DNA of 64,000 bases from a bacterium (GCA_965203325.1 OZ241875.1:2624001-2688000), one strand, 5' to 3'; shown: positions 1-64,000, counted from the stretch's first letter. Notes: generated by a model from the sequence alone, not told the origin. A program made the numbers and translations.

Positions 1-1068
1 CAGAGGGGAGAACTCCACCTCGCGCGCGACGCGCTCTGGTGGGGCTACCTGGGTCTGGTCGCGCTGGTGTTCGCAGCCAGGGGAGCGCGCTCTGCGCGGG
101 AGCGGATGCGGAAGACGTTCCGAGTCGCCTATGCGGGCGGGCGCGAGGCCGTAGCGCCGGTGGGCTCCACCGTGCTCGAGGCGAGCCGCGCCGCAGATAT
201 ACCGCACGCCTCCGTATGCGGGGGGCGCGGGCGGTGCTCCACCTGCCGGGTGAAACTTCTGGGCGGTATGGACGCCCTGCCGCCCGCGCAAGTGGAGGAG
301 CAGCGCGTTCTGGAGCGCATCAAGGCGGCGCCCGACGTTCGCCTGGCGTGCCAGTTGCGCCCGGGGGCGGACCTCTCGGTTCTGCTCCTGCTGCCCGCAG
401 GCGCGGACGCGGCGCAGGGTTTCGCGCAAAAGGACTACGCCGCAGGCCAGGAGCGCGGCGTGGCCGTCCTGTTCGCCGATTTGAGAGGCTTCACCCGCAT
501 CGCCGAGAAGAAACTCCCCTACGACGTCGTGTTCTTCCTCAACTGCTACTTCGACGTGATGGGCAAGGCGATCACGAAGGAGGGAGGACTCATCAACCAG
601 TTCGTGGGAGACGGCGTCATGGCGCTGTTCGGCGTGGAGGAGGGTCCCGAAGAAGGCTGCAGGCAGGCCTTGGCGGCGGCCTGCGCCATCGTGGACGCGA
701 TTGAGGAGATGAGCGAGACGTTCGCCGATGAACTCGAAGAGCCTCTTCGCGTCGGGGTCGGCATACACACCGGCCCCACCGTGGTGGGCCACATGGGCCG
801 GGGCGTGGCGAAATACCTCACGGCGGTGGGCGATACGGTGAACACGGCCAGCCGCTTACAGGATCTGACCAAGGAATACGGTTGCAGGCTCGTCATCTCC
901 GCCCAGGTGGCGGAGCGCGCGGGCGCGGACGTCTCCGCCTTTCCCGCGCACCAGATCGAGGTGAGAAACCGCGCAGCGCCTCTCACCATCCGCGCGATCG
1001 AGAATCCACACGACGTGGTATTGGGCCGGGGGAACGATTCGCACCGCCGGTTTCATCTGTTGACCTGA
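1..1068 (+). CDS. Class III adenylate/guanylate cyclase with 2Fe-2S ferredoxin domain (5'-partial; frame open from base 1)
   Basis: CGGRGRCSTC...RLACQ 2Fe-2S motif, then VLFADLRGFT, FVGDGVMALF, GIHTG, GDTVNTASRLQ cyclase motifs; a TM segment (LWWGYLGLVALVF) lies upstream of the called start at 67. Confidence 0.92.
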   Translation, partial: QRGELHLARDALWWGYLGLVALVFAARGARSARERMRKTFRVAYAGGREAVAPVGSTVLEASRAADIPHASVCGGRGRCSTCRVKLLGGMDALPPAQVEEQRVLERIKAAPDVRLACQLRPGADLSVLLLLPAGADAAQGFAQKDYAAGQERGVAVLFADLRGFTRIAEKKLPYDVVFFLNCYFDVMGKAITKEGGLINQFVGDGVMALFGVEEGPEEGCRQALAAACAIVDAIEEMSETFADELEEPLRVGVGIHTGPTVVGHMGRGVAKYLTAVGDTVNTASRLQDLTKEYGCRLVISAQVAERAGADVSAFPAHQIEVRNRAAPLTIRAIENPHDVVLGRGNDSHRRFHLLT

Positions 1069-1120
1069 TTCTGTCTCTCCCGCATTATTCCCAGGGCTTG
1101 AACGAACCTTGAGGAGTTCC

Positions 1121-2200
1121 ATGACCACGGCGACGACGGCGTTCTACGAGGCGATTGAGAAGGCGGCGGGAGGTGAGCGGCTGTCATTCGAGGAGGGACT
1201 CGCCCTGCTCGAAGGCGACGACTTGGTGGCGCTCGGCGCCGCGGCGGACGACGTGCGCGCGCGACTGCATCCCGAGGGTTACGCCACCTACTGCGTGGAC
1301 AGGAACATCAACTACACGAACGTGTGTGACGTCTACTGCACGTTCTGCGCGTTCTACCGCCCGCCGGGCGATCACCCCGAAGCCTACATCCGCACGCGCG
1401 ATGAGATAAGGCAGAAACTCGATGAACTCTACGCCGTCGGCGGCAGGCAGATCCTGCTCCAGGGGGGTCACCACCCGGACTTGCGGATCGAATGGTACGA
1501 GGAGCTTTTCACCTGGATGAAGGGGGAATTCCCGGACCTCCATCTCCACGCTCTGAGTCCGCCCGAGATTCACCACATCGCGAGGCTTGAGGACATGCCC
1601 TATGAGGTGGTGCTCACGCGCCTGCGCGCGGCGGGTCTCGATTCGGTGCCGGGCGGCGGCGGGGAGATTCTCGTCGACCGCGTGCGGGAGAAGATATCGA
1701 GGCTGAAAGTCGACACCGAGGGCTGGCTCGAGGTCATGCGCGTCGCCCACAACCTGGGGATTCGCTCCTCCGCCACGATGATGTTCGGCCACGTGGAGAC
1801 GGATGCCGAGCGTATCGAACATCTCCACCGCCTGCGCGGGCTTCAGGACGAGACGGGCGGATTCACGGCGTATATCTGCTGGACGTTCCAGAACGACGGC
1901 GCAGCACCGCTCAAGGCGCAGACGGTGGGCAGCAGCGAGTATTTGAGGATGCTGGCCATCAGCCGCCTGTATCTGGACAACATCTCGAACTTCCAGTCCT
2001 CCTGGGTGACGCAGGGCATGAAGATAGGCGAGATATCGCTCCACTACGGCTGCAACGACATGGGCTCCACCATGCTGGAGGAAAACGTCGTGAGCGCCGC
2101 TGGCACGACTTACGCACTGAACGAGGACGACCTCCACCGCATGGCGCGGAATGCGGGCTTCACGCCCAGGCGGCGCAATTTCTTCTACGAATTGATCTAG
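1121..2200 (+). CDS. mqnC: Cyclic dehypoxanthinyl futalosine synthase (radical SAM)
   Basis: DRNINYTNVCDVYCTFCAF (CxxxCxxC), LQGGHHP, PGGGGEIL, SSWVTQG, NDMGSTMLEENVVSAAG; GAGGAG RBS before ATG 1121. Confidence 0.9.
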   Translation: MTTATTAFYEAIEKAAGGERLSFEEGLALLEGDDLVALGAAADDVRARLHPEGYATYCVDRNINYTNVCDVYCTFCAFYRPPGDHPEAYIRTRDEIRQKLDELYAVGGRQILLQGGHHPDLRIEWYEELFTWMKGEFPDLHLHALSPPEIHHIARLEDMPYEVVLTRLRAAGLDSVPGGGGEILVDRVREKISRLKVDTEGWLEVMRVAHNLGIRSSATMMFGHVETDAERIEHLHRLRGLQDETGGFTAYICWTFQNDGAAPLKAQTVGSSEYLRMLAISRLYLDNISNFQSSWVTQGMKIGEISLHYGCNDMGSTMLEENVVSAAGTTYALNEDDLHRMARNAGFTPRRRNFFYELI

Positions 2201-2212
2201 CAGCGCTCTCCC

Positions 2213-3496
2213 GTGACGACGGAACCGCCCCGAACGCCACAGACGCAGAAGATGGAGCTTTGGCTGGCGGACCTGGTCTGTCCGGTGGACGGACCGCCCA
2301 TCCGGCGCGGCGCGATCCTGACTTCCGGGGGCCGCGTCCTGGCGGTGGGGGAGGAGGCCTTCGTTCGTCCCGCGGCACCCGTGGCCGAGGAGCGCGATTT
2401 CGGCCGCGCGATTCTGATTCCCGGCCTCGTGAACGCGCACACGCACCTCGAACTCTCGGGCCTCAAGCGCGAGGCCGGACCGATAGAAGAGTGGATAGTC
2501 TCCCTCGTGCGCGAGATGCGAGGCTGGCCCGCGCACCTTTTTCTGGCCTCGGCCCAAATCGGCGCCGCCGCGAGCCTGGCGGCGGGCGTCACCTGCGCCG
2601 GCGACGTCTCGGCCTCGGGCGAGAGCGCCACGGCGATAGCGGGCGCCGGCATGCGCGGGGTGGTGTTCCACGAGGTGCTGGGGCTGGATCCGGCGCGTGC
2701 CGACGAGATTCTTACGGAAAAAATGAAAGCCTGCGACCTTTTCCCTGAATACGAAGGCCCCGTTCCGGGCGCCGTGCGGCACGGCCTGAGCCCCCATGCG
2801 CCTTATAGCGCATCGCTCGCCCTCTACCGCGCCGCGTGCGATGAGGCGAGAACGAGAGGCTGGCCCGTAGCGACGCACCTGGGCGAGAGCGCTGAGGAAG
2901 TCGAATTCTTACAGGGCGGCGGCGGCGCGCTCGCAAGAGTCCACCGGACGCTGAACGGCTCTCTGGACGGCTTCAGGCCCTCGGGTCTCCGGCCCGCCGC
3001 CCATCTCGATCTGGCGGACGCGCTGGGCGGCCTCACCCTCGCCGTGCACGCGAACCAGACGAACAATGAGGACTGGGCGGTCCTCAAAAAGAACGGGGTG
3101 CGCGTTTGTCTCTGTCCGCGATCGGCGCGTTTTTTCGGCCACCCCTTCGCCGATGCGGCGCGCATGCGCGAGGCGGGGCTGGAGCTTTGCCTGGGAACGG
3201 ACAGCCTGGCGAGCAGCCCCTCGCTCTCCCTTCTGGATGAGGCCCGCGCGCTACGCAAGGCGGATGCGGAGATCAGCGATAGTGAGTTGCTCGAGATGTG
3301 CACCCGCTCAGGGGCCGAGGCGCTCGGTTTCGAGGATCTAGGCGTCCTGAAGCCCGGCGGCGCGGCCGATTTCTGCGTCGTCTGCCCGCCGCGCGGGGTG
3401 GGCGGTTTGCACCTCGGCGACGTGTTCGAGGAGGACGCGTTCGTCGTCTGCACCGTCACGAACGGGGAGGTACGCTACGAGGCGCCGGGCGCTTGA
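2213..3496 (+). CDS. Metal-dependent amidohydrolase, probable aminofutalosine deaminase
   Basis: PGLVNAHTHLELS, SPHAPYS, THLGES, GTDSLAS motifs; directly downstream of mqnC (substrate inferred from context). Confidence 0.75.
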   Translation: MTTEPPRTPQTQKMELWLADLVCPVDGPPIRRGAILTSGGRVLAVGEEAFVRPAAPVAEERDFGRAILIPGLVNAHTHLELSGLKREAGPIEEWIVSLVREMRGWPAHLFLASAQIGAAASLAAGVTCAGDVSASGESATAIAGAGMRGVVFHEVLGLDPARADEILTEKMKACDLFPEYEGPVPGAVRHGLSPHAPYSASLALYRAACDEARTRGWPVATHLGESAEEVEFLQGGGGALARVHRTLNGSLDGFRPSGLRPAAHLDLADALGGLTLAVHANQTNNEDWAVLKKNGVRVCLCPRSARFFGHPFADAARMREAGLELCLGTDSLASSPSLSLLDEARALRKADAEISDSELLEMCTRSGAEALGFEDLGVLKPGGAADFCVVCPPRGVGGLHLGDVFEEDAFVVCTVTNGEVRYEAPGA

Positions 3497-3627
3497 GGCG
3501 GGTTCGCCGCGTGTGCCCCGATGCGGAATGCGCGCCGGGGGCCGGTGTGGTATAACCCCGAAAATTTCGTGCTCAGCGCATCTTTTCACATACGAGGCGG
3601 TATGCCTCTCAGGGAGAATGAGTATCC

Positions 3628-4233
3628 ATGGCGAGAAAACTGACGAGTTTCGATAATTCCAACTGGAAGACCCGCAAGGCCCGCTACGACGTGGCCGAGG
3701 CGGGCATCGGCCGCGTCCTGGCCATCCGCATGGCGCCCGGCGATGATCTGTTCGGCACCACGCTCAAGATTTGCCAGGAGAAGGGCGTGAAGGCGGGCGT
3801 CATCCTGAGCGTGGCGGCGAGCCTGCAAAAGGCGGTGCTCAGGAACGTCTGGCAGTTCCCCAACCCGTTCCCCATCAACGACGAGTGCCGCATCTTCACG
3901 CCGATCAACGGCCCGCTCGAACTCCTGCAGATGAGCGGCAACATCACCGAGACAGAAGCGGGCGAGCCCTACCTCCACGCCCACGTCACGATTTCGATGG
4001 GCCGGCCCGAGGCGACGTGCTTCGGCGGCCATCTCGTGGAGGGGTGCACCATCTTCAGCACCTGCGAGATGGTGATCGCGGAGCTCTCCGACATCTCCTT
4101 CATGCGCCTGATGGACAAGCACACCCGCGTGGGCGAGGTCTTCGGCATCGAGACGAACGGGAAATCGGACGCCGCGATCAAAAAAGAGATCACCAGGCGC
4201 AAGGCGCGCCCCAAGCCCAAAGGGGTGCGGTAA
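3628..4233 (+). CDS. PPC/DUF296 domain protein
   Basis: RMAPGDDL, ELLQMSGNI, YLHAHVTI, GGHL, TCEMVI motifs typical of PPC domains. Confidence 0.8.
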   Translation: MARKLTSFDNSNWKTRKARYDVAEAGIGRVLAIRMAPGDDLFGTTLKICQEKGVKAGVILSVAASLQKAVLRNVWQFPNPFPINDECRIFTPINGPLELLQMSGNITETEAGEPYLHAHVTISMGRPEATCFGGHLVEGCTIFSTCEMVIAELSDISFMRLMDKHTRVGEVFGIETNGKSDAAIKKEITRRKARPKPKGVR

Positions 4234-4265
4234 TTTTATCGGGGATCAACCTGGTTCATCTTCAA

Positions 4266-4298
4266 GGGGCCGCTCCGCATGGGGCGGCTTCTTTTTTT
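4266..4298 (+). terminator. Rho-independent terminator
   Basis: GGGGCCGCTCC-gcat-GGGGCGGCTTC stem followed by T7. Confidence 0.7.
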
Positions 4299-4316
4299 CG
4301 AGTGAGCTGCCTTGGA

Positions 4317-4800
4317 GGGGTTGTTGAATAAGTTCCGTGGAACGATTTTGGTTGCGTGTACTCTTTTGAATTTCACTCCCCCCTTGAGGGGTTGTTAAAA
4401 ACCCCATCGAGGAGGAAGTAACGCCTCCGCCCGGTTTCGGGTTTTGACCGTCATTCCGGCGAAAGCCGGAATCCATTTTCGCCTTTGCCTTTTCGCCTCC
4501 TCGCTTGGACGTCTTTACTCCCGGGCGGGGAGGAACGGAATCGAACACAAAATCGAAAAGCGAATCCTCTGGATTCCGCATCCGGACGCCGCGCGACAAC
4601 AAGGTCGTGGCTGCCCCGCCCGGTAAAAAGTCAAAATGGATTCCAGCTTTCGCCGGAATGACGGCGGTGGTCAATTCCGACCGAGGAGGGCTATTTCAAC
4701 AACCTTTCCCCGCTCGCGACTACCCCGTAGGGACAGGCCTCCGTGCCTGTCCGACACCCCGACGAAGGACAACCACGGAGGATTGTCCCTGCAGGTTACC
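4317..4800. repeat. Composite intergenic REP/MITE-like cluster
   Basis: Ends GGGGTTGTTGAATAAG (4317) and CTATTTCAACAACC (~4691-4704); inverted pair GTCATTCCGGCGAAAGCCGGAATCC (4450) / GGATTCCAGCTTTCGCCGGAATGAC (~4638); GTAG-type REP GTAGGGACAGGCCTCCGTGCCTGTCCG (4727); ACTCCCCCTTGAGGGG motif (4376). Confidence 0.8.
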
Positions 4801-4814
4801 CCCCCACTGCCGCG

Positions 4815-5366
4815 CTACAGCCAGCGGCGCACGCTCTGGCAGTATTCGCCGTATTCCTCGCCGAATTTCTCCGTGAGGTAATCCTCCTCGCGCGTGACGA
4901 TAGCCACCTGCACCGTGGCGAGGAGCGGCGTGCCCAGGACGAATATCCACAGGTTGTTGAGGAAAATCCCGAGTCCCAGGAAGAGGCATATGTAGCCGAG
5001 ATAGATGGGGTTGCGCGAGAAGCGGTAGGGGCCGTCGGTGATGAGGACGCGCGCGGGCTTGTCCGTCTCGTGGTTCGTGCGGGCGTTCCTGTAGCAGACG
5101 AGGGAGGTCGAGTTCATCACGGCGCCTGCGAGCACCATTCCCGCCCCGAGCGTGAAGCGTACGCTCTCCGGGAAGGCGTAGGTGGGGAACAGGGTGTCGA
5201 ACCCCACGCCCATGATGAAGTACATCGCGAAATACCAGACGGGCTTGATGGGGATTTGGGGATGATCCTCGGGCGTCTCCCCCTGGGGTTCGGGGCTTTT
5301 GTTCTTCCAGGGCATGAGCTTGTTCGGATCGTCGAAATCCGTGAATCTCCTGAACCAGTCTTTCAT
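4815..5366 (-). CDS. Isoprenylcysteine carboxyl methyltransferase / PEMT family membrane methyltransferase
   Basis: LITDGPYRFSRNPIYLG and REEDYLTEKFGEEYGEYCQSVRRW signatures; hydrophobic helices. Confidence 0.88.
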   Translation of the reverse strand: MKDWFRRFTDFDDPNKLMPWKNKSPEPQGETPEDHPQIPIKPVWYFAMYFIMGVGFDTLFPTYAFPESVRFTLGAGMVLAGAVMNSTSLVCYRNARTNHETDKPARVLITDGPYRFSRNPIYLGYICLFLGLGIFLNNLWIFVLGTPLLATVQVAIVTREEDYLTEKFGEEYGEYCQSVRRWL

Positions 5367-5375
5367 AGGGGGACT

Positions 5376-5648
5376 CTAGCTATCGCTCTGGTTGCGAGAA
5401 GCCTTGTAACGCTGGTTCATGCTCTGGGCGACCCCCGCCATGACGGCGGCGGTGAGGTCGAATGCGGCGTCGAGCGTCTCCTCGGAGAGGCCCGCTTTCC
5501 CGGCGTCCGCCAGGCGGCGGTCCACTCACGGCTGGCAGTTGCGCACGATGGCGACGGCGAGGCCCATCAGGATTTTCTCGCGGTCGGTGAGCAGGTCCAC
5601 TTTATGGGCGTCGCGGTAGAACTGGCGAAAATCGGCGCGCTCCGTCAT
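5376..5648 (-). CDS. AhpD/carboxymuconolactone-decarboxylase-like selenoprotein (90 aa, CxxU; Sec41 at TGA 5528-5526)
   Basis: Manual translation: MTERADFRQFYRDAHKVDLLTDREKILMGLAVAIVRNCQP-TGA-VDRRLADAGKAGLSEETLDAAFDLTAAVMAGVAQSMNQRYKASRNQSDS; AGGAG RBS; CMD pattern continues in frame on both sides of the TGA, which sits at the second Cys of CxxC; absent from the ORF track. Confidence 0.85.
5491..5528 (-). promoter_or_regulatory. Putative bacterial SECIS element of the CxxU gene
   Basis: UGA, 11 nt, then CCUGGC-GGAC-GCCGGG hairpin (5514-5499) with loop G at +18; outer CCGC/GCGG pairing. Confidence 0.65.
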
Positions 5649-5759
5649 ATTTTCTCTCCTCGGGTGGCGAACGGCGGAATCGGTGGATTATAAGGGGGCG
5701 TATGCGCATTCTCAAACATTCGGGGGCTTGTGAAGCCTTTCATCAATAAAGGATAAAAA

Positions 5760-6545
5760 ATGGATTTGGGACTTCACGGAAAAGCCGCCATCGTCACCGG
5801 CGGGAACTCGGGCCTCGGCCTTGCGGTCGCCAGGGAGCTCGCGCGTGAGGGCTGCGACGTCTGCATCTGCGCGCGGAACGAGGAGCGCCTGGCGGCGGCG
5901 AAACAGGAAATCCAGTCGGTCTCGGAGGGCGTGGTGCGCGCGATGCGCTGCGACGTGAGCGTAGCGGAAGACATCGCCGCCGTGGTGGAGGAGACGGTCG
6001 CCCTTTTCGGCACCGTCCACATCCTCGTGAGCAACGCAGGCGTGAGCACGACAAAGGATTTTCTCGACGTCGAGCGCGCGGACTGGGATTACTCGATGCG
6101 CAGCATTCTCTTCGCGGCGTCGGAGCTCAGCCGCCTGGTGATCCCCCATATGCAGCGACAGAAGTGGGGCCGCATCATCATGACGGGCTCCACGAGCAGC
6201 CGCCAGCCCCGGCCCCGCCGCGCCGTCTCGAACGCGTCGAAGGCGGCGCTGCTCAACTTCACGAAATCACTCGCCGGTGAGTTCGTGCGCGACGGGATTC
6301 TGGTCAACATCGTGAACCCGGGGCGCTTCAACACCCACTGGCCCGAGCGCATCGCGAAGATGGCGGCGGAGAGCGGCCGCAGCGAGGAGGAAGTCTACGC
6401 CGAGGTGACGAAGGACATCGCGATAGGCCGCCTCGGAGAAGCGGAGGAGTTCGCGGCGGCGGTGGCCTTTCTCGCCAGCGAGCGCGCGAGCTACATCACG
6501 GGCGCTGCGCTGCAGGTCGACGGGGGCGAGATGTCTTCGATCTAA
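5760..6545 (+). CDS. Short-chain dehydrogenase/reductase (FabG-like)
   Basis: TGGNSGLG, NAG, SNASK (atypical YxxxK), VNPG, YITGAALQVDGG. Confidence 0.92.
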   Translation: MDLGLHGKAAIVTGGNSGLGLAVARELAREGCDVCICARNEERLAAAKQEIQSVSEGVVRAMRCDVSVAEDIAAVVEETVALFGTVHILVSNAGVSTTKDFLDVERADWDYSMRSILFAASELSRLVIPHMQRQKWGRIIMTGSTSSRQPRPRRAVSNASKAALLNFTKSLAGEFVRDGILVNIVNPGRFNTHWPERIAKMAAESGRSEEEVYAEVTKDIAIGRLGEAEEFAAAVAFLASERASYITGAALQVDGGEMSSI

Positions 6546-6583
6546 AGATTCACGCGGCGCGCATCCGCTTTCGCCGGGCCGCT

Positions 6584-6614
6584 CGTGGATAAGATGTGGA
6601 CAAGGTGTGGGTTA
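6584..6614 (-). promoter_or_regulatory. Three phased DnaA-box-like 9-mers
   Basis: CGTGGATAA, TGTGGACAA, TGTGGGTTA at 11-bp spacing versus TGTGGATAA (reverse complement of TTATCCACA). Confidence 0.35.
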
Positions 6615-6803
6615 TCGAGTATTTTCATCGAGCTACCCATCAGGCTTGTCTGGTGGTCCCCGTTGCCCTGCGGCGCGGGGAATTTTTTTAGGGGTATCCA
6701 ACCGGGAAATTTCGTGTTATTATCGTTTTATATTCGCGCATTGAAATTTTGAATGTTCACGTCCAGAATGGGTGAATACAGAAAGGCGAAAGGGGAGGGA
6801 GAC

Positions 6804-7235
6804 ATGACGTCGGTTTATGATGTCGCGGAATATATTCTATCGAAAACCGGCAGGACCACGACGTGGAAACTTCAAAAGCTCGTTTATTACGCCCAGGCTT
6901 GGCATCTCGTTTGGGATGAAGAGCCTTTGTTCCCCGAAGAGATTCAGGCGTGGGCGAATGGACCGGTGTGTCCCGATTTATACAAAAGGCATCAAGGGTT
7001 TTTCCATGTCTCCACGGTCCGGGCGAACCCCGACGCATTGTCCGAGAGCGAGTGCGAGACCGTTGATGTCGTGGCGGCTCATTACGGGGAATACAGCGGT
7101 CAGCAACTGAGCGATCTCACGCATTCCGAACCCCCATGGATGAACGCAAGGAAGGGTATTCCGACCAGGGAAAGAGGCAATCAGATTATTTCACATGAAT
7201 CACTGGCGGAATATTATGGCTCCCTCCAGGAATAG
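6804..7235 (+). CDS. Panacea (DUF4065/SocA/GepA-like) antitoxin
   Basis: KLQKLVYYAQAWHL...LFPEEIQAWANGPVCPDLY...LSDLTHSEPPW signature; GGGAGG RBS. Confidence 0.88.
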   Translation: MTSVYDVAEYILSKTGRTTTWKLQKLVYYAQAWHLVWDEEPLFPEEIQAWANGPVCPDLYKRHQGFFHVSTVRANPDALSESECETVDVVAAHYGEYSGQQLSDLTHSEPPWMNARKGIPTRERGNQIISHESLAEYYGSLQE

Positions 7236-7713
7236 AGGTAGGCGGCGAAAAACAATTCCCCGACAATCCAGCCCCTCAAGCAGGGAATCTGTCAAGGAAG
7301 TTCGTCAGGAAATAAGCCAATCTCATGATCACCTGGTGATTTGCTGGCACGTGGGCAAGATCGACTGGGATGGCCCGTGGGGCATGAGGGCTTGCGAAAA
7401 TCTCGATTTCAGGCGCCTCGTCGACGAAACGATTTCAAACTGGGAAACCATGACCTGGGCCGAGTTGTATCGGGCGAGTGGCGGTAGAAGGCGAGGCACC
7501 AACCATCATCCTATCCTCGTTTCAAAACTTTCCTCGACCGCAAAGAAAAGACTCAAGGACATCGAAGAAGACGACATAGAGACAATCGTGTCATTGCGGA
7601 TCAACTCCAGGGAAAGGCTGTATGGAATCAGGGCCGGTCAGGTGTTTGAAGTGCTCTGGTACGATCCGTGGCACGACAATCGCAACAAGGCCGTCTGCCC
7701 GACCAGAAGATGA
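7216..7713 (+). CDS. Putative cognate toxin of the Panacea antitoxin (RelE-like mRNase fold suspected)
   Basis: Overlaps antitoxin 3' end; C-terminal SLRINSRERLYGIRAGQVFEVLWYDPWH strand pattern. Confidence 0.6.
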   Translation: MAPSRNRGRRRKTIPRQSSPSSRESVKEVRQEISQSHDHLVICWHVGKIDWDGPWGMRACENLDFRRLVDETISNWETMTWAELYRASGGRRRGTNHHPILVSKLSSTAKKRLKDIEEDDIETIVSLRINSRERLYGIRAGQVFEVLWYDPWHDNRNKAVCPTRR

Positions 7714-7743
7714 GGAAACCCCGCCAAGGAAGTTTTGGATGCG

Positions 7744-8118
7744 TTATGTAAGTGCTGCGGTGAACTGAAACCCCGCCCAGACGGCGAGGAGACAGCCGAC
7801 GACCGATAGCGCGACGTAGAGCGCCGCGAGGAGCCAGTCGCCCTCCTGGAACATGAGGAAGGTCTCGAGGCTGAAGGCGGAGAACGTGGTGAACCCGCCC
7901 AGCAGTCCTATCATCGTGAACAGGCGGACCTCCTCGCTGAACACCTCCCTCGCGACGAGCAGCTCGTAGGCACACCCGATAACGAACGAGCCGATGACGT
8001 TGGCCGCCAGGGTGCCGAAGGGCCAGCCTGCGCCCAGCGATCGCTGCACGAAGAGCGCCAGTCCGTAGCGCAGCGCGCTGCCGAGCGCGCCGCCGCCCGC
8101 CACCAAAAGCCAGTTCAA
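7744..8118 (-). CDS. crcB: Fluoride efflux channel CrcB/FluC
   Basis: GGALGSALRY, PFGTLAANVIGSF, GLLGGFTTFSAFSLE; TTG start after AAGGAG. Confidence 0.95.
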   Translation of the reverse strand: MNWLLVAGGGALGSALRYGLALFVQRSLGAGWPFGTLAANVIGSFVIGCAYELLVAREVFSEEVRLFTMIGLLGGFTTFSAFSLETFLMFQEGDWLLAALYVALSVVGCLLAVWAGFQFTAALT

Positions 8119-8251
8119 GTGAGGCTCCTTTCCGCCGGGTGGAATCCGAACCGTCTCGGTACCCGGAAAAAATGACACCATTGCGGGGGCGGCGCAAGAG
8201 TTTCGCTGTCCCTCGCTTTTCGGGCGCGTCTTTGTCTCCTAAAATGAGCGG

Positions 8252-9487
8252 ATGGATGAGACGCGCGTTAGCAACGCCCAAGAGGACTGGAAGGCGCAGC
8301 TGGAAGATGAGTTGCGCGAACTCACCGAAGCCAACCTGCGCCGGGGGCTGCGCACGGTCGAGGGAATGCAGGGCCCGACCATGCGTTATGGCGGGAGAAC
8401 CCTCGTCAACCTTTCCAGCAACAACTACCTGGGCCTCGCGGGCTATCCCGCCATCATCGAGGCGTCCGTGGAGGCTGCCAGAACCGCCGGCGCGAGCGGG
8501 GCCGCCTCCCCGCTCATCTCGGGCCACATGAGTGCCCACGAGGAGCTGGCGCGCGCGCTGGCCGCCTTCAAGCGAAAAGAAGCCGCGCTCGTCTTCGGTT
8601 CGGGTTTTCTGGCGAACCTGGGATTGATCACCGCCCTGGCTGGTGAGGGAGACGCCGTTTTCAGCGACGAACTCAACCACGCGAGCATCGTGGACGGCTG
8701 CAGGCTCTCCAGGGCGCGCGTCCACATCTATCCGCATGCGAATCTCAATCGTCTGGAAGACGCCCTGAAAAAGGATTCCCGAGCCCGCCGGAAGCTCATC
8801 GTGACGGATGGCGTGTTCAGCATGGACGGGGATCTGGCCCCTCTGCCCGGCATCTGCGACCTCGCGGATAAATACAATGCCATGCTCGTGGTGGACGACG
8901 CGCACGGCACGGGGGTCATCGGCGAGGGGGGCAGGGGGAGCGGCGCTTATTTCGGTGTGGAGGAGGGCGTTTCGGTCTCGATGGGCACGCTGGGCAAGGC
9001 GCTCGCCTCTTACGGCGCGTTTGCCTGCGCGGATTCGGAAGTCGTGGATTACCTCATCAACAAGGCGCGGCCCTATATTTACTCGACGAGCCCTCCGCCC
9101 GCCGTGGCCGCCGCCTCTTGCGCCGCCGTCCGGGTCGTAGAAGGCGCCGAGGGGGAGCGCCGCCGGGAGAGTCTGGCGAACCTCTGCGCGCGCTTTCGCG
9201 CGGGGCTTCGCTTCATCGGCGTGCGCGTGGGTGAACCGCCGCAGGGGGCCGAGATACCGATTTTCCCCATCATCATCGAGGACACGGAAAAAACGCTGGC
9301 CCTGGCAGAGTATCTGATGGAAGCGGGCGTCTACCTGCTCGCCATCCGCCCGCCCACGGTGCCCGAGGGCACCAGCAGGCTCAGGGCCACCCTCATGGCG
9401 ACGCACACCGAAGCGCAGATCGACCGAACGCTCGACGCTCTTGAGGCGGGACTTAAAAAGCTGGACCTTGCTCCCGGCGGCTGTTGA
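8252..9487 (+). CDS. bioF: 8-amino-7-oxononanoate synthase
   Basis: SSNNYLGL, SDELNHASIVDG, DGVFSMDGD, DDAHG, GTLGKA (PLP Lys), AIRPPTVPEGTSRLR. Confidence 0.92.
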   Translation: MDETRVSNAQEDWKAQLEDELRELTEANLRRGLRTVEGMQGPTMRYGGRTLVNLSSNNYLGLAGYPAIIEASVEAARTAGASGAASPLISGHMSAHEELARALAAFKRKEAALVFGSGFLANLGLITALAGEGDAVFSDELNHASIVDGCRLSRARVHIYPHANLNRLEDALKKDSRARRKLIVTDGVFSMDGDLAPLPGICDLADKYNAMLVVDDAHGTGVIGEGGRGSGAYFGVEEGVSVSMGTLGKALASYGAFACADSEVVDYLINKARPYIYSTSPPPAVAAASCAAVRVVEGAEGERRRESLANLCARFRAGLRFIGVRVGEPPQGAEIPIFPIIIEDTEKTLALAEYLMEAGVYLLAIRPPTVPEGTSRLRATLMATHTEAQIDRTLDALEAGLKKLDLAPGGC

Positions 9488-9668
9488 AAAAGGCCCTTTT
9501 CATGGGGTAGCACCCCTCTCGACTGGAAAGGCAACCCCCCCTACCCCCCCTTGTCAGGGGGGCAAGAAAAAGCAAAACCCCTCAGCCCGGTGGGGGAGCA
9601 TCGCCTTTTTATACCCCCTGACAAGGGGGGGTAGGGGGGGTTGCCTTTATGGGGTTTCCCTTTCAGGG
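9479..9668. repeat. Long inverted-repeat element (CCCCCTACCCCCCCTTGTCAGGGG ... CCCCTGACAAGGGGGGGTAGGGGG family)
   Basis: ~30-bp arms around a ~50-bp spacer between convergent genes; related copies at ~18845, ~25485, ~48265, ~52000 and ~52281. Confidence 0.85.
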
Positions 9669-9704
9669 AGTTGCCATCCTCCCCGGCGCCGCCTGTTTCC
9701 CGCT

Positions 9705-10709
9705 CTAGTCGATTTCCACAATCACGTTGCCCACCGCCTCACCCGCTTCCACGGCCTCGTGCGCGCTGGCGAGTTCATCGAGCGGAAAGCACTCGGCGAT
9801 GTGGTGTGTGAGCGCGCCTGCGTCCAGGGCGCGGGTGATATCCGCCGCCGCATGGAGCAGGGCCTCCGGCGGACAGCAGTGGACCATCACGAGGCGGATG
9901 GTGATGTTGTTCAGCATGAGTTCGTAATGGGGAAAGGGGGGATTGCGATCCCCCATGGAGGAATAGGAGGCGATGACCCCGCCGATTTTCAGGATCTTGT
10001 AGTTCGTCTCCCAGTTCACGCCCAGGTTCACGTCCACCACGCGGTCCACGCCCGCGCCGCCCGTGATCTCCAATATCCTTTCGGCGACGTCCTCTTCACG
10101 GTAGTTGATGACGTGCTCGGCTGCCGCCGCGCGCGCCGCCTTGGCCGCCGAACTCACCGTGGCGATGACTTCCGCTCCCGCCCATTTGGCCAGTTGCACC
10201 CCGTAGACGCCCACGCGGCCCGCACCGCCCGTCACCAGCACCGTCTTGCCGTCGATGGGGCCGTCCGCGAACAGGCAGCGGTGGGCCGTCATGGCGGGAA
10301 TGCCGAGGCACGCGCCCTCTGCGAAGGTGGTTCCCTCAGGCAGACGCACCAGAAACTTCTCCGGCAGGCAGACGTATTGCGCCGAGGTGCCGAACGCGCG
10401 TTTGTAGCGCGCGTTGTAGACCCATACGCGGTCGCCGGCTTCATGGCCGACAGCGCCCGGTCCGATCTCCTCCACGACGCCCGCGCCGTCGTTGTGGGGG
10501 ATGATTCGCGGGAAATCGGGGAAATGATCGAAATAGCCCCAATCCTCGGCCCCAAGGCCCCCGCGGCGCTTGCAATCCGTGGGATTCACGCCCGAGGCAT
10601 GGAGCCGCACCCTTATTTCCCCGGGACCGGGTTCGGGCGTCGCCGTCTCGCCGACTTCGACCACCTCGCGCGGCGCGCCCTTGCGCTCGTACCAGCCCGC
10701 TCGCATCAC
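9705..10709 (-). CDS. NADPH:quinone oxidoreductase (zeta-crystallin/MDR family)
   Basis: GVNPTDCKRR, IPHNDGAG, GIPAMTAHR, VLVTGGAGRVG. Confidence 0.9.
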   Translation of the reverse strand: MMRAGWYERKGAPREVVEVGETATPEPGPGEIRVRLHASGVNPTDCKRRGGLGAEDWGYFDHFPDFPRIIPHNDGAGVVEEIGPGAVGHEAGDRVWVYNARYKRAFGTSAQYVCLPEKFLVRLPEGTTFAEGACLGIPAMTAHRCLFADGPIDGKTVLVTGGAGRVGVYGVQLAKWAGAEVIATVSSAAKAARAAAAEHVINYREEDVAERILEITGGAGVDRVVDVNLGVNWETNYKILKIGGVIASYSSMGDRNPPFPHYELMLNNITIRLVMVHCCPPEALLHAAADITRALDAGALTHHIAECFPLDELASAHEAVEAGEAVGNVIVEID

Positions 10710-10730
10710 TTGCGCTCTCCTTTGCCTGCC

Positions 10731-11159
10731 TTACCCGTGGGTGAACGAAACGCCCAGGTAGACGACGATGAGGGCGAGGATGAGGTTGAAGAGAAGCCAC
10801 GTCTTGCGCTGCGCTTTCATCCCGTCAAAGCCTTTCGGGATGGTGAGCGCTACGCCCACGAAGATGATAACGAGCGCCAGGACGATTTTCACGATCAGCG
10901 ATCCCGGAATGACGAGGCCGCTGCGCACGAGGCGGGTTAAGTGGTGAAGCCCCGTCAGCAACAGGATCAGGAACGAGCCGTGGAGAATCGGGATGAACCG
11001 TTTCTGGATTTTCGCCATGAACGGCCCGCGCTCCGCTTCGGGCAAATCCGCCGCCGTGGGTATGACCACGAAACGAAGAAAAGCCACGCCGCCGACCGCA
11101 AGTATCGCGCTCAGGACATGAAGGGTCGTGATGATGATGCTTCCCGTGCTGTATCCCAT
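10731..11159 (-). CDS. Small 4-TM membrane protein (CopD/DUF4149-like)
   Basis: LHVLSAILAVGGVAFLRFVVIP...LLLTG...KIVLAL pattern; start MGYSTG inferred. Confidence 0.65.
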   Translation of the reverse strand: MGYSTGSIIITTLHVLSAILAVGGVAFLRFVVIPTAADLPEAERGPFMAKIQKRFIPILHGSFLILLLTGLHHLTRLVRSGLVIPGSLIVKIVLALVIIFVGVALTIPKGFDGMKAQRKTWLLFNLILALIVVYLGVSFTHG

Positions 11160-11197
11160 AAGACGCACTCCCGTGGATGATGAGGAAATTCTTTTCC

Positions 11198-12418
11198 TTA
11201 AGCCGTGTCCTCTCCCAGCAGAACGAGGACGCCGGAATACTGGTGGAGATGGTCGATTTTGCCGATGGGCGCAATCTCGGAACCCGTGAAGAACCCCGCG
11301 ACGGGCAGCCCGCCCATCTTCTCTCTGATCGCTTCGGCGTCCACCTCCATCTCCCCGTAGAGGGAACTGCCCCGGCCCGCGCAATTGAAGTAAAGGCCGA
11401 ACGCGCTTGCGTCTGAATCCTCTGAAGCGCCGAAACGGCGCGCGCCTTTTTCCAACATGGCGCGGAGGTCGTCGCGCGCGCGCGACCCGTCCCGCTTGGC
11501 GAAGGTGATGGCCTGGCCGGTCTTGACCGGCGTCGGCAGCGCGATGACGCCGCGCTCCTCGTCCGCGCCCACGATGGGCCGCACGATGTACTCGCCGTGG
11601 TCGAGGGTGACCTTGTCCGGGTCCCCCGGAATGCCGATGAACAGGTTCATGGCGGCGAAGCGGATGTTCTCCATCCATTCGGGGCCCGCCGCCTCGGCGT
11701 AGGCGTCATACGCGCGTTCGCCCGAAATCTCCCAGACCACGTTCTCCTCCGCCCGGGTGATGAGCCGGGGCTCGCCCACCGGCAGATAGGCCTGGGATAT
11801 CCCGATGAACCGCCTGGGCGCGCCCGCGAATACGACGCCCGAGACGGCGTTTGTCTGCACCTGCCCGTCGAGGAACTGGAAGGTTCTCCCCGCAGAACCG
11901 TCCTCCGCGGCGCCGCCTCCCACGATGATGGCCTCATCCCCGAGTTCCTCGTGAATCCCCTCGAAAAGCGCGTCGGCCTGGAGGTGATAGCTGTCGGGCA
12001 TGATGACGACCAGGGGCGGGTTCCCGCGGGCGAGCGCGTCGCCCAGTTCTTTTTTCGCCGCCCGGCCGATGGCGCGTCCGCATTCCGCCGGTGTGTCGGA
12101 GAGGCCCTCGACGAGAAACGGCGCTGCGGGCGGGGCGTCGCCGCCGACCGCCAGGACCGAGATTCCCGGCGTCCGCTCGATTTCGCCCTGCGCCGTCATG
12201 ACGCCGAAGCCGGTGCAGCCCACGACCCGCGCGCCGCCCGTTCCCTCGGCGACGGCGGCGACCACCTCGGGCCATCGTTGCAGATGCCCCGGCGTCGCGA
12301 ACAGGAAGACGAGAGAAGCCGCGTCGAGCTTTGCCTCCGCCATGGCCTCTTCTATCGCCTCTTGCGCGGCAGCGGCGGAGTCTGCGTTCGCGGAAAGGCC
12401 GCTGCCCGCGCGCGTCAT
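11198..12418 (-). CDS. FIST domain signal-transduction protein
   Basis: VVGCTGFG, IVGGGAAE, SQAYLPVG, YFNCAGRG, VAGFFTGSEIAP. Confidence 0.88.
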   Translation of the reverse strand: MTRAGSGLSANADSAAAAQEAIEEAMAEAKLDAASLVFLFATPGHLQRWPEVVAAVAEGTGGARVVGCTGFGVMTAQGEIERTPGISVLAVGGDAPPAAPFLVEGLSDTPAECGRAIGRAAKKELGDALARGNPPLVVIMPDSYHLQADALFEGIHEELGDEAIIVGGGAAEDGSAGRTFQFLDGQVQTNAVSGVVFAGAPRRFIGISQAYLPVGEPRLITRAEENVVWEISGERAYDAYAEAAGPEWMENIRFAAMNLFIGIPGDPDKVTLDHGEYIVRPIVGADEERGVIALPTPVKTGQAITFAKRDGSRARDDLRAMLEKGARRFGASEDSDASAFGLYFNCAGRGSSLYGEMEVDAEAIREKMGGLPVAGFFTGSEIAPIGKIDHLHQYSGVLVLLGEDTA

Positions 12419-13110
12419 GGAGATTCCTCGCGCGTGAGCGCGCCGGGCGTCCCGTTCGTGATGAGTTTCGGTTCGCTCACCGCCTGTACGTCTTCGATGG
12501 CGAGGCCTTCGGCCACTTCTCTTAAAAGAGGGCCGTCCGGCGTGAACTCGATGAACGCGATGTCGGTGAACAGCTTGGTGACCACCCGCCGCGCGGTGAG
12601 GGGATAGCTGCAATCTTCCAGGAGCTTCAGGCCGCCGTCCTTCATGGTGTGGGTCATGATGGCGTAGACCTCGCGCGCGCCCGCCGCCAGGTCCATCGCG
12701 CCGCCGATGCCGCCCTTGCCCAGCCCCGGCACCGTCCAGTTGGCGAGGTCGCCGCGGGCGGAAACCTGCAGCGCGCCCATGACGGCGATGTCGATGTGGC
12801 CGCCGCGTATCATGGCGAAGGCGTCGGCGTGACCGAACACCGATGCGCCCGGAAGCGTGGTGATGGGTTCGCGCGACGCGTTGATGTAGTCCTTGTCCTC
12901 CTGGCCCTCCTCCGGCCTGGGACCCGCGCCGATGATTCCGTTTTCGGCCATGAACAACACGCCGCGCTCCGCTTCCACGTAATTGCCCACCAGCGTGGGG
13001 ATGCCGATGCCCAGGTTCACCACCGCGCCGTCTGGCAGTTCCGCCGCCACGCGACGGGCGATGTCGGCCGGCTCGAGAGCGCAGCTTTCAAGTTTCGGAT
13101 CGGAGGTCAA
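12415..13110 (-). CDS. 3-oxoacid CoA-transferase subunit B
   Basis: VNLGIGIPTLV, AENG (catalytic Glu), GGHIDIAVMGALQV, GGAMDL. Confidence 0.92.
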   Translation of the reverse strand: MTSDPKLESCALEPADIARRVAAELPDGAVVNLGIGIPTLVGNYVEAERGVLFMAENGIIGAGPRPEEGQEDKDYINASREPITTLPGASVFGHADAFAMIRGGHIDIAVMGALQVSARGDLANWTVPGLGKGGIGGAMDLAAGAREVYAIMTHTMKDGGLKLLEDCSYPLTARRVVTKLFTDIAFIEFTPDGPLLREVAEGLAIEDVQAVSEPKLITNGTPGALTREESP

Positions 13111-13777
13111 GGTCTTCTCCTCTGACGACTCTTTGCACGTATATCGAGGGCGTGTGCACGCTCTCGGGCGCGATGACGCCGGGTTCCACGATTTCCTCCA
13201 CCTCGGCGATGGTGAGCGGCGCCGCCGTCGCCATGACGGGGTTGAAGTTCGCCGCCGTACCCCGGTAGGTGAGGTTTCCCGTGCGGTCGGCCCGGTGCGC
13301 CTTGATGACGGCCACGTCGCCGGGCAGGGGAAATTCGAGCACGGCTTCTCGTCCGTTGATCGTGCGGGTCTCCTTGCCCTCGGCCGCCTGCGTGCCGACG
13401 CCGGTGGGGGTGAAGAAGGCGGAAACGCCTGCGCCCGCCGCCCGGATCCTCTCGGCCATAGTCCCCTGGGGGAGCTGTTCGAGCTCGATTTTCCCCTCGA
13501 GATACAACTCCCGGAACACGAACGCGCTCCTGTGGAAGGCGTAGCTGCAGATGATTTTCTTCACCTTCCCCTGCCGGAGCAGAACGGCCAGGCCGCGCTC
13601 GCCAAAGCCCGCGTGGTTCGTGACGACGGTCAGGTCGCGTGCGGGGTGATCGGCCATGGCGACCAGGAGGTTTTCCGGGATGCCCGCGCCGCCGAACCCG
13701 CCCAGCAGGATGGTGGCGCCGTCGGGGATGTCGGCGATGGCGGCTCTGGATGATGGGTATACCTTGTCGGAGGCCAA
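13088..13777 (-). CDS. 3-oxoacid CoA-transferase subunit A (start approximate)
   Basis: DGATILLGGFGGAGIPENL, PQGTMAERIRAAGAG, NFNPVMATAA, VHTPSIYV. Confidence 0.92.
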   Translation of the reverse strand: MASDKVYPSSRAAIADIPDGATILLGGFGGAGIPENLLVAMADHPARDLTVVTNHAGFGERGLAVLLRQGKVKKIICSYAFHRSAFVFRELYLEGKIELEQLPQGTMAERIRAAGAGVSAFFTPTGVGTQAAEGKETRTINGREAVLEFPLPGDVAVIKAHRADRTGNLTYRGTAANFNPVMATAAPLTIAEVEEIVEPGVIAPESVHTPSIYVQRVVRGEDLDLRSET

Positions 13778-13958
13778 ATCGTCGTTCTCATGTTGAGGAA
13801 AAGTCCACGGTGCGCCGCTCGGCGCGAATTTCATTCTATTTATGCGGCATCGACCCGAAAAAATCCAGGCGGACCCCGGCTTGCCACCGGCCTTTCAGTG
13901 CCATAGAGTGCGGATTCATTTTTGCCGGGTGTGGTTTTCTTTTTTCGAGGAGTGCGTG

Positions 13959-15554
13959 GTGGCCAGGCAGCCCAGGCGAGCGCCGCAGGCCAAAGAGCAG
14001 GTGAGCAAAGAGAGGGGTATTGCGGGTTTCTATCTCTATTTCTCGGTCTTTCTCTCGGGCGGCTCGATTCTCGTCATGGAGATCGCGGCGGGGCGCGTGC
14101 TCGCCCCCCACTTCGGCAACACGCTCTACACCTGGACCTCGATGATCGGCATCATCCTCGCCGCACTGAGCCTCGGCTATTCCATCGGCGGGAGGCTCGC
14201 GGACCGGAATCCGTCGACCAGGCTGTTTTTCTCCCTCATGCTGGGCGGCGCGGGCCTCGTGGCCCTGGTGCCCGCCCTGCGGGGTATCCTGCTGCCCACG
14301 ATGGAGGAGAGCCTGAGCCTCCAATCGGGGCCGGTGTTCGCCGGTCTCCTGCTCTTCGCCGCTCCGGGTTGCGTGCTCGCCACACTCACCCCCTTCGCGG
14401 TGAAACTCGCAGCAAGGGGAGAGGGGAGCCTGGGAGCGGTGACGGGCAACCTCTTCACCTGGTCCACGGTCGGGAGCATCCTCGGCACGTTCGCGACGGG
14501 CTTCGTCTTCATTCCCTTTTTCGGACTGAACGGCATCTTCCTGACGACGGCGGCGGCGCTCACGCTCACGGCGACGCTGGGGCTCTACCTCAGCGGCGAC
14601 CTCGCCAGATTGTTCTCGAAACGAAAGGCGCGGGCGAACCTGCTTCTCGCGGCGTTCCTCCTGGCCTCGATGGGGACGGGCGCCGCGTGGCTGGGCGTCA
14701 TCCCCGGCGTGGATAAGGATACGGTGTGGGTGCGCGAGAACATGTACCACATGATCCGCATATTCGAGAGGGAAGAGGCGGGCGGCGTGCGGGTGCGCGA
14801 GATGTTTCTGGATCACCAACCCGAAGGGGCGATGGTCCTGGGCGACGACAGAAAGTTCTTCTATGAATACACCCGTTTTCTGGAACTTGGCCCTCTGTTC
14901 GTGCCCCACATGAAGCGCGCGATCTTCATCGGCGGCGGCGCTTTCACGATGCCCAAGGCGCTGCATCTCATGAGGCCGGAGATGTCCATCGAAGTGGCCG
15001 AACTCGACGCGGAAGTCGTCGATGCGGGGCGTAAGTTTTTCAGGCTGGGGAATTTCCCGAAACTGAAAAATCTGGTGGGAGACGGCAGGCGCATTCTGCG
15101 CTCATCGAAAGAAAAATACGATCTCATCGTGGGCGACGCCTACCGGGGCTTGCGGAACATACCGCCGCATCTGGTCACGAAGGAGTTTTTCGAGGAAGCG
15201 AGCGAACGCCTCTCACCCGGCGGCGCCTTCATGCTGAACCTCATCGGCTACCGCGCAGGGGCTGGCGGGGCGATATACGCGTCCGTCTACCGGACGATGA
15301 AAAGCGTGTTCCCGGAGATTTTCATTTACAGCACCGACCCCGCGAATCCCTACACGGCGCAGAACATTCTGTTCTTCGCGTTCCGGGACGAGGACCCGGG
15401 CCGTTTCCGCCGCGTGAGCGAGGCGATGCGCCGGGAGCCCGGGTTCGCGTTCGCCGCCCGCGCGCGCGTCTCGCCGCCGGGCGCGCGCCTCTACGGCCCG
15501 GTTTTGACGGACGACTACAATCCGGTGGAATATCTGATCGAAAGGGGACTTTAA
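13959..15554 (+). CDS. Membrane-fused spermidine-synthase-like SAM-dependent transferase
   Basis: N-terminal TM region (LVMEIAAGRVLAPHFGNT, STVGSILGTFATGF), then FIGGGAFTMP, ELDAEVV, GDGR, YDLIVGDAY, NPV; GAGGAG RBS. Confidence 0.85.
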   Translation: MARQPRRAPQAKEQVSKERGIAGFYLYFSVFLSGGSILVMEIAAGRVLAPHFGNTLYTWTSMIGIILAALSLGYSIGGRLADRNPSTRLFFSLMLGGAGLVALVPALRGILLPTMEESLSLQSGPVFAGLLLFAAPGCVLATLTPFAVKLAARGEGSLGAVTGNLFTWSTVGSILGTFATGFVFIPFFGLNGIFLTTAAALTLTATLGLYLSGDLARLFSKRKARANLLLAAFLLASMGTGAAWLGVIPGVDKDTVWVRENMYHMIRIFEREEAGGVRVREMFLDHQPEGAMVLGDDRKFFYEYTRFLELGPLFVPHMKRAIFIGGGAFTMPKALHLMRPEMSIEVAELDAEVVDAGRKFFRLGNFPKLKNLVGDGRRILRSSKEKYDLIVGDAYRGLRNIPPHLVTKEFFEEASERLSPGGAFMLNLIGYRAGAGGAIYASVYRTMKSVFPEIFIYSTDPANPYTAQNILFFAFRDEDPGRFRRVSEAMRREPGFAFAARARVSPPGARLYGPVLTDDYNPVEYLIERGL

Positions 15555-15615
15555 TACTTGGCGGCCCGGATGTGCTCGACACACCTGCCGCGTATGGAAT
15601 CATGAAGGAGAAGCG

Positions 15616-16677
15616 ATGGCGAAGCACAGCATCGGTTTGATACCGGCGGACGGCATCGGGCCCGAAGTCGTCACACAGGCGGTGCGCGTCCTGCGCGCGC
15701 TGGCGAAGAGCGAGCGCGGCCTCGCGTTTTCTTTTACGAAATACCCTTGGGGGAGCGATTTCTATCACGAGACGGGCCGGATGTGCCCGGAGAATTTCCT
15801 GAACCGCGTGAGAAAACACGACGCGATCCTGCTCGGCGCCGTGGGCCGGCCCGACATTCCCGACCACATCACGCTCAACCAGCTCCTGCTTCCGCTGCGC
15901 CGGGGGTTCGACCTCTACGTCAACATGCGGCCCATCGTCCTGTACGAGGGGCTGGAGTCGCCGCTGCGCGGCTACGAGCCGGGAGACATCGACATGCTCT
16001 TCTTCCGCGAGAATACCGAGGGGGAATACAGCCCCATCGGCGGCAGGCACTACGAGGGGCACCCGTCGCAAATGGCGGCCCAGATAACGGTTTTCACGCG
16101 CATGGGCTGTGAGCGCATCATCGAGGCGGCGTTCGAGGCGTCGCTCAAGAGGAAGAAGCACGTCACGAACGTCACAAAATCGAACGCGCAGGGCCACACG
16201 CTGGTGATGTGGGATGAGATTTTCGAGGAAGTCGCGGCCAGACCCCGCTACAGGAAAGTCGAGACGGCGAAGTATCTCGTCGACGCCGCCGCCTTGGAGT
16301 TCGTGAGGAGGCCCGAGCATTTCGACGTCGTGGTGTCCACGAACCTCTTCGGCGACATCCTGACGGACCTGGGCGCCGCCATCGTCGGCGGGCTGGGGGT
16401 CGCCGCGAGCGCCAACACGAATCCCGCCGGCGACGCGCCCGGCCTGTTCGAGCCCGTGCACGGCTCGGCGCCCGACATCATGGGCAAGGGAATCGCCAAC
16501 CCGGTGGCGGCGCTCATTTCCGCCGCCCTGATGCTCGATTACCTGGGCGAGGAGCGCGCGGCGAAGCGGCTCGACGACGCGGTCCGCGCGCATCTGGCTC
16601 ACGGGAACCGGACGGCGGACTTAGGGGGAACCGGGACGACGCGCTCCGTCGCCACCGACGTCATCAAGAGACTCTAG
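15616..16677 (+). CDS. Tartrate/3-isopropylmalate dehydrogenase family protein
   Basis: ADGIGPEV, RENTEGEY, TKSNA, NLFGDILTDL, FEPVHGSAPDIMGKGIANP. Confidence 0.9.
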   Translation: MAKHSIGLIPADGIGPEVVTQAVRVLRALAKSERGLAFSFTKYPWGSDFYHETGRMCPENFLNRVRKHDAILLGAVGRPDIPDHITLNQLLLPLRRGFDLYVNMRPIVLYEGLESPLRGYEPGDIDMLFFRENTEGEYSPIGGRHYEGHPSQMAAQITVFTRMGCERIIEAAFEASLKRKKHVTNVTKSNAQGHTLVMWDEIFEEVAARPRYRKVETAKYLVDAAALEFVRRPEHFDVVVSTNLFGDILTDLGAAIVGGLGVAASANTNPAGDAPGLFEPVHGSAPDIMGKGIANPVAALISAALMLDYLGEERAAKRLDDAVRAHLAHGNRTADLGGTGTTRSVATDVIKRL

Positions 16678-16694
16678 CCTGGAGGAGTGACGCG

Positions 16695-17222
16695 ATGTCC
16701 ATCGTCACGAGGAGGGGAGACGACGGGAACACCGATTTGTGGTTCGCCGACAGGGTTCCCAAGTATCATCCCCAGGTGCAGGCCTACGGCGCGCTCGATG
16801 AGGCGAAGGCGGCGCTCGGCCTCGCCCGCTCGACCGCGCCCGAGTGGCTGAAGCCCGAAATCCTCAAAATCCAGAAAGACCTCTACCTCGTGAGCAGCGA
16901 CCTGGCGACGCTGCGGGGCAAGCTCGGCAGGCTCAAAGAGCGCGTGGGCGCAGAGCAGGTCGCGTGGGCCGATGCGCAGGTGGCGCGCTATGAAAAGGAG
17001 ATTCAGATCACCGACTGGGTCATCTCGGGCGACTCGCCCTGCGGCGCCGCGCTGGACATGGCGCTCACCATCATCCGCCGTGGCGAGCGATGGTCGGTGA
17101 AGCTGCGGGACGAAGGCTACATCGACAACCCCGACCTGCTTGTATATCTCAACCGCGTCTCCGACCTCCTCTTCCTGATGGCGCGCGCGGTGGACAGGGG
17201 AGTCGAAGTTCCCGCTGATTAG
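16695..17222 (+). CDS. pduO: ATP:cob(I)alamin adenosyltransferase, PduO type
   Basis: TRRGDDGNT, YGALDE, IRRGER, YLNRVSDLLFLMAR. Confidence 0.88.
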   Translation: MSIVTRRGDDGNTDLWFADRVPKYHPQVQAYGALDEAKAALGLARSTAPEWLKPEILKIQKDLYLVSSDLATLRGKLGRLKERVGAEQVAWADAQVARYEKEIQITDWVISGDSPCGAALDMALTIIRRGERWSVKLRDEGYIDNPDLLVYLNRVSDLLFLMARAVDRGVEVPAD

Positions 17223-17285
17223 ATTCGAAAAACGCGAAACGCTCTACGGGTTTATTCAGCCTTCGTGCTCTGTCTGTAGGACGCT

Positions 17286-18011
17286 ATGCCCCAAAACCAA
17301 TCGTTATCTCCTCAACGCCTCGATGATGTGAAGCGGTTTTACGCTTCTCTCTTTACTCTTGAAGAACGTCTCGGAGGAGCGCGGCGATTGTCCGGTTGCT
17401 CCGGTCGAATGAAATGGCCGAAGCGCGGAATATATTTTTTTATGGAGGAGGGTGAAGTCCGCACCGAAACCGGGGATGGCCCTCGCATCGTGCGGGTCGG
17501 CACACATGCCCTGAAAGCCGGTTCCAAAACCAAACTATGGTCGCGCCTGAAACAGCATAAAGGCACAGTTCGATCCGGCGGCGGCAATCACCGGGGGTCG
17601 ATCTTCAGACTCATCGTGGGAGCGGCCCTGATGCAGAGAGATCGTCTCGATTTTCCCTTCTGGGGCAAGGGCGGCACGGCGCCGCGTGAAGTGAGAAAAC
17701 TCGAACAACCCTTGGAAAGAAAAGTAAGCACGATGATCGGCGACATGCCCTTTCTCTGGCTCGACATCGAGGACGAGCCGGGACCCGACAGCCTGCGCGG
17801 ATACATCGAGCGAAACGCAATCGCCCTGTTGAGCAACTATGGCAAGCATCCCATCGATCCGCCTTCCGCGTCATGGCTCGGCCGTCGTTGCGACAGGGAA
17901 AAAGTGCGGATTTCCGGCCTCTGGAACTCGAACCACGTCGATCAAGACTACGCCCCGGCTTTTCTCGACGTTCTGGAGCGCCTGATCGATGAAATGGAGA
18001 TACCCGCATGA
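17286..18011 (+). CDS. GIY-YIG-like putative nuclease
   Basis: RGIYFF...IVRVG...LWSRLKQH...YIERNAI...GLWN follows the GIY-YIG residue order (Y, G, R, H, E, N). Confidence 0.6.
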   Translation: MPQNQSLSPQRLDDVKRFYASLFTLEERLGGARRLSGCSGRMKWPKRGIYFFMEEGEVRTETGDGPRIVRVGTHALKAGSKTKLWSRLKQHKGTVRSGGGNHRGSIFRLIVGAALMQRDRLDFPFWGKGGTAPREVRKLEQPLERKVSTMIGDMPFLWLDIEDEPGPDSLRGYIERNAIALLSNYGKHPIDPPSASWLGRRCDREKVRISGLWNSNHVDQDYAPAFLDVLERLIDEMEIPA

Positions 18012-18661
18012 TCGTCGTCATCCAATGCGCTGCCCGGAAAAATCCCGAAGCCGGGTATTTGCGCATCCGCGACGGACGAAAGGTGATGTTCGTCGCCGAC
18101 CCCGGCCTCGCGACCAACGACTCAAATCTCTCTTTTGCGCGACCGGATGATGTTTCCGACACCGGGAGGCCGTGGCGAACCACCCTCCGTGAATACAATG
18201 CCGAGCCTCGCGGCAACCCGCGCGGCCTTCTTCCCGCCTGGCGGCTTTATGAAAACCCGGTCTACGAACTCTTGAAGAACCATTGCGGGCCGGAGCGACT
18301 CTATATCCTCTCCGCGGGGTGGGGCCTGATTCCGGCCGGTTTCCTGACGCCCGCTTATGACATCACCTTCAGCCCCAGAGCTGACGCGTACAAACGCAGA
18401 CGCAAGAAAGATTCGTATGACGATTTCAACATGCTGCAAGAACAAACAGAGGAAGACATCGTGTTCTTCGGCGGCAAGGACTATGCGGGCCTGTTTTGCG
18501 GGTTGACGCAGAACGTCAAAGGGACGCGATACATCTGGTTCAATTCCAAAAGCCCGCCCAAAGCGACTGGCTGCACGCTTCGGCAGTTCCATACGAAGAC
18601 CAGAACCAACTGGCATTACGAGTGCGCCAAAGCCTTCATCGAAGGAAATATCCAGGTTTAG
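18008..18661 (+). CDS. DUF6884/YaaA-like protein
   Basis: IVVIQCAARK...PAWRLY...LYILSAGWGLIP...PAYDITF...FFGGKDY; ATGA overlap with upstream gene. Confidence 0.6.
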   Translation: MIVVIQCAARKNPEAGYLRIRDGRKVMFVADPGLATNDSNLSFARPDDVSDTGRPWRTTLREYNAEPRGNPRGLLPAWRLYENPVYELLKNHCGPERLYILSAGWGLIPAGFLTPAYDITFSPRADAYKRRRKKDSYDDFNMLQEQTEEDIVFFGGKDYAGLFCGLTQNVKGTRYIWFNSKSPPKATGCTLRQFHTKTRTNWHYECAKAFIEGNIQV

Positions 18662-18681
18662 ACGAGGATGCGGACGATTTG

Positions 18682-18808
18682 GCTCACCATCATCCGACGG
18701 GGTGAGCGATGGTCGGTGAAGCTGCGGGACGAGGGCTACATCGACAACCCCGACCTCCTCTTCCTGATGGCGCGCGCGGTGGACCGGGGCGTCGAAGTGC
18801 CCGCATGA
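18682..18808 (+). pseudogene. Displaced duplicate of the pduO 3' end (attachment-site-like remnant)
   Basis: Matches 17063-17215 with synonymous substitutions and a 30-bp deletion between CCGACCT microrepeats; ends GCA TGA. Confidence 0.85.
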
Positions 18809-18810
18809 GC

Positions 18811-19345
18811 GGCCTTTGAAAAAGCCCTCTCCTCAGGGGATAAAGGCAACCCCCCCTACCCCCCCTTGTCAGGGGGGCAAGAAAAAACAAAACCCCCGCT
18901 GTCGGCGTCTGGTGTTGCCTTTTTATACCCCCCTGACAAGGGGGGGTAGGGGGGGTTGGTTTTGTAGGGACAGGCCCCCGTGCCTGTCCGAGGTTCCCAC
19001 GAGGCAGTGCGGTTTTGTTCGTCATCCCGGCAATCAATGCCGACTGAGGAGGGAGGGATTGCCCGGAATCCAGAGACTTTGTTTTTGAATTTGCCTTTTC
19101 GCTTAATCGTTTTTCTTGGCCTTTCTGTGATTCGGTATCCCCGTCTGCTCTGGATTCCGGCATGCGCCGGAATGACGAACCAAGGCGGATGACGTGTGTG
19201 CCTGTAGGGGTCGTTCGCGAACGACCCCTACGATCAGGTTGACGAACAACCAGAACCGGGCGGACACACGGTCAGACATATATGTCTGACCCCTACGGGA
19301 AACCCGTTCCCTGCTTCCGGGGATTTTTCCTACAGCCCCCTGATC
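18811..19345. repeat. Composite REP/MITE-like cluster
   Basis: Long IR element (~18845-18958); GTAG REPs at ~18964, ~19204, ~19271; GTCATCCCGG...GGAATCC / GGATTCCGG...GGAATGAC pair at 19021-19177. Confidence 0.8.
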
Positions 19346-19387
19346 CGCGTTGCAGTTCGTTATCTTTCCAGAAACGTCCGGGAGAAC

Positions 19388-20434
19388 TTACGTCAGGTAG
19401 TAGTCGCTGATGGCCTCGAGGCCCACCTTGATGGCCGCCGCGAGCGGAACGGCGAGGAGGATTCCCGCGAAGCCCATCAACTCGCCCCCTATCATGATGG
19501 CCGCGAGCACCACCACGGGGTGAAGCCCGATTCGGTTGCCTAGGATGCGGGGAACGAGCGCCATGCCCGCTATGGGCGAGATGACTCCGAACACGGCCAG
19601 CGTTCCCAGCGGGTGAAGCCAGTCCTGATGGGCGAGCCCCGAGAGAAGCAGTGCGATCGGCAGGGCCACTATCCATTCCACATAGGGGAACATGCAGGCG
19701 ATACCCGTGAAGATGCCCATCACCAGCCACAGCGGCATTCCCACGATGAAGAAGCCCAGCACGTAAAAGGCGGAGAGGATGCAGGCGATCAGCAGTTGCC
19801 CCTTGATGAACGAGCCGAGGAGCTCGTCGAGACGGAAGACCCTTTTCTCCACCTCTTTGCGGTAATCGCGGTGCACGTAGGCGAAAAACCCCGCCCATAG
19901 CTCTTTCCAGTCCCTCAGGATATAGAAGGTCATGACGGGGATGAGGACGAGATAGACGATACCGATGGCGATGGAAAAAATGCCGCTGGTCGTTCTCAGC
20001 AGAAACCTGAGCGCGGTAACGGGAAACTGTCCCAGGGGGGAGAGGTTTTCGGTGAAGTATTTCTTGAGTTCGGCGGTCTGGGGGAGTTCGAACCTGTCGA
20101 GCGTGGCGATGAGCCACGATTGGGCGACGGTGACGTAGCCGGGAAGTTGTTGGGCGAACGCCCTCACCTGCTCCTGCACCACGGGCGATATGCTGACCCA
20201 CAGGATGAACAGTCCCAGTCCCAGCCCCAGCAGGGGGATCAGGACGGCGAGGGGGCGCGGTATCTTCCATCTCTCCAGCGCATCGACCAGCGGCTGGAGC
20301 AGATAGGCGAGGATGAACGAAGCCGCCAGGGGGACCAGCGCCGCCCGGGCGCTCACCAGGAGCCAGACGGCGGCGATGAGTATGAGAATGAGCCAGATTC
20401 TCTTCCACGTGAGGATTTGGGATGGGTTGTCCAT
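19388..20434 (-). CDS. AI-2E family transporter
   Basis: LAYLLQPLVD, FIKGQL, PYV, PRILGNRIGLHP, GILLAVP. Confidence 0.9.
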   Translation of the reverse strand: MDNPSQILTWKRIWLILILIAAVWLLVSARAALVPLAASFILAYLLQPLVDALERWKIPRPLAVLIPLLGLGLGLFILWVSISPVVQEQVRAFAQQLPGYVTVAQSWLIATLDRFELPQTAELKKYFTENLSPLGQFPVTALRFLLRTTSGIFSIAIGIVYLVLIPVMTFYILRDWKELWAGFFAYVHRDYRKEVEKRVFRLDELLGSFIKGQLLIACILSAFYVLGFFIVGMPLWLVMGIFTGIACMFPYVEWIVALPIALLLSGLAHQDWLHPLGTLAVFGVISPIAGMALVPRILGNRIGLHPVVVLAAIMIGGELMGFAGILLAVPLAAAIKVGLEAISDYYLT

Positions 20435-20450
20435 GTCGGGTCGCCTGGCC

Positions 20451-21056
20451 TCAGTTCCGGGCCGCGGAGGTGGGTTTTTCCGCCTGATCGTCGTCCGGTT
20501 TCTCGTAAATCATCCGGGTGCCCACAAAGAAGAGATAATGAACCCCCGAGGCGAGCGTCAGCCCACAGGTGATCAGGTACATGGACAGCAGCACGACGTT
20601 CTGCTCCGCCGCCAGCGCCGCCGCCAGAAGAGCGGCCCCCGCGGTGACCATCTGGGCGGTCGTCGTGGTTTTCCCCAGCATGGATGGAGACGGCGTCTGA
20701 AAGCCCACCGTCATGAACAGCATCAGGCAGCCGATGGACAGCAGCAAATCCCGGCTCACCACGGAGACGGCCAGCCAGATCGGGATTTGTCCAGAAATCC
20801 CCATCATCATGTAGGCGGTGAACATGAGCAGTTTGTCCGCAATGGGGTCGAGCATGGCGCCCAGCTCCGTCATCTCGCCGCGCCGTCTCGCGATATAGCC
20901 GTCAACGCCGTCTGCCACGCCCGCGATGATGAAGACGGCCAGGGCGATTCCCGGCTTCCTGTAGGCGAGACACATGACGAAAACGGGGATCAGGATAACC
21001 CGGACCAGCGTGATCTTGGTCGCCAGCGTTAATCTGTTTGAAGCAGGTGCGCTCAT
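20451..21056 (-). CDS. CDP-alcohol phosphatidyltransferase (PgsA-like)
   Basis: ITLVRV, ADGVDGYIARR...GAMLDPIADK. Confidence 0.9.
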   Translation of the reverse strand: MSAPASNRLTLATKITLVRVILIPVFVMCLAYRKPGIALAVFIIAGVADGVDGYIARRRGEMTELGAMLDPIADKLLMFTAYMMMGISGQIPIWLAVSVVSRDLLLSIGCLMLFMTVGFQTPSPSMLGKTTTTAQMVTAGAALLAAALAAEQNVVLLSMYLITCGLTLASGVHYLFFVGTRMIYEKPDDDQAEKPTSAARN

Positions 21057-21154
21057 CGTTTAAGCGGCCTTTTCCTTCTCTTAAGTGTGTTGCCGCATCA
21101 TAACACAGGAACCCCGCGGTTTCCCTCGTCCGGTTTGCTCGTCGAGCGAGTGCT

Positions 21155-22024
21155 TCATGAAGAGGCGGGTTTCCCGGGTTCTCTCGTCTGCTGTTTCGCG
21201 GACCCTTTGCGCGCGGCGCGTTTCGGGTTCACCCTGGCCTTGGCCCAGCCCGTCCTGGAAGCCGGGCGCCTGGATGCGTTGGGAATGATGTTCGTCATCA
21301 TTTTCAGCTTTTCGACCTCATCGCGGGTGAGTGTCCTCACCTTGGCGCCGGGAAGGCCTCTGGCCGTGACCCCCCCGTAGGCGCGCCGGACGAGTTTGAT
21401 GACGGGATGCCCCACGGCCTCGCACATTTGCTTGACCTGGTGCTGCCTGCCCTCTCGGAGTTCGATTCTGAGCCAAGCGTTCTTCTCCGTCTTGCCCCGG
21501 ACGATCCGCACGCCGGCCGGCTGGGCTTTTCTGCCCCGCCCGCGCATCCACGATCCGTCCGCCATCCGGGCGAGGGCGGTCTCGGAGGGCGTGCCCTTCA
21601 CCTTCGCCTCATATACGCGGGGTATCCCGTATCTCGGGTGGGCGAGGCGGTTCGCCATCTCGCCGTCGTTGGTGAGTAGCAAGACGCCCTCGACGTCGAA
21701 GTCGAGCCTGCCGACGGGGAATACGCGCCGAAGACCCTGGGGCAGCAGGTCCGCCACGGTGGGCCTGTCCTTCCCTTCCTCGTCGCGCATGGTGGTGAGA
21801 ACGTTCTTCGGCTTGTTCAGCACGAGATAGACGGGCGGCTCCTTTTTGGTGATGAGCTTTCCGTTCACCTTGATGGCATCGGCGAGCGGATCCGCCTTGG
21901 CGCCCAGGGTGAGTACGCGCACTCCGTTCACCTGCACGCAGCCCTCTGTGATCAGGCGCTCCGCCTCCCGGCGCGATGCGATGCCCGCCTGGGCGATGAT
22001 CTTCTGAAGCCGGATAGCGGCCAT
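21155..22024 (-). CDS. rluB: 23S rRNA pseudouridine synthase with S4 domain
   Basis: RLQKIIAQAGIASRREAE, NKP, PVGRLDFD, LLLTNDG, LREGR. Confidence 0.88.
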   Translation of the reverse strand: MAAIRLQKIIAQAGIASRREAERLITEGCVQVNGVRVLTLGAKADPLADAIKVNGKLITKKEPPVYLVLNKPKNVLTTMRDEEGKDRPTVADLLPQGLRRVFPVGRLDFDVEGVLLLTNDGEMANRLAHPRYGIPRVYEAKVKGTPSETALARMADGSWMRGRGRKAQPAGVRIVRGKTEKNAWLRIELREGRQHQVKQMCEAVGHPVIKLVRRAYGGVTARGLPGAKVRTLTRDEVEKLKMMTNIIPNASRRPASRTGWAKARVNPKRAARKGSAKQQTREPGKPASS

Positions 22025-22161
22025 CTCTGGTTCTTCCCCCACGGTTTTCTCCGATAACTTCGAGCCAAGCGATTATAGCCATTCGGGGACGAACAAGGTA
22101 ACCTGTCGAGCAAACGCATGAACAGGGCGACATCTCACACTCTTTGCGAAGGAGGTCCGTT

Positions 22162-23271
22162 TTGCCGTCTTCTCAAACCATCATCAGCATGACGCCGGCG
22201 CACGTTTGCGTGCCGCTGGAGCGGCCGCTCAAGGTGGCCACGTTCGAGGTGCACGCCGTCGACACCTGCTGCGTCACCCTCCGCACGAAAGAGGGTCTCA
22301 AGGGCCACGGCTGGTGCTTCGCCTTCGGGCCCGAGCGCACCCGCGCGATGATAGCGATGGTGCGCGATCTGTTCGCCAACCTGCTGGGCAAAGACCCGGC
22401 GGACACGGATACGAACTGGGAGGCGATGCGCAAGGCGGTGAGCTTCGTGGGCCGCGACGGCATCAGCGCCCTGGCGATGTCTGCACTCGACACCGCCTGC
22501 TGGGACCTGGCGGCCCAGGCGGCGGGACAGCCGCTGTGGAAGTACCTGGGCGGTGAGAAGCGCGAGATTCCCTGCTACGCGAGCGAGGGACTATGGCTGA
22601 ATCTCTCGATAGACGAACTCGTAGAAGAAGCCGCCGCCCTCAAGGCGCGCGGATTCAGGGCCATGAAGCTCCGCGTGGGCGGAATGGTGGATGAGGACGT
22701 AGAGCGAATCCGCGCGGTGCGCGAGGCGATAGGCGATGAAGTCGCGCTCATGGTGGACGCCAACCAGGCCTGGGACGTGGAAACCGCGATAAGCGCGTGC
22801 AGGGCGTTCGAGCCCTTCGGCCTCTACTGGGTGGAGGAGCCGGTCGATCACGAGGACATCAGGGGGTGCGCGGAGGTCGCGGAGGCCAGCAGCATCCCCA
22901 TCTGCACCGGGGAGACGAACTACAACCCGCGCGGGATGCGCCACCTGCTCGTCGCGGGCGCGGCCGATATCCTCATGCCCGATCTGGAGCGCTGTTCGGG
23001 CGTCACGGGCTGGCGCCGCGCGGCGGCGATGGCGAAGGAATTCGGAAAGCCGGTGACCCCGCACCTGTTCCACGAGGTGTCGGCGCACCTTCTGAGTGCT
23101 GAGGAACACGGCGTCTGGTGCGAGCACATGCCCTGGTGGGAGTGCATCATCGAGGAGCCGATGGCGTTTCAGGACGGGAATCTGGTGCTCACCGACAAGC
23201 CCGGACTCGGGCTGGAATGGAAAGAAGAGGCGCTCCGGGAGTTCGCGCCGCCCTCGGGAGGGTCTCTGTAG
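22162..23271 (+). CDS. Mandelate racemase/muconate lactonizing enzyme family
   Basis: DTACWDL, KLR, MVDANQ, WVEEP, TGE, PHLF, EH; AGGAGG RBS before TTG 22162. Confidence 0.9.
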   Translation: MPSSQTIISMTPAHVCVPLERPLKVATFEVHAVDTCCVTLRTKEGLKGHGWCFAFGPERTRAMIAMVRDLFANLLGKDPADTDTNWEAMRKAVSFVGRDGISALAMSALDTACWDLAAQAAGQPLWKYLGGEKREIPCYASEGLWLNLSIDELVEEAAALKARGFRAMKLRVGGMVDEDVERIRAVREAIGDEVALMVDANQAWDVETAISACRAFEPFGLYWVEEPVDHEDIRGCAEVAEASSIPICTGETNYNPRGMRHLLVAGAADILMPDLERCSGVTGWRRAAAMAKEFGKPVTPHLFHEVSAHLLSAEEHGVWCEHMPWWECIIEEPMAFQDGNLVLTDKPGLGLEWKEEALREFAPPSGGSL

Positions 23272-24605
23272 TGGGGGGGACGCTCCTGCGCGGGGGGAGC
23301 ATCCTCACGCTCGACCCCGTGCTCGGCGATATCGAAGGCGGCGACCTGCTCATTGAGGACGATGAGATAAGGGACGTCGGCCGGAGCGTCCACGCCCCCG
23401 AAGCCGAGGAGGTGGACGCGGGCGATTTCATCGTCATGCCCGGTTTCGTGAACGCGCACCAGCATACCTGGCAGACGGGCATCCGCGGCGTGGCGGGCGA
23501 CTGGACGCTGGTGGAGTACATCCGGCAGATGCACGAGGGTTTCGGCCCCCGGTTCGGGCCGGAGGATATATATCTCGCGAACCTCGTCGGCGCACTGAAC
23601 CAGCTCAACGGCGGCGTCACGACGCTGTTCGACTGGTGCCACAACAACCCCACACCCGAGCACACCGACGCAGGTTTAGACGGCCTGGAGGAAGCGGGGA
23701 TCCGCGCGGTTTTCGGCCACGGAACGCCCAAGCCCAAAATCGCGGAAGGCGAGACGCCGCTCAGTCACAGGCCGCATCCACCAGAGGAAGTCAGACGCCT
23801 GCGCTCGGGGCGGCTGGCATCGGACGGCGGCCTCATCAAGCTGGCCCTGGCCACGAGAGGCCCCGATCTCTCCACGCTCGATATGTGTGTGCACGATATC
23901 TGCCTGGCCCGCGAGTACGATCTGCTCTGGAGCGCGCACATCGGCGGCGGGTTCCACCGGGTGACGCCCGACGGGATACGGCAGTTGGCGCGGAAGGGGC
24001 TTCTGGGGCCCGATTTCAACGCCGTGCACGCGAACCAGTTGAGCGGAGAGGAGTTGCGGATACTCGTCGATTCGGGCTGCTCGGTCACCTCCTGCCCCGA
24101 GGTGGAGATGCAGATGGGCCACGGCGAGCCCGTCATCGGGCGGGTTCTGGCCCTGGGCGGCAGGCCGACGCTGGGGATCGACGTGGAATCGAACATCAGC
24201 GGCGACATGTTCACCATGATGCGGGCGGGGCTTCAGTTCGCCCGCGCGCAGGAGAACCAGAAGATACTCGACGGGCGAACCTCGCTGGCGCAAATCGCGA
24301 TTCCCGCGAGGCGCGCGCTGGAGTGGGCGACGATAGACGGCGCCAACGCCCTGGGGCTCGGGTACAAGGCGGGCACGCTCAAGCCGAGCAAGCAGGCGGA
24401 CGTCGTCCTGATCAGAAAGAGCGACCTGAACCTCTTCCCCGTGAACGACCCGCTCGAGACGGTCGTTTTCCAGGCGTCGCTCGCCAACGTGGACACGGTG
24501 TTCGTGGCCGGAAAGGTCGTGAAGAAAAACGGGAAGCTGCTCTACCCCCGCCTGCGGGAGAAGATGGAGGCGTTGGCGGAATCGGGGAGGAGATTGCTAC
24601 ACTAG
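23271..24605 (+). CDS. Amidohydrolase (Atz/Trz-SsnA-like)
   Basis: PGFVNAHQHTWQ, SAH, VHAN, CPEVEMQMGHG, LGID, ATIDGA. Confidence 0.88.
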   Translation: MGGTLLRGGSILTLDPVLGDIEGGDLLIEDDEIRDVGRSVHAPEAEEVDAGDFIVMPGFVNAHQHTWQTGIRGVAGDWTLVEYIRQMHEGFGPRFGPEDIYLANLVGALNQLNGGVTTLFDWCHNNPTPEHTDAGLDGLEEAGIRAVFGHGTPKPKIAEGETPLSHRPHPPEEVRRLRSGRLASDGGLIKLALATRGPDLSTLDMCVHDICLAREYDLLWSAHIGGGFHRVTPDGIRQLARKGLLGPDFNAVHANQLSGEELRILVDSGCSVTSCPEVEMQMGHGEPVIGRVLALGGRPTLGIDVESNISGDMFTMMRAGLQFARAQENQKILDGRTSLAQIAIPARRALEWATIDGANALGLGYKAGTLKPSKQADVVLIRKSDLNLFPVNDPLETVVFQASLANVDTVFVAGKVVKKNGKLLYPRLREKMEALAESGRRLLH

Positions 24606-24655
24606 CGCGTACATCGTCATATACCGGTATTCATACATCATCATGGAGAAAGAAC

Positions 24656-25396
24656 ATGAGACTGGCGTTTTATTCTGACATTCATGCCCAACTCGCACCT
24701 CTGGACGCCGTTCTGGCGGAAGTCGACAAGCACGACGTGCACTGGGAGATCGTCCCCGGCGATCACGTCATGGGAGGACCCGAGCCGGGCGAGGTGGTGG
24801 ATCGCCTCCGCTCCCGGAAGAACTGCCTGCCCATACTGGGGAACTTCGACCGCTGGGTCATCGATCACGTGGATGAGGGGGAAAACGATTTCCCCGCGCG
24901 AAACGAGAGCTCCCGCCTGACGCGCGAGCACCTGACGGATGAGCAACTCGACTGGCTGAGGGGCCTGCCCCGCGAGATGACGATTACGCCAGAACCCGGA
25001 CACGATCTGCGCATCTTCCACGGCTCGCCGGGGAACGACGAGGGCGCACTCCCGCTCAGGCTTACCGACGACGAGATACTCGAACGACTCGCGGGCGAGA
25101 AATCTGAAGTCGTGGCCTTTGGCCAGTGCCACGGCCCCTACATCCGCCAGGTCGGGAACCAGACGCTCGTGTGCTCCGCTTCCGCCGCGGTGAACTGGGA
25201 CGGGGACAACCGCCCCGCCTACGTCCTCCTCGAATACCAGGGGGGCGGGAACTGGGAAGGGGAGATTCACCGCGTCGAGTATGATTTCGAAGAACAGGCG
25301 CGCAAGAACGAAGAGAGTTGGGACCCCGGCGGGGACAAGCAGGCCCACACGATTCGCACGGGCGAGTTCTGGAACCCCGCCCACATGCCCCACTAG
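24656..25396 (+). CDS. Calcineurin-like metallophosphoesterase
   Basis: SDIHA, GDHV, GNFD, FHGSP, GQCH (variant of GHTH). Confidence 0.85.
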   Translation: MRLAFYSDIHAQLAPLDAVLAEVDKHDVHWEIVPGDHVMGGPEPGEVVDRLRSRKNCLPILGNFDRWVIDHVDEGENDFPARNESSRLTREHLTDEQLDWLRGLPREMTITPEPGHDLRIFHGSPGNDEGALPLRLTDDEILERLAGEKSEVVAFGQCHGPYIRQVGNQTLVCSASAAVNWDGDNRPAYVLLEYQGGGNWEGEIHRVEYDFEEQARKNEESWDPGGDKQAHTIRTGEFWNPAHMPH

Positions 25397-25398
25397 AG

Positions 25399-25641
25399 GG
25401 GGCTGTTGAGAAAGTTCTCGTCGGGGGATATTGCCTTTAGGGGGAAGGTCGATTTCGCGCGAACCCCCGACCTCCCTCTTTGAAAGCAACCCCCCCTACC
25501 CCCCCTTGTCAGGGGGGTATAAAAAGGCGATGCGCCCCCGCCGGGCTGAGGGGTTTTGCTTTTTCTTGCCCCCCTGACAAGGGGGGGTAGGGGGGGGTGA
25601 CGTTATGGGGTTTCCCTTTCAAGGGCTTTCTCAACAACCCC
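25399..25641. mobile_element. MITE-like element with terminal inverted repeats enclosing the long IR element
   Basis: TIRs GGGGCTGTTGAGAAAG / CTTTCTCAACAACCCC (15/16 match); no ORF. Confidence 0.7.
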
Positions 25642-25918
25642 TGAAGGAGCGGAAAGAAACCGCCTCTTCGGCGGATGAGGGATGGGCGGGGGTTTTCTTC
25701 TCATTTTTCCCGGAAAATACAGTCTTTCTCAAATAAAGGCGGAGCGTATTTTGTGGCATGTTTTCAAAGTTGGGGGTATCATCTATTATAGAGAAGGAAG
25801 AATCCGGTGCATTGATAATGGCATGACATGGGTGGCCGGCGATTTATTGATATGATGTAGACGAAGAAATTTCAAATTCTGTCCGATTCCCGTTGAACAC
25901 TGCCTGGAGGGCCAGAAA

Positions 25919-27337
25919 ATGAACAAACCTTCTTCAGAGAATCCCGTTCCTGCCGAGGCGGGGACTGCAAAAGCCCAGAACGGCGGCCCGAACGGCCAGA
26001 ACCTGTTGTCCATCGACCCGCCTCGCTACAAGCCCATCGTGGTCCAGCAGATAGACAAAGTCCCCGAGTTGCAGAGCCTGCCCGAGGACATACGCTTCAG
26101 CATGAAGGTGGTGGGGCACGTGCTGCCCTTCCGCACGAACCGCTACATGGTGGAGAATCTCATCGACTGGGACAACGTGCCCGAGGATCCCCTGTTCCAG
26201 CTCTCTTTTCCCCAGGAGGGGATGATCTCGAAAGAAGATTTCGATTCCGTGGCGGCTCTCTTGAAGCGGGACGCGCCCAAGGAGCAACTCAACGCCGCCA
26301 TCCACGAGATCAGGGCCGGCCTGAACCCCCACCCCGCCGGACAGCAGACGCTGAACGTGCCCGTCCTCGACGAGGAGCACGTGGAAGGCATGCAGCACAA
26401 ATACCACGAGACGGTGCTCTTCTTCCCGGGCCAGGGGCAGACCTGCCACGCCTACTGCACCTTCTGTTTCCGCTGGGCGCAGTTCGTGGGGGACAAGGAG
26501 CTTCGCTTCATCTCCACAGACGCGGACATCCTGCACAGGTATCTCTCCGAACACAAAGAAGTGACGGACGTCCTCTTCACGGGCGGTGATCCCTTGATCA
26601 TGAAGACCAAGGCGCTCGAGGGCTATATGCAGCCCCTGCTGGATGATTCGCGCTTCGCGCACATCCGCGACATCCGCATCGGCTCGAAGGCGCTGACCTT
26701 CTGGCCGTATCGCTTCACCACCGACGCCGACGCGGACGATCTGCTGCGTCTGTTCGAGAAGATGGTGGAAGGCGGCAAGCACATCGCCATCATGGCGCAC
26801 TTCAATCACGAGCGTGAAGTCCAGACCCCGATGGCGCGCGAGGCCATCAGGAGGGTGCGGGATACGGGCGCCGTCATCCGGACGCAGGCGCCGCTTCTCA
26901 AGCACATCAACGACGACGCGGATATGTGGGCGCGCATGTGGAAGGAGCAGGTGCGGCTGGGCCTGATCCCCTATTACATGTTCGTGGAAAGGGACACGGG
27001 CGCCAAGCGCTACTTCGAACTGCCCCTGGTGGAAGCTCACGCGATCTACCGGAAGGCCTACTCCCAGGTGTCCGGTCTGGCGCGAACCGCGCGGGGTCCC
27101 TCGATGAGCGCGGCGCCCGGCAAGGTGCAGGTCCTGGGAATCGAGGAGGTCCGCGGCGAGCGCATCATCGCGCTTCAGTTCCTCCAGGCGAGAAACCCCG
27201 AGTGGCTGGGCCGCGTCTTCTTCGCCGAGTACAACGAAAACGCCACCTGGCTCACCGGCCTCAAGCCGGCCTTTGGAGAGAAGGAGTTCTTCTACGAGGC
27301 GGACTTCGAGGCGATGAAGCAGCGCCTGGCGAGTTAG
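25919..27337 (+). CDS. KamA family radical SAM aminomutase (lysine 2,3-aminomutase-like)
   Basis: HKY, CHAYCTFCFR, FTGGDP, HFNH, QAPL, PYYMF, PGKV. Confidence 0.88.
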   Translation: MNKPSSENPVPAEAGTAKAQNGGPNGQNLLSIDPPRYKPIVVQQIDKVPELQSLPEDIRFSMKVVGHVLPFRTNRYMVENLIDWDNVPEDPLFQLSFPQEGMISKEDFDSVAALLKRDAPKEQLNAAIHEIRAGLNPHPAGQQTLNVPVLDEEHVEGMQHKYHETVLFFPGQGQTCHAYCTFCFRWAQFVGDKELRFISTDADILHRYLSEHKEVTDVLFTGGDPLIMKTKALEGYMQPLLDDSRFAHIRDIRIGSKALTFWPYRFTTDADADDLLRLFEKMVEGGKHIAIMAHFNHEREVQTPMAREAIRRVRDTGAVIRTQAPLLKHINDDADMWARMWKEQVRLGLIPYYMFVERDTGAKRYFELPLVEAHAIYRKAYSQVSGLARTARGPSMSAAPGKVQVLGIEEVRGERIIALQFLQARNPEWLGRVFFAEYNENATWLTGLKPAFGEKEFFYEADFEAMKQRLAS

Positions 27338-27499
27338 GCTCACGAACAACTACAGCCCTCAAAAAATGAAAATCAAGAATCTGGTTGCGCAATCGCGCAG
27401 ATATTTCGTTATTTGATCGCATTCATCCGGCGCTACCATTGTCTTTTCGCAATCGTTGAAATATCATTCAGGAGTTCATTTGAACTTCAAGGAGCTTGG

Positions 27500-28234
27500 G
27501 TGGTGCCTATGGGAAATGAATCTCCATATAAGTTGGTTGGCAGGGGAATTTACACACCCGCCGAAGCCGCCTTTTATGCGCGTGTCCAGACGCGTCTCAT
27601 CAACAGATGGTTTTTCGGAAACAAGCAGGGTGAAAAAATATTTTCTCCCGAATTGGAGTTGAAAGACGAGCGGGTAATTTCATTTCTTGATTTCGTTCAA
27701 ATGTTGGCCGTTCGAGAATTGCGTTACAAGTATAAAGTTCCGCTGCAGAATATCCGTGATGGCATCCAAGAGTTTCAAGACAGATACGGGATCGGTCATC
27801 CTTTTGCGCGTGAGCATGTGGCCTACCTGTTTCAAAAGACCCTTTATATTCGCCAACAGGATGAATCCGAGGACAATATTTACACTGCTGTATCCGGCAA
27901 TTCTAAAGGTCAATATGCTTTGAGGCGGGTTGTCGAAGTTTATATGCAGGACCTGAAATTCAAGCCCGATGGATTGGTAGAGTTCTATACTGCATTTAGT
28001 CGACCTTATAAAAACAAGGTCAAGAAGATTGTTTTGCATCCAGAAAAAAGATTTGGTGAGCCGTTAGTGGAATCGTGTGGGATCACGCCACAAACGCTTT
28101 ATGAAGCCAGTATTACGGAAGGAAGCATCGAAGCTGCTGCCGATATGTATGAGGTTGAGCCTGAAGATGTGGATATTGCTTGTAGATATATCGATCACTT
28201 AACACCATCGACAGCACACAACATAGCCGCGTGA
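27500..28234 (+). CDS. DUF433-domain antitoxin with N-terminal HTH (VapB45-like)
   Basis: GIYTPAEAA, SFLDFVQ, C-terminal LHPEKRFGEPLV...AADMYEV; AT-rich. Confidence 0.8.
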   Translation: MVPMGNESPYKLVGRGIYTPAEAAFYARVQTRLINRWFFGNKQGEKIFSPELELKDERVISFLDFVQMLAVRELRYKYKVPLQNIRDGIQEFQDRYGIGHPFAREHVAYLFQKTLYIRQQDESEDNIYTAVSGNSKGQYALRRVVEVYMQDLKFKPDGLVEFYTAFSRPYKNKVKKIVLHPEKRFGEPLVESCGITPQTLYEASITEGSIEAAADMYEVEPEDVDIACRYIDHLTPSTAHNIAA

Positions 28235-28665
28235 GAAACTCCCTCAAATTGTTTTTCGATGAGAATATCGGCGCGCGCCTTTACAGAGCGATTTCAGCTT
28301 TATTGAAACTCTCGAAAACCAGAAATATAGAAACTGCGCACCTGATTGTTGATTATTCTGGAGAAGGTTTGCGAGATGAGTCCTGGGTGCCAAGACTTGC
28401 CGGTGAAGGTTGGATAGTTATCTCTGCTGACAGAGGTTCTGGTAGTCGAAGAAAGGGCACGCCCTTGCCTATTATGTGCAGGGAGAATGGCATTACTCAT
28501 GTATTGATAAGTGGAAAACTTCACAATAAAGAGCAGTTGGAGAAGGCATGTGCGATTTTAGACGTAAGGGAAAAGCTGTATGAATTGGACGATGCGCCCA
28601 AAGGTACGCGTTATTTGCTTTATGCGGGCCCGGGCAACTCCGCAGCCAGACTCAAGAAAAAGTAA
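28231..28665 (+). CDS. PIN-domain toxin (VapC45/DUF5615-like)
   Basis: LFFDENI, DESW, GWIVISAD; GTGA overlap with the antitoxin. Confidence 0.8.
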   Translation: MRNSLKLFFDENIGARLYRAISALLKLSKTRNIETAHLIVDYSGEGLRDESWVPRLAGEGWIVISADRGSGSRRKGTPLPIMCRENGITHVLISGKLHNKEQLEKACAILDVREKLYELDDAPKGTRYLLYAGPGNSAARLKKK

Positions 28666-28697
28666 GGTTTTCTTTCTTAAAAATTTTTTCTTAGACG

Positions 28698-29165
28698 TTA
28701 CTTCTTCGCCATGCGCAGCACTTCGTCGAATTCCTTTTTCGTCACAGGCTGAACGCTCAGGCGCTGGCCTCGCTGGGTGACGCGCATCTCGGCGAGCCTG
28801 GGATTTTCTTTCAGTTCATTGAGCGAGACGGGCCGGGGGAGTTTTTCCATCGCCTGCAGATCCACCATCTGCCAGCGCGGGGCGTCGGCGGGGGCTTTCG
28901 GGTCGTAGTACTTGGATTTCTTGTCGTATTGGGTGTGATCGGGATACGACTCCCGCGCCACCCGCGCGGTGCCCGCCACATGGGGCGGCTTCGTGCTCGA
29001 ATGGTAGAAGAGAACGTAGTCGTCCACCTTCATCTCCATCATGAAATTTCTGGCCTGGTAGTTTCGGATGCCGTCCCAGCAGGCGGTCTGCTCGGGCTCC
29101 GCCATCAGGTCGTCGAACGAGTATGCGTCCGGTTCGCTCTTCATGAGCCAGTATTTTCGGGCCAT
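28698..29165 (-). CDS. EVE domain protein
   Basis: YWLMKSEP, WDGIRNYQARN, FYHS, RLSVQPV. Confidence 0.95.
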   Translation of the reverse strand: MARKYWLMKSEPDAYSFDDLMAEPEQTACWDGIRNYQARNFMMEMKVDDYVLFYHSSTKPPHVAGTARVARESYPDHTQYDKKSKYYDPKAPADAPRWQMVDLQAMEKLPRPVSLNELKENPRLAEMRVTQRGQRLSVQPVTKKEFDEVLRMAKK

Positions 29166-29260
29166 CGAAAGCGTATCTCCATGGTTGGCGTGGATGAATT
29201 CAGGATTACGGTGAGCCTACCACGTCGCGGCTGGTGGTGAAATATGGGTGAGCGAACCGC

Positions 29261-30205
29261 TCAGGATGCCGGCTGCACCTCGCCCGCGATTTTGAGGTCG
29301 GCGAGTTTCAGGGTGTGCGAGATGAAATCGTTGCACGGCGTCTCGACGCCCACCTCCGCCCCGATGCGCGAGACCGTTCCGCACAGCGCGTCAATCTCGA
29401 GGCGTCTGCCCGCCTCCAGATCATGGCACAGGCTGCCCTTGCTGGCCGGGTTCTGCTCGTCCAGAAAGCGGTAGCGATCCTCATCCGCGTCCTCGGGAAG
29501 GTTCACGCCCTTCGCCCGGCCCACGAGGTAGACCTCGCGCATCGTCTCGCGGAGCATGTTGTTCGTGCCCTCATAGGCCATGATTTCGCCGAGGGTGGAG
29601 CGCGTGAGCGCCGTCACCCCGCCGACCGCGCAGATGAAGATAAACTTCGTCCAAAGCTCCGCTTCGATGTCCTCTGAATATACCGCGTTGATCTCCGCGT
29701 CTTTCAGATCGGCCAGTACCGCATCGCCGCGTACGCTCGCGCCGCTGCCCATCTCGCCGAAAACCACCCGTCTCGGGCCGCCGATTTGCCGGATGAGGCC
29801 CGGCTCTGCGATGGAGGTGAATATATAGGCCGCACCGCCCATCACGCGCTCGGCGCCATAGACGGCCGCGAGTTTCTCTTCGCCCGCCACGCCGTTTTGC
29901 AGGTTGATGATGACGGTGTCCGGGCCGACCATGGGCGCGATGGCGGGAACGGCTGCGTCGTCGGCGGTCGTCTTCACGCAATAGAGGATGACGTCGCATA
30001 CGCCCGCCTCTGCCGGAGAGTCCGTAAACACCCCATCGCGCACGCTGAATCCTCCAGGCGCGACGCTCTCCACGCGGAGCCCCTCTTTTCGCATGGCTTC
30101 CAGATGTTCTCCGCGCGCGATGAAGGCGACGTCCTTGCCGCCCCTCGCCAGCATGGCGCCGAAATAGCCGCCCACACCTCCTGTCGCCATGATGCCGAAA
30201 CGCAT
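29261..30205 (-). CDS. panE: 2-dehydropantoate 2-reductase
   Basis: ATGGVGGYFG, IARG, VK, LQNG, LWTKF, SLCHDL...RLEID. Confidence 0.88.
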   Translation of the reverse strand: MRFGIMATGGVGGYFGAMLARGGKDVAFIARGEHLEAMRKEGLRVESVAPGGFSVRDGVFTDSPAEAGVCDVILYCVKTTADDAAVPAIAPMVGPDTVIINLQNGVAGEEKLAAVYGAERVMGGAAYIFTSIAEPGLIRQIGGPRRVVFGEMGSGASVRGDAVLADLKDAEINAVYSEDIEAELWTKFIFICAVGGVTALTRSTLGEIMAYEGTNNMLRETMREVYLVGRAKGVNLPEDADEDRYRFLDEQNPASKGSLCHDLEAGRRLEIDALCGTVSRIGAEVGVETPCNDFISHTLKLADLKIAGEVQPAS

Positions 30206-30312
30206 GTTCCATCCTTCCTGGAAAGACCCGGTTCTCGCCGTGCACGGAAAAAGAAAAGGAGGAAAGCCCAAGCTCTCCTCCTTTTGGTTGTACCAGAACC
30301 TCGGGGTTTTCG

Positions 30313-31323
30313 TCAGGAGGTGGTATCCATTTTCTTTTCCGGTTCTTGGGGCGTCGTCGTTTCCGTGGACATCTCGCCTTGCTCCGTGCTCTCGTGCGCG
30401 TGACCGTTGGAATGACCGTTAGCTCCGTTTGTATGGCCGTTTGAACCGTTTGCGTGGCCGTTCGACCCCGTTGCCTGCTCTTCGGCATCCAGGGAGATGA
30501 TCTCCTCTTGACCGCCCACAGGCCCCAAATCGAGGTCTTCGGTCGCCTCGAACTCCTCGGGTTTCGGCATGTCCGATAGGCTCTTGAAGCCGAAATGCTC
30601 CAGGAACAGGGGCGTGGTGCCGTAGACGATGGGCCGGCCCACGACGTCGCGCCGCCCGAGGATGCGGATGAGGCCGCGCTCGAGCAGAGTGTGCAGCACG
30701 CCGCCGCAATCCACCCGCCTGATTTCCTCGATCTCCGCTTTGGTGATGGGCTGCTTGTAGGCCAGTATGGCCAGGGTTTCGAGCGCCGCCTGGGAGAGCT
30801 TGGTTTTTCTCTCCCTCTTGGAGAAGCGCTTCACCCAGGGAGAGAACTCCGCCCGCGTGCAAAGGCGAAAGCCCTCGGCCACTTCGATGATCTGCAGGGT
30901 CTTGTCGCCATATTCCTCGACCAGCTCGCCCAGGAGTTTCCGGACGACCTTGACGTTCACGTTCGAGACGCCCTTGAACAGAAAAGAAATATCCCGGGGC
31001 CGGAGCGGCTCGCTCGCGACGAAGAGGATGGATTCGACGATTTTTTTCGCTTCGTCCAGGTCCATGACGAGTGGCGCGTCCTTGTCGATTACTCCGGCTT
31101 CCTCCGCATCGGACGCCTCTTCGGCCATCCCGGCGCCTTCCTCCGGCTCCTCGATCTCGAAGAGCGTCTCCTGGCGAGGCTCCTCCATGGCCTCCAGTTG
31201 ATGTTCCGCCAGCGCCCTGGCCGCGGCGTCCGGAGACGACGCTCCATCCTCGGCGAGCTCGAAGGGAACTTCCGTTTCCGCCCGCGCTGTTTCCTGATTT
31301 TCCGTTTGGGGGTCATTCATCAC
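30313..31323 (-). CDS. scpB: SMC-Scp complex subunit ScpB
   Basis: ESILFVASEP, LSQAALETLAILAYKQPITKAEIEEIR, GRPIVYGTTPLFLEHFG; acidic low-complexity tails. Confidence 0.95.
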   Translation of the reverse strand: MMNDPQTENQETARAETEVPFELAEDGASSPDAAARALAEHQLEAMEEPRQETLFEIEEPEEGAGMAEEASDAEEAGVIDKDAPLVMDLDEAKKIVESILFVASEPLRPRDISFLFKGVSNVNVKVVRKLLGELVEEYGDKTLQIIEVAEGFRLCTRAEFSPWVKRFSKRERKTKLSQAALETLAILAYKQPITKAEIEEIRRVDCGGVLHTLLERGLIRILGRRDVVGRPIVYGTTPLFLEHFGFKSLSDMPKPEEFEATEDLDLGPVGGQEEIISLDAEEQATGSNGHANGSNGHTNGANGHSNGHAHESTEQGEMSTETTTPQEPEKKMDTTS

Positions 31324-32242
31324 TCACCGCCTTTGTAATTCGGATTTCACCGAAATTGGACGCCTGTTGCGCCACGACAAGATTTCCCTTGATGAGTTCC
31401 AGAAGCGCCAGGAATATGGCCACCACTTCGAGCACGCGCCTCGTCTGGAACAACGAGTGGAAGAGCACGCCGTCTCCGCCTGCGTCCTCCAGGGTGTCCA
31501 TGAGCATGGTTCTCATGTCGGCGACTTCGAGCTCGTCGATGTCCACGAGGTGGACGCCTTCTTCCCCGATGGATTCGATGAGGTGCTGCATGGCGCTGAT
31601 GAGGTCGAACACCGTGACTTGCAGCTTGGGCGCTTCTTCTTCCTCGTCATCCTCTATAAGGAGAGGATCGGCGCCTCTCGTATAGAGCCAGGATTGCTCC
31701 TCTTCGGCATGGCGGAATACCTGGCTGATTTTCTTGAACTTCTGGTATTCGATGAGCTGGCGCTGGAGCTCCTGGCGCAGGACTTCGGGGTCTTCCTCTT
31801 CCGCGTCGTCCTCGGTCCGGGGCAGAAGCGTTCTGCTCTTGATGTAGACCAGGTAGGAAGCCATGACGAGGTATTCCGACGCCAGGTTGATGTTCAGCTT
31901 TTTGAGCAGTTCCACGTATTTCAGGTATTGATCCGTGATGAAGGCGACCGGAATATCGTTTATGTCCAGCCTGTGCTCGCGCACCAGATGGAGAAGGAGT
32001 TCGAGCGGACCCTCGAAGACGTCGATCTTGACGTTGAACCGCTCGGAATCATCCGAAGCCTCTGAGGCGGTCTCCAGCCCCTCGGGGTGGTCCGCATCGG
32101 GCGCACGGCCGGTCTCCAGGATTTCCCAGTTATCGGGATTTCCCGCGGACATATCGCTGCCCCAGGGCAGATCGGCGAAGCCGGTCGCCTCTGAAGGCGC
32201 AGCCGAGCCTTCTGGTGGTGGCGTATTTTCTGGGGGATTCAT
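31313..32242 (-). CDS. scpA: Segregation and condensation protein ScpA (start approximate)
   Basis: FEGPLELLLHLV, ITDQYL, EYLVMA...IKSRTLLP, FLALLEL. Confidence 0.93.
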   Translation of the reverse strand: MNPPENTPPPEGSAAPSEATGFADLPWGSDMSAGNPDNWEILETGRAPDADHPEGLETASEASDDSERFNVKIDVFEGPLELLLHLVREHRLDINDIPVAFITDQYLKYVELLKKLNINLASEYLVMASYLVYIKSRTLLPRTEDDAEEEDPEVLRQELQRQLIEYQKFKKISQVFRHAEEEQSWLYTRGADPLLIEDDEEEEAPKLQVTVFDLISAMQHLIESIGEEGVHLVDIDELEVADMRTMLMDTLEDAGGDGVLFHSLFQTRRVLEVVAIFLALLELIKGNLVVAQQASNFGEIRITKAVSDE

Positions 32243-32501
32243 GCTCACCCCGGATGGGCGGACTGAGCGGTCTTTGCCGGGCGATTTCACGAGCCCACGG
32301 GCGGGGAGACTCTCCATCACCCAGGAATTACTTTCAAGCCTAGAAAATATGGATATTCTTGTCAAATGGGAAAAATCGGAATTTTTCAAAAAATTCAAGC
32401 GCTTATGCGTCTTCCTCTCGACCGGTCGCCTCGTCCGCCTTGAGGGAGAAGCGCCTCTGGGGGATAATCGGAGTTCTGATAATCTCGACGAGGAGGAATC
32501 G

Positions 32502-33344
32502 ATGGCAGGCAAAATCATGTCTCTCACGCAAGCGGCGGCCCTGGTGCAGGATGGAGATTTGCTCGCCTTGGGCGGAAACGCGCTCACGAGAATTCCCGCC
32601 GCCTTCGTCCGGGAACTCGCCCGTCAGGGGCGGGAGAATTTGCGTCTCGTGAAGACGGCCGGCGCCTATGACGTCGACTTGCTCTGCGCGGCGGGGGCCG
32701 TGGCGCAGACGCAGACGGGCTACGTGGGATTCGAGAACCTCTTCGGCCTGGCGCCCTCCTACCGCAGGGGCGTGGAGGAAGGCCGCGTGCAAGCGGTCGA
32801 ACACGCCTGCTCCACCGTCATCGCGGGTCTCAGGGCCTCCGCGCATGGCCTGCCGAGCCAACCCGTGGCGGGTCTGGAGGGCAGCGACATGGCGGCGCAT
32901 ACCGGTTTCCGGAAAGCGAGAGACCCCTACACGGGCGAGTCGGTATTCATGATCCCGAAAATCAGGCCCAGATTCGCCGTTCTCCATGTGACGTACGCAG
33001 ACTCCGAGGGAAACGCTCGGATAGACGGCGGCGCGTTCGAGGACGTCTTGATGTCCAGAGCCGCCGAGTCGGTGATCCTGACGGCGGAGCGCATCGAGGA
33101 GACCGCGTTTTTCGTCGAGAAACCCGACAGAACGGCGGTTCCCGCCTTCATGGTGAAAGCCGTCGTGCACGCGCCGGGAGGGGCGCGGCCCGGGGGATGT
33201 CATCCGTTCTACGATATCGACGAAGAAGCGGTGGGCGCATACCTCGATTCGGCGGCCGGCGCGGAATCCCTGCGCGCTCATCTCGATTCCTGGGAGGAGC
33301 GCGACCATGCAGGAAGCGTGGCGGCGTCGAGGGGCGTCGGATGA
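32502..33344 (+). CDS. CoA-transferase-fold subunit A (glutaconate CoA-transferase/AibA-like)
   Basis: DGDLLALGG, DLLCAAG, GLRASAHGLP, DPYTG, HVTYADSEGN, VVHAPGGARP. Confidence 0.85.
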   Translation: MAGKIMSLTQAAALVQDGDLLALGGNALTRIPAAFVRELARQGRENLRLVKTAGAYDVDLLCAAGAVAQTQTGYVGFENLFGLAPSYRRGVEEGRVQAVEHACSTVIAGLRASAHGLPSQPVAGLEGSDMAAHTGFRKARDPYTGESVFMIPKIRPRFAVLHVTYADSEGNARIDGGAFEDVLMSRAAESVILTAERIEETAFFVEKPDRTAVPAFMVKAVVHAPGGARPGGCHPFYDIDEEAVGAYLDSAAGAESLRAHLDSWEERDHAGSVAASRGVG

Positions 33345-34093
33345 GCGTCGCAATGCGCGAAGGCGCGTCCGAGGAGGTGCGCGCCGCCGCCGACAGGATG
33401 GCGGTTTTTCTCTCCAGATTCATCCGCGACGGGGAACTCGTATTTCACGGCGTGGCATCCGCGCTGCCGATGGCGGCGATCGTCATGGCCCGGAACACCC
33501 ACGCGCCGCACCTGACCTACCTGAACATACCGGGCGGCGTGGACCCCAAACCCTCTTATCTTCCCGGCTCCACCGTGGCGCGGCAGCTCATGGAAGGCGC
33601 GCTTTCGTATTTCAACCTCACGGAAATTTTTGATCTGTCCGCCCGGGGCAAGCTCGACCTGGCGTTTCTGGGCGGCGCGCAAATCGACGCAAGGGGCGAG
33701 GTGAATCTCTCCTTCATCGGGGACCCCGCGGCCCCCAAGGTGCGCCTTCCGGGCGGCGCGGGCAGCGCGCACATTCTGCCCACGGCCGGGCGGACGGTTC
33801 TCTGGCGGACGGTTCACGACACGAGGAGCTTTCCCGAGCGCTGCGATTTCGTGACCGCTTCGGGCAACGTGGATGCGGTGGTGACGCCCTTGTGTATTTT
33901 TGAGAAGGCGGACGGCCGCCTGCGGGTCAAGTCGATTCACCAGGGCGTAACGCCCGATGCCTTGCGCGCGTCCACGGGGTTCGATCTCGGTGATTTGGAG
34001 CGCGCCCCCACCACGCCTGAACCGACGGATGCCGAGCGCACAGCACTCCACGCCGCAGACCCCGAAGGTGTCCGCCTGCGCGAATTCATCTGA
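33341..34093 (+). CDS. CoA-transferase-fold subunit B lacking the canonical catalytic Glu
   Basis: GVAS, ARNTHAPHLTYLNIPG, FLGGAQID..GEVN, RLPGGAG, VVTPLCIF, TGF. Confidence 0.8.
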   Translation: MSVAMREGASEEVRAAADRMAVFLSRFIRDGELVFHGVASALPMAAIVMARNTHAPHLTYLNIPGGVDPKPSYLPGSTVARQLMEGALSYFNLTEIFDLSARGKLDLAFLGGAQIDARGEVNLSFIGDPAAPKVRLPGGAGSAHILPTAGRTVLWRTVHDTRSFPERCDFVTASGNVDAVVTPLCIFEKADGRLRVKSIHQGVTPDALRASTGFDLGDLERAPTTPEPTDAERTALHAADPEGVRLREFI

Positions 34094-34110
34094 AGCGGAA
34101 ATTTCCTTTC

Positions 34111-35046
34111 ATGCCGCAGAAAAGATTCGACGCCGTGGGAATCGGCCTGAACTCGGCCGATCAATTCTGCGTGGTAAAGGAATATCCGCAGGCCAATACC
34201 AAGAGCGGGGTTCTGGAGACGGCGCGCGAAGGCGGCGGTCAGGCGGCGACGGCCATGGCGGCGCTGGCGCGCCTGGGTATGCGCGCGGCCTACATCGGCG
34301 CGGTGGGCGACGACGAGCCCGGCGCTTTTTCCCTCGCGAGTTTGAGGGCCGATGGCGTGAACGTGGAAGGCGTCGTCACGCAGCGAGGACGCGCGAGCCA
34401 GTCCGCCGTCATCATCGTGCAGCAAGAAGGCGACGGGGAAGAGAAAGGCTCGCGGACGATTCTGTGGCGGCGCGAGGTGTCCCTGGCGCGAGGAGAGGTG
34501 AATGAGGAGATCGTTCGGGCGGGACGCGCACTTCATCTCGATGGCCACCACGTCGAGGCGGAAATCCGGGCCGCGCGGTGGGCGCGCGAGGAAGGCGCGC
34601 CCGTGTTCCTGGATGCCGAGCGCGCGCCCGAGGGAACCCGAGAGCTCATCGGCTTAACGGATTACCTGATCGCGGCGGAAGATTTCCCCGCTCTGCTCAC
34701 CGGCGTTTCCGACCACCATGAAGCCTTGCGACGGCTTCATGCGATGGGACCCAAGGTGGCGGGCGTCACCCTGGGCTCGCGCGGCGCGCTCGCATACGAC
34801 GGGGCGCGGTTTTATGAAGCGCCGGGGTTTCATGTCGACGTGCTCGACACGACGGGGGCGGGCGATGCGTTTCATGGCGGATTCCTGTACGGCGTATTGC
34901 GAAAGATGGGCCTTGAGGATACGTTGCGCTTCGCAAACGCGGTCGCCGCGATGAACTGCACCGCCCTCGGGGGAAGGGCCGCGCTTCCCCGCCTGAACGA
35001 AGTGGAAGCCTTTCTGCGAGCGAATTCACCAGGGAAAAGCGCATGA
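34111..35046 (+). CDS. PfkB family carbohydrate kinase
   Basis: GGGQAATA, GAVGDD, VTLGSRG, DTTGAGDAFHGG. Confidence 0.93.
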   Translation: MPQKRFDAVGIGLNSADQFCVVKEYPQANTKSGVLETAREGGGQAATAMAALARLGMRAAYIGAVGDDEPGAFSLASLRADGVNVEGVVTQRGRASQSAVIIVQQEGDGEEKGSRTILWRREVSLARGEVNEEIVRAGRALHLDGHHVEAEIRAARWAREEGAPVFLDAERAPEGTRELIGLTDYLIAAEDFPALLTGVSDHHEALRRLHAMGPKVAGVTLGSRGALAYDGARFYEAPGFHVDVLDTTGAGDAFHGGFLYGVLRKMGLEDTLRFANAVAAMNCTALGGRAALPRLNEVEAFLRANSPGKSA

Positions 35047-36275
35047 AGCGCATACTCGAAAAATTTTGCGACGCTCTCGTCCTGCTGTGCCTGTCCGTCG
35101 TTCTGAGCGGTTGCGACCTGCTCCCCGAGCTCGGCCCGCCGAAAGAATCCATCTCGGGCACCATTCGGATGAGCGAGAAGCTGCCAGTCAAAGCGTGGCG
35201 CACACGCACGCTCTTCATCATCGTCGAGCCTGAAGAAGGCGGACTGCCGCTCGCGGTGCAGCGCCTGGTGGAGACGCGGTTTCCCTATCAATACGTCATC
35301 ACGAAAGACGACGTGATGATGCGCGGGCAAGAGTTCTCAGGGCGGGTACGCGTACGCGCCCGCCTCGATGCGGACGGCGTTGCGGGCCCGCTGGTCAAGG
35401 GCGATTTCGAGGGGCGGGCGGCAGGCTTGGTTACCGTGGGCGCAAAGAACGTGGACGTGGTGATCGATCGGATCGGAACCGCCCCTCCGCCGAAAGTGGC
35501 GAAAAAATCTCCTCCCAAACCCGCTCCGCCTCAGGAGGCGTCTCCACCGGCGGCGGAAGGGGGCAAGACGATTCGCGGCGTGGTTCGCGTCGCACCAGCC
35601 CTTGCGGATAAGGCGAAGGACAAGGCGGCGATATTCATCATCGCGCGCGGAAAACAGCCCGGGCCGCCGCTGGCGGTCATGCGTATCCTGAATCCCCGCT
35701 TTCCCCTGGAGTTCACTATGAGCGAGCAGAACGTGATGATGCAGGGGGTGGCGTTCACGGGCGAGGTCAGCCTCATCGCCAAGCTGGACGGCGACGGAAA
35801 GGTCGGGACGCAGCCGGGCGATATTTTCGGCGGTGCGCGCGGGCCGGTGCAGGTGGGTGCGCGCGGCGTAGAGATCGTTCTGACGCAGGAGGCGAAAGGC
35901 GCAGCCGCGCAAAGGCCCGCGCAGGCGCAAGGGGCGGGAGAGGTGATTTCGGGAACGGTCGAGATTGCTCCCGCCTTGCGGGCGAGGGCCGAAGGCAAGC
36001 CCGTCTTGTTCCTGATCGCGCGCAAGGGCGGCGGAGGCCCCCCGCTGGCGGTCGTGCGCGTGGGGAACCCCAAGTTCCCGCTGGCGTTCGAGATTTCGAA
36101 GCGGAACGTGATGATCCCCGGCGTCCCGTTCGAGGGGATGGTTTCGCTCGCAGCGCGCCTGGACGCGGACGGCTCGGCGGGACCCGCGGGCGCGGGCGAT
36201 CTCGAAGGCCGCACAGTTCAACCGGTAAGAGTGGGGGAGAAGAACGTGCGCATCGTGATCGACAGGGCGTTTTGA
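35043..36275 (+). CDS. Lipoprotein with three tandem CcmI/CycH C-terminal-like beta domains
   Basis: Lipobox LSGC; three repeats of (I)xG(T/V)..(L/I)F(I/L)IA..PPLAV..FP..F..(A)RLDxDG..GD; Pro/Ala linkers. Confidence 0.7.
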   Translation: MKRILEKFCDALVLLCLSVVLSGCDLLPELGPPKESISGTIRMSEKLPVKAWRTRTLFIIVEPEEGGLPLAVQRLVETRFPYQYVITKDDVMMRGQEFSGRVRVRARLDADGVAGPLVKGDFEGRAAGLVTVGAKNVDVVIDRIGTAPPPKVAKKSPPKPAPPQEASPPAAEGGKTIRGVVRVAPALADKAKDKAAIFIIARGKQPGPPLAVMRILNPRFPLEFTMSEQNVMMQGVAFTGEVSLIAKLDGDGKVGTQPGDIFGGARGPVQVGARGVEIVLTQEAKGAAAQRPAQAQGAGEVISGTVEIAPALRARAEGKPVLFLIARKGGGGPPLAVVRVGNPKFPLAFEISKRNVMIPGVPFEGMVSLAARLDADGSAGPAGAGDLEGRTVQPVRVGEKNVRIVIDRAF

Positions 36276-36405
36276 CGGCGCAAGGCCCCGCGCTCTGGCG
36301 CGGCGGCGGCAAAGTGTGCATAATCGCCCCTCGAAATTCCCGAGAATCTATTTCTATATGAAGTCAGGGTTTTCCTCATTCACGCACCGATAAGGAGAAG
36401 TCCAG

Positions 36406-37422
36406 GTGATCATCGACCCCCATGCCCACATCGCTCCCGAGAGTTTCATCGAAGACGTACGCCAGGGCCGTTTCGGCGACGCCGTCACCATCGAAGCGGG
36501 CGACCCGTGGGAACAACTCGTCACGAAAAATACCGTGCTCGGCGAGGAGCGGATTCACAAGAACCCGCTGCCGAAAGAAACCTATGACGTCGAGATGCGC
36601 CTGAGCGACATGGCGAACAACCAGAACGTGGACATTCAGATACTCTCCGTCGTTCCGCCCATGACGCACTATGCACTCGACGCAGGGCTCAACAGGGAAC
36701 TCTCCGCGTCGCTCAACGACGCGCTCACCGCGCTCACGAAAGAACACCCCGACCGATTCCTGTGCATGGCGCAGATTCCGCTCCAGGACCCCGAAGCCGC
36801 GGCGGCCGAACTCGACCGCGCGGTGAAAAACGGCCACCTGGGCTGCCAGATCGGCTCGAACGTCGCGGGCAAGAACCTCGACGACCCCGCGCTCGACGCC
36901 GTCTGGGCCAAGGCGTGCGAGCACGACGTGCCGATCTTCATTCACCCGGTGGACGTCATGGGCGTCAACGACAGGCTCAAGGACTATTACCTGAGAAACT
37001 TCATCGGCAACCCGCTCGACACGACGATATCCATCGCCTGCCTCATCTTCGGCGGCGTGTTCGACCGCTTCCCGAACATCAAGTTCCTGGTCTCGCACGT
37101 GGGCGGCTTCGTTCCCTGGATCCGGGGCCGCTGGCAGCACGGCTACGGCGAGCGCAGGGAGCCCAAGGTGCACGGCGCGAAAGACCCCGAGCAGTATTTC
37201 GGCAAGATTTATTACGACACCATCATCCACAACGCGGATTCGTTCGAGTTCGCCGTGAAAACGCTCGGCGTGGACAGGATTCTCTACGGCACGGACTATC
37301 CCTTCGACATGGGCTATCTGGCCGGGGCGAAGGAGATTCCGGGGCTTTCGCGCTTCTCGGCGGAAGAGCAGGAACAGATGCTCTACGGGAACGTGAAAAA
37401 GCTCTACAAGCTGGACGTGTAA
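36406..37422 (+). CDS. Amidohydrolase-2 family (ACMSD/LigW-like decarboxylase/hydrolase), copy 1
   Basis: IDPHAH, IFIHP, SHVGG, YYDT, GTDYP. Confidence 0.88.
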   Translation: MIIDPHAHIAPESFIEDVRQGRFGDAVTIEAGDPWEQLVTKNTVLGEERIHKNPLPKETYDVEMRLSDMANNQNVDIQILSVVPPMTHYALDAGLNRELSASLNDALTALTKEHPDRFLCMAQIPLQDPEAAAAELDRAVKNGHLGCQIGSNVAGKNLDDPALDAVWAKACEHDVPIFIHPVDVMGVNDRLKDYYLRNFIGNPLDTTISIACLIFGGVFDRFPNIKFLVSHVGGFVPWIRGRWQHGYGERREPKVHGAKDPEQYFGKIYYDTIIHNADSFEFAVKTLGVDRILYGTDYPFDMGYLAGAKEIPGLSRFSAEEQEQMLYGNVKKLYKLDV

Positions 37423-37506
37423 GACCTGAAGCTGAGAAAACAACCCGACTATCATGCGGCGAAGGGGCCCGGGAGGGCCTCCTCCCTTTATAAATAAGAG
37501 AAGAAG

Positions 37507-38523
37507 ATGACGGCGATCGATCCCCATACCCATATCTATCCCGGGCAGTTCATCGCGGACGTGCGTGCGGGCCGCTTCGGACGCACGGCGACGATAGAGG
37601 CCGACGAACACGGCGAGTGGCTCATTACGCGTGGAAAGGTGCTCGGGCGCGACTCGGAGCTCAGGAACAAGCTCACGCCCCTTTACTATGAGCTTGCGCC
37701 CCGCTTCGCCGACATGGAGCGGATGGGCGTTGCGCACCAGGTGCTCTCCATCGGCCCCGCCATGACGCTCTATACGCTCGAGGCGGAAGCGAACAGGGAA
37801 CTGGCCGCCTCGCTGAACGACGGCCTGACGGCGCTGGCGAGGGAGTATCCCGACAAGTTCTCCTGCATGGCCACCGTACCCCTCCAGGCGCCCGAAGCCG
37901 CGGCGGCGGAACTCGAACGGGCGTGTGCGAACGGCCACCTCGGCGTGATGATCGCCTCGAACGTGGCGGGGGAGAACCTGGACGATCCGGGTCTGGACGT
38001 CTTCTGGGCGAAGGCCCAGGCGCTTGATGTGCCCGTTTTCGTGCATCCCACGAACGTGCTGGGCGGGGACGACCGCTTAAAGGATTTCTACCTGAGGAAC
38101 TTCATCGGCAATCCGCTCGACACCACGGTCGCGGTGGCGTGCCTCATCTTCGGCGGCGTGATGGACAGGTTCCCGGGGCTTCGGTTCTATCTCTCCCACG
38201 TGGGCGGCTTCGTGCCCTGGATCAGAGGCCGCTGGCAGCACGGCTACGGCGAACGCAGGGAACCGAAGGTGCAGGGCGCGAAAGACCCCGAGCAGTATTT
38301 CGGCCGCTTCTATTACGACACCATCATCCACAACGCGGACTGCTTCGAGTTCGCCGCGAAGACGCTCGGAGCGGAGCGGATTCTCTACGGGACGGACTAT
38401 CCGGCGGACATGGGCTATCACCAGCCCGCGCGGGATATCCCGGGCCTGAGCCGCCTCCCGGAAGCGGAGCAGGAGATGATTCTCACGACCAACGCCAGGC
38501 GCGTCTACGGGCTTGCGATATAG
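37507..38523 (+). CDS. Amidohydrolase-2 family, tandem paralog copy 2
   Basis: IDPHTH, VFVHP, SHVGG, GTDYP; same length (338 aa) and long identical stretches with copy 1. Confidence 0.88.
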   Translation: MTAIDPHTHIYPGQFIADVRAGRFGRTATIEADEHGEWLITRGKVLGRDSELRNKLTPLYYELAPRFADMERMGVAHQVLSIGPAMTLYTLEAEANRELAASLNDGLTALAREYPDKFSCMATVPLQAPEAAAAELERACANGHLGVMIASNVAGENLDDPGLDVFWAKAQALDVPVFVHPTNVLGGDDRLKDFYLRNFIGNPLDTTVAVACLIFGGVMDRFPGLRFYLSHVGGFVPWIRGRWQHGYGERREPKVQGAKDPEQYFGRFYYDTIIHNADCFEFAAKTLGAERILYGTDYPADMGYHQPARDIPGLSRLPEAEQEMILTTNARRVYGLAI

Positions 38524-38606
38524 GGGCTGGACAAAGCGTCTTCCAGGTGTAAAATTCAATCAGGTATTCCAGTTTGAGCCGGTTCAACTGCAAAGGGGAA
38601 GTTCCG

Positions 38607-38894
38607 ATGGAGGAAACCACCTTCCGCGTGGGCGACAGGGTGCGCATCAAGGAGATGTACCCCGACGGCCACCACCGGACGACGTACTTCGTGAAGGGAA
38701 AGACGGGCGTCGTCAACCGCTATTTCGGCAAATACAAGAACCCCGAGAATCTCGCCTACGGCGGCGACGGCCTGCCGCTCCGGGAACTCTACTGGGTGGA
38801 GTTCGACATCAACGATCTCTGGGATCACGAGGCGGGGAAAAAGCAGGACAAACTCTATATCGAGATTTATGAGCATTGGCTGGAGCCGGTCTAG
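38607..38894 (+). CDS. Nitrile hydratase beta-subunit C-terminal (SH3-like) domain / thiocyanate hydrolase alpha-like
   Basis: FRVGDRVRI...GHHRTTYFVKGKTG...PENLAYG...LYWVEF...LW...IEIYEHWLEP. Confidence 0.85.
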   Translation: MEETTFRVGDRVRIKEMYPDGHHRTTYFVKGKTGVVNRYFGKYKNPENLAYGGDGLPLRELYWVEFDINDLWDHEAGKKQDKLYIEIYEHWLEPV

Positions 38895-38932
38895 GCGAAT
38901 CCACCGGCTCCCCTGTGAGCGAGGAGCAAACC

Positions 38933-39697
38933 ATGGCGCACTCACACGATCACCACAACGGCGGACATGTTCACCACCACGGCGACCATCCTCACACCTA
39001 CAGCCAGGACCCCTCGGCGCACAACGCGCGGATGCAGTCCGACGACGCCTACCGCGAAGGAGCCGTGGCCCAGGTCGAGCACGATCTGGACTACTACCAG
39101 GTGCGCATGATGGCGCTGATGAACGTCCTCCGCGAGAAGGGCCTTCTCACGACCGACGAGATGCGGCGCGCGGTGGAGGAGATCTACGGCCAGAGTCCGG
39201 CCATCGGTTCGCGCATCATCGCGCGCGCCTGGGTCGATGAGGGCTTCAAGGAAAGGCTCCTGGCGGACGCGGACGCCGCCTGCGGCGAGATGGGCGTCGA
39301 CACCACGGGCATCAACCGCGTGGTGGCCCTTGAGAATACCGACACGACCCGCTACATGGTGGTGTGCACGCTGTGTTCGTGCTACCCGAGGCAAATCCTC
39401 GGGCAGCCCCCCACCTGGTACAAGAGCTTCCCCTATCGCTCGAAAGCCGTGACGGACCCGAGGGGAACATTGAAGGATATGGGCTTCGAAGCGCCCGATG
39501 ACGTGGAACTCATCGTCATCGATTCGAACGCGGATTGCCGCTATCTCATCATCCCCCAGCGTCCGGCGGGAACCGAGGACTGGAGCGAGGCGCAGCTCTT
39601 CCAGCTCGTCACGCGCGATTCGATGATCGGCGTGGGCGACCCCCTGACACCCGAGCAGCTCGAGCAAGCCATACAGGCGTCGGGGCAGGCCGGCTGA
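38933..39697 (+). CDS. Cobalt-type nitrile hydratase alpha / thiocyanate hydrolase gamma-like subunit
   Basis: VVCTLCSCYP metal motif, ARAWVD, PPTWYKS..YRS, RYLIIPQRPAGT, RDSMIG; His-rich N-terminus; GAGGAG RBS. Confidence 0.92.
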   Translation: MAHSHDHHNGGHVHHHGDHPHTYSQDPSAHNARMQSDDAYREGAVAQVEHDLDYYQVRMMALMNVLREKGLLTTDEMRRAVEEIYGQSPAIGSRIIARAWVDEGFKERLLADADAACGEMGVDTTGINRVVALENTDTTRYMVVCTLCSCYPRQILGQPPTWYKSFPYRSKAVTDPRGTLKDMGFEAPDDVELIVIDSNADCRYLIIPQRPAGTEDWSEAQLFQLVTRDSMIGVGDPLTPEQLEQAIQASGQAG

Positions 39698-39718
39698 TCG
39701 CAGTCTCAATCTCTCCAC

Positions 39719-39751
39719 GCGGCGGGGGCGGAAGCTCCCGCCGCTTTTTTT
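39719..39751 (+). terminator. Rho-independent terminator after the hydratase genes
   Basis: GCGGCGGG...CCCGCCGC stem followed by T7. Confidence 0.75.
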
Positions 39752-39765
39752 CGGGATGAGAACGA

Positions 39766-41172
39766 ATGCCCTCGCCTCGCGTCATCGCGATCCAGTTCGA
39801 CGGTCTGCGCGCCGACGCCCTGAGTGAGGAGAGAACACCGAATCTCCTCGCCGCGGCGAAGCGGGGCGCGTGGTTTCAGAATCACCGCAGCACGTTTCCC
39901 ACATCGACGAGAGTCTGCGTATCGAGCCTCGCTACGGGCGTCTATCCTGAAAAGCACGGCCTTCCGGGCAATTCGCTCTTCTCGCGCGATTTGGGCGAAA
40001 CCATCACGACGGGCCGCCATGAGAATCTCGTAAACTGGCAGCGCGCCATGGGCGGGCGTCTGCTGTTGCGGGACACCTTTTTCGAGCGGGTGGGGGGCGG
40101 CGCGATCATCAGCGCGGCGTCGAGCGGCTCCGCCTGGCTCTGGAACGCAGGCCGCGCCGCGCACCTGATTCACCCCGTTGCGGAATACCCTGCCGGGGAG
40201 CGCGGGAGGATCAAGGAGGCGGGGGAAATCCCCCATGCCGGCGCGCCGGATCTTCCGCGCTGCGAATGGGCGCTCGACCTGGCGCTCGATTACGTGATCC
40301 CGAAACTCGCGCCCGCCGTGCTCATGGTTCACCTGAGCGAGCCGGACAACACGCAGCATCACGAGGGCGCCGCAGGCGCCGTGCATCGCCAGGCGCTCGA
40401 AGGTGTGGACAGGCTGTTCGGCGCGTTCCGGGAGAGGTTTCAGGCGGAGCACGATGACTGGAGGCAGACGAACCTTCTCCTGTTCTCCGACCACGGGGTC
40501 GTGGCGACGGCGGGCATGATCGACCTGGATGCGGAACTGGCAGACCTCCCCGGCCGCGGTAAGAGCTGGCAGGCGGCGCACAGCGAGGGGGCCGCGCTTT
40601 TCTACGCCGAATCGGAAAAGACGCTTATCGAACTCGCCGCGTTCTTGCGGACGAAAGAATGGGCGGGGCCATTGTTCTCGAAAGAGGGAGATGGCGTCGA
40701 GGGCGCGCTGCCGGGCACGATGTCTCTGGGGCTGGCGGGCTGCGGCGGAGCCCGCGCGCCCGATTTGCTCATGGGCTTTCAGTGGGGCGATGGTTTCTTG
40801 GGGGGCGAGAACCGCGCGGGCGCGCTCCCCGGCTGGGGATATTCATCCGTCAACAACAAGGGCGGCGGCGGAACGCACGGCTCGTGCAGTCCGTATGAGC
40901 TTCGCAACTTCCTGATTGGCGCAGGCCCCGCTTTTCCGGCGGGCGTGCGGGTGGACGCGCCGACGGGCAACATCGACCTGGCCCCCACCATCCTCTCCCT
41001 GATGGGGAAGGAGACCTCCGGCCTCGATGGAGAGTCGCTCACGAAAACGCCCCGGGCGAGGGGAGAAGAGCGGCTCTACCGTGTGGAATCGAAGGATGTC
41101 GCCCAGACGCTATCGCGGGCGGAGGCGGACGGGCGGTTTTATCTCAACTTCGCCAGGCTGGAGAGGGCCTAA
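39766..41172 (+). CDS. Alkaline phosphatase superfamily (nucleotide pyrophosphatase/phosphodiesterase-like)
   Basis: FDGLRAD, FPTST, TGVYPEKHG, EPDNTQH, SDHG, THG, NIDLAPT. Confidence 0.85.
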   Translation: MPSPRVIAIQFDGLRADALSEERTPNLLAAAKRGAWFQNHRSTFPTSTRVCVSSLATGVYPEKHGLPGNSLFSRDLGETITTGRHENLVNWQRAMGGRLLLRDTFFERVGGGAIISAASSGSAWLWNAGRAAHLIHPVAEYPAGERGRIKEAGEIPHAGAPDLPRCEWALDLALDYVIPKLAPAVLMVHLSEPDNTQHHEGAAGAVHRQALEGVDRLFGAFRERFQAEHDDWRQTNLLLFSDHGVVATAGMIDLDAELADLPGRGKSWQAAHSEGAALFYAESEKTLIELAAFLRTKEWAGPLFSKEGDGVEGALPGTMSLGLAGCGGARAPDLLMGFQWGDGFLGGENRAGALPGWGYSSVNNKGGGGTHGSCSPYELRNFLIGAGPAFPAGVRVDAPTGNIDLAPTILSLMGKETSGLDGESLTKTPRARGEERLYRVESKDVAQTLSRAEADGRFYLNFARLERA

Positions 41173-41216
41173 CCTTTTGCCGCCGGTGGGAAGGCGGCAC
41201 ACTCCCAAGCCTTCGC

Positions 41217-42122
41217 CTAGCACCCGGCGTCCGTATACGCGGCGCGTTCCTCGTCCTTGAAGTCGTCCAGCAGGTTGTGCCCGCCCTCTTGTCCCTGCCG
41301 GACGGCGAAGATGGGCGGCGGCACGTCGGGGCGCCATTTGGTGGTCTCGGGCGGTTCGGGCCACTCATAGGGCAGGTGCCGGTAGGCGTTGGGCGCGTCC
41401 GCTTCTTCGAGCAGCGCGGCCATGTCCTCGCAAATCCGGCGCTGGCCCGCGTAATCGCCCACGACGCCCAACTGCCGCCCGAAGGGATACTGCACGAAAA
41501 CGGCTCTCGGCACGCAGACGCGCTCGGTGGTCTCGGGCACGTTGGAGATGATGACGGTGGCGATTCCCGCCTTTTCGATCTCGCGCTGAAGCAGTCCGCC
41601 GGACCGGTTGCAGAGCGGTCAGACCGGATAGAGAAAGGCCGCGTCCACGCCTTCGGCCTTCATCTTCTCGATCATCAGGGGCGCGGTGCGCTTCACCAGC
41701 GGGTTGAAGTTCGGGATGTAGCCCATGATGGAATAGAGCGTATCGGCCAGCGCGCCGATTTTCCCCTCCCGCTCGAAATCGAGAAAGATGTCGACCGGCC
41801 AGGAGACGTTCCTGTCCTCGGCCATGAACGAGGTGTCGACGTGCAGGTGGGAATATTCCACGTTGCCCTGGCCCGCCGTCCTGGGGATCTCCCGGTGGGT
41901 GGGGTCGCCCCAGGTGCCCTCGCGGCGCTCCCGTTCGTAGTCGAAAGAAACGTCGTCCTTCATGAAGATGCCGGCCGTGGAGACGAGGGTGACCCTGCAC
42001 TCCGCGAGCGGTTTCGCCATCGGCGTCCACGGCGTTTTGGCCGGGTCGGCGTGGCGCTGCGCCAGGACGCGCTCGCGCGAGGTGGGGTGGAAATAGAATC
42101 CATCGACTCTTTCGATTGGCAT
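41217..42122 (-). CDS. PrdB/GrdB-like (proline/glycine reductase component B family) selenoprotein, UxxC; Sec at TGA 41621-41619
   Basis: ORFs 41619-42140 and 41217-41540 are in the same frame and joined by TGA: AAFLYPV-U-PLCNRSGGLLQREIEKAGIATVIISNVPETTERVCVPRAVFVQYPFG; N-half PWTPMAKPLAECRVTLVSTAG, GDPTHREIP, DRNVSWPVD; start 42122 (GAGGA RBS) or 42140. Confidence 0.9.
41583..41621 (-). promoter_or_regulatory. Putative bacterial SECIS element of the PrdB-like gene
   Basis: UGA, 12 nt, then CGGUCC-GGC-GGACUG hairpin (41606-41592) with loop G at +19; outer CGCUCUG/CAGCG pairing. Confidence 0.65.
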
Positions 42123-42150
42123 TATGATCCTCGAATTCATGTTTCAAGAT

Positions 42151-43419
42151 TCAGGCGGGAGACGCTCCTCTCTTATCTCTTTTCACCCAGCCGAGCAACA
42201 CGGCGAAGAAGCCGCAGAGAAAGAACATGAGCGCGAAGGCCGACAAGCCCCACAGATAGGAGCCGTGCAGGTCGAACAATGCGCCCGTCGTCCATGGCCC
42301 CGCCGAGCCCCAGAGGGCGAAGCCCATCATCGCCACGCCGTTCACGCGCCCGAAGCCCGGGCCTTCGAAATAATCCGCGAGGATGGCCGAGCCGGTGGGC
42401 CGTATGAGGCCGAGCGCCAGACCGTTGGTTATCGTGCCGATGTAGAAGCGGAACTCGGGGTCTCCCTTCTCGTAGGTGGCGAGAACGAGGGCGGAGGCGA
42501 TTCCGAGCGCGTTGCCGATGAGGTAGGTCGGCACCCGTCCCAGCCGGTCCGAGACCGGGCTTACGAGGTTCGCCCCCACCTGGCAAAGCCCCCATATGGC
42601 GAACAGCACGCTCGCGGTCTGGAGCGAGAAGCCCTGGTCGGTGGCGTGGGGCACCAGATGCACGAGCATGCCCGCGAAGGCGTAGGCCATGGGCAGGAAC
42701 GAGCCCATGAAGAAGAAAAACGGCAGGTTGTACATGGAGACCGGCGGCCCGTCGGCGGATGGAGGCGCTGGTTCCGGCGCTCCTTCTTCCGGTAGGTTCT
42801 GGACGAAGGGCGCGTCGGCGATGGTGCCTTTCTCGGATGGGTGGTCCCTGTGAAAAATGATGCAGACGGGGAGCACGATGAGCAGCGTCACGCCCGCCAG
42901 CGCGAGATAGCTCATCCGCCAGCCCAAGGCCGCGATGAGGTAGGGCGTGGCGATGTTCAGGCAGAAGGCCCCTCCCTGGCAGGTGTTGGAAATGCCTAAG
43001 GCGAGCCCTCTTTTTTTCACGAACCAGTTCGAGAGCGTGGGCACCTGGGCGATCCACGTGCTCGCGGCGAAGCCCGCGCACAGGCCGATGTACATCAGGT
43101 AAAAATGCCAGAGCGAGGTGATCTGGCTCCCGATGAGCAGGGAGAGGCCGAACACCACGACCCCCGCCGACATCGACGCCCGGATGCTCCAGCGGTCGGA
43201 GAAGATGCCCGCCAGCGGCGAGATGATCGCCTGGGCCACCATCCCGATGGAAAAAGCCGCCGCCGTCGCGCCCCGGCTCCAGCCCAGCTCGCCCGAGATT
43301 TCCTTGAAGAAGGGCCCGATGGTGGCGCGGAAGGCGATGAGGGTGATCATGACGAGGAAGACCACGCCCAGGACCACCCAGCCGTACCAGAGGCGCGAAT
43401 CGTCCCGCATGGCGTCCAT
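42151..43419 (-). CDS. MFS transporter (OFA/MCT-like), copy 2
   Basis: WYGWVV, FFKEISGELGWSR, NWFVKKRGLALG, SDRLGR, ADYFEGPGFG. Confidence 0.9.
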   Translation of the reverse strand: MDAMRDDSRLWYGWVVLGVVFLVMITLIAFRATIGPFFKEISGELGWSRGATAAAFSIGMVAQAIISPLAGIFSDRWSIRASMSAGVVVFGLSLLIGSQITSLWHFYLMYIGLCAGFAASTWIAQVPTLSNWFVKKRGLALGISNTCQGGAFCLNIATPYLIAALGWRMSYLALAGVTLLIVLPVCIIFHRDHPSEKGTIADAPFVQNLPEEGAPEPAPPSADGPPVSMYNLPFFFFMGSFLPMAYAFAGMLVHLVPHATDQGFSLQTASVLFAIWGLCQVGANLVSPVSDRLGRVPTYLIGNALGIASALVLATYEKGDPEFRFYIGTITNGLALGLIRPTGSAILADYFEGPGFGRVNGVAMMGFALWGSAGPWTTGALFDLHGSYLWGLSAFALMFFLCGFFAVLLGWVKRDKRGASPA

Positions 43420-43423
43420 GGCC

Positions 43424-44713
43424 CTAGGCGCGCTCTTCGCGCGGCATGCGCGTGAGGCTCACCACGAAAACCGCGCCCGTGACGAACATGCAGCCCACGA
43501 GGAGGAAACCCGCGTAGTAGTTACCGCTCGCATCGAAGAGCATGCCCGTCACGAGGGGGCCCAAAGCGCCCACGACCGAGAAGACCATCATCGCGCACCC
43601 GTTCACGAGGCCGAAGCCCCGCCCCGCGAAATGATCCGCCAGAAGGGAAGACGCCGTGGGCCGGACGAATCCCAGAGCGAAGCCCACCCCCATCGCGCCC
43701 GCGTATATCCGCCACCCGGCCGACGCTTGCGTGAAGGCGGCCAGGAGGTAGCACGCGGCCACCCCGCACACCACCCCCACCATGAAGGTGGGGAGCCTCC
43801 CGATGCGATCCGATACCGCGCTCAGCCCGTTTCCCGCGACGAGGGCCGCCCCGTAAAGGGCGAAGAGTGCTGCGCCCCCCGAGGGGGAGAAGCCCTGGTC
43901 CGTCGCGTGGGGGATCAGGTGCACCAGGACGGCGGTGAAGATGTAGGCGATGCTGCCGTAGATGCCGCCGAGCAGCATGAACCTGCGGGTGAAGAAAAAA
44001 GAGAATGAGGCGGTCTCTTTCTCCTTATCTAAAGGGATGATGACGGCGGCTCTGGCGCGGGCGCGGGAGAATTCCTCGGAAGTGAGAAAGGGCGCGTCGG
44101 GCGCGGTGCGCTTCTCTCTGGGGTGCTCGCGCAGCAGCGCCACGGCGAAGGGCAGCAGGAAAAGAAGCACGACCCCCGCCAGCGCGAGGTAGCTCGCCCG
44201 CCAGCCGAAGGCCGCGATGAGCAGGGGGGTGAAGATGTTCACGATGGGCGCGAAGCCCTGGGCGGCGTGCGAAAATCCCATCGCGAGCCCGCGTTTCAGA
44301 ACGAACCAGTTGGCGAGCAGTTGCACCTGGGGCAGGTTGGCCGTGAAGGCGAAGCCCAGCGAGAGCAGGAAATACATGGCGTAGAAATGCCAGAGCGCGC
44401 CGATGTAGGCGCCGATGATGAGCGCCGCGCCGTTCACGAGAATGCCCGCCCCGATGACCCAGCGCATGTTGAAGCGCTCGAGCACCCATCCCGCGAAGGG
44501 GGCCACCAGCCCCTGGCCGAGCATGCCCATGGTGAAGGCGGCGGCGGTCTGCGCGCGGTTCCAGCCGAACTCGCCCGATATCTCCTTGAAGAAGACGCCG
44601 ATGGAGTTCCTGATGCCGATGACCACCGTCATGACGATGAAGACGCTGAGGAGGATCACCCAGCCGTACCACAGGCGCAGTTCTTTTCGGGTCTGGTAGC
44701 GCGATGCGATCAA
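43424..44713 (-). CDS. MFS transporter (OFA/MCT-like), copy 1
   Basis: Paralog of the neighbour; TTG start overlapping the NifU stop (TTGA) inferred. Confidence 0.88.
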   Translation of the reverse strand: MIASRYQTRKELRLWYGWVILLSVFIVMTVVIGIRNSIGVFFKEISGEFGWNRAQTAAAFTMGMLGQGLVAPFAGWVLERFNMRWVIGAGILVNGAALIIGAYIGALWHFYAMYFLLSLGFAFTANLPQVQLLANWFVLKRGLAMGFSHAAQGFAPIVNIFTPLLIAAFGWRASYLALAGVVLLFLLPFAVALLREHPREKRTAPDAPFLTSEEFSRARARAAVIIPLDKEKETASFSFFFTRRFMLLGGIYGSIAYIFTAVLVHLIPHATDQGFSPSGGAALFALYGAALVAGNGLSAVSDRIGRLPTFMVGVVCGVAACYLLAAFTQASAGWRIYAGAMGVGFALGFVRPTASSLLADHFAGRGFGLVNGCAMMVFSVVGALGPLVTGMLFDASGNYYAGFLLVGCMFVTGAVFVVSLTRMPREERA

Positions 44714-45048
44714 GTCGATGACTGGTCTTTGAGCGGATGCCCCACCCAAAACGAATAGCCGGAGTAGAATTTCTCCACCCGTTTGATGGCGTGATCGGAG
44801 ATGCGAACGCCCTCGACGGCGACGTCCGTGACGCCGGGGTGCTGCATGAGCTTCTGGCGCACGCCCAGGGCGTAGGTGACGCTCTTGAGCATGCAGCCCC
44901 GGCACGCGCCCTCGAAGCGAAGCGAGACTTCGCCGTTCTCGCTCACGCCCTCGAGCGTGATACCCCCGCCGTGAATCTTGAGAAGCGGGCGAATCTGCGT
45001 CTCGATGATGTCCTCGACGTCTGAGATTAAGGCTTCGTGCTCGTTCAT
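44710..45048 (-). CDS. NifU/NfuA C-terminal-domain protein
   Basis: IRPLLKIHGGGI...FEGACRGC (CxxC); ATGA overlap with upstream gene. Confidence 0.85.
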   Translation of the reverse strand: MNEHEALISDVEDIIETQIRPLLKIHGGGITLEGVSENGEVSLRFEGACRGCMLKSVTYALGVRQKLMQHPGVTDVAVEGVRISDHAIKRVEKFYSGYSFWVGHPLKDQSST

Positions 45049-46073
45049 CCCGCCGCTCCGTTCCAGAGTTCCCGTTTCTTCGCCTCCACGTCCACGCCGA
45101 AGATGCGCGCCTGGTTGAGTCCCAGGATGTTGCGCTTGTCCTCTTCCGTGATCTGCGGATAGCCGTAGTCGTCCTGCATGGATTCGGGGATCTCCATCTC
45201 CCATATCCACTCGATGACGGGCTTCGCGTTCCCCAGGAGCGCCATCTCCGAACCCCAGAGCACTCGCTCGGAGCCCACGTCGCGGAGCAGCCTGCCCATC
45301 CACTCGGTGAAAGTCCTCGGCGCGATCATCGGCGTGTGGCCGATGCCCGAGAGCACCAGGAACACGTTCTCGTAGCGGTTCGCCATCCAGACGACTTCCT
45401 CGAAATAGGGCACCGCCAGGTGGTGGACGCCGAAGAGGAGATCGGGAAAATCGAGCGCCGCGCCCTCGATGTCGAGCGGCGAGAGGTCGCGCAGCTTCGC
45501 CCGCGTGATGGGGTTTCCCTTGTGGAACTGGAACACCTCGACACCCAGCTCGCGTCCTTTCTCATAGAGGGGATAGGCGATTTCGGGGTCGTCGCACGCC
45601 CAGGATTTCCCGTCCACGTGGGCGTTGTAGATCTTGATGGACCGCGCCCCCCACTCCTTCACCTGGCGCTCCATCTCCTCGCACGCGGCGGCCACGCTCG
45701 GGTACATGGGGTCCACGGCCCCGCAGAACAGGCAGCGTTCGGGATAGGCCTGCGCGAAAGCGTACTGCGCCTTCACGGGCGCGAAGCCGTCCTTATAAAG
45801 ATCGAACAGGGGCACGGCCTGGGCCATCGCCATGTCGGTGCCCGAATCCTCGAAGACGAGGCGGCCCATGTCCTCGACGGTCCAGCGGCGCTTGAAGCCC
45901 TCCACCGGGTGCCAGTTCGCGTAGACGTCGGTGGGCGCGGTCCGCCTCCTGCCCAGCACCTTGCTCACGTGGTAGTGGCGGTCGTATTCGCTTTGCTCCG
46001 AGACGAGGTTCTCATCCGAGTAGTCGTACATGTGCACCACGTTGTCGAAGACGAATACGTCGCCGCGGATCAT
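45045..46073 (-). CDS. Amidohydrolase-2 family metalloprotein
   Basis: FDNVVH, KIY, FHKG, DFPDL..VHH, WGSE, KRNILGLN; AAGGAG RBS. Confidence 0.82.
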   Translation of the reverse strand: MIRGDVFVFDNVVHMYDYSDENLVSEQSEYDRHYHVSKVLGRRRTAPTDVYANWHPVEGFKRRWTVEDMGRLVFEDSGTDMAMAQAVPLFDLYKDGFAPVKAQYAFAQAYPERCLFCGAVDPMYPSVAAACEEMERQVKEWGARSIKIYNAHVDGKSWACDDPEIAYPLYEKGRELGVEVFQFHKGNPITRAKLRDLSPLDIEGAALDFPDLLFGVHHLAVPYFEEVVWMANRYENVFLVLSGIGHTPMIAPRTFTEWMGRLLRDVGSERVLWGSEMALLGNAKPVIEWIWEMEIPESMQDDYGYPQITEEDKRNILGLNQARIFGVDVEAKKRELWNGAAG

Positions 46074-46167
46074 GAGAGGAAACTCCTTCCGTGGGACAAG
46101 AATCACCACCGCCAGATTAGCACACGGCGCGCGGGCGTGTCAGATGTTGGAAGGATTTCAGGTTTCG

Positions 46168-47046
46168 CTAGTTGATGATGTTTGTTTTTATTCCCTGCGT
46201 TTTCCAATTTTCGAAAACATAATCCACGAATCCATCAACGGGTTTTGAATTGCATATCCGTGCGAGTTCGTTGCCTGAGCTTGTTAGTATTGCTTTGCCT
46301 GTTTCTATGCCGAATTTTTCACCTTTATTCTTTTCTGGCATTTCTACGGCTATTTTTTTGCCAAAATAATTTACATGAAAAGCTCTTTGGGAAAAAGTTA
46401 ATGTAAATCCAGCAGTAGAATTAAAACTAATGAGTCCTATGTCGTTGAGGTGAGAAAAAGCTTCGAATTCTACGTTTTGTTTAGTGTAAATTTCTGCATT
46501 ATGGTCATAAATTAACGGCACAGAACGATATCCAATTGTCATAATAAATGAACAAAAGGAAGTGAATAAACCTGCGTCTTTTTTATCGAGAGAACCTAAC
46601 AAATTCACCGTCCTTTTGGTGTAGGTTCCAGGCTCGTTTGCTTCTCCCGCCAGAATTTTCGACCAAAGTTGTTGCATATCGTCATCCGAGATGATTCGAC
46701 ATTTATCAAAGAAATTCACGATCCAATCATCTTCTATTTCTTCTGGTTTTAAAGAATCCCCTGCCACACGCGGAATAGCTTTTTCTATGATGGATTCCAT
46801 GTTTTCCTGTTTTTTGGCTTCTTCAGAAATGAAGCGTAGTGCAGCTCGTTGTTGTAATTCTTTGTTTTTTAATTGCCCTTGCGTCTTGATAAGGTCCGCA
46901 TCGGCTTCTGCTTGAGCGACATTTCTAATGCGGCGAGGTTCATACAAAATGCCAGTTAGATCAAAAATTCTATCTATGAGTCGAGTGAGGGGCTTAGAAA
47001 GACCGAGAGCATCTTCAATTTTAATAAGGGATTTATCATCAGACAT
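46168..47046 (-). CDS. DUF2806-like protein (AT-rich islet)
   Basis: KKQENMESI, IEDDWIVNFFDKCRIISDDDMQQLWSKILAGEANEPGTYTKRT. Confidence 0.75.
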   Translation of the reverse strand: MSDDKSLIKIEDALGLSKPLTRLIDRIFDLTGILYEPRRIRNVAQAEADADLIKTQGQLKNKELQQRAALRFISEEAKKQENMESIIEKAIPRVAGDSLKPEEIEDDWIVNFFDKCRIISDDDMQQLWSKILAGEANEPGTYTKRTVNLLGSLDKKDAGLFTSFCSFIMTIGYRSVPLIYDHNAEIYTKQNVEFEAFSHLNDIGLISFNSTAGFTLTFSQRAFHVNYFGKKIAVEMPEKNKGEKFGIETGKAILTSSGNELARICNSKPVDGFVDYVFENWKTQGIKTNIIN

Positions 47047-47236
47047 ATCGAAACACCTTCCCTAGTATTCGAGTTGGGCTATCGGAGCATAGTATCTGGA
47101 GAAATTTTTTTCAAAAGTGAACGCTAGGAAATTGCCCTAACCTACCTAGAGTTCCCGTCGCCGTTGGACTTGGGCTTTATGTGCGCGTAGAAAAGGCTCT
47201 GGTTTTTCACGCAGCCAGGGAATCGAGGAGCATGGA

Positions 47237-48106
47237 ATGGACTGGGTGACGCTCGCCGTCATAGCGGCCCTCGCGCAGGTGCTCAGAAACGCGGCGATGA
47301 AATCCATCGGCCACAAGCTCGATGAGTACATCAACGTGCTGGGGCGGTTCGCGTTCCTGCTGCCCTTCGCGGCCGCCGCGGTGTGGATGAGGGGCGTGCC
47401 CGAGATACAGCCCGGCTTCTGGTGGTATTGCGTCCTCTTCGGCTTCCTGCAGACCTCGGCCACGCTCTCGCTCTCGAAGGCGCTCCTCTACGGCTCGATG
47501 GGCGTGGTGACCTCGCTGTGGAAGCTCGCGACCATCTGGCTGGTGGTGCTCGCTTTCATCACGCTGGGCGAGGCGCCCTCGGCCTGGGGGCTTCTGGGCA
47601 TTTTCGTCACCCTGGCGGGTGTCTACGGGCTGAACGTCTCGCGCGCGCGGATCGGCTGGTTCGAGCCCGTGCGCGCCATATTCACCGACAAGGGGATGCG
47701 CTACACCGTGCTCGCCTCGCTGCTCTACGCGCCCTCGGTGATCACCTTTAAGCAGGCGGCGGTGCTCTCGGACGCGACTTTCGGGACGTTCATGACCTAT
47801 GCGGCGGCGTCGATCGTCGTTTTGCCGCTCACCCTGTGGAAATCCGCCGAACACTTCAAGGACGCCCCCAGACTCTGGAAGGGCTTCGTCTCCCTGGGGC
47901 TGTTCGCCTTCATCACGAGCCTCGCCCAGGCGGAGGCCTACCGGCTCACGCTCACTTCTTATGTGGAGTCGGTGAAGCAGGTCGAGATTCTCCTGGCCAT
48001 CGGGATCGGCTACGTCTTCTTCAGGGAGCGCGACCGCGTGCGCGAAACGCTCCTGGGCGGCGTGGTGATCCTGGCGGGAATCGTTCTCCTGATCCTGGCG
48101 GGGTGA
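47237..48106 (+). CDS. DMT/EamA family transporter
   Basis: About 10 TM helices in two repeats; LGE, SYVESVKQVEIL, FFRE. Confidence 0.85.
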   Translation: MDWVTLAVIAALAQVLRNAAMKSIGHKLDEYINVLGRFAFLLPFAAAAVWMRGVPEIQPGFWWYCVLFGFLQTSATLSLSKALLYGSMGVVTSLWKLATIWLVVLAFITLGEAPSAWGLLGIFVTLAGVYGLNVSRARIGWFEPVRAIFTDKGMRYTVLASLLYAPSVITFKQAAVLSDATFGTFMTYAAASIVVLPLTLWKSAEHFKDAPRLWKGFVSLGLFAFITSLAQAEAYRLTLTSYVESVKQVEILLAIGIGYVFFRERDRVRETLLGGVVILAGIVLLILAG

Positions 48107-48136
48107 ATTCCGGCCGAAGAGGGAGGAATTCCAGCC

Positions 48137-48420
48137 GCAGGGGTCAGACATATATGTCTGACTATGTGTCCGCCCTGCCCCCGTGGTTGTTCCTGCGATG
48201 AACAATTCGATGATCGGGATTCCTTCCTCGCCCTGAAAGGACAGCCCCTCCTCGGGGCTGTCCCGCCCCCCCTACCCCCCCTTGTCAGGGGTCAAACGCG
48301 AGTGATGAACGAGCGTTTGCATGAGCCATTGACGAGAAACACATCGTCTTGCAAAACCTCCCTCTTCGGTCGGTTTTGACCCCTGACAAGGGGGGTAGGG
48401 GGGGGTGCTTTTCCAGTCGA
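48137..48420. repeat. REP/IR cluster left of the lipoprotein gene
   Basis: GCAGGGGTCAGACATATATGTCTGAC, GGACAGCCCCTCCTCGGGGCTGTCC palindrome, long IR element ~48265-48406. Confidence 0.8.
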
Positions 48421-48683
48421 GAGAGGCGGTTCTTCTACCCCCTGAAAAGGGTGCTTTCAAGACGAAGGCGGGGAATTCCCGGAAAAAAAGCCGTTCTGGG
48501 GCATAGACCCGGCGAAACGTCGGGTTTCTGGGGTCCGATAATTGCTGTTATCGGCCCCCAGAAGCCCCGTTTTGCGCCGAACAACCCGATTCGGGCCGCA
48601 TTTGGGCCGCAAATGAGCGAAAAATGAGCGAAAAAAGGCGCAAAACGGCGCCCGAAACCCCTCCGGGGACCCCGGAATTGCGC

Positions 48684-48711
48684 TTGACATGGCCGTGAGA
48701 GGTGTTATATT
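48684..48711 (+). promoter_or_regulatory. Sigma70-type promoter of the lipoprotein gene
   Basis: TTGACA-16 bp-TATATT with extended -10 TG. Confidence 0.65.
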
Positions 48712-48957
48712 TTCTGATAACAGCAATTAACGGCGGCCAGGCCGGGAAAGGCTGACGCATACCGAAGGAATCTGCCTCTCGCGGAACTGCCGGCCCGGAC
48801 CATGCGTGGGCCAAGCCTACCATATTTCGGGCGGCCGAAAATACGAATCATCAGTTTGTGAAGGCCCGAAATAAAAGCTCACGAAAGGAGGTTAATCGGA
48901 GAAAGCCGGAAATTCACGGAAAATCCCTTTTTCTATGTATTCAGGAGGACTCACTAA

Positions 48958-51630
48958 ATGATGTTCAAAGACAAGTATATTCACAAGCTTTACGCTTTCG
49001 CGCTGGCGGCGCTCTTCGCGCTGACGCTGGCGGGCTGTGGCGGCGGTGGCGGTGGTGCTGCTACGCCGGACCCGGAGCCGCCACCGGTGCCGCCGACGGC
49101 TTATGAGGTGGCGGTTGATGCAATCGCGGCAGCCGAGACGGAGGCAGCGGCGCGGGCGGCGGTCGCCACGGCAGTGGCCGCCGGCATCTCGGGCACGGAG
49201 CTCCAGGACCTGAACACGAAGGTCGACGAGCGCGTGGCGGCCCTGGCCATGATGGCTCGGATCGATGCGCAGAAGATGGCTTTGGCGAACGCGGCCGGCA
49301 TGATCGACACGTCCGACCTGTCGACTCAGGCTGCGGTCGATGCGGCCGAGGCTGCCATCGCCGCGCTGAAGGCGGCGATCGCCGCCGCGGCCGACGTCGA
49401 CGACACGTCGATGTACGACGCGCAGGTGACCGCGGCCGAGACAGCCGTGGCGAACGCGCAGAGCATGCTCGACCATGCGGCCCAGACGACGGCGCTGGCG
49501 GATGCCGTTACGGCCCTTCAGGCAATCGACCTGACCGACCTGTCGACGCAGGAGAAGATCGACGACGCCCAGGGCGCCATCGACGCGCTTCAGACGGCGC
49601 TGGACAACGCGACAGAACTGAGCGCTGCCGAAAAGAGAGCAGCCATGACCGAGCTGGCGACAGCCAATCGGAACGTGATGCTGGCGCAGGGCAGAACCGA
49701 CCTCGAGGTCCAGAGGATGGCGCTCTCGAGTGCCGTCGAGGGCCTTCAGGCAATCGACCTGACCGACCTGTCGACGCAGGAGAAGATCGACGACGCCGAA
49801 GCGGCCATCGTCGCGCTTGAACTGGCTCTGGAGCAGGCGACCGATCTGACCGACGCCGAGAAGCTCGACGCCACCGTCGACGTGACGGTGGCCAAGCGGA
49901 GGGTGGCGAGTGCGCAGGAAACTCTCACCGCCAACGTCGGTACGCAGAGAACGGCTCTTGCGGACGCGGCCGGCATGATCGACACGTCCGACCTGTCGAC
50001 CCAGGAGAAGATCGACGCCGCCAACGCGGGCATCCGGGCTCTCAGGCAGGCGCTGGAAGACGCGGTCAATGTTCCGAACAAGTCGATGTACCAGAGGATG
50101 CTGGACGACGCCATTGCTGCCGTAGATAGTGCGCAGGGTGGCATCGACACCGCAACGCGCCGGACGAACCAGACGACAGCGCTGTCGGATGCTTCCACGA
50201 CGCTCCAGGCGGCCCTCGCGGCGCTTGCCGGTTCGACGCCAACGCAGGAGCAGCTCGACGCCGCCAACAATGCCCTTACCGCTCTGAACGCGGCGATTAC
50301 CGGCGGCGCGGACCTGACCGACGCGGAAAAGGCTACGTATGTGCGAGAGGCGACCAATGCGGCGGCGCCGATCCAAACGGCGCAAGCCGCCTTCGATAAG
50401 GCCGAGGACGATGCGCAGAAGGCCGCGGATGCGGAGATGATGGAGGATGCCAGGAAGCTGTATGCCGGCATCAGTGTTCAGACGGGGACCGCTGGCTCAC
50501 CTGCCGTCGGTGATCGGATCGCCACTTACAACACCGCTGGCACCGCCATTGAGGTGAGCGCCGGCCTCCCCACCACCGCGCCCGCAGCCGTCACCCTGTC
50601 GGAAGACAAGGATGCGCCGGACGTCACCCTCCATGGCTGGGCACGCAAGAGGTACGCCGACCCCGCCGGCGGTGACAGCTACGAGGCAGTCGTCTACTCG
50701 AACGTCGGCGAACCGACGGAGGGCAAGAAGTTCGGCGGGACAGGAGCCCAAGTGACAGCCAACGAGGTCGAGTACGAGCTGACGGACGGGGCGCTCGCCA
50801 TCGACACGACCGACGCAGCTGTCGCGGGGAGAGTCGCCAGTCCGAGCTTCGACCAGTCCGCCGGGACGAAGGTGTTCAAGAAGGACGACAATGAAGTCGC
50901 CAGGATGATCCCCGGCAGCTACCACGGCGTGTCCGGCACCTACAGTTGCACGCCCACCACCGGCACCAACGCTTGCTCGGCTACGGTGGCTGCAGACGGC
51001 TTCACGCTCACCGGCGGCACCTGGACCTTCAAGCCCACCGACGCGAACGACCGGCTCATGGAAACGCCGGACGGCAACTACGCCTCCTACGGCTGGTGGC
51101 TCTACAAGTCAGCGGACGGCGATACCTTCATCGCGAGCGCATTCGTGGATGACAGGGGCGATGGCGAGGGTGCGGCCAGCGGCATCACGGCCTTGCAGGG
51201 AACGGCAACCTACATGGGTGGCGCCGCCGGCAAGTACGCGCTCCACAGCACCACCGGCGGAGCGAACGACGCCGGCCACTTCACCGCGGACGTGACGCTC
51301 GAAGCCGATTTCGGCGACGACATGATCACGGGCACCATCGACAACTTCATGGGCGCCGATGGTGAGTCGCGTGACTGGTCCGTCAAGCTGAATGAAACGG
51401 ACATCAGCGATACCGGGGATATTGACGGTCTCGGCGGTGCCGCCAACGACGAGCAGGTCGGGACGGTCTGGACCAGGGGCGGGACGGCTGCCGCTAAATC
51501 CGGCCAATGGTCCGGAGCTCTCTATGGCAACGGCGACGACGGCGTTCCGCAGGTCGCGACCGGCACGTTCTACACCGAGTTCAATCGGGACGGAAAAATG
51601 GTCGGCGGCTTCGGCGTGAAGAAGCAGTAG
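48958..51630 (+). CDS. Large surface lipoprotein: Ala-rich helical repeats plus C-terminal TbpB-like handle/beta-barrel
   Basis: Lipobox LAGC then G6 linker; repeats ID(T/L)(S/T)DLSTQ; C-terminal YGWW, GTATYMGGAAGKY, FTADVTLEADF, ITGTIDNF, GQWSG, GTF, MVGGFGVKKQ. Confidence 0.8.
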   Translation: MMFKDKYIHKLYAFALAALFALTLAGCGGGGGGAATPDPEPPPVPPTAYEVAVDAIAAAETEAAARAAVATAVAAGISGTELQDLNTKVDERVAALAMMARIDAQKMALANAAGMIDTSDLSTQAAVDAAEAAIAALKAAIAAAADVDDTSMYDAQVTAAETAVANAQSMLDHAAQTTALADAVTALQAIDLTDLSTQEKIDDAQGAIDALQTALDNATELSAAEKRAAMTELATANRNVMLAQGRTDLEVQRMALSSAVEGLQAIDLTDLSTQEKIDDAEAAIVALELALEQATDLTDAEKLDATVDVTVAKRRVASAQETLTANVGTQRTALADAAGMIDTSDLSTQEKIDAANAGIRALRQALEDAVNVPNKSMYQRMLDDAIAAVDSAQGGIDTATRRTNQTTALSDASTTLQAALAALAGSTPTQEQLDAANNALTALNAAITGGADLTDAEKATYVREATNAAAPIQTAQAAFDKAEDDAQKAADAEMMEDARKLYAGISVQTGTAGSPAVGDRIATYNTAGTAIEVSAGLPTTAPAAVTLSEDKDAPDVTLHGWARKRYADPAGGDSYEAVVYSNVGEPTEGKKFGGTGAQVTANEVEYELTDGALAIDTTDAAVAGRVASPSFDQSAGTKVFKKDDNEVARMIPGSYHGVSGTYSCTPTTGTNACSATVAADGFTLTGGTWTFKPTDANDRLMETPDGNYASYGWWLYKSADGDTFIASAFVDDRGDGEGAASGITALQGTATYMGGAAGKYALHSTTGGANDAGHFTADVTLEADFGDDMITGTIDNFMGADGESRDWSVKLNETDISDTGDIDGLGGAANDEQVGTVWTRGGTAAAKSGQWSGALYGNGDDGVPQVATGTFYTEFNRDGKMVGGFGVKKQ

Positions 51631-51885
51631 CAGCGAAGAGCAGGACGCCTGTGGCTTCGGGGCTTCACGGCCCCGGGGCCCAAGGCGGTATGAGGAGAGC
51701 GAAAAAGGGGGTTGCCCGTTGGTTGCTTCTCTCGTGAGAGCAAACTGTACCGCTCCTGGTTGTGAGTTTGAGTCCTCGAGCCGGGAGGGGGAACAACGGG
51801 CAGCCCCTGTTTTCGCTTCATGAAAGCAGCCGACACCCCGACTCGGCCTGCACCTCGGGGATCGTGTCGCAGCAATTCCCATCTT

Positions 51886-52585
51886 CAGGGGTTTTTCAAC
51901 CCCTTAAAGCAGCCCTTTGCGGGGTGTCGGCCCTTTCTCTTCCGACCGGTCGTGCTCGCCTCCTCGCCTTGAAAGGACAGCCCCTCCTCGGAGCTGTCCT
52001 GCCCCCTCTACCCCCCTTTGACAGGGGGGTCTTTTTTTCACCGAGAAGAATTTTACATTCACTCCCCCTTTGAGGGTTTTGCCAATCAACGAGAGAAGGG
52101 ATCAACTCCCCCCTTGAGGGGGAGTCGATAAAGCCGAGCGATTTGTGCGAAGGCTGAATCGGTGGGGGGACATGCCACAGATAAAAGCTCCCCCCACCGA
52201 ATCGCTTGAGGGCTTCGCCCTTAGCTCTTCGACTCCCCCTCAAGGGGGGAGTTGATCTTGCTCGTTCATCACTCGCGTTTGACCCCTGACAAGGGGGGGG
52301 TAGGGGGGTTGGTTTTCGGGGCGAGCGGGCGGTTTGCGGTTTCCGTAGGGGCGGATCTATGTGTCCGCCCGTATCGGGAATGTCTATGCCCGTAAGAGGC
52401 CTCGGACAGGTCTCGACCCCGGACAGGCACAGGGGCCTGTCCGGCTACGTCCCGCGTATCGAGACGATCCGTAGGGGCGCTTCGTGAAGCGCCCGTTTCT
52501 CCGGCAAGGGCGGTTCGCGAACCGCCCCTACACCAATAATGAGTACTCCGCAGGGGTCAGACATATATGTCTGACCCCTACAGAA
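51886..52585. repeat. Dense REP/IR cluster right of the lipoprotein gene
   Basis: ACTCCCCCCTTGAGGG family at ~52061, ~52105, ~52231; IR half-elements ~52000 and ~52281; GTAG REPs at ~52345, ~52420, ~52471, ~52507, ~52550. Confidence 0.8.
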
Positions 52586-53046
52586 CCCTCCATCCGGGGG
52601 GTTGGCCCTCAATCCGGGGGCGCATTTGCCCGCATTTGGCGTTACCGGGCATGCGCCCGCGCGGGGCAGGATCGGGCGCGCGAACCTGGAGGAGTTCCGA
52701 TGGACCCGGGCCGGATGGATCTGGAAAGAAGAAAGCGAACGGACGCGGCGGCCCGGGTTCGGCCGGCGGCGGACCCGGCGTTTGCCGCGCGACGGGAATT
52801 CCTGAAAAATACGATAAAATCAGATAAATTGACGGGGTTTTTCGATAAATTTCTGACTATGCAAATGGTTGTAATCAAAAGGGTTATCATTCAAATCTTA
52901 GCGTCCCGCACTCAGATATGGCGCAAAAAAAGTTTTTCGCCGACCCCCGCATTTGCCCGCAACAGCCCGCATTTCCTCCCGCACCGCATCACGCCGGCAA
53001 AGCCTCATTCATCCATCGGCTTTGACCCCCGCAATTGCCCGAAGCG

Positions 53047-54015
53047 CTATTTGCGGATGGTGCCGAAGCTGAAGCCGGTGACGAGGTGCTTCTGGATCAG
53101 GACGCCGAGGATGACCACGGGGATGGTGATGACCGTCCCGATCGCCGCCTGCGGCCCGTAGAGTCTTCCCTCCGACGCGCTCTGGAACTTGTTGAGCAGG
53201 ATGGGCAGGGTGACGACTTTCGGCTGGGTGAGCGTCAGCGCGAGCAGGAACTCGCTCCAGTTCAGGATGAAGATGAACAGGAACGTCACCACCATGCCGG
53301 GCGCGACCAGGGGCATCACGACGCGGCGCAGCGTGTAGATGCGGCCCGCGCCCGTGATGTGCGCGGCGTGCTCGATGGTCTTGGGAATCTCCTCGATGAA
53401 GTTCAGCATCATCCAGATGACGAAGGGCAGCGTGGTCGCTATGTAGAGGAGGCACAGGCCGGTGTAGGAGTCGATCAGGCTGATCCGGTAGCCGAGGACC
53501 GTCTGGGTCGCGAAGGGAATCAGGATGGCGTAGTACATCACGACGGGAATCGCGATGATGATGGGCGGGACCATTCGGATGGTCAGTATCATATAGCGGA
53601 AATACTTCCCGCCCACGTTGAAGCGCGAAATCGAGTAGGCTAGGAACGTGCCCAGCAGGAGTGCTATCAGCGCGCTGACGGAGGAGACGAGCATCGAATC
53701 GCGCACCGCCCCCCAGATCGTGAAGACATGCTCGAGAACATCGCGGTCGACGCGATCGCCCTGTCCGAACAGGCTGAAAATCAGCCGGTAGTTGTCCAGG
53801 GTGGGTTCGTATCCCCCGCCGATGAAGCTCGGGAACCAGTTCGGCGGCCAGGCCAGCCAGTCGCCCGAATCCTTGAAGGAAGTCGATATCATCCAGAAGA
53901 TCGGGAACATGACCATGCTCGCCCAGCCCAGAAGCGCGGCGTGGCGGAACCAGAAGAAGAGGTTGTAGCGCCTGGCGAAGGACATCTCCGCGCGCCTGCC
54001 GGCCTCGTTCGTCAT
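53047..54015 (-). CDS. Carbohydrate-type ABC transporter permease (MalG-like), duplicate copy
   Basis: FPIFWMISTSFK, TLPFVIWMM, IEHAA..GA (EAA loop), FILNWSEFL, QKHLVTG. Confidence 0.92.
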   Translation of the reverse strand: MTNEAGRRAEMSFARRYNLFFWFRHAALLGWASMVMFPIFWMISTSFKDSGDWLAWPPNWFPSFIGGGYEPTLDNYRLIFSLFGQGDRVDRDVLEHVFTIWGAVRDSMLVSSVSALIALLLGTFLAYSISRFNVGGKYFRYMILTIRMVPPIIIAIPVVMYYAILIPFATQTVLGYRISLIDSYTGLCLLYIATTLPFVIWMMLNFIEEIPKTIEHAAHITGAGRIYTLRRVVMPLVAPGMVVTFLFIFILNWSEFLLALTLTQPKVVTLPILLNKFQSASEGRLYGPQAAIGTVITIPVVILGVLIQKHLVTGFSFGTIRK

Positions 54016-54102
54016 CTCATTCCCACCTCTCGGGCGATGGACCGCTCCCGCACGAGCAGATACATCCTGTCATTTATCCATTCCCCGCATTATCGCGGGG
54101 GG

Positions 54103-55071
54103 CTACTTGCGGATGGTGCCGAAGCTGAATCCCGTGATGAGGTGTTTCTGGATCATGACGCCGAGGATGACCACCGGTACGGTGATGACGGTCCCGATCG
54201 CGGCTTGCGGCCCGTAGAGCCTGCCCTCCATCGCGCTCTGGAACTTGTTGAGCAGGATGGGCAGGGTGATGACTCTCGGCTGGGTGAGCGTCAGCGCGAG
54301 CAGGAACTCGCTCCAATTCAGGATGAAGATGAAGAGAAAGGTCACCACCATGCCCGGCGCGACCAGGGGCATGACCACGCGGCGCAGCGTGTAGATGCGC
54401 CCCGCGCCCATGATTTGGGCGGCGTGCTCGATGGTCTTGGGGATCTCCTCGATGAAGTTCAGCATCATCCAGATGACGAAGGGCAGCGTGGTCGCTATGT
54501 AGAGGAGGCACAGGCCGGAGTAGGAGTCGATCATGCTGATCCGGTAGTTGAGGACCGTCTGGGTGGCGAAGGGAATCAGGATGGCGTAGTACATCACGAC
54601 GGGAATCGCGATGATGATGGGCGGGACCATGCGGATGGTCAGGATCATGTAGCGGAAATACTTTCCGCCCACGTTGAAGCGCGAAATCGAGTAGGCCAGA
54701 AACGTGCCCAGCAGGAGCGCTATCAGCGCGCTGATGGAGGAGACGACCATCGAATCGCGCACCGCTCCCCAGATCGTGAAAGCCTGTTCGGCGTATTCGC
54801 GGCTGAGGCCTTCGCCGTGCCCGACGATGCTGAAAATCTGCCGGTAGTTGTGCAGGGTGGGTTCGTATCCCCCGCCGATGAAGGACGGGAACCAGTTCGG
54901 CGGCCAGGCCACCCAGTCGCCCGAATCCTTGAAGGAAGTCGAGACCATCCAGAAGATCGGGAACATGATCATGATCGCCCAGCATATTAGCGCGGCGTGG
55001 CGGAACCAGAAGAAGAGGTTGTAGCGCTTGGCGAAGGACATCTCCGCGCGCCTGTCGGTCTCGTTCGTCAT
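54103..55071 (-). CDS. Carbohydrate-type ABC transporter permease (MalG-like)
   Basis: Near-identical to 53047-54015; ATGA overlap with the upstream permease. Confidence 0.92.
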   Translation of the reverse strand: MTNETDRRAEMSFAKRYNLFFWFRHAALICWAIMIMFPIFWMVSTSFKDSGDWVAWPPNWFPSFIGGGYEPTLHNYRQIFSIVGHGEGLSREYAEQAFTIWGAVRDSMVVSSISALIALLLGTFLAYSISRFNVGGKYFRYMILTIRMVPPIIIAIPVVMYYAILIPFATQTVLNYRISMIDSYSGLCLLYIATTLPFVIWMMLNFIEEIPKTIEHAAQIMGAGRIYTLRRVVMPLVAPGMVVTFLFIFILNWSEFLLALTLTQPRVITLPILLNKFQSAMEGRLYGPQAAIGTVITVPVVILGVMIQKHLITGFSFGTIRK

Positions 55072-56018
55072 CCCATTCGCTCCTCTTCGACGATGGATCG
55101 TTCCCGCACGAGCAGATAAATGCCGTAGAAGATGAGTGCTCCGAACATGAAGAGCAGCAGAATCGAGGCGGCCGCGCCGAAGCTGTACTTGTTGAACTGC
55201 CACACCTGCCGCCAGAGGAAGAAAGCGATGGTTTCGGTCGAGGTGCCCGGCCCGCCGAAGGTGAGCAGTACGGACAGATCGAAGAGTTTAAGCGCCTCCA
55301 TCGATCGAATGATGACGGCGATCATGATCGCGGGCTTCAGCAGCGGCAGGTGGACTTTCCAGAATATCTGCCACCTGCTTGCCCCCAGAACGCGCGCGGC
55401 GTTGGTGAGTTGTTGCGGGAGCGCGGCGAAACCCGAGAGGAAAATCAAGAACGTGAGCGACGTCCACTGCCAGACGTCGGCGAGGATGATCGCCCACTGC
55501 GCGGCGATGGGGTGCGAGAGCCAGCGGATGCGCGGGTTCACGCCCATGGCTTCGGTGATCGGAGACAGAATCTGGTTGAGGGGGCCCGAGTCGATGTAGA
55601 TCATCGAAAAGTTGTAGCCCCCCACGACCGGCACCACCATCATGGGGACCAGGAAAATCGTGATGTAGATTCGCCTCCCCCGGAATTGCTTATAAGCCAG
55701 CATGGCGAGAAGAAAGCCGAAGAGCAGTTCGAGCAATACCGCCGTTCCCGCGAAATAAAAAGTCCGCCCGAGCGCCCACCAGAAATCCTCGGTGGTGAGG
55801 ACGCGAGTGTAATTCAGCAAACCGTGAAAATAGGCCTGCTCGAAGGGCCGGTTGGCGCGCCATTTGAGGAGGCTGATGTAGATGGTGAGTATGAAGGGAA
55901 CGGCGAGAAGCAGGAGGAAGGTCGCCTCCACCATGATGAACGGTATCAGGCGGAAAACCTTCTCCTGGGACAGCCAGGCCGAGAGACTCTTGCGTTCTTT
56001 TATCGTTGCTTGGGCCAT
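55068..56018 (-). CDS. Carbohydrate-type ABC transporter permease (MalF-like)
   Basis: GLLNY, PMMVVPVV, ADVWQWT, AARVLGASRWQIFWKVHLPLLKP, LTFGGPG. Confidence 0.92.
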   Translation of the reverse strand: MAQATIKERKSLSAWLSQEKVFRLIPFIMVEATFLLLLAVPFILTIYISLLKWRANRPFEQAYFHGLLNYTRVLTTEDFWWALGRTFYFAGTAVLLELLFGFLLAMLAYKQFRGRRIYITIFLVPMMVVPVVGGYNFSMIYIDSGPLNQILSPITEAMGVNPRIRWLSHPIAAQWAIILADVWQWTSLTFLIFLSGFAALPQQLTNAARVLGASRWQIFWKVHLPLLKPAIMIAVIIRSMEALKLFDLSVLLTFGGPGTSTETIAFFLWRQVWQFNKYSFGAAASILLLFMFGALIFYGIYLLVRERSIVEEERMG

Positions 56019-56108
56019 CTTCTCTTCATCTTAACTAGAGTCAAAGCGCATCGCGCGAGGCGCCCGCCCCGGCTTTCACACCGGAGCGGGCGCTCTTGTG
56101 CGCGGTGT

Positions 56109-57587
56109 TTAGTTGGTCGGCGCGAACTTGTCGATGTAAGCGCCGCTGGCGACGCTCGCTCTCCAAGCCGCAATTTGCTCTTTCCGGCCGATGTCCTCGG
56201 TGATGCGGTTCCAGCCTTTTTCGACGTTCTTCGCCGCCTGCTCGGCGGAGATGTTGCCCTGCATGACCTGCGCCATGTTCTTGTCGAGCACGTTGAAGTA
56301 CTCGTAGTTACCCTCGATCATGAGCAGGGAGATGGCGTTTTTCGCGTTCTTCATCGTCATCTTCACGAAAGGCTCGGTGTGCTTGGCGAGCACGGCCTTG
56401 TTCGTCAGGTTCGACATGCGCATCGGATCCCAGAAGCCTGCCGGGTCGGCGATGGCGATGTCGCCCTGGGTCGGGCCCGTGAACCACTGGATGAAGTAGT
56501 AGGCGAGCTCGGGGTGTTTGCTGTGCGCGTTCACCATGTAGCCGGTGCCGGCCGCCTGCGGCGCGCGGCGCACCATCTTGCCGCTCGCGCCTTTCACGGC
56601 GGGAACCGGGCAGGCCAGCTGCTTGCCGCTGATCTTGCTCTTCGGGTTGCGGTTGGCGTAGCCCATCGCCGAGGGGAAGGACATGAACGAGAAGGCCCGT
56701 CCGCTGCCCCAGTGAGGATAGAGCTGCGGCGTTCCCCAGCCCTGCACGTCGGGCGGCATGTACTTGACGATCGAGGTGAATTCCTTGATCGCCCGGATGC
56801 CGTTCGGCGAATTGATGGTGGGGTTCATGTTCTTGTCGAAGAGCAGTCCGCCCACATAAGCCGGGAAGTGCCTGTAGGAGAAGTTGATGCTCCGGTAGGC
56901 CTGCGCGCCGTAGAGCGGCTGATCGAACTTCATGCCCCAGCGGGTCTGGCCCTTTTTCGTGTGGAAGAACTTGGCCATCTGCTCCCACTCGGCCATCGTG
57001 TCGGGACATCCGGGAGCCTTGCCGAACTTGGCCTTGTACTCCTTCGCGGCCGCCTTCATGATGTCCGAGCGCAGGAACAGCGCGATGTGGTCGCCGTCGA
57101 GGATGAACCAGTAGGTCTTCCCCTTGTACTTCTGCTGCGCCAGAAGGCCCGAGTCGATGCCCGTGAAGTCGGGTTTCCCCTTGGCCATGTACGCATCGAG
57201 CGGCTGGAGCGTGCCCGCGCCCACCGCGTCGGGAATGACGTAGGGGAAGTGGTTGATGACGTCGTACTGTCCCGTCTTCGCCACGGCTTCGGCCATGATC
57301 TTGGCCGGGATGTCTGTGTAGCCGTACTGGATGGAGCCCATCTCGACGCCGGTGAGCTTCTTCCATTGCCTCAGGTATTTCGGCTGGGAGTTCTTGAAGA
57401 GCGAAATCAGGAGCATGGTCTGCTTCGGATTCTTCAGATTATGCTTCTTGATGTACGCTTTCGCTCCGTTGATGGCGCGCTCCTCAACCGTCTTGCCGGG
57501 GTGTACCATCATGGCGGCGATGGCCGTCGAGGCCACGAAAACCGTGACGCCCATCAAGATCAGCGTTGCGAGAAAAATTCTCTTCAT
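56109..57587 (-). CDS. Extracellular solute-binding protein (family 1)
   Basis: Signal peptide; GQYDV, LQPLD, DGD, PDTMAEW, GGLLFD; ABC operon context. Confidence 0.85.
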   Translation of the reverse strand: MKRIFLATLILMGVTVFVASTAIAAMMVHPGKTVEERAINGAKAYIKKHNLKNPKQTMLLISLFKNSQPKYLRQWKKLTGVEMGSIQYGYTDIPAKIMAEAVAKTGQYDVINHFPYVIPDAVGAGTLQPLDAYMAKGKPDFTGIDSGLLAQQKYKGKTYWFILDGDHIALFLRSDIMKAAAKEYKAKFGKAPGCPDTMAEWEQMAKFFHTKKGQTRWGMKFDQPLYGAQAYRSINFSYRHFPAYVGGLLFDKNMNPTINSPNGIRAIKEFTSIVKYMPPDVQGWGTPQLYPHWGSGRAFSFMSFPSAMGYANRNPKSKISGKQLACPVPAVKGASGKMVRRAPQAAGTGYMVNAHSKHPELAYYFIQWFTGPTQGDIAIADPAGFWDPMRMSNLTNKAVLAKHTEPFVKMTMKNAKNAISLLMIEGNYEYFNVLDKNMAQVMQGNISAEQAAKNVEKGWNRITEDIGRKEQIAAWRASVASGAYIDKFAPTN

Positions 57588-57764
57588 CTCGATTCCTCCT
57601 CCCTCCTGGTTAGGAAAGGCGATGTCATGCTTGCGAATCGCCGGGTTCGAACGCTAAGTTCCCATTAACTGATTCTTCCTGCCTTATTCCGATGTTGCCA
57701 CTTCCTTGCGATACATCGTTTTCCAGACCTTTGTTATTTTTCGTTGGTCGTGCAGCGCCGGCCG

Positions 57765-58838
57765 TTATTCCAGCCGTGCGCCGCTTTCGGCGTCGAAAAA
57801 GTGTATTGCGCCCGATTGAAAACCGAATCGGATTTGATCGCCGGGGCTGAACTCGCGCTCGGCGTCGACTTTGGCCACCAGAAATTCCTCATCGCCGCAG
57901 GAGAAGAAAACCAGCGTTTCGTCTCCCAGCGGTTCGATGAGCCTGACATCCGCGGCCGCGCCTTCATCCCCGATGCTCACGTTCTCGGAACGCACCCCGA
58001 GGTTGATCGCTTTGTCTATAGCGGAGCCGGGCACGGCGCCAGGCTCGATGCTCAGCTCGAAATATTCGGAGACGAACCTAGGCGCGTCGCTGTTCTCGAT
58101 GCGTCCCGAGACAACGTTCATCGTCGGCTGGCCGAAGAACGTGCCCACGAACTGGTTGGTCGGTTTTCTGTATATCCCGAGCGGGGTGTCGATCTGCTGC
58201 ACGTATCCGCGGTCCATGACCATGATGCGGTCCGCCATCGTCATGGCTTCGGCCTGATCGTGGGTGACGTAGACGAAGGTGGATTTGAGTTCCTCGTGGA
58301 GGCGCTTGAGTTCGGTGCGCATCTCGATGCGCAGCTTGGCGTCCAGACTGGAGAGTGGCTCGTCCATGAGCAGGACTTGCGGCTGGGTGATGATCGTTCG
58401 CGCCAGGGCCACCCGCTGCGCCTCGCCGCCCGAGCACTGGGCGGGTTTTTTGGATAGTAGGTGGGATATCTTCATGGTCGTGGCGACTTTGGAAACCCGC
58501 TCTTTCACGTCCGTGTCCGCGGTCTTGTCCACACGCAGACCAAAGGCGATGTTTTCAAAGACGGTCATGTGAGGGAACAGGGCGAGGTCCTGGAACACCA
58601 TGCCCAGGCCGCGGTCGCCCGGTTCGAGGTGGTTCACCATGCGGTCGCCGATGAACATCGTGCCGCTCGTGGGTTCCTCGAATCCGGAGATCATGTTGAG
58701 CGTGGTGGTTTTTCCGCAGCCCGACGGCCCGACCACCACCATGAACTCGCCGTCACTCACCTCGAGGTCAACGCCCGCAACGGCGGTGACGGTTTCACCG
58801 AATTTTTTCACCAGGTTTTGGAGTGTAATGGAGGCCAC
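57765..58838 (-). CDS. ABC transporter ATP-binding protein (MalK/UgpC-like)
   Basis: GPSGCGKTT, CSGGEAQRVALAR, LLMDEP, YVTHDQ; TOBE-like C-terminus. Confidence 0.95.
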   Translation of the reverse strand: MASITLQNLVKKFGETVTAVAGVDLEVSDGEFMVVVGPSGCGKTTTLNMISGFEEPTSGTMFIGDRMVNHLEPGDRGLGMVFQDLALFPHMTVFENIAFGLRVDKTADTDVKERVSKVATTMKISHLLSKKPAQCSGGEAQRVALARTIITQPQVLLMDEPLSSLDAKLRIEMRTELKRLHEELKSTFVYVTHDQAEAMTMADRIMVMDRGYVQQIDTPLGIYRKPTNQFVGTFFGQPTMNVVSGRIENSDAPRFVSEYFELSIEPGAVPGSAIDKAINLGVRSENVSIGDEGAAADVRLIEPLGDETLVFFSCGDEEFLVAKVDAEREFSPGDQIRFGFQSGAIHFFDAESGARLE

Positions 58839-58873
58839 CGCAATTATCCCCTTCAAATTCGATGGTCAAAGAA

Positions 58874-58907
58874 CATCATCCCGAACAAATCATCATCCCG
58901 AACAAAT
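58874..58907. repeat. Perfect 17-bp tandem duplication
   Basis: CATCATCCCGAACAAAT x2. Confidence 0.9.
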
Positions 58908-59267
58908 TAGACGATGCGGCAGAAATATTTTGTTCTGAACACTGGATTATGCGCAGATTTGTTATTTTTTTCAACTGCTTCTTTTAATGTTGACTTCTCG
59001 GCTCCGTCGCCCCGATCCCATGTGATAAGCGGGGAACTCAGGATTTCAGATTTTTCCCGTTCATTTGTCCAAGAGACATGCTCGCATCCGCTCCGGAATC
59101 ATTTTCTCTCGTTGGCTCATTTGAACTCTCACGGGAGTCGCTCAGGCGTGGAATGGCGTCGGCACGGAGGAGCGCAGGAATTCTTCATTTTCCACGTGTT
59201 GAATTTATTTGCAAAATTGATTAGTAGAACTAAGCATTGTTTTACCCGCATTGATGCCCGGATGATG

Positions 59268-59972
59268 ATGGGGGCAACGTTGGCTCAAAAAATTCTCATC
59301 GTGGAAGACGAGATCGACATCCGCGAACTCCTCACCTACAACCTCCAACGGGAGGGATTCGAGGTCGTGGGCGCGGCCAATGGCGAAGATGCCCTGGAAG
59401 CGCTCAGGAACGAGGAACTCCAACTGATTGTTCTCGACCTCATGCTTCCCGATATATCCGGCCTCGAGATTTGCCGCCATATCCGGCGAGATTCCGCGCT
59501 GAGCCGGCTGCCCGTGATCATGCTGACCGCCAGGGGCGAAGAGGTGGACCGCATCGTCGGTTTCGAGTTGGGCGCGGACGATTACGTGACCAAGCCCTTC
59601 AACATCCGGGAAATGATTCTGCGCGTGAAAGCGGTGCTCGCGCGATCGAAAACGACACCGGCTGCGGGAAAATCACTCAGGCGCGGACCGCTGACCATCG
59701 ACTCCGAGCAATACGAAGCGTCGGTGGACGGACGCCAACTCTCCCTGACGGCGACGGAATTCCGTCTTTTGCACCACCTGGCCGCTCACCCCGGTTTCGC
59801 CCGAAATCGCGACGAGTTGCTCGACGTCATCTGGGGAGAAGATAAATTCGTCACTCCCCGCACCGTGGACACGTATATCCGCCGCCTGCGGGAGAAGCTC
59901 GGCCCGGCGGGGGATATGATCCAGACGCTTCGAGGCGTGGGGTACCGGTTCAAGAAGATGTCCGAAGAGTAG
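59268..59972 (+). CDS. phoB: OmpR-family response regulator PhoB (start 59262-59280)
   Basis: ILIVEDE, LDLMLP, IMLTA, GADDYVTKPF, LTATEF, RTVDTYIRRLREKL, TLRGVGY; phoR-pstS context. Confidence 0.88.
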   Translation: MGATLAQKILIVEDEIDIRELLTYNLQREGFEVVGAANGEDALEALRNEELQLIVLDLMLPDISGLEICRHIRRDSALSRLPVIMLTARGEEVDRIVGFELGADDYVTKPFNIREMILRVKAVLARSKTTPAAGKSLRRGPLTIDSEQYEASVDGRQLSLTATEFRLLHHLAAHPGFARNRDELLDVIWGEDKFVTPRTVDTYIRRLREKLGPAGDMIQTLRGVGYRFKKMSEE

Positions 59973-60002
59973 TCCTCCTCGCCACCCGGAGGAAACCCGC
60001 AT

Positions 60003-61778
60003 ATGCGCAGATCCTTCTACAAGAAATTGATGGCGAGTTATCTCGTCGTCATCACCGTGGTGTTCTCGGCGGGGATGATTTACCTCCATTTCGGTCTCTC
60101 GGCCCAGTTGATGGAACATGCGGAGGAGAACCTCGCCCGCAACGCGCACCTGGCCCGCCGTCAACTGGTTTCCTCGATTTCGGCGAACCCGCAAAGTGAC
60201 CACATGAATGTAATCGCCGAGGAAATCAGCCGCGCGCTCGGCGTGCGAGTGACGGTCATATCCGCCTCGGGAAAGCTGCTCGCGGACTCCGACCTCGCGC
60301 TCGATGGCTCCGAACGAGCCGAGAGCCGCGCCGACAGGCCCGAAGTCATCGCGGCGAAAGAAAAGAGGATAGGCTCCAGCGTCCGCCGCAGCCCGAGGGG
60401 CGAGGGAGACTTGCTCTATCTGGCTCTTTCGATTGACGCGGGTCCGGTGTCCGGCGGCGTAATTCGTCTGGCCATGAGCCTTCGGGAAATCGAAGAGACC
60501 ATCGCCGAGATGCGGGGACTTCTCCTGGTGGCCGGTGCTCTCGCGTTTTTGCTCGCCATCGCGGTCAGTTTCGGGGCCGGCGTTATCGTACGCCGGGGGT
60601 TCGATGAGATTTATAGATCCGTGCAGAAGATTGCCCGCGGCGACTTCAGTTACCGCATCGCTTCGAGACGGCAGGATGAGTTGGGCGAATTCGCGCGGAC
60701 CATGGACCAGCTCGCCTCAGAGGTGGAAGCCCGTCTCGATGAGCTGCGCAACGAGCGCGACAGGCTGGAAGCGATTCTCGAGGGAATGACCGAGGGCGTC
60801 ATGGTCACCAACGCCACGGGGGATATTCTCCTCGTAAACACCGCTTTCAGGGAGTTTTTTCCCTCGCTGCCCGATTTCGAGAATGACGCGCCGGTTCCTC
60901 TCGAAGCCGTGCGCTCCACCGAGGTGCAGGAAGCCGTGCGGGAGATGCTCTCTCGCTCCGCGGCCCGGATGGAGCGCGAGGTGGAAGTCCTGCCCGCGCG
61001 CACGCTGACCTTACACGCCAAGCGGGCGAGGGCGGAGGGAGAATCGAACCTCGTCCTGGTGTTTCACGATGTCACCGAGGTCAAGCGGCTCGCGGGAATA
61101 CGGCGGGAATTCACCGCTAACGTATCCCATGAGTTGCGCACGCCCTTGACGGCGATACAGTGGGCGGCCCAGACGCTCGAGGTGACTGCGCAATCCGACC
61201 CCGAAGCAACGCGCCGTTTCGCTTCCACCATCAACAGGCACGCGCGGCGCCTATCGGCCCTGGTCGAGGACCTGCTTGAACTCGGGAGGATAGAATCCAA
61301 GGAGGAGCACGTCCGACCCGAGGAAGTTTCCATACAGAGCGCGATGGACTCCGTCGCCCACACGTTGGCTCCCGTAGTCGAGAAGAGGGGCGTTCAACTG
61401 CATACGGAGATTCCCGATGAGGCAGACCGCGTCCGGGCGGACCCTGCAGCCCTGGAGAGGATTCTGATCAACCTGGCCGAAAACGGGGTGAACTACAGTT
61501 CCGAGGGCGGCGAAATCACCGTGTCCGGACACCTGCGCGAAGATGGCTTCGTCGAGGTTTCGGTGGCCGATCAGGGAGAGGGAATTCCCCCCGAGCATCT
61601 TCCCCGGATATTCGAGCGTTTCTACCGGGTGGATTCGGCCCGCGCTCGGGAGAACGGGGGCACGGGTCTGGGTCTTTCCATCGTGAAGCATCTCGTTCAG
61701 GAAATGGGCGGAGATGTTTGGGTCGATAGCACGCCGGGCCGGGGCTCCACCTTCCGCTTCACCGTTCCCGCGCCCTGA
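60003..61778 (+). CDS. phoR: Sensor histidine kinase PhoR (HAMP-PAS-HisKA-HATPase)
   Basis: RPEV, EFTANVSHELRTPLT, NLAEN, DQGEGI, RIFERFYRVD, GGTGLGL. Confidence 0.9.
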   Translation: MRRSFYKKLMASYLVVITVVFSAGMIYLHFGLSAQLMEHAEENLARNAHLARRQLVSSISANPQSDHMNVIAEEISRALGVRVTVISASGKLLADSDLALDGSERAESRADRPEVIAAKEKRIGSSVRRSPRGEGDLLYLALSIDAGPVSGGVIRLAMSLREIEETIAEMRGLLLVAGALAFLLAIAVSFGAGVIVRRGFDEIYRSVQKIARGDFSYRIASRRQDELGEFARTMDQLASEVEARLDELRNERDRLEAILEGMTEGVMVTNATGDILLVNTAFREFFPSLPDFENDAPVPLEAVRSTEVQEAVREMLSRSAARMEREVEVLPARTLTLHAKRARAEGESNLVLVFHDVTEVKRLAGIRREFTANVSHELRTPLTAIQWAAQTLEVTAQSDPEATRRFASTINRHARRLSALVEDLLELGRIESKEEHVRPEEVSIQSAMDSVAHTLAPVVEKRGVQLHTEIPDEADRVRADPAALERILINLAENGVNYSSEGGEITVSGHLREDGFVEVSVADQGEGIPPEHLPRIFERFYRVDSARARENGGTGLGLSIVKHLVQEMGGDVWVDSTPGRGSTFRFTVPAP

Positions 61779-62135
61779 GCGGGGCCGGCACCTTCTAATG
61801 TAAGTTTTGGTTCGGGCCGGTTTCATTGCGGGGGCGGATTTGACCCTTGCGCCCCTCGATGCGCGAAACGAAGCTGGCATCCCGTAAACCGGATTTGTCC
61901 GAAAAATCACTCGATTGCCATCCGTTCGTAACATTTCCGGCTCCTTTTTTCCCTATAGTCCACCTCGTTCGGAGAGCAATCGCGGGACGGAGCGTTTCTG
62001 CTCATGGTTGCGTATACGCAGCCCCCTGAAGAGGCGATAAAGTTCTCCGGGCAAAGAAGCGCGCAGTCCATGGGGAATGCGGGAAGGTAGAGATTCACAA
62101 GTGTGGGAAGAGAGGGTCCGTCCGTGTCTCTGTAT

Positions 62136-62163
62136 GTTCACAGTTTTGTCACGAAAATGTAAC
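62136..62163 (+). promoter_or_regulatory. Pho box upstream of pstS
   Basis: GTTCAC / TGTCAC / TGTAAC half-sites at 11-bp spacing with A/T-rich spacers. Confidence 0.75.
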
Positions 62164-62210
62164 AAAGTCTTTCGTTTTTTCCTGTAGTTTCAATCCACCC
62201 ATAGGAGGAA

Positions 62211-63218
62211 GTGAGAATGATCAGGTTTTCCAGGATTTGCGGTTTGGCCTTCGCGGCTGTGATTTGCCTCGTGCTCGTAGCGCAGCCCGTCGGCGCGGCC
62301 CTGATGGTGGACAAGAAGTTGCCCGCCTACAAGGCCACCAGCGGCGTTTCCGGGAACGTGAAGTCCGTAGGTTCCGATACGCTGAACAACCTTATGACGC
62401 TCTGGGCCGAGGGCTTCAGGCGTTCCTACCCGGACGTGAAGATCGAGATCGAGGGCAAAGGCTCTTCGACGGCTCCTCCCGCGCTCATCGCCGGCACCTC
62501 GAACTTCGGCCCGATGTCGCGCGCCATGAAATCGAAGGAAATGGACGCTTTCGAGAAGAAGTTCGGCTACAAGCCGGGCCGCATCCGCGTCGCCGTGGAC
62601 GCCCTAGCCGTCTTCACGAACAAGGACAACCCGCTGAAGTGTCTGAGCCTGCCGCAGGTCGACGCCATTTTCTCCAAGACCCGAAAGGGCGGCATGAAGA
62701 CCGACGTTACGACGTGGGGCGAGGTCGGCCTCAAGGGCATGTGGGCGAGCAAGCCCATTTCCGTATACGGCCGCAACTCGGCTTCCGGCACGTACGGCTA
62801 CTTCAAGAAAGTGGCCCTCTACAAGGGCGACTACAAAGATTCCGTGAAAGAGCAGCCCGGCTCCTCGGCGGTGGTGCAGGGCGTGGCGTCGGATAAGTTC
62901 GCCATCGGCTATTCGGGCATCGGCTACAAGACCGCAGACGTGATCGCACTTCCGGTGTCCAAAAAGACCGGCGGCAAATGCTACGGCCCCGAAGCCAAGA
63001 ACGCCTATTCGGGCAACTACCCGGTCGCGCGTTTCCTCTACATCTACGTCAACAAGAACCCGAACCAGCCGCTCGACCCCCTGAGAGCCCAGTTCGTCAA
63101 GTACATCTTCTCGAAGGAAGGCCAGCAGGCCGTCATCAAAGCGGGGTTTTTCCCGGTGAACGCGGCCATCGCGAAACTGGATCTCGGAGCCCTCGGCCTC
63201 GGGTTGGGAAGCAACTAG
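62211..63218 (+). CDS. pstS: Phosphate ABC transporter substrate-binding protein
   Basis: GSDTLNNLM, GKGSSTAP, MSR, GRNSASGTY, GYSGIGY, YPVARFLYIY. Confidence 0.95.
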   Translation: MRMIRFSRICGLAFAAVICLVLVAQPVGAALMVDKKLPAYKATSGVSGNVKSVGSDTLNNLMTLWAEGFRRSYPDVKIEIEGKGSSTAPPALIAGTSNFGPMSRAMKSKEMDAFEKKFGYKPGRIRVAVDALAVFTNKDNPLKCLSLPQVDAIFSKTRKGGMKTDVTTWGEVGLKGMWASKPISVYGRNSASGTYGYFKKVALYKGDYKDSVKEQPGSSAVVQGVASDKFAIGYSGIGYKTADVIALPVSKKTGGKCYGPEAKNAYSGNYPVARFLYIYVNKNPNQPLDPLRAQFVKYIFSKEGQQAVIKAGFFPVNAAIAKLDLGALGLGLGSN

Positions 63219-63232
63219 TTTTTCCACGCAAC

Positions 63233-63283
63233 GCGGCGGCGGGGACGGCGGAGCGGATTCGCCGTCCCCCCGCTTTCATTTTT
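63233..63283 (+). terminator. Stem-loop between pstS and pstC (terminator or mRNA stabiliser)
   Basis: GGGGACGGCG...CGCCGTCCCC stem with T-rich tail. Confidence 0.6.
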
Positions 63284-63296
63284 GAAAACGAGAGAT

Positions 63297-64000
63297 ATGA
63301 GCGAAAGCCGAGTATCAGACGCTGAGGATAAAGAACCGAGAAAGCCGGGCCGGATTCGCGATTTGAGGGCAAGACAATCCGTCCGGATCATCGACAAGCT
63401 CGCCACCAACATCATCACCGTCGGCGGGCTTTTCGTGATTCTGGCCGTGCTCGGGATCATGGCGTTTCTCGTGGCAGTGGCCTTGCCGCTGTTCGCCGGA
63501 GAAACGATAACCGGCTCGGGTGTCTTCCGGGTCGCTGCGCCCAAGAGCCCTCTCCTCAGTGTCGAGGTGGATGATTACAAAACCATCGCCGTCCTGGTTT
63601 CGAAAGACGGCGTGTTGACGCCCGTCCACGCATCGACCGGAAAACCGCTCGCGACGTTGAAACTCGATTTCGAGGGCGCCGAGGCGAGCGCTTTCGGGCG
63701 AACGCTCAAGGGCGGAAACGTCGCCTTCGGCTTCCCGGATGGAACGGTCCGGTTCGGAAAGATCGTCTTCCGCACACAGATATTGCCGGCCGAAAGGGTT
63801 CCGAAGGGACTCACCAAAATCGACGAGCGCGATTTCACCGACGGCAAGGTCGTTTATTCGCGGATTCCGGGCGACCAGATGCGGAAAATCTGGGTGGAAT
63901 CAGAAGTCAAGGAACCGCAGGAGGTGGCGCCGCAAGGCACGCCCATCGTGAAACTCGACTACAAGGTGGGCGGGACTCCCGAGCGCCCGAGCATTTCCTT
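63297..64000 (+). CDS. pstC: Phosphate ABC transporter permease, large PstC type (3'-partial)
   Basis: MSESRVSDAEDK...IIDKLATNIITVGGLFVILAVLGIMAFLVAVALPLF, then a long soluble region; directly after pstS and running toward the window end. Confidence 0.75.
   Translation, partial: MSESRVSDAEDKEPRKPGRIRDLRARQSVRIIDKLATNIITVGGLFVILAVLGIMAFLVAVALPLFAGETITGSGVFRVAAPKSPLLSVEVDDYKTIAVLVSKDGVLTPVHASTGKPLATLKLDFEGAEASAFGRTLKGGNVAFGFPDGTVRFGKIVFRTQILPAERVPKGLTKIDERDFTDGKVVYSRIPGDQMRKIWVESEVKEPQEVAPQGTPIVKLDYKVGGTPERPSIS

Follow-up and report, generated by a model that had tools for sequence, protein, structure and literature searches.

A gene at the end of a five-gene run in the 64,000-nucleotide window (the whole stretch of DNA analysed, GCA_965203325.1 OZ241875.1:2624001-2688000) appears to encode a stand-alone protein of the selenoprotein-B (GRDB) superfamily, from its partner-less 'PrdB-like' branch. 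On this explanation an in-frame UGA in the gene is decoded as selenocysteine, residues U174 and C177 would form the active pair of a reductase, and the linkage to an amidohydrolase-Nfu-MFS operon is a trait of one genus. We hold this explanation as a whole with moderate confidence. The family itself has long been catalogued, and the claim of an earlier note on this DNA, that the five genes constitute a catabolic system, does not hold beyond that genus.

Selenocysteine decoding in the PrdB-like gene

The PrdB-like gene lies at 41217..42140 on the minus strand. The earlier note had described it as split by an in-frame TGA within LYPV-U-PLCNRS, and translation of 41217-42140 with TGA read as U gave one open frame of 307 amino acids containing this motif, with the TGA (41619..41621, minus strand) as U174 and the stop codon TAG at 41219-41217. 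The product has 307 residues if it begins at ATG 42140 and 301 if it begins at ATG 42122; the latter is the more likely start, being preceded by GAGGA and being the place where orthologues begin. The UGA specifies the first residue of a U174-P-L-C177 redox motif, so that UxxC stands at the catalytic site. The proposed kinship to PrdB and GrdB was borne out by a Pfam GRDB match (PF07355, 37.3 bits against a cut-off of 22; residues 38-170 aligned to positions 216-344 of the 347-position model) and by the PrdB model TIGR04483, the best NCBIfam match at 124.7 bits, which is below its curated cut-off of 300; TIGR01918 likewise scored below its cut-off (54.4 against 65.45 bits). Orthologues in 18 intact genomes of the genus are 84-95% identical, with one in-frame TGA each. 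The C-terminal extension had been described as Pro-rich and ending in Cys: the Pro-rich stretch (EWPEPPE..W..P) is indeed kept throughout the close family, and the terminal Cys, present in 2 of 21 orthologues, is not conserved.

Taken at the level of sequence, the evidence indicates that the UGA at 41621-41619 is decoded as selenocysteine, aided by a hairpin just downstream. Among 46 high-scoring segment pairs covering the aligned site in the genomes of relatives, 43 have TGA, one has TGC and two are out-of-frame pieces of split genes, and among 70 metagenome loci the site holds TGA in 60 and a Cys codon in six, with four uncovered, a census biased towards close relatives because the scan was run with the close-family alignment. 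Nearly all relatives carry TGA or a Cys codon here, the point that the earlier note had proposed to check. In a pool of 178 homologous proteins from two protein searches, 48 are full-length CxxC forms and 54 stop exactly at the U position, the mark of Sec forms that gene callers have truncated. Some distant homologues, a minority, carry Ser, Gly, Asn, Asp or another residue in place of the U or the C, which means that UxxC chemistry is not open to every branch. Beyond the TGA the frame is strongly conserved, with R179, S180, L183-R186, R212, A213 and Q233 invariant in the close family. Further conserved motifs of the protein are WGDPTHREIP, HxHxD and DRN. The search for Sec machinery that the earlier note had proposed found all of it by profile matches above cut-offs, namely selA (571 bits), selB (393 bits), selD (333 bits) and tRNA-Sec (75.9 bits), and selD itself contains an in-frame TGA.

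The SECIS-like hairpin that the earlier note had seen beyond the TGA does exist, and it is conserved. It spans 41586..41613 on the minus strand, with a core stem pairing 41606-41601 with 41597-41592 around an apical loop GGC (41600-41598), and the first base of this loop falls 21 nt after the U of the UGA. Across 33 homologous sequences the two strands of the proposed helix can pair in 81.8% of cells, versus 20.5-52.3% with the partner strand slid, and the six core pairs are present in nearly all of them, with changes from C-G to A-U, G-C to A-U and G-U to A-U and a loop of the form G(G/U)N. Five pairs have changed on both sides, and none of 500 shuffles reached the covariation score; by itself, the target hairpin is no more stable than its shuffles (z -0.34). 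A bSECIS is a hairpin shortly downstream of the UGA with a G in its apical loop, and the hairpin here has that position, an apical-loop G and compensatory changes. That the TGA might instead be a genuine stop, leaving two separate genes or a pseudogene, as is implied by public database entries that end at residue 168-169, exactly at the UGA, is scarcely credible, since the downstream frame, which lacks a start codon where the two parts meet, keeps 60-95% identity in more than 80 loci, seven loci have a Cys codon in place of the TGA, and hairpin covariation is joined by a complete Sec machinery.

The operon and its conservation in relatives

The five genes are, as had been claimed, tightly coupled on the minus strand, to judge from their junctions. 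The first encodes an Amidohydrolase_2 protein (PF04909, 45045..46109, probable start ATG 46073; Pfam 99.6 bits), for which a search of NCBIfam gave no match, the ESM Atlas offered generic PF04909 clusters only, and a sequence search of solved structures found as closest chain 3irs, an uncharacterised protein (E 2.5e-4). It overlaps by ATGA (45048-45045), and is translationally coupled to, the gene for a NifU/Nfu C-terminal-domain protein bearing CRGC (44710..45048; Pfam NifU 60.1 bits), which meets the first of two paralogous transporter genes at TTGA 44713-44710. These transporters, MFS_A (43424..44713, MFS_1) and MFS_B (42151..43419, Pfam MFS_1 148 bits), are 46-50% identical by tblastn and their genes are 4 nt apart; MFS_B is of the oxalate/formate, monocarboxylate-transporter-like kind, with an L-lactate MFS transporter model as its best NCBIfam match, below cut-off. 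The PrdB-like gene follows after 10 nt (from ATG 42140) or 28 nt (from ATG 42122). Promoter and terminator scans gave sites no more numerous than in shuffles. The 10-28 nt gap and the same-strand order in the genus argue for co-transcription and make a local functional link possible, and in this genus the PrdB-like gene, which comes last behind what appears to be an older amidohydrolase-Nfu-MFS operon, is probably co-transcribed with it.

The earlier note had gone further, proposing a Sec-dependent catabolic system of the five genes; in the form considered here, the MFS pair imports a carboxylate, the amidohydrolase opens it, the selenoprotein reduces the product, and the Nfu-like CxxC protein serves as redox or metal-delivery partner. 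Besides the tight packing, this model can draw on the gene order, kept in 18 intact loci of the genus and in the window, and on the nearest outgroup clade (72-73% identity), whose selenoprotein genes lie behind an arylformamidase-like cyclase, an alpha/beta hydrolase and a creatininase; that metal-dependent hydrolases of these three kinds recur in other contexts of the family fits, loosely, the idea of a hydrolase acting before a reductase. We nonetheless consider the model unlikely. The order was not found beyond the genus (g1), and because it is confined to one genus whose flanking EamA, PDE and NHase genes are equally syntenic, it carries little functional weight. The four partner genes were absent beside homologues in all 19 other-copy loci (18 from other genera and one, L101, holding a second paralogue of genus g1), and in the sister genus g5 each of the three loci fetched has EamA, then amidohydrolase-NifU-MFS, then NHase in the syntenic position and lacks a PrdB-like gene, so that conservation as a five-gene unit fails outside the genus. 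In two genomes (G032 and G036) a genome-wide search at E<=1e-10 gave no PrdB-like match.

Nor is NifU likely to be the partner of the selenoprotein, as the model has it, for it goes with the amidohydrolase: the pair is kept in g5 and in two further genomes, G027 and G044, which have neither an MFS gene nor a PrdB-like gene adjoining it. Even within the genus, the PrdB-like gene is separated from MFS_B by about 2.9 kb in 2 of 21 loci (G007 and G022), where the G022 insert (L096) holds, as its best-matching ORFs, genes for VOC, deacetylase and CMD on the opposite strand, and in 3 of 21 loci it is broken into two frames, which may reflect decay or long-read assembly error. MFS_B is the transporter copy present in every member of the genus and in g5, and MFS_A is missing or truncated in 3 of the 21 loci. 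The linkage of the PrdB-like gene to the operon is therefore genus-specific and obligatory for neither side.

Candidate reaction and possible partners

By analogy with PrdB and other UxxC/CxxC enzymes, the PrdB-like protein is most likely a stand-alone selenol/thiol reductase, in which the selenolate of U174 would attack a small substrate at an electrophilic atom, the adduct would be resolved by C177 into an Se-S bond, and reduction of that bond would fall to a thiol system of the cell. The AF2 model (pLDDT 88, pTM 0.89), with a strand at 167-171 and a helix at 177-190 flanking U174, is compatible with such a site: the predicted product is an alpha/beta protein of about 34 kDa with U174 on the loop that leaves a beta-strand and C177 within the opening turn of the next helix. 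Foldseek with this model found no match in the PDB at E<=0.001, no relative of the selenoprotein emerged when solved structures were searched by sequence, and a wide VIA-align search returned LacI/SDR-type Rossmann-like matches only, at a noise level of Z<=8.6 for what is a common arrangement.

The gene directly upstream differs from clade to clade. For 92 family genes it encodes an MFS transporter in 21 cases, MDMPI in 14, a Zn-ADH-like protein in eight, an unknown 162-aa protein in seven and a cyclase in five, with four types represented by one gene each, 22 others and 11 genes with no flank; a quick IQ-TREE tree of the family supports the MFS, cyclase and ADH clades at 99, 100 and 98, respectively. 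The DinB/MDMPI-SCP2 protein is the most widespread of these neighbours, on contigs of 35-69% GC. Genomes carry three PrdB-like paralogues each in varied contexts, and in one family context an MsrB gene (SelR domain) lies next door. An aromatic ring-cleavage theme among the neighbours (MDMPI, FAA hydrolase, LigB, PcaD-like, CMD, Amidohydro_2, arylformamidase-like) was dropped, since without a background frequency it is a lead only. The variety of neighbours could mean that PrdB-like selenoproteins are modular selenol 'B subunits', each pairing with a clade-specific upstream enzyme (a DinB/MDMPI thiol-dependent isomerase-like, MDR quinone-reductase-like or arylformamidase-like cyclase protein) and not with pyruvoyl PrdA or GrdE, and that in this genus one copy was recruited behind the carboxylate-transporter/amidohydrolase-Nfu operon. 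We regard this as a speculative proposal with a rather small chance of being right; if true, an imported organic acid, which may come from ring cleavage, would undergo a Sec-dependent reduction in the course of its catabolism. The clade-specific upstream enzyme genes are the sole new lead here, and they offer testable hypotheses about partner and substrate.

The same neighbours bear on whether the protein is instead a general thiol/selenol oxidoreductase, an antioxidant or disulfide reductase acting on proteins or peroxides and not on C-X bonds of small molecules, beside genes that are incidental to it. A UxxC motif at a helix N-terminus and the interchange of Sec and Cys are typical of thiol oxidoreductases, tables of the selenoproteome surveys class the family with the homologues of thiol-based oxidoreductases, and the three paralogues in varied contexts, as well as the adjoining MsrB, would suit such a role. 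We think it improbable all the same: the protein does not have a thioredoxin-like fold, its homologues are B subunits that handle substrates, and each clade has a specific enzyme gene directly upstream, the MDMPI pair across contigs of widely differing GC, so that dedicated pathways fit better than housekeeping redox.

A true Stickland-type B subunit, working in trans with GrdE and GrdA, is a very remote prospect. The genome does contain grdA and grdB, each with a TGA, together with grdE, and PrdB is the best NCBIfam match of the PrdB-like protein. The genome's sole PF09338 gene, however, is the grdE (C1:524146-525306) of that grdA-grdE-grdB cluster, about 2.1 Mb from the PrdB-like gene, confirming the earlier note's observation that no pyruvoyl partner lies nearby; this canonical cluster has its own GrdB, the TIGR04483 and TIGR01918 scores are under their cut-offs, the former far under, and a PF09338 search gave no match in 12 relatives having PrdB-like genes, including three single-contig genomes of 98-100% completeness (G001, G006 and G029). 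Lacking a pyruvoyl PrdA/GrdE subunit, the PrdB-like protein is not a D-proline or glycine reductase.

Comparison with known systems

Correct reading of the gene, which public annotation mis-splits, adds a selenoprotein to a lineage with very large selenoproteomes: BSepDB records 48-54 selenoprotein genes in 'Nitrospinota'/UBA8248 MAGs, one of which is a relative of the source genome. A comparative-genomics paper on Nitrospinota makes no mention of 'seleno', 'glycine reductase' or 'proline reductase', and our literature search found no paper giving the partner-less PrdB-like family a reaction.

The target aligns to positions 18-234 of the 238 of PrdB of D-proline reductase (Clostridioides difficile / C. 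sticklandii; TIGR04483; Sec151), for which a nucleophilic Sec mechanism is described (PMC11229817), and its Sec occupies the homologous site with Cys at +3. It differs from PrdB in its score, in having no PrdA and no prd genes seen nearby, and in being longer by about 35 residues at the N-terminus and 45 at the C-terminus, the latter including a conserved Pro/Trp-rich stretch. With GrdB/GrdF/GrdH, protein B of the glycine, sarcosine and betaine reductases (PF07355, TIGR01918), it shares homology to the C-terminal half, and the genome's own GrdB is 26-27% identical with a TGA in the same column; the target, however, has no counterpart of GrdB's N-terminal half, some 215 residues long, falls below the TIGR01918 cut-off and has no adjacent grdA or grdE.

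A third likeness is to a family among the most abundant marine selenoproteins, the partner-less 'proline reductase PrdB'. As given in the consulted portions of two surveys, this UxxC protein was counted as 42 Sec versus 1 Cys forms in the Sargasso Sea (Zhang, Fomenko and Gladyshev 2005; PMC1088965) and 235 Sec versus 110 Cys forms in the GOS data (Zhang and Gladyshev 2008; PMC2398784), so that at family level the word 'undescribed' in the earlier note is not apt. The target has the PrdB homology, the Sec-containing UxxC and the absence of reductase partners by which that family is described, and the two also have in common, on those portions of the surveys, a marine habitat, an excess of Sec over Cys forms and an occurrence outside Stickland fermenters; the assignment is made by the family's description. 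Whereas the survey papers, in those same portions, give no gene context, the family appears here with clade-specific upstream neighbours and, in one genus, at the end of a transporter/amidohydrolase operon.

The five genes and the in-frame TGA

By ORF, Pfam and NCBIfam reading, the minus strand from 46109 to 41217 holds five genes: an Amidohydro_2 enzyme (45045-46109, with ATG 46073 the start suggested by orthologues), a 112-aa NifU/Nfu-domain protein with a CRGC motif (44710-45048), two paralogous MFS transporters of the oxalate/formate-monocarboxylate type (MFS_A, 43424-44713, and MFS_B, 42151-43419) and, ending at 41217, a PrdB-like gene split at a TGA under table 11. Read directly from the sequence, the junctions are as the earlier note described them: an ATGA overlap between amidohydrolase and NifU (45048-45045), TTGA between NifU and MFS_A (44713-44710), a 4-nt gap between the MFS genes, and 10 nt from MFS_B to ATG 42140 or 28 nt to ATG 42122, which has GAGGA in front of it and matches the start of database homologues. 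With TGA read as U, the last gene forms one 307-residue frame, with AFLYPV-U-PLCNRSGG around U174.

The host genome (4.39 Mb, single contig) carries selA (571 bits), selB (393), selD (333) and tRNA-Sec (75.9), all above cut-offs, and its selD has an in-frame TGA of its own. Of 61 related genomes, 42 gave a PrdB-like match at E<=1e-10, the other 22 members of the genus all among them; such a genome usually carries three paralogues, and nearly all of these have a single in-frame TGA. At the U174 column, TGA was found in 43 of 46 HSPs from fetched genome loci (one had TGC, and two were out-of-frame second pieces of split genes) and in 60 of 70 metagenome loci (six Cys codons, four not covered). 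In a pooled set of 178 proteins (29 from a word-indexed search and 150 best representatives of a 1.84-billion-protein library, one shared), 54 stop exactly at the U position, indicating Sec forms cut by gene callers, and 48 are full-length CxxC; smaller numbers have S, G, N, W, D or another residue at one of the two motif positions. The in-frame sequence 3' of the TGA is strongly conserved in alignments of homologues. Judged by these comparisons, the TGA at 41621-41619 (minus strand) is a selenocysteine codon, as the earlier note had supposed, and the alignments show a Sec-decoded gene with Sec/Cys interchange among its homologues.

The proposed SECIS-like hairpin after the TGA (minus strand, core stem 41606-41601 with 41597-41592, loop GGC) is also upheld by comparison, although its single-sequence fold does not stand out against shuffles (z -0.34). 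Over 33 homologues, 81.8% of the helix's cells are paired, whereas slid partners reach 20.5-52.3%; double changes occur at five pairs, and 0 of 500 shuffles attain the covariation score. Because the region also codes for the conserved RSGGLL, its conservation is partly protein-driven; the compensatory changes lie largely at synonymous sites.

Gene order within and beyond the genus

The order amidohydrolase, NifU, MFS, PrdB-like is kept in all 21 other loci fetched within the genus, 18 of which have both MFS copies, while MFS_A is missing or truncated in the other three. As the conservation extends to EamA, phosphodiesterase and nitrile-hydratase-like genes in the flanks, this amounts to plain synteny. 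In two genus genomes, G007 and G022, about 2.9 kb separates MFS_B from the PrdB-like gene; the best-matching ORFs of the G022 insert (locus L096) are opposite-strand VOC, polysaccharide deacetylase and CMD, and the G007 insert is known by length alone. G003, G007 and G022 (L094, L095, L096) have the PrdB-like gene broken into two frames, and since all three are long-read assemblies, the split may reflect decay or assembly error.

None of the four partner genes was found beside other PrdB-like copies at 19 fetched loci, 18 of them from other genera and one (L101) the paralogue-2 locus of a member of the window's genus. Sister-genus amidohydrolase orthologues are 74-75% identical, and the three sister-genus loci fetched read EamA, amidohydrolase-NifU-MFS, nitrile-hydratase-like gene, with the PrdB-like gene absent; two of these three genomes have no PrdB-like match anywhere at E<=1e-10. 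Two further relatives (G027, G044) have the amidohydrolase-NifU pair only. From these arrangements, the conserved module is amidohydrolase-Nfu with or without MFS, to which only this genus adds the PrdB-like selenoprotein gene, at the 3' end. The five-gene "system" of the earlier note is thus a genus-level arrangement. Within the genus the PrdB-like gene is probably co-transcribed with the carboxylate-uptake/amidohydrolase operon, which makes a local metabolic link possible, one required by neither side.

Other genes lie nearby. A DUF2806/TIGR03899-like gene (46168-47046) separates the amidohydrolase gene from EamA and lies in an island of 37-42% GC whose flanks have about 64% GC; it has no match in the 21 syntenic genus loci, where the EamA-to-amidohydrolase distance is roughly 0.1-0.5 kb, and is likely a recent insertion. 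The nitrile-hydratase-alpha-like protein at 38876-39697 (PF02979, 239 bits; TIGR01323 below cut-off) carries an N-terminal extension rich in His, and its gene stays syntenic with the locus in two genera. At 48958-51630 lies a large predicted lipoprotein (890 aa) with Ala-rich repeats of the 'IDLTDLSTQEKIDDA' type.

Upstream neighbours across the PrdB-like family

For 92 near-full-length genes, taken from genomes and metagenomes with some loci duplicated, the same-strand gene directly upstream was recorded. It was an MFS gene in 21 (the window's genus plus two matching metagenome contigs), an MDMPI_N/DinB_2/SCP2 protein in 14 (the copy in the host genome passes the TIGR03083 cut-off), a PIG3-like MDR "Zn-ADH" in eight, a protein of about 162 aa without family in seven and an arylformamidase-like cyclase in five; alpha/beta hydrolase, FMN-dependent dehydrogenase, DoxX and creatininase occurred once each, 22 had something else, and for 11 the flank was unavailable. 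When 87 distinct sequences are placed in a quick maximum-likelihood tree, the contexts fall into separate supported clades (MFS 99, cyclase 100, ADH 98); the labels change 20 times on the tree, where shuffled labels average 55, a contrast inflated by close relatives. These clade-specific neighbours are useful leads to the chemistry of the family.

The MDMPI pairing occurs on contigs ranging from 35% to 69% GC, at intergenic distances of -10 to about 180 nt, and gene neighbourhood makes the MDMPI protein the strongest candidate for a genuine family partner. In the host genome it involves paralogue 2 (C1:3075936-3076817), not the window's gene, and that pair may be a two-subunit enzyme. Paralogue 2 is 66% identical, with the MDMPI_N/DinB_2/SCP2 protein directly upstream (L030 8989-10815; G000:C1:3074988-3076814); the pair recurs at L081, L085, L097, L098, L180, L183, L187-L189, L194 and L093, and often adjoins an FAA-hydrolase-family gene. 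A third paralogue (40% identical, PAUGLCNRS; L031 9519-10214; G000:C1:2498521-2499213) is flanked by a DoxX-family gene and a cysteine-dioxygenase-like cupin gene. A mostly non-marine clade from metagenome contigs (L197, L199, L201, L204, L205, L208), 41-47% identical, has LTPAUPLCCRSV, with Cys in some members, and its genes repeatedly follow an ORF of about 162-191 aa that matches neither Pfam nor NCBIfam. Three loci (L197, L198, L204) have DUF362 downstream.

Relation to PrdB and GrdB

The sole PF09338 (GrdE/PrdA) gene of the genome lies about 2.1 Mb from the PrdB-like gene, in a canonical grdA(TGA)-grdE-grdB(TGA) cluster. The GrdB of that cluster (L032 7634-9391 minus; G000:C1:522634-524391) reads ATUGTGTRSGA at its Sec site, with no Cys at +3 or +6. 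No PF09338 match was found in 12 relatives carrying PrdB-like genes, including the single-contig G001, G006 and G029 (98-100% completeness), and on gene content this shows a protein independent of PrdA/GrdE. The earlier note's observation is thus confirmed together with its Sec and orphan readings, and its interpretation is supported in part: "undescribed" fails at the level of the family, and the five-gene system beyond the genus. Partner-less PrdB UxxC selenoproteins have long been catalogued: PMC1088965 counts 42 such "proline reductase PrdB" genes in the Sargasso Sea, and PMC2398784 counts 235 in GOS data; five PrdB-type selenoproteins are reported from the Olavius delta-1 symbiont (PMC1976440), and PMC1794560 lists others in Anaeromyxobacter and Geobacter. 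A 2026 review still places the PrdB family under D-proline reductase (PMC13188914), and in BSepDB (PMC13326102) one relative of the window genome, filed under GTDB UBA8248, has one of the richest selenoproteomes. The window's gene adds a member to a known, catalogued but biochemically uncharacterised selenoprotein family.

A sequence search found no related solved structures. The AlphaFold2 model, made from an alignment of 27 sequences, is confident (pLDDT 88, pTM 0.89) and places U174 between a predicted strand (167-171) and helix (177-190), so that C177 would fall in the first helical turn; the model thus shows UxxC at a predicted helix N-terminus. Fold searches with it returned generic Rossmann-like alpha/beta proteins only, at noise level. 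By analogy with PrdB (as described in PMC11229817) and other UxxC enzymes, the U174 selenolate would attack an electrophilic atom on a small substrate; C177 would then resolve the adduct to a selenenylsulfide, and a thiol system would reduce it. D-proline and glycine are unlikely substrates because there is no pyruvoyl subunit.

The protein scores above the cut-off for Pfam GRDB (37.3 against 22), far below it for its best NCBIfam model, PrdB (124.7 against 300), and below it for the broader selenoprotein-B subfamily model TIGR01918 (54.4 against 65.45). The terminal Cys pointed out in the earlier note is found in only 2 of 21 orthologues. The window protein corresponds to PrdB, whereas only the C-terminal half of GrdB corresponds to it; relative to both it is longer by about 35 residues at the N-terminus and 45 at the C-terminus, within which an EWPEPPE..W..P stretch is conserved.
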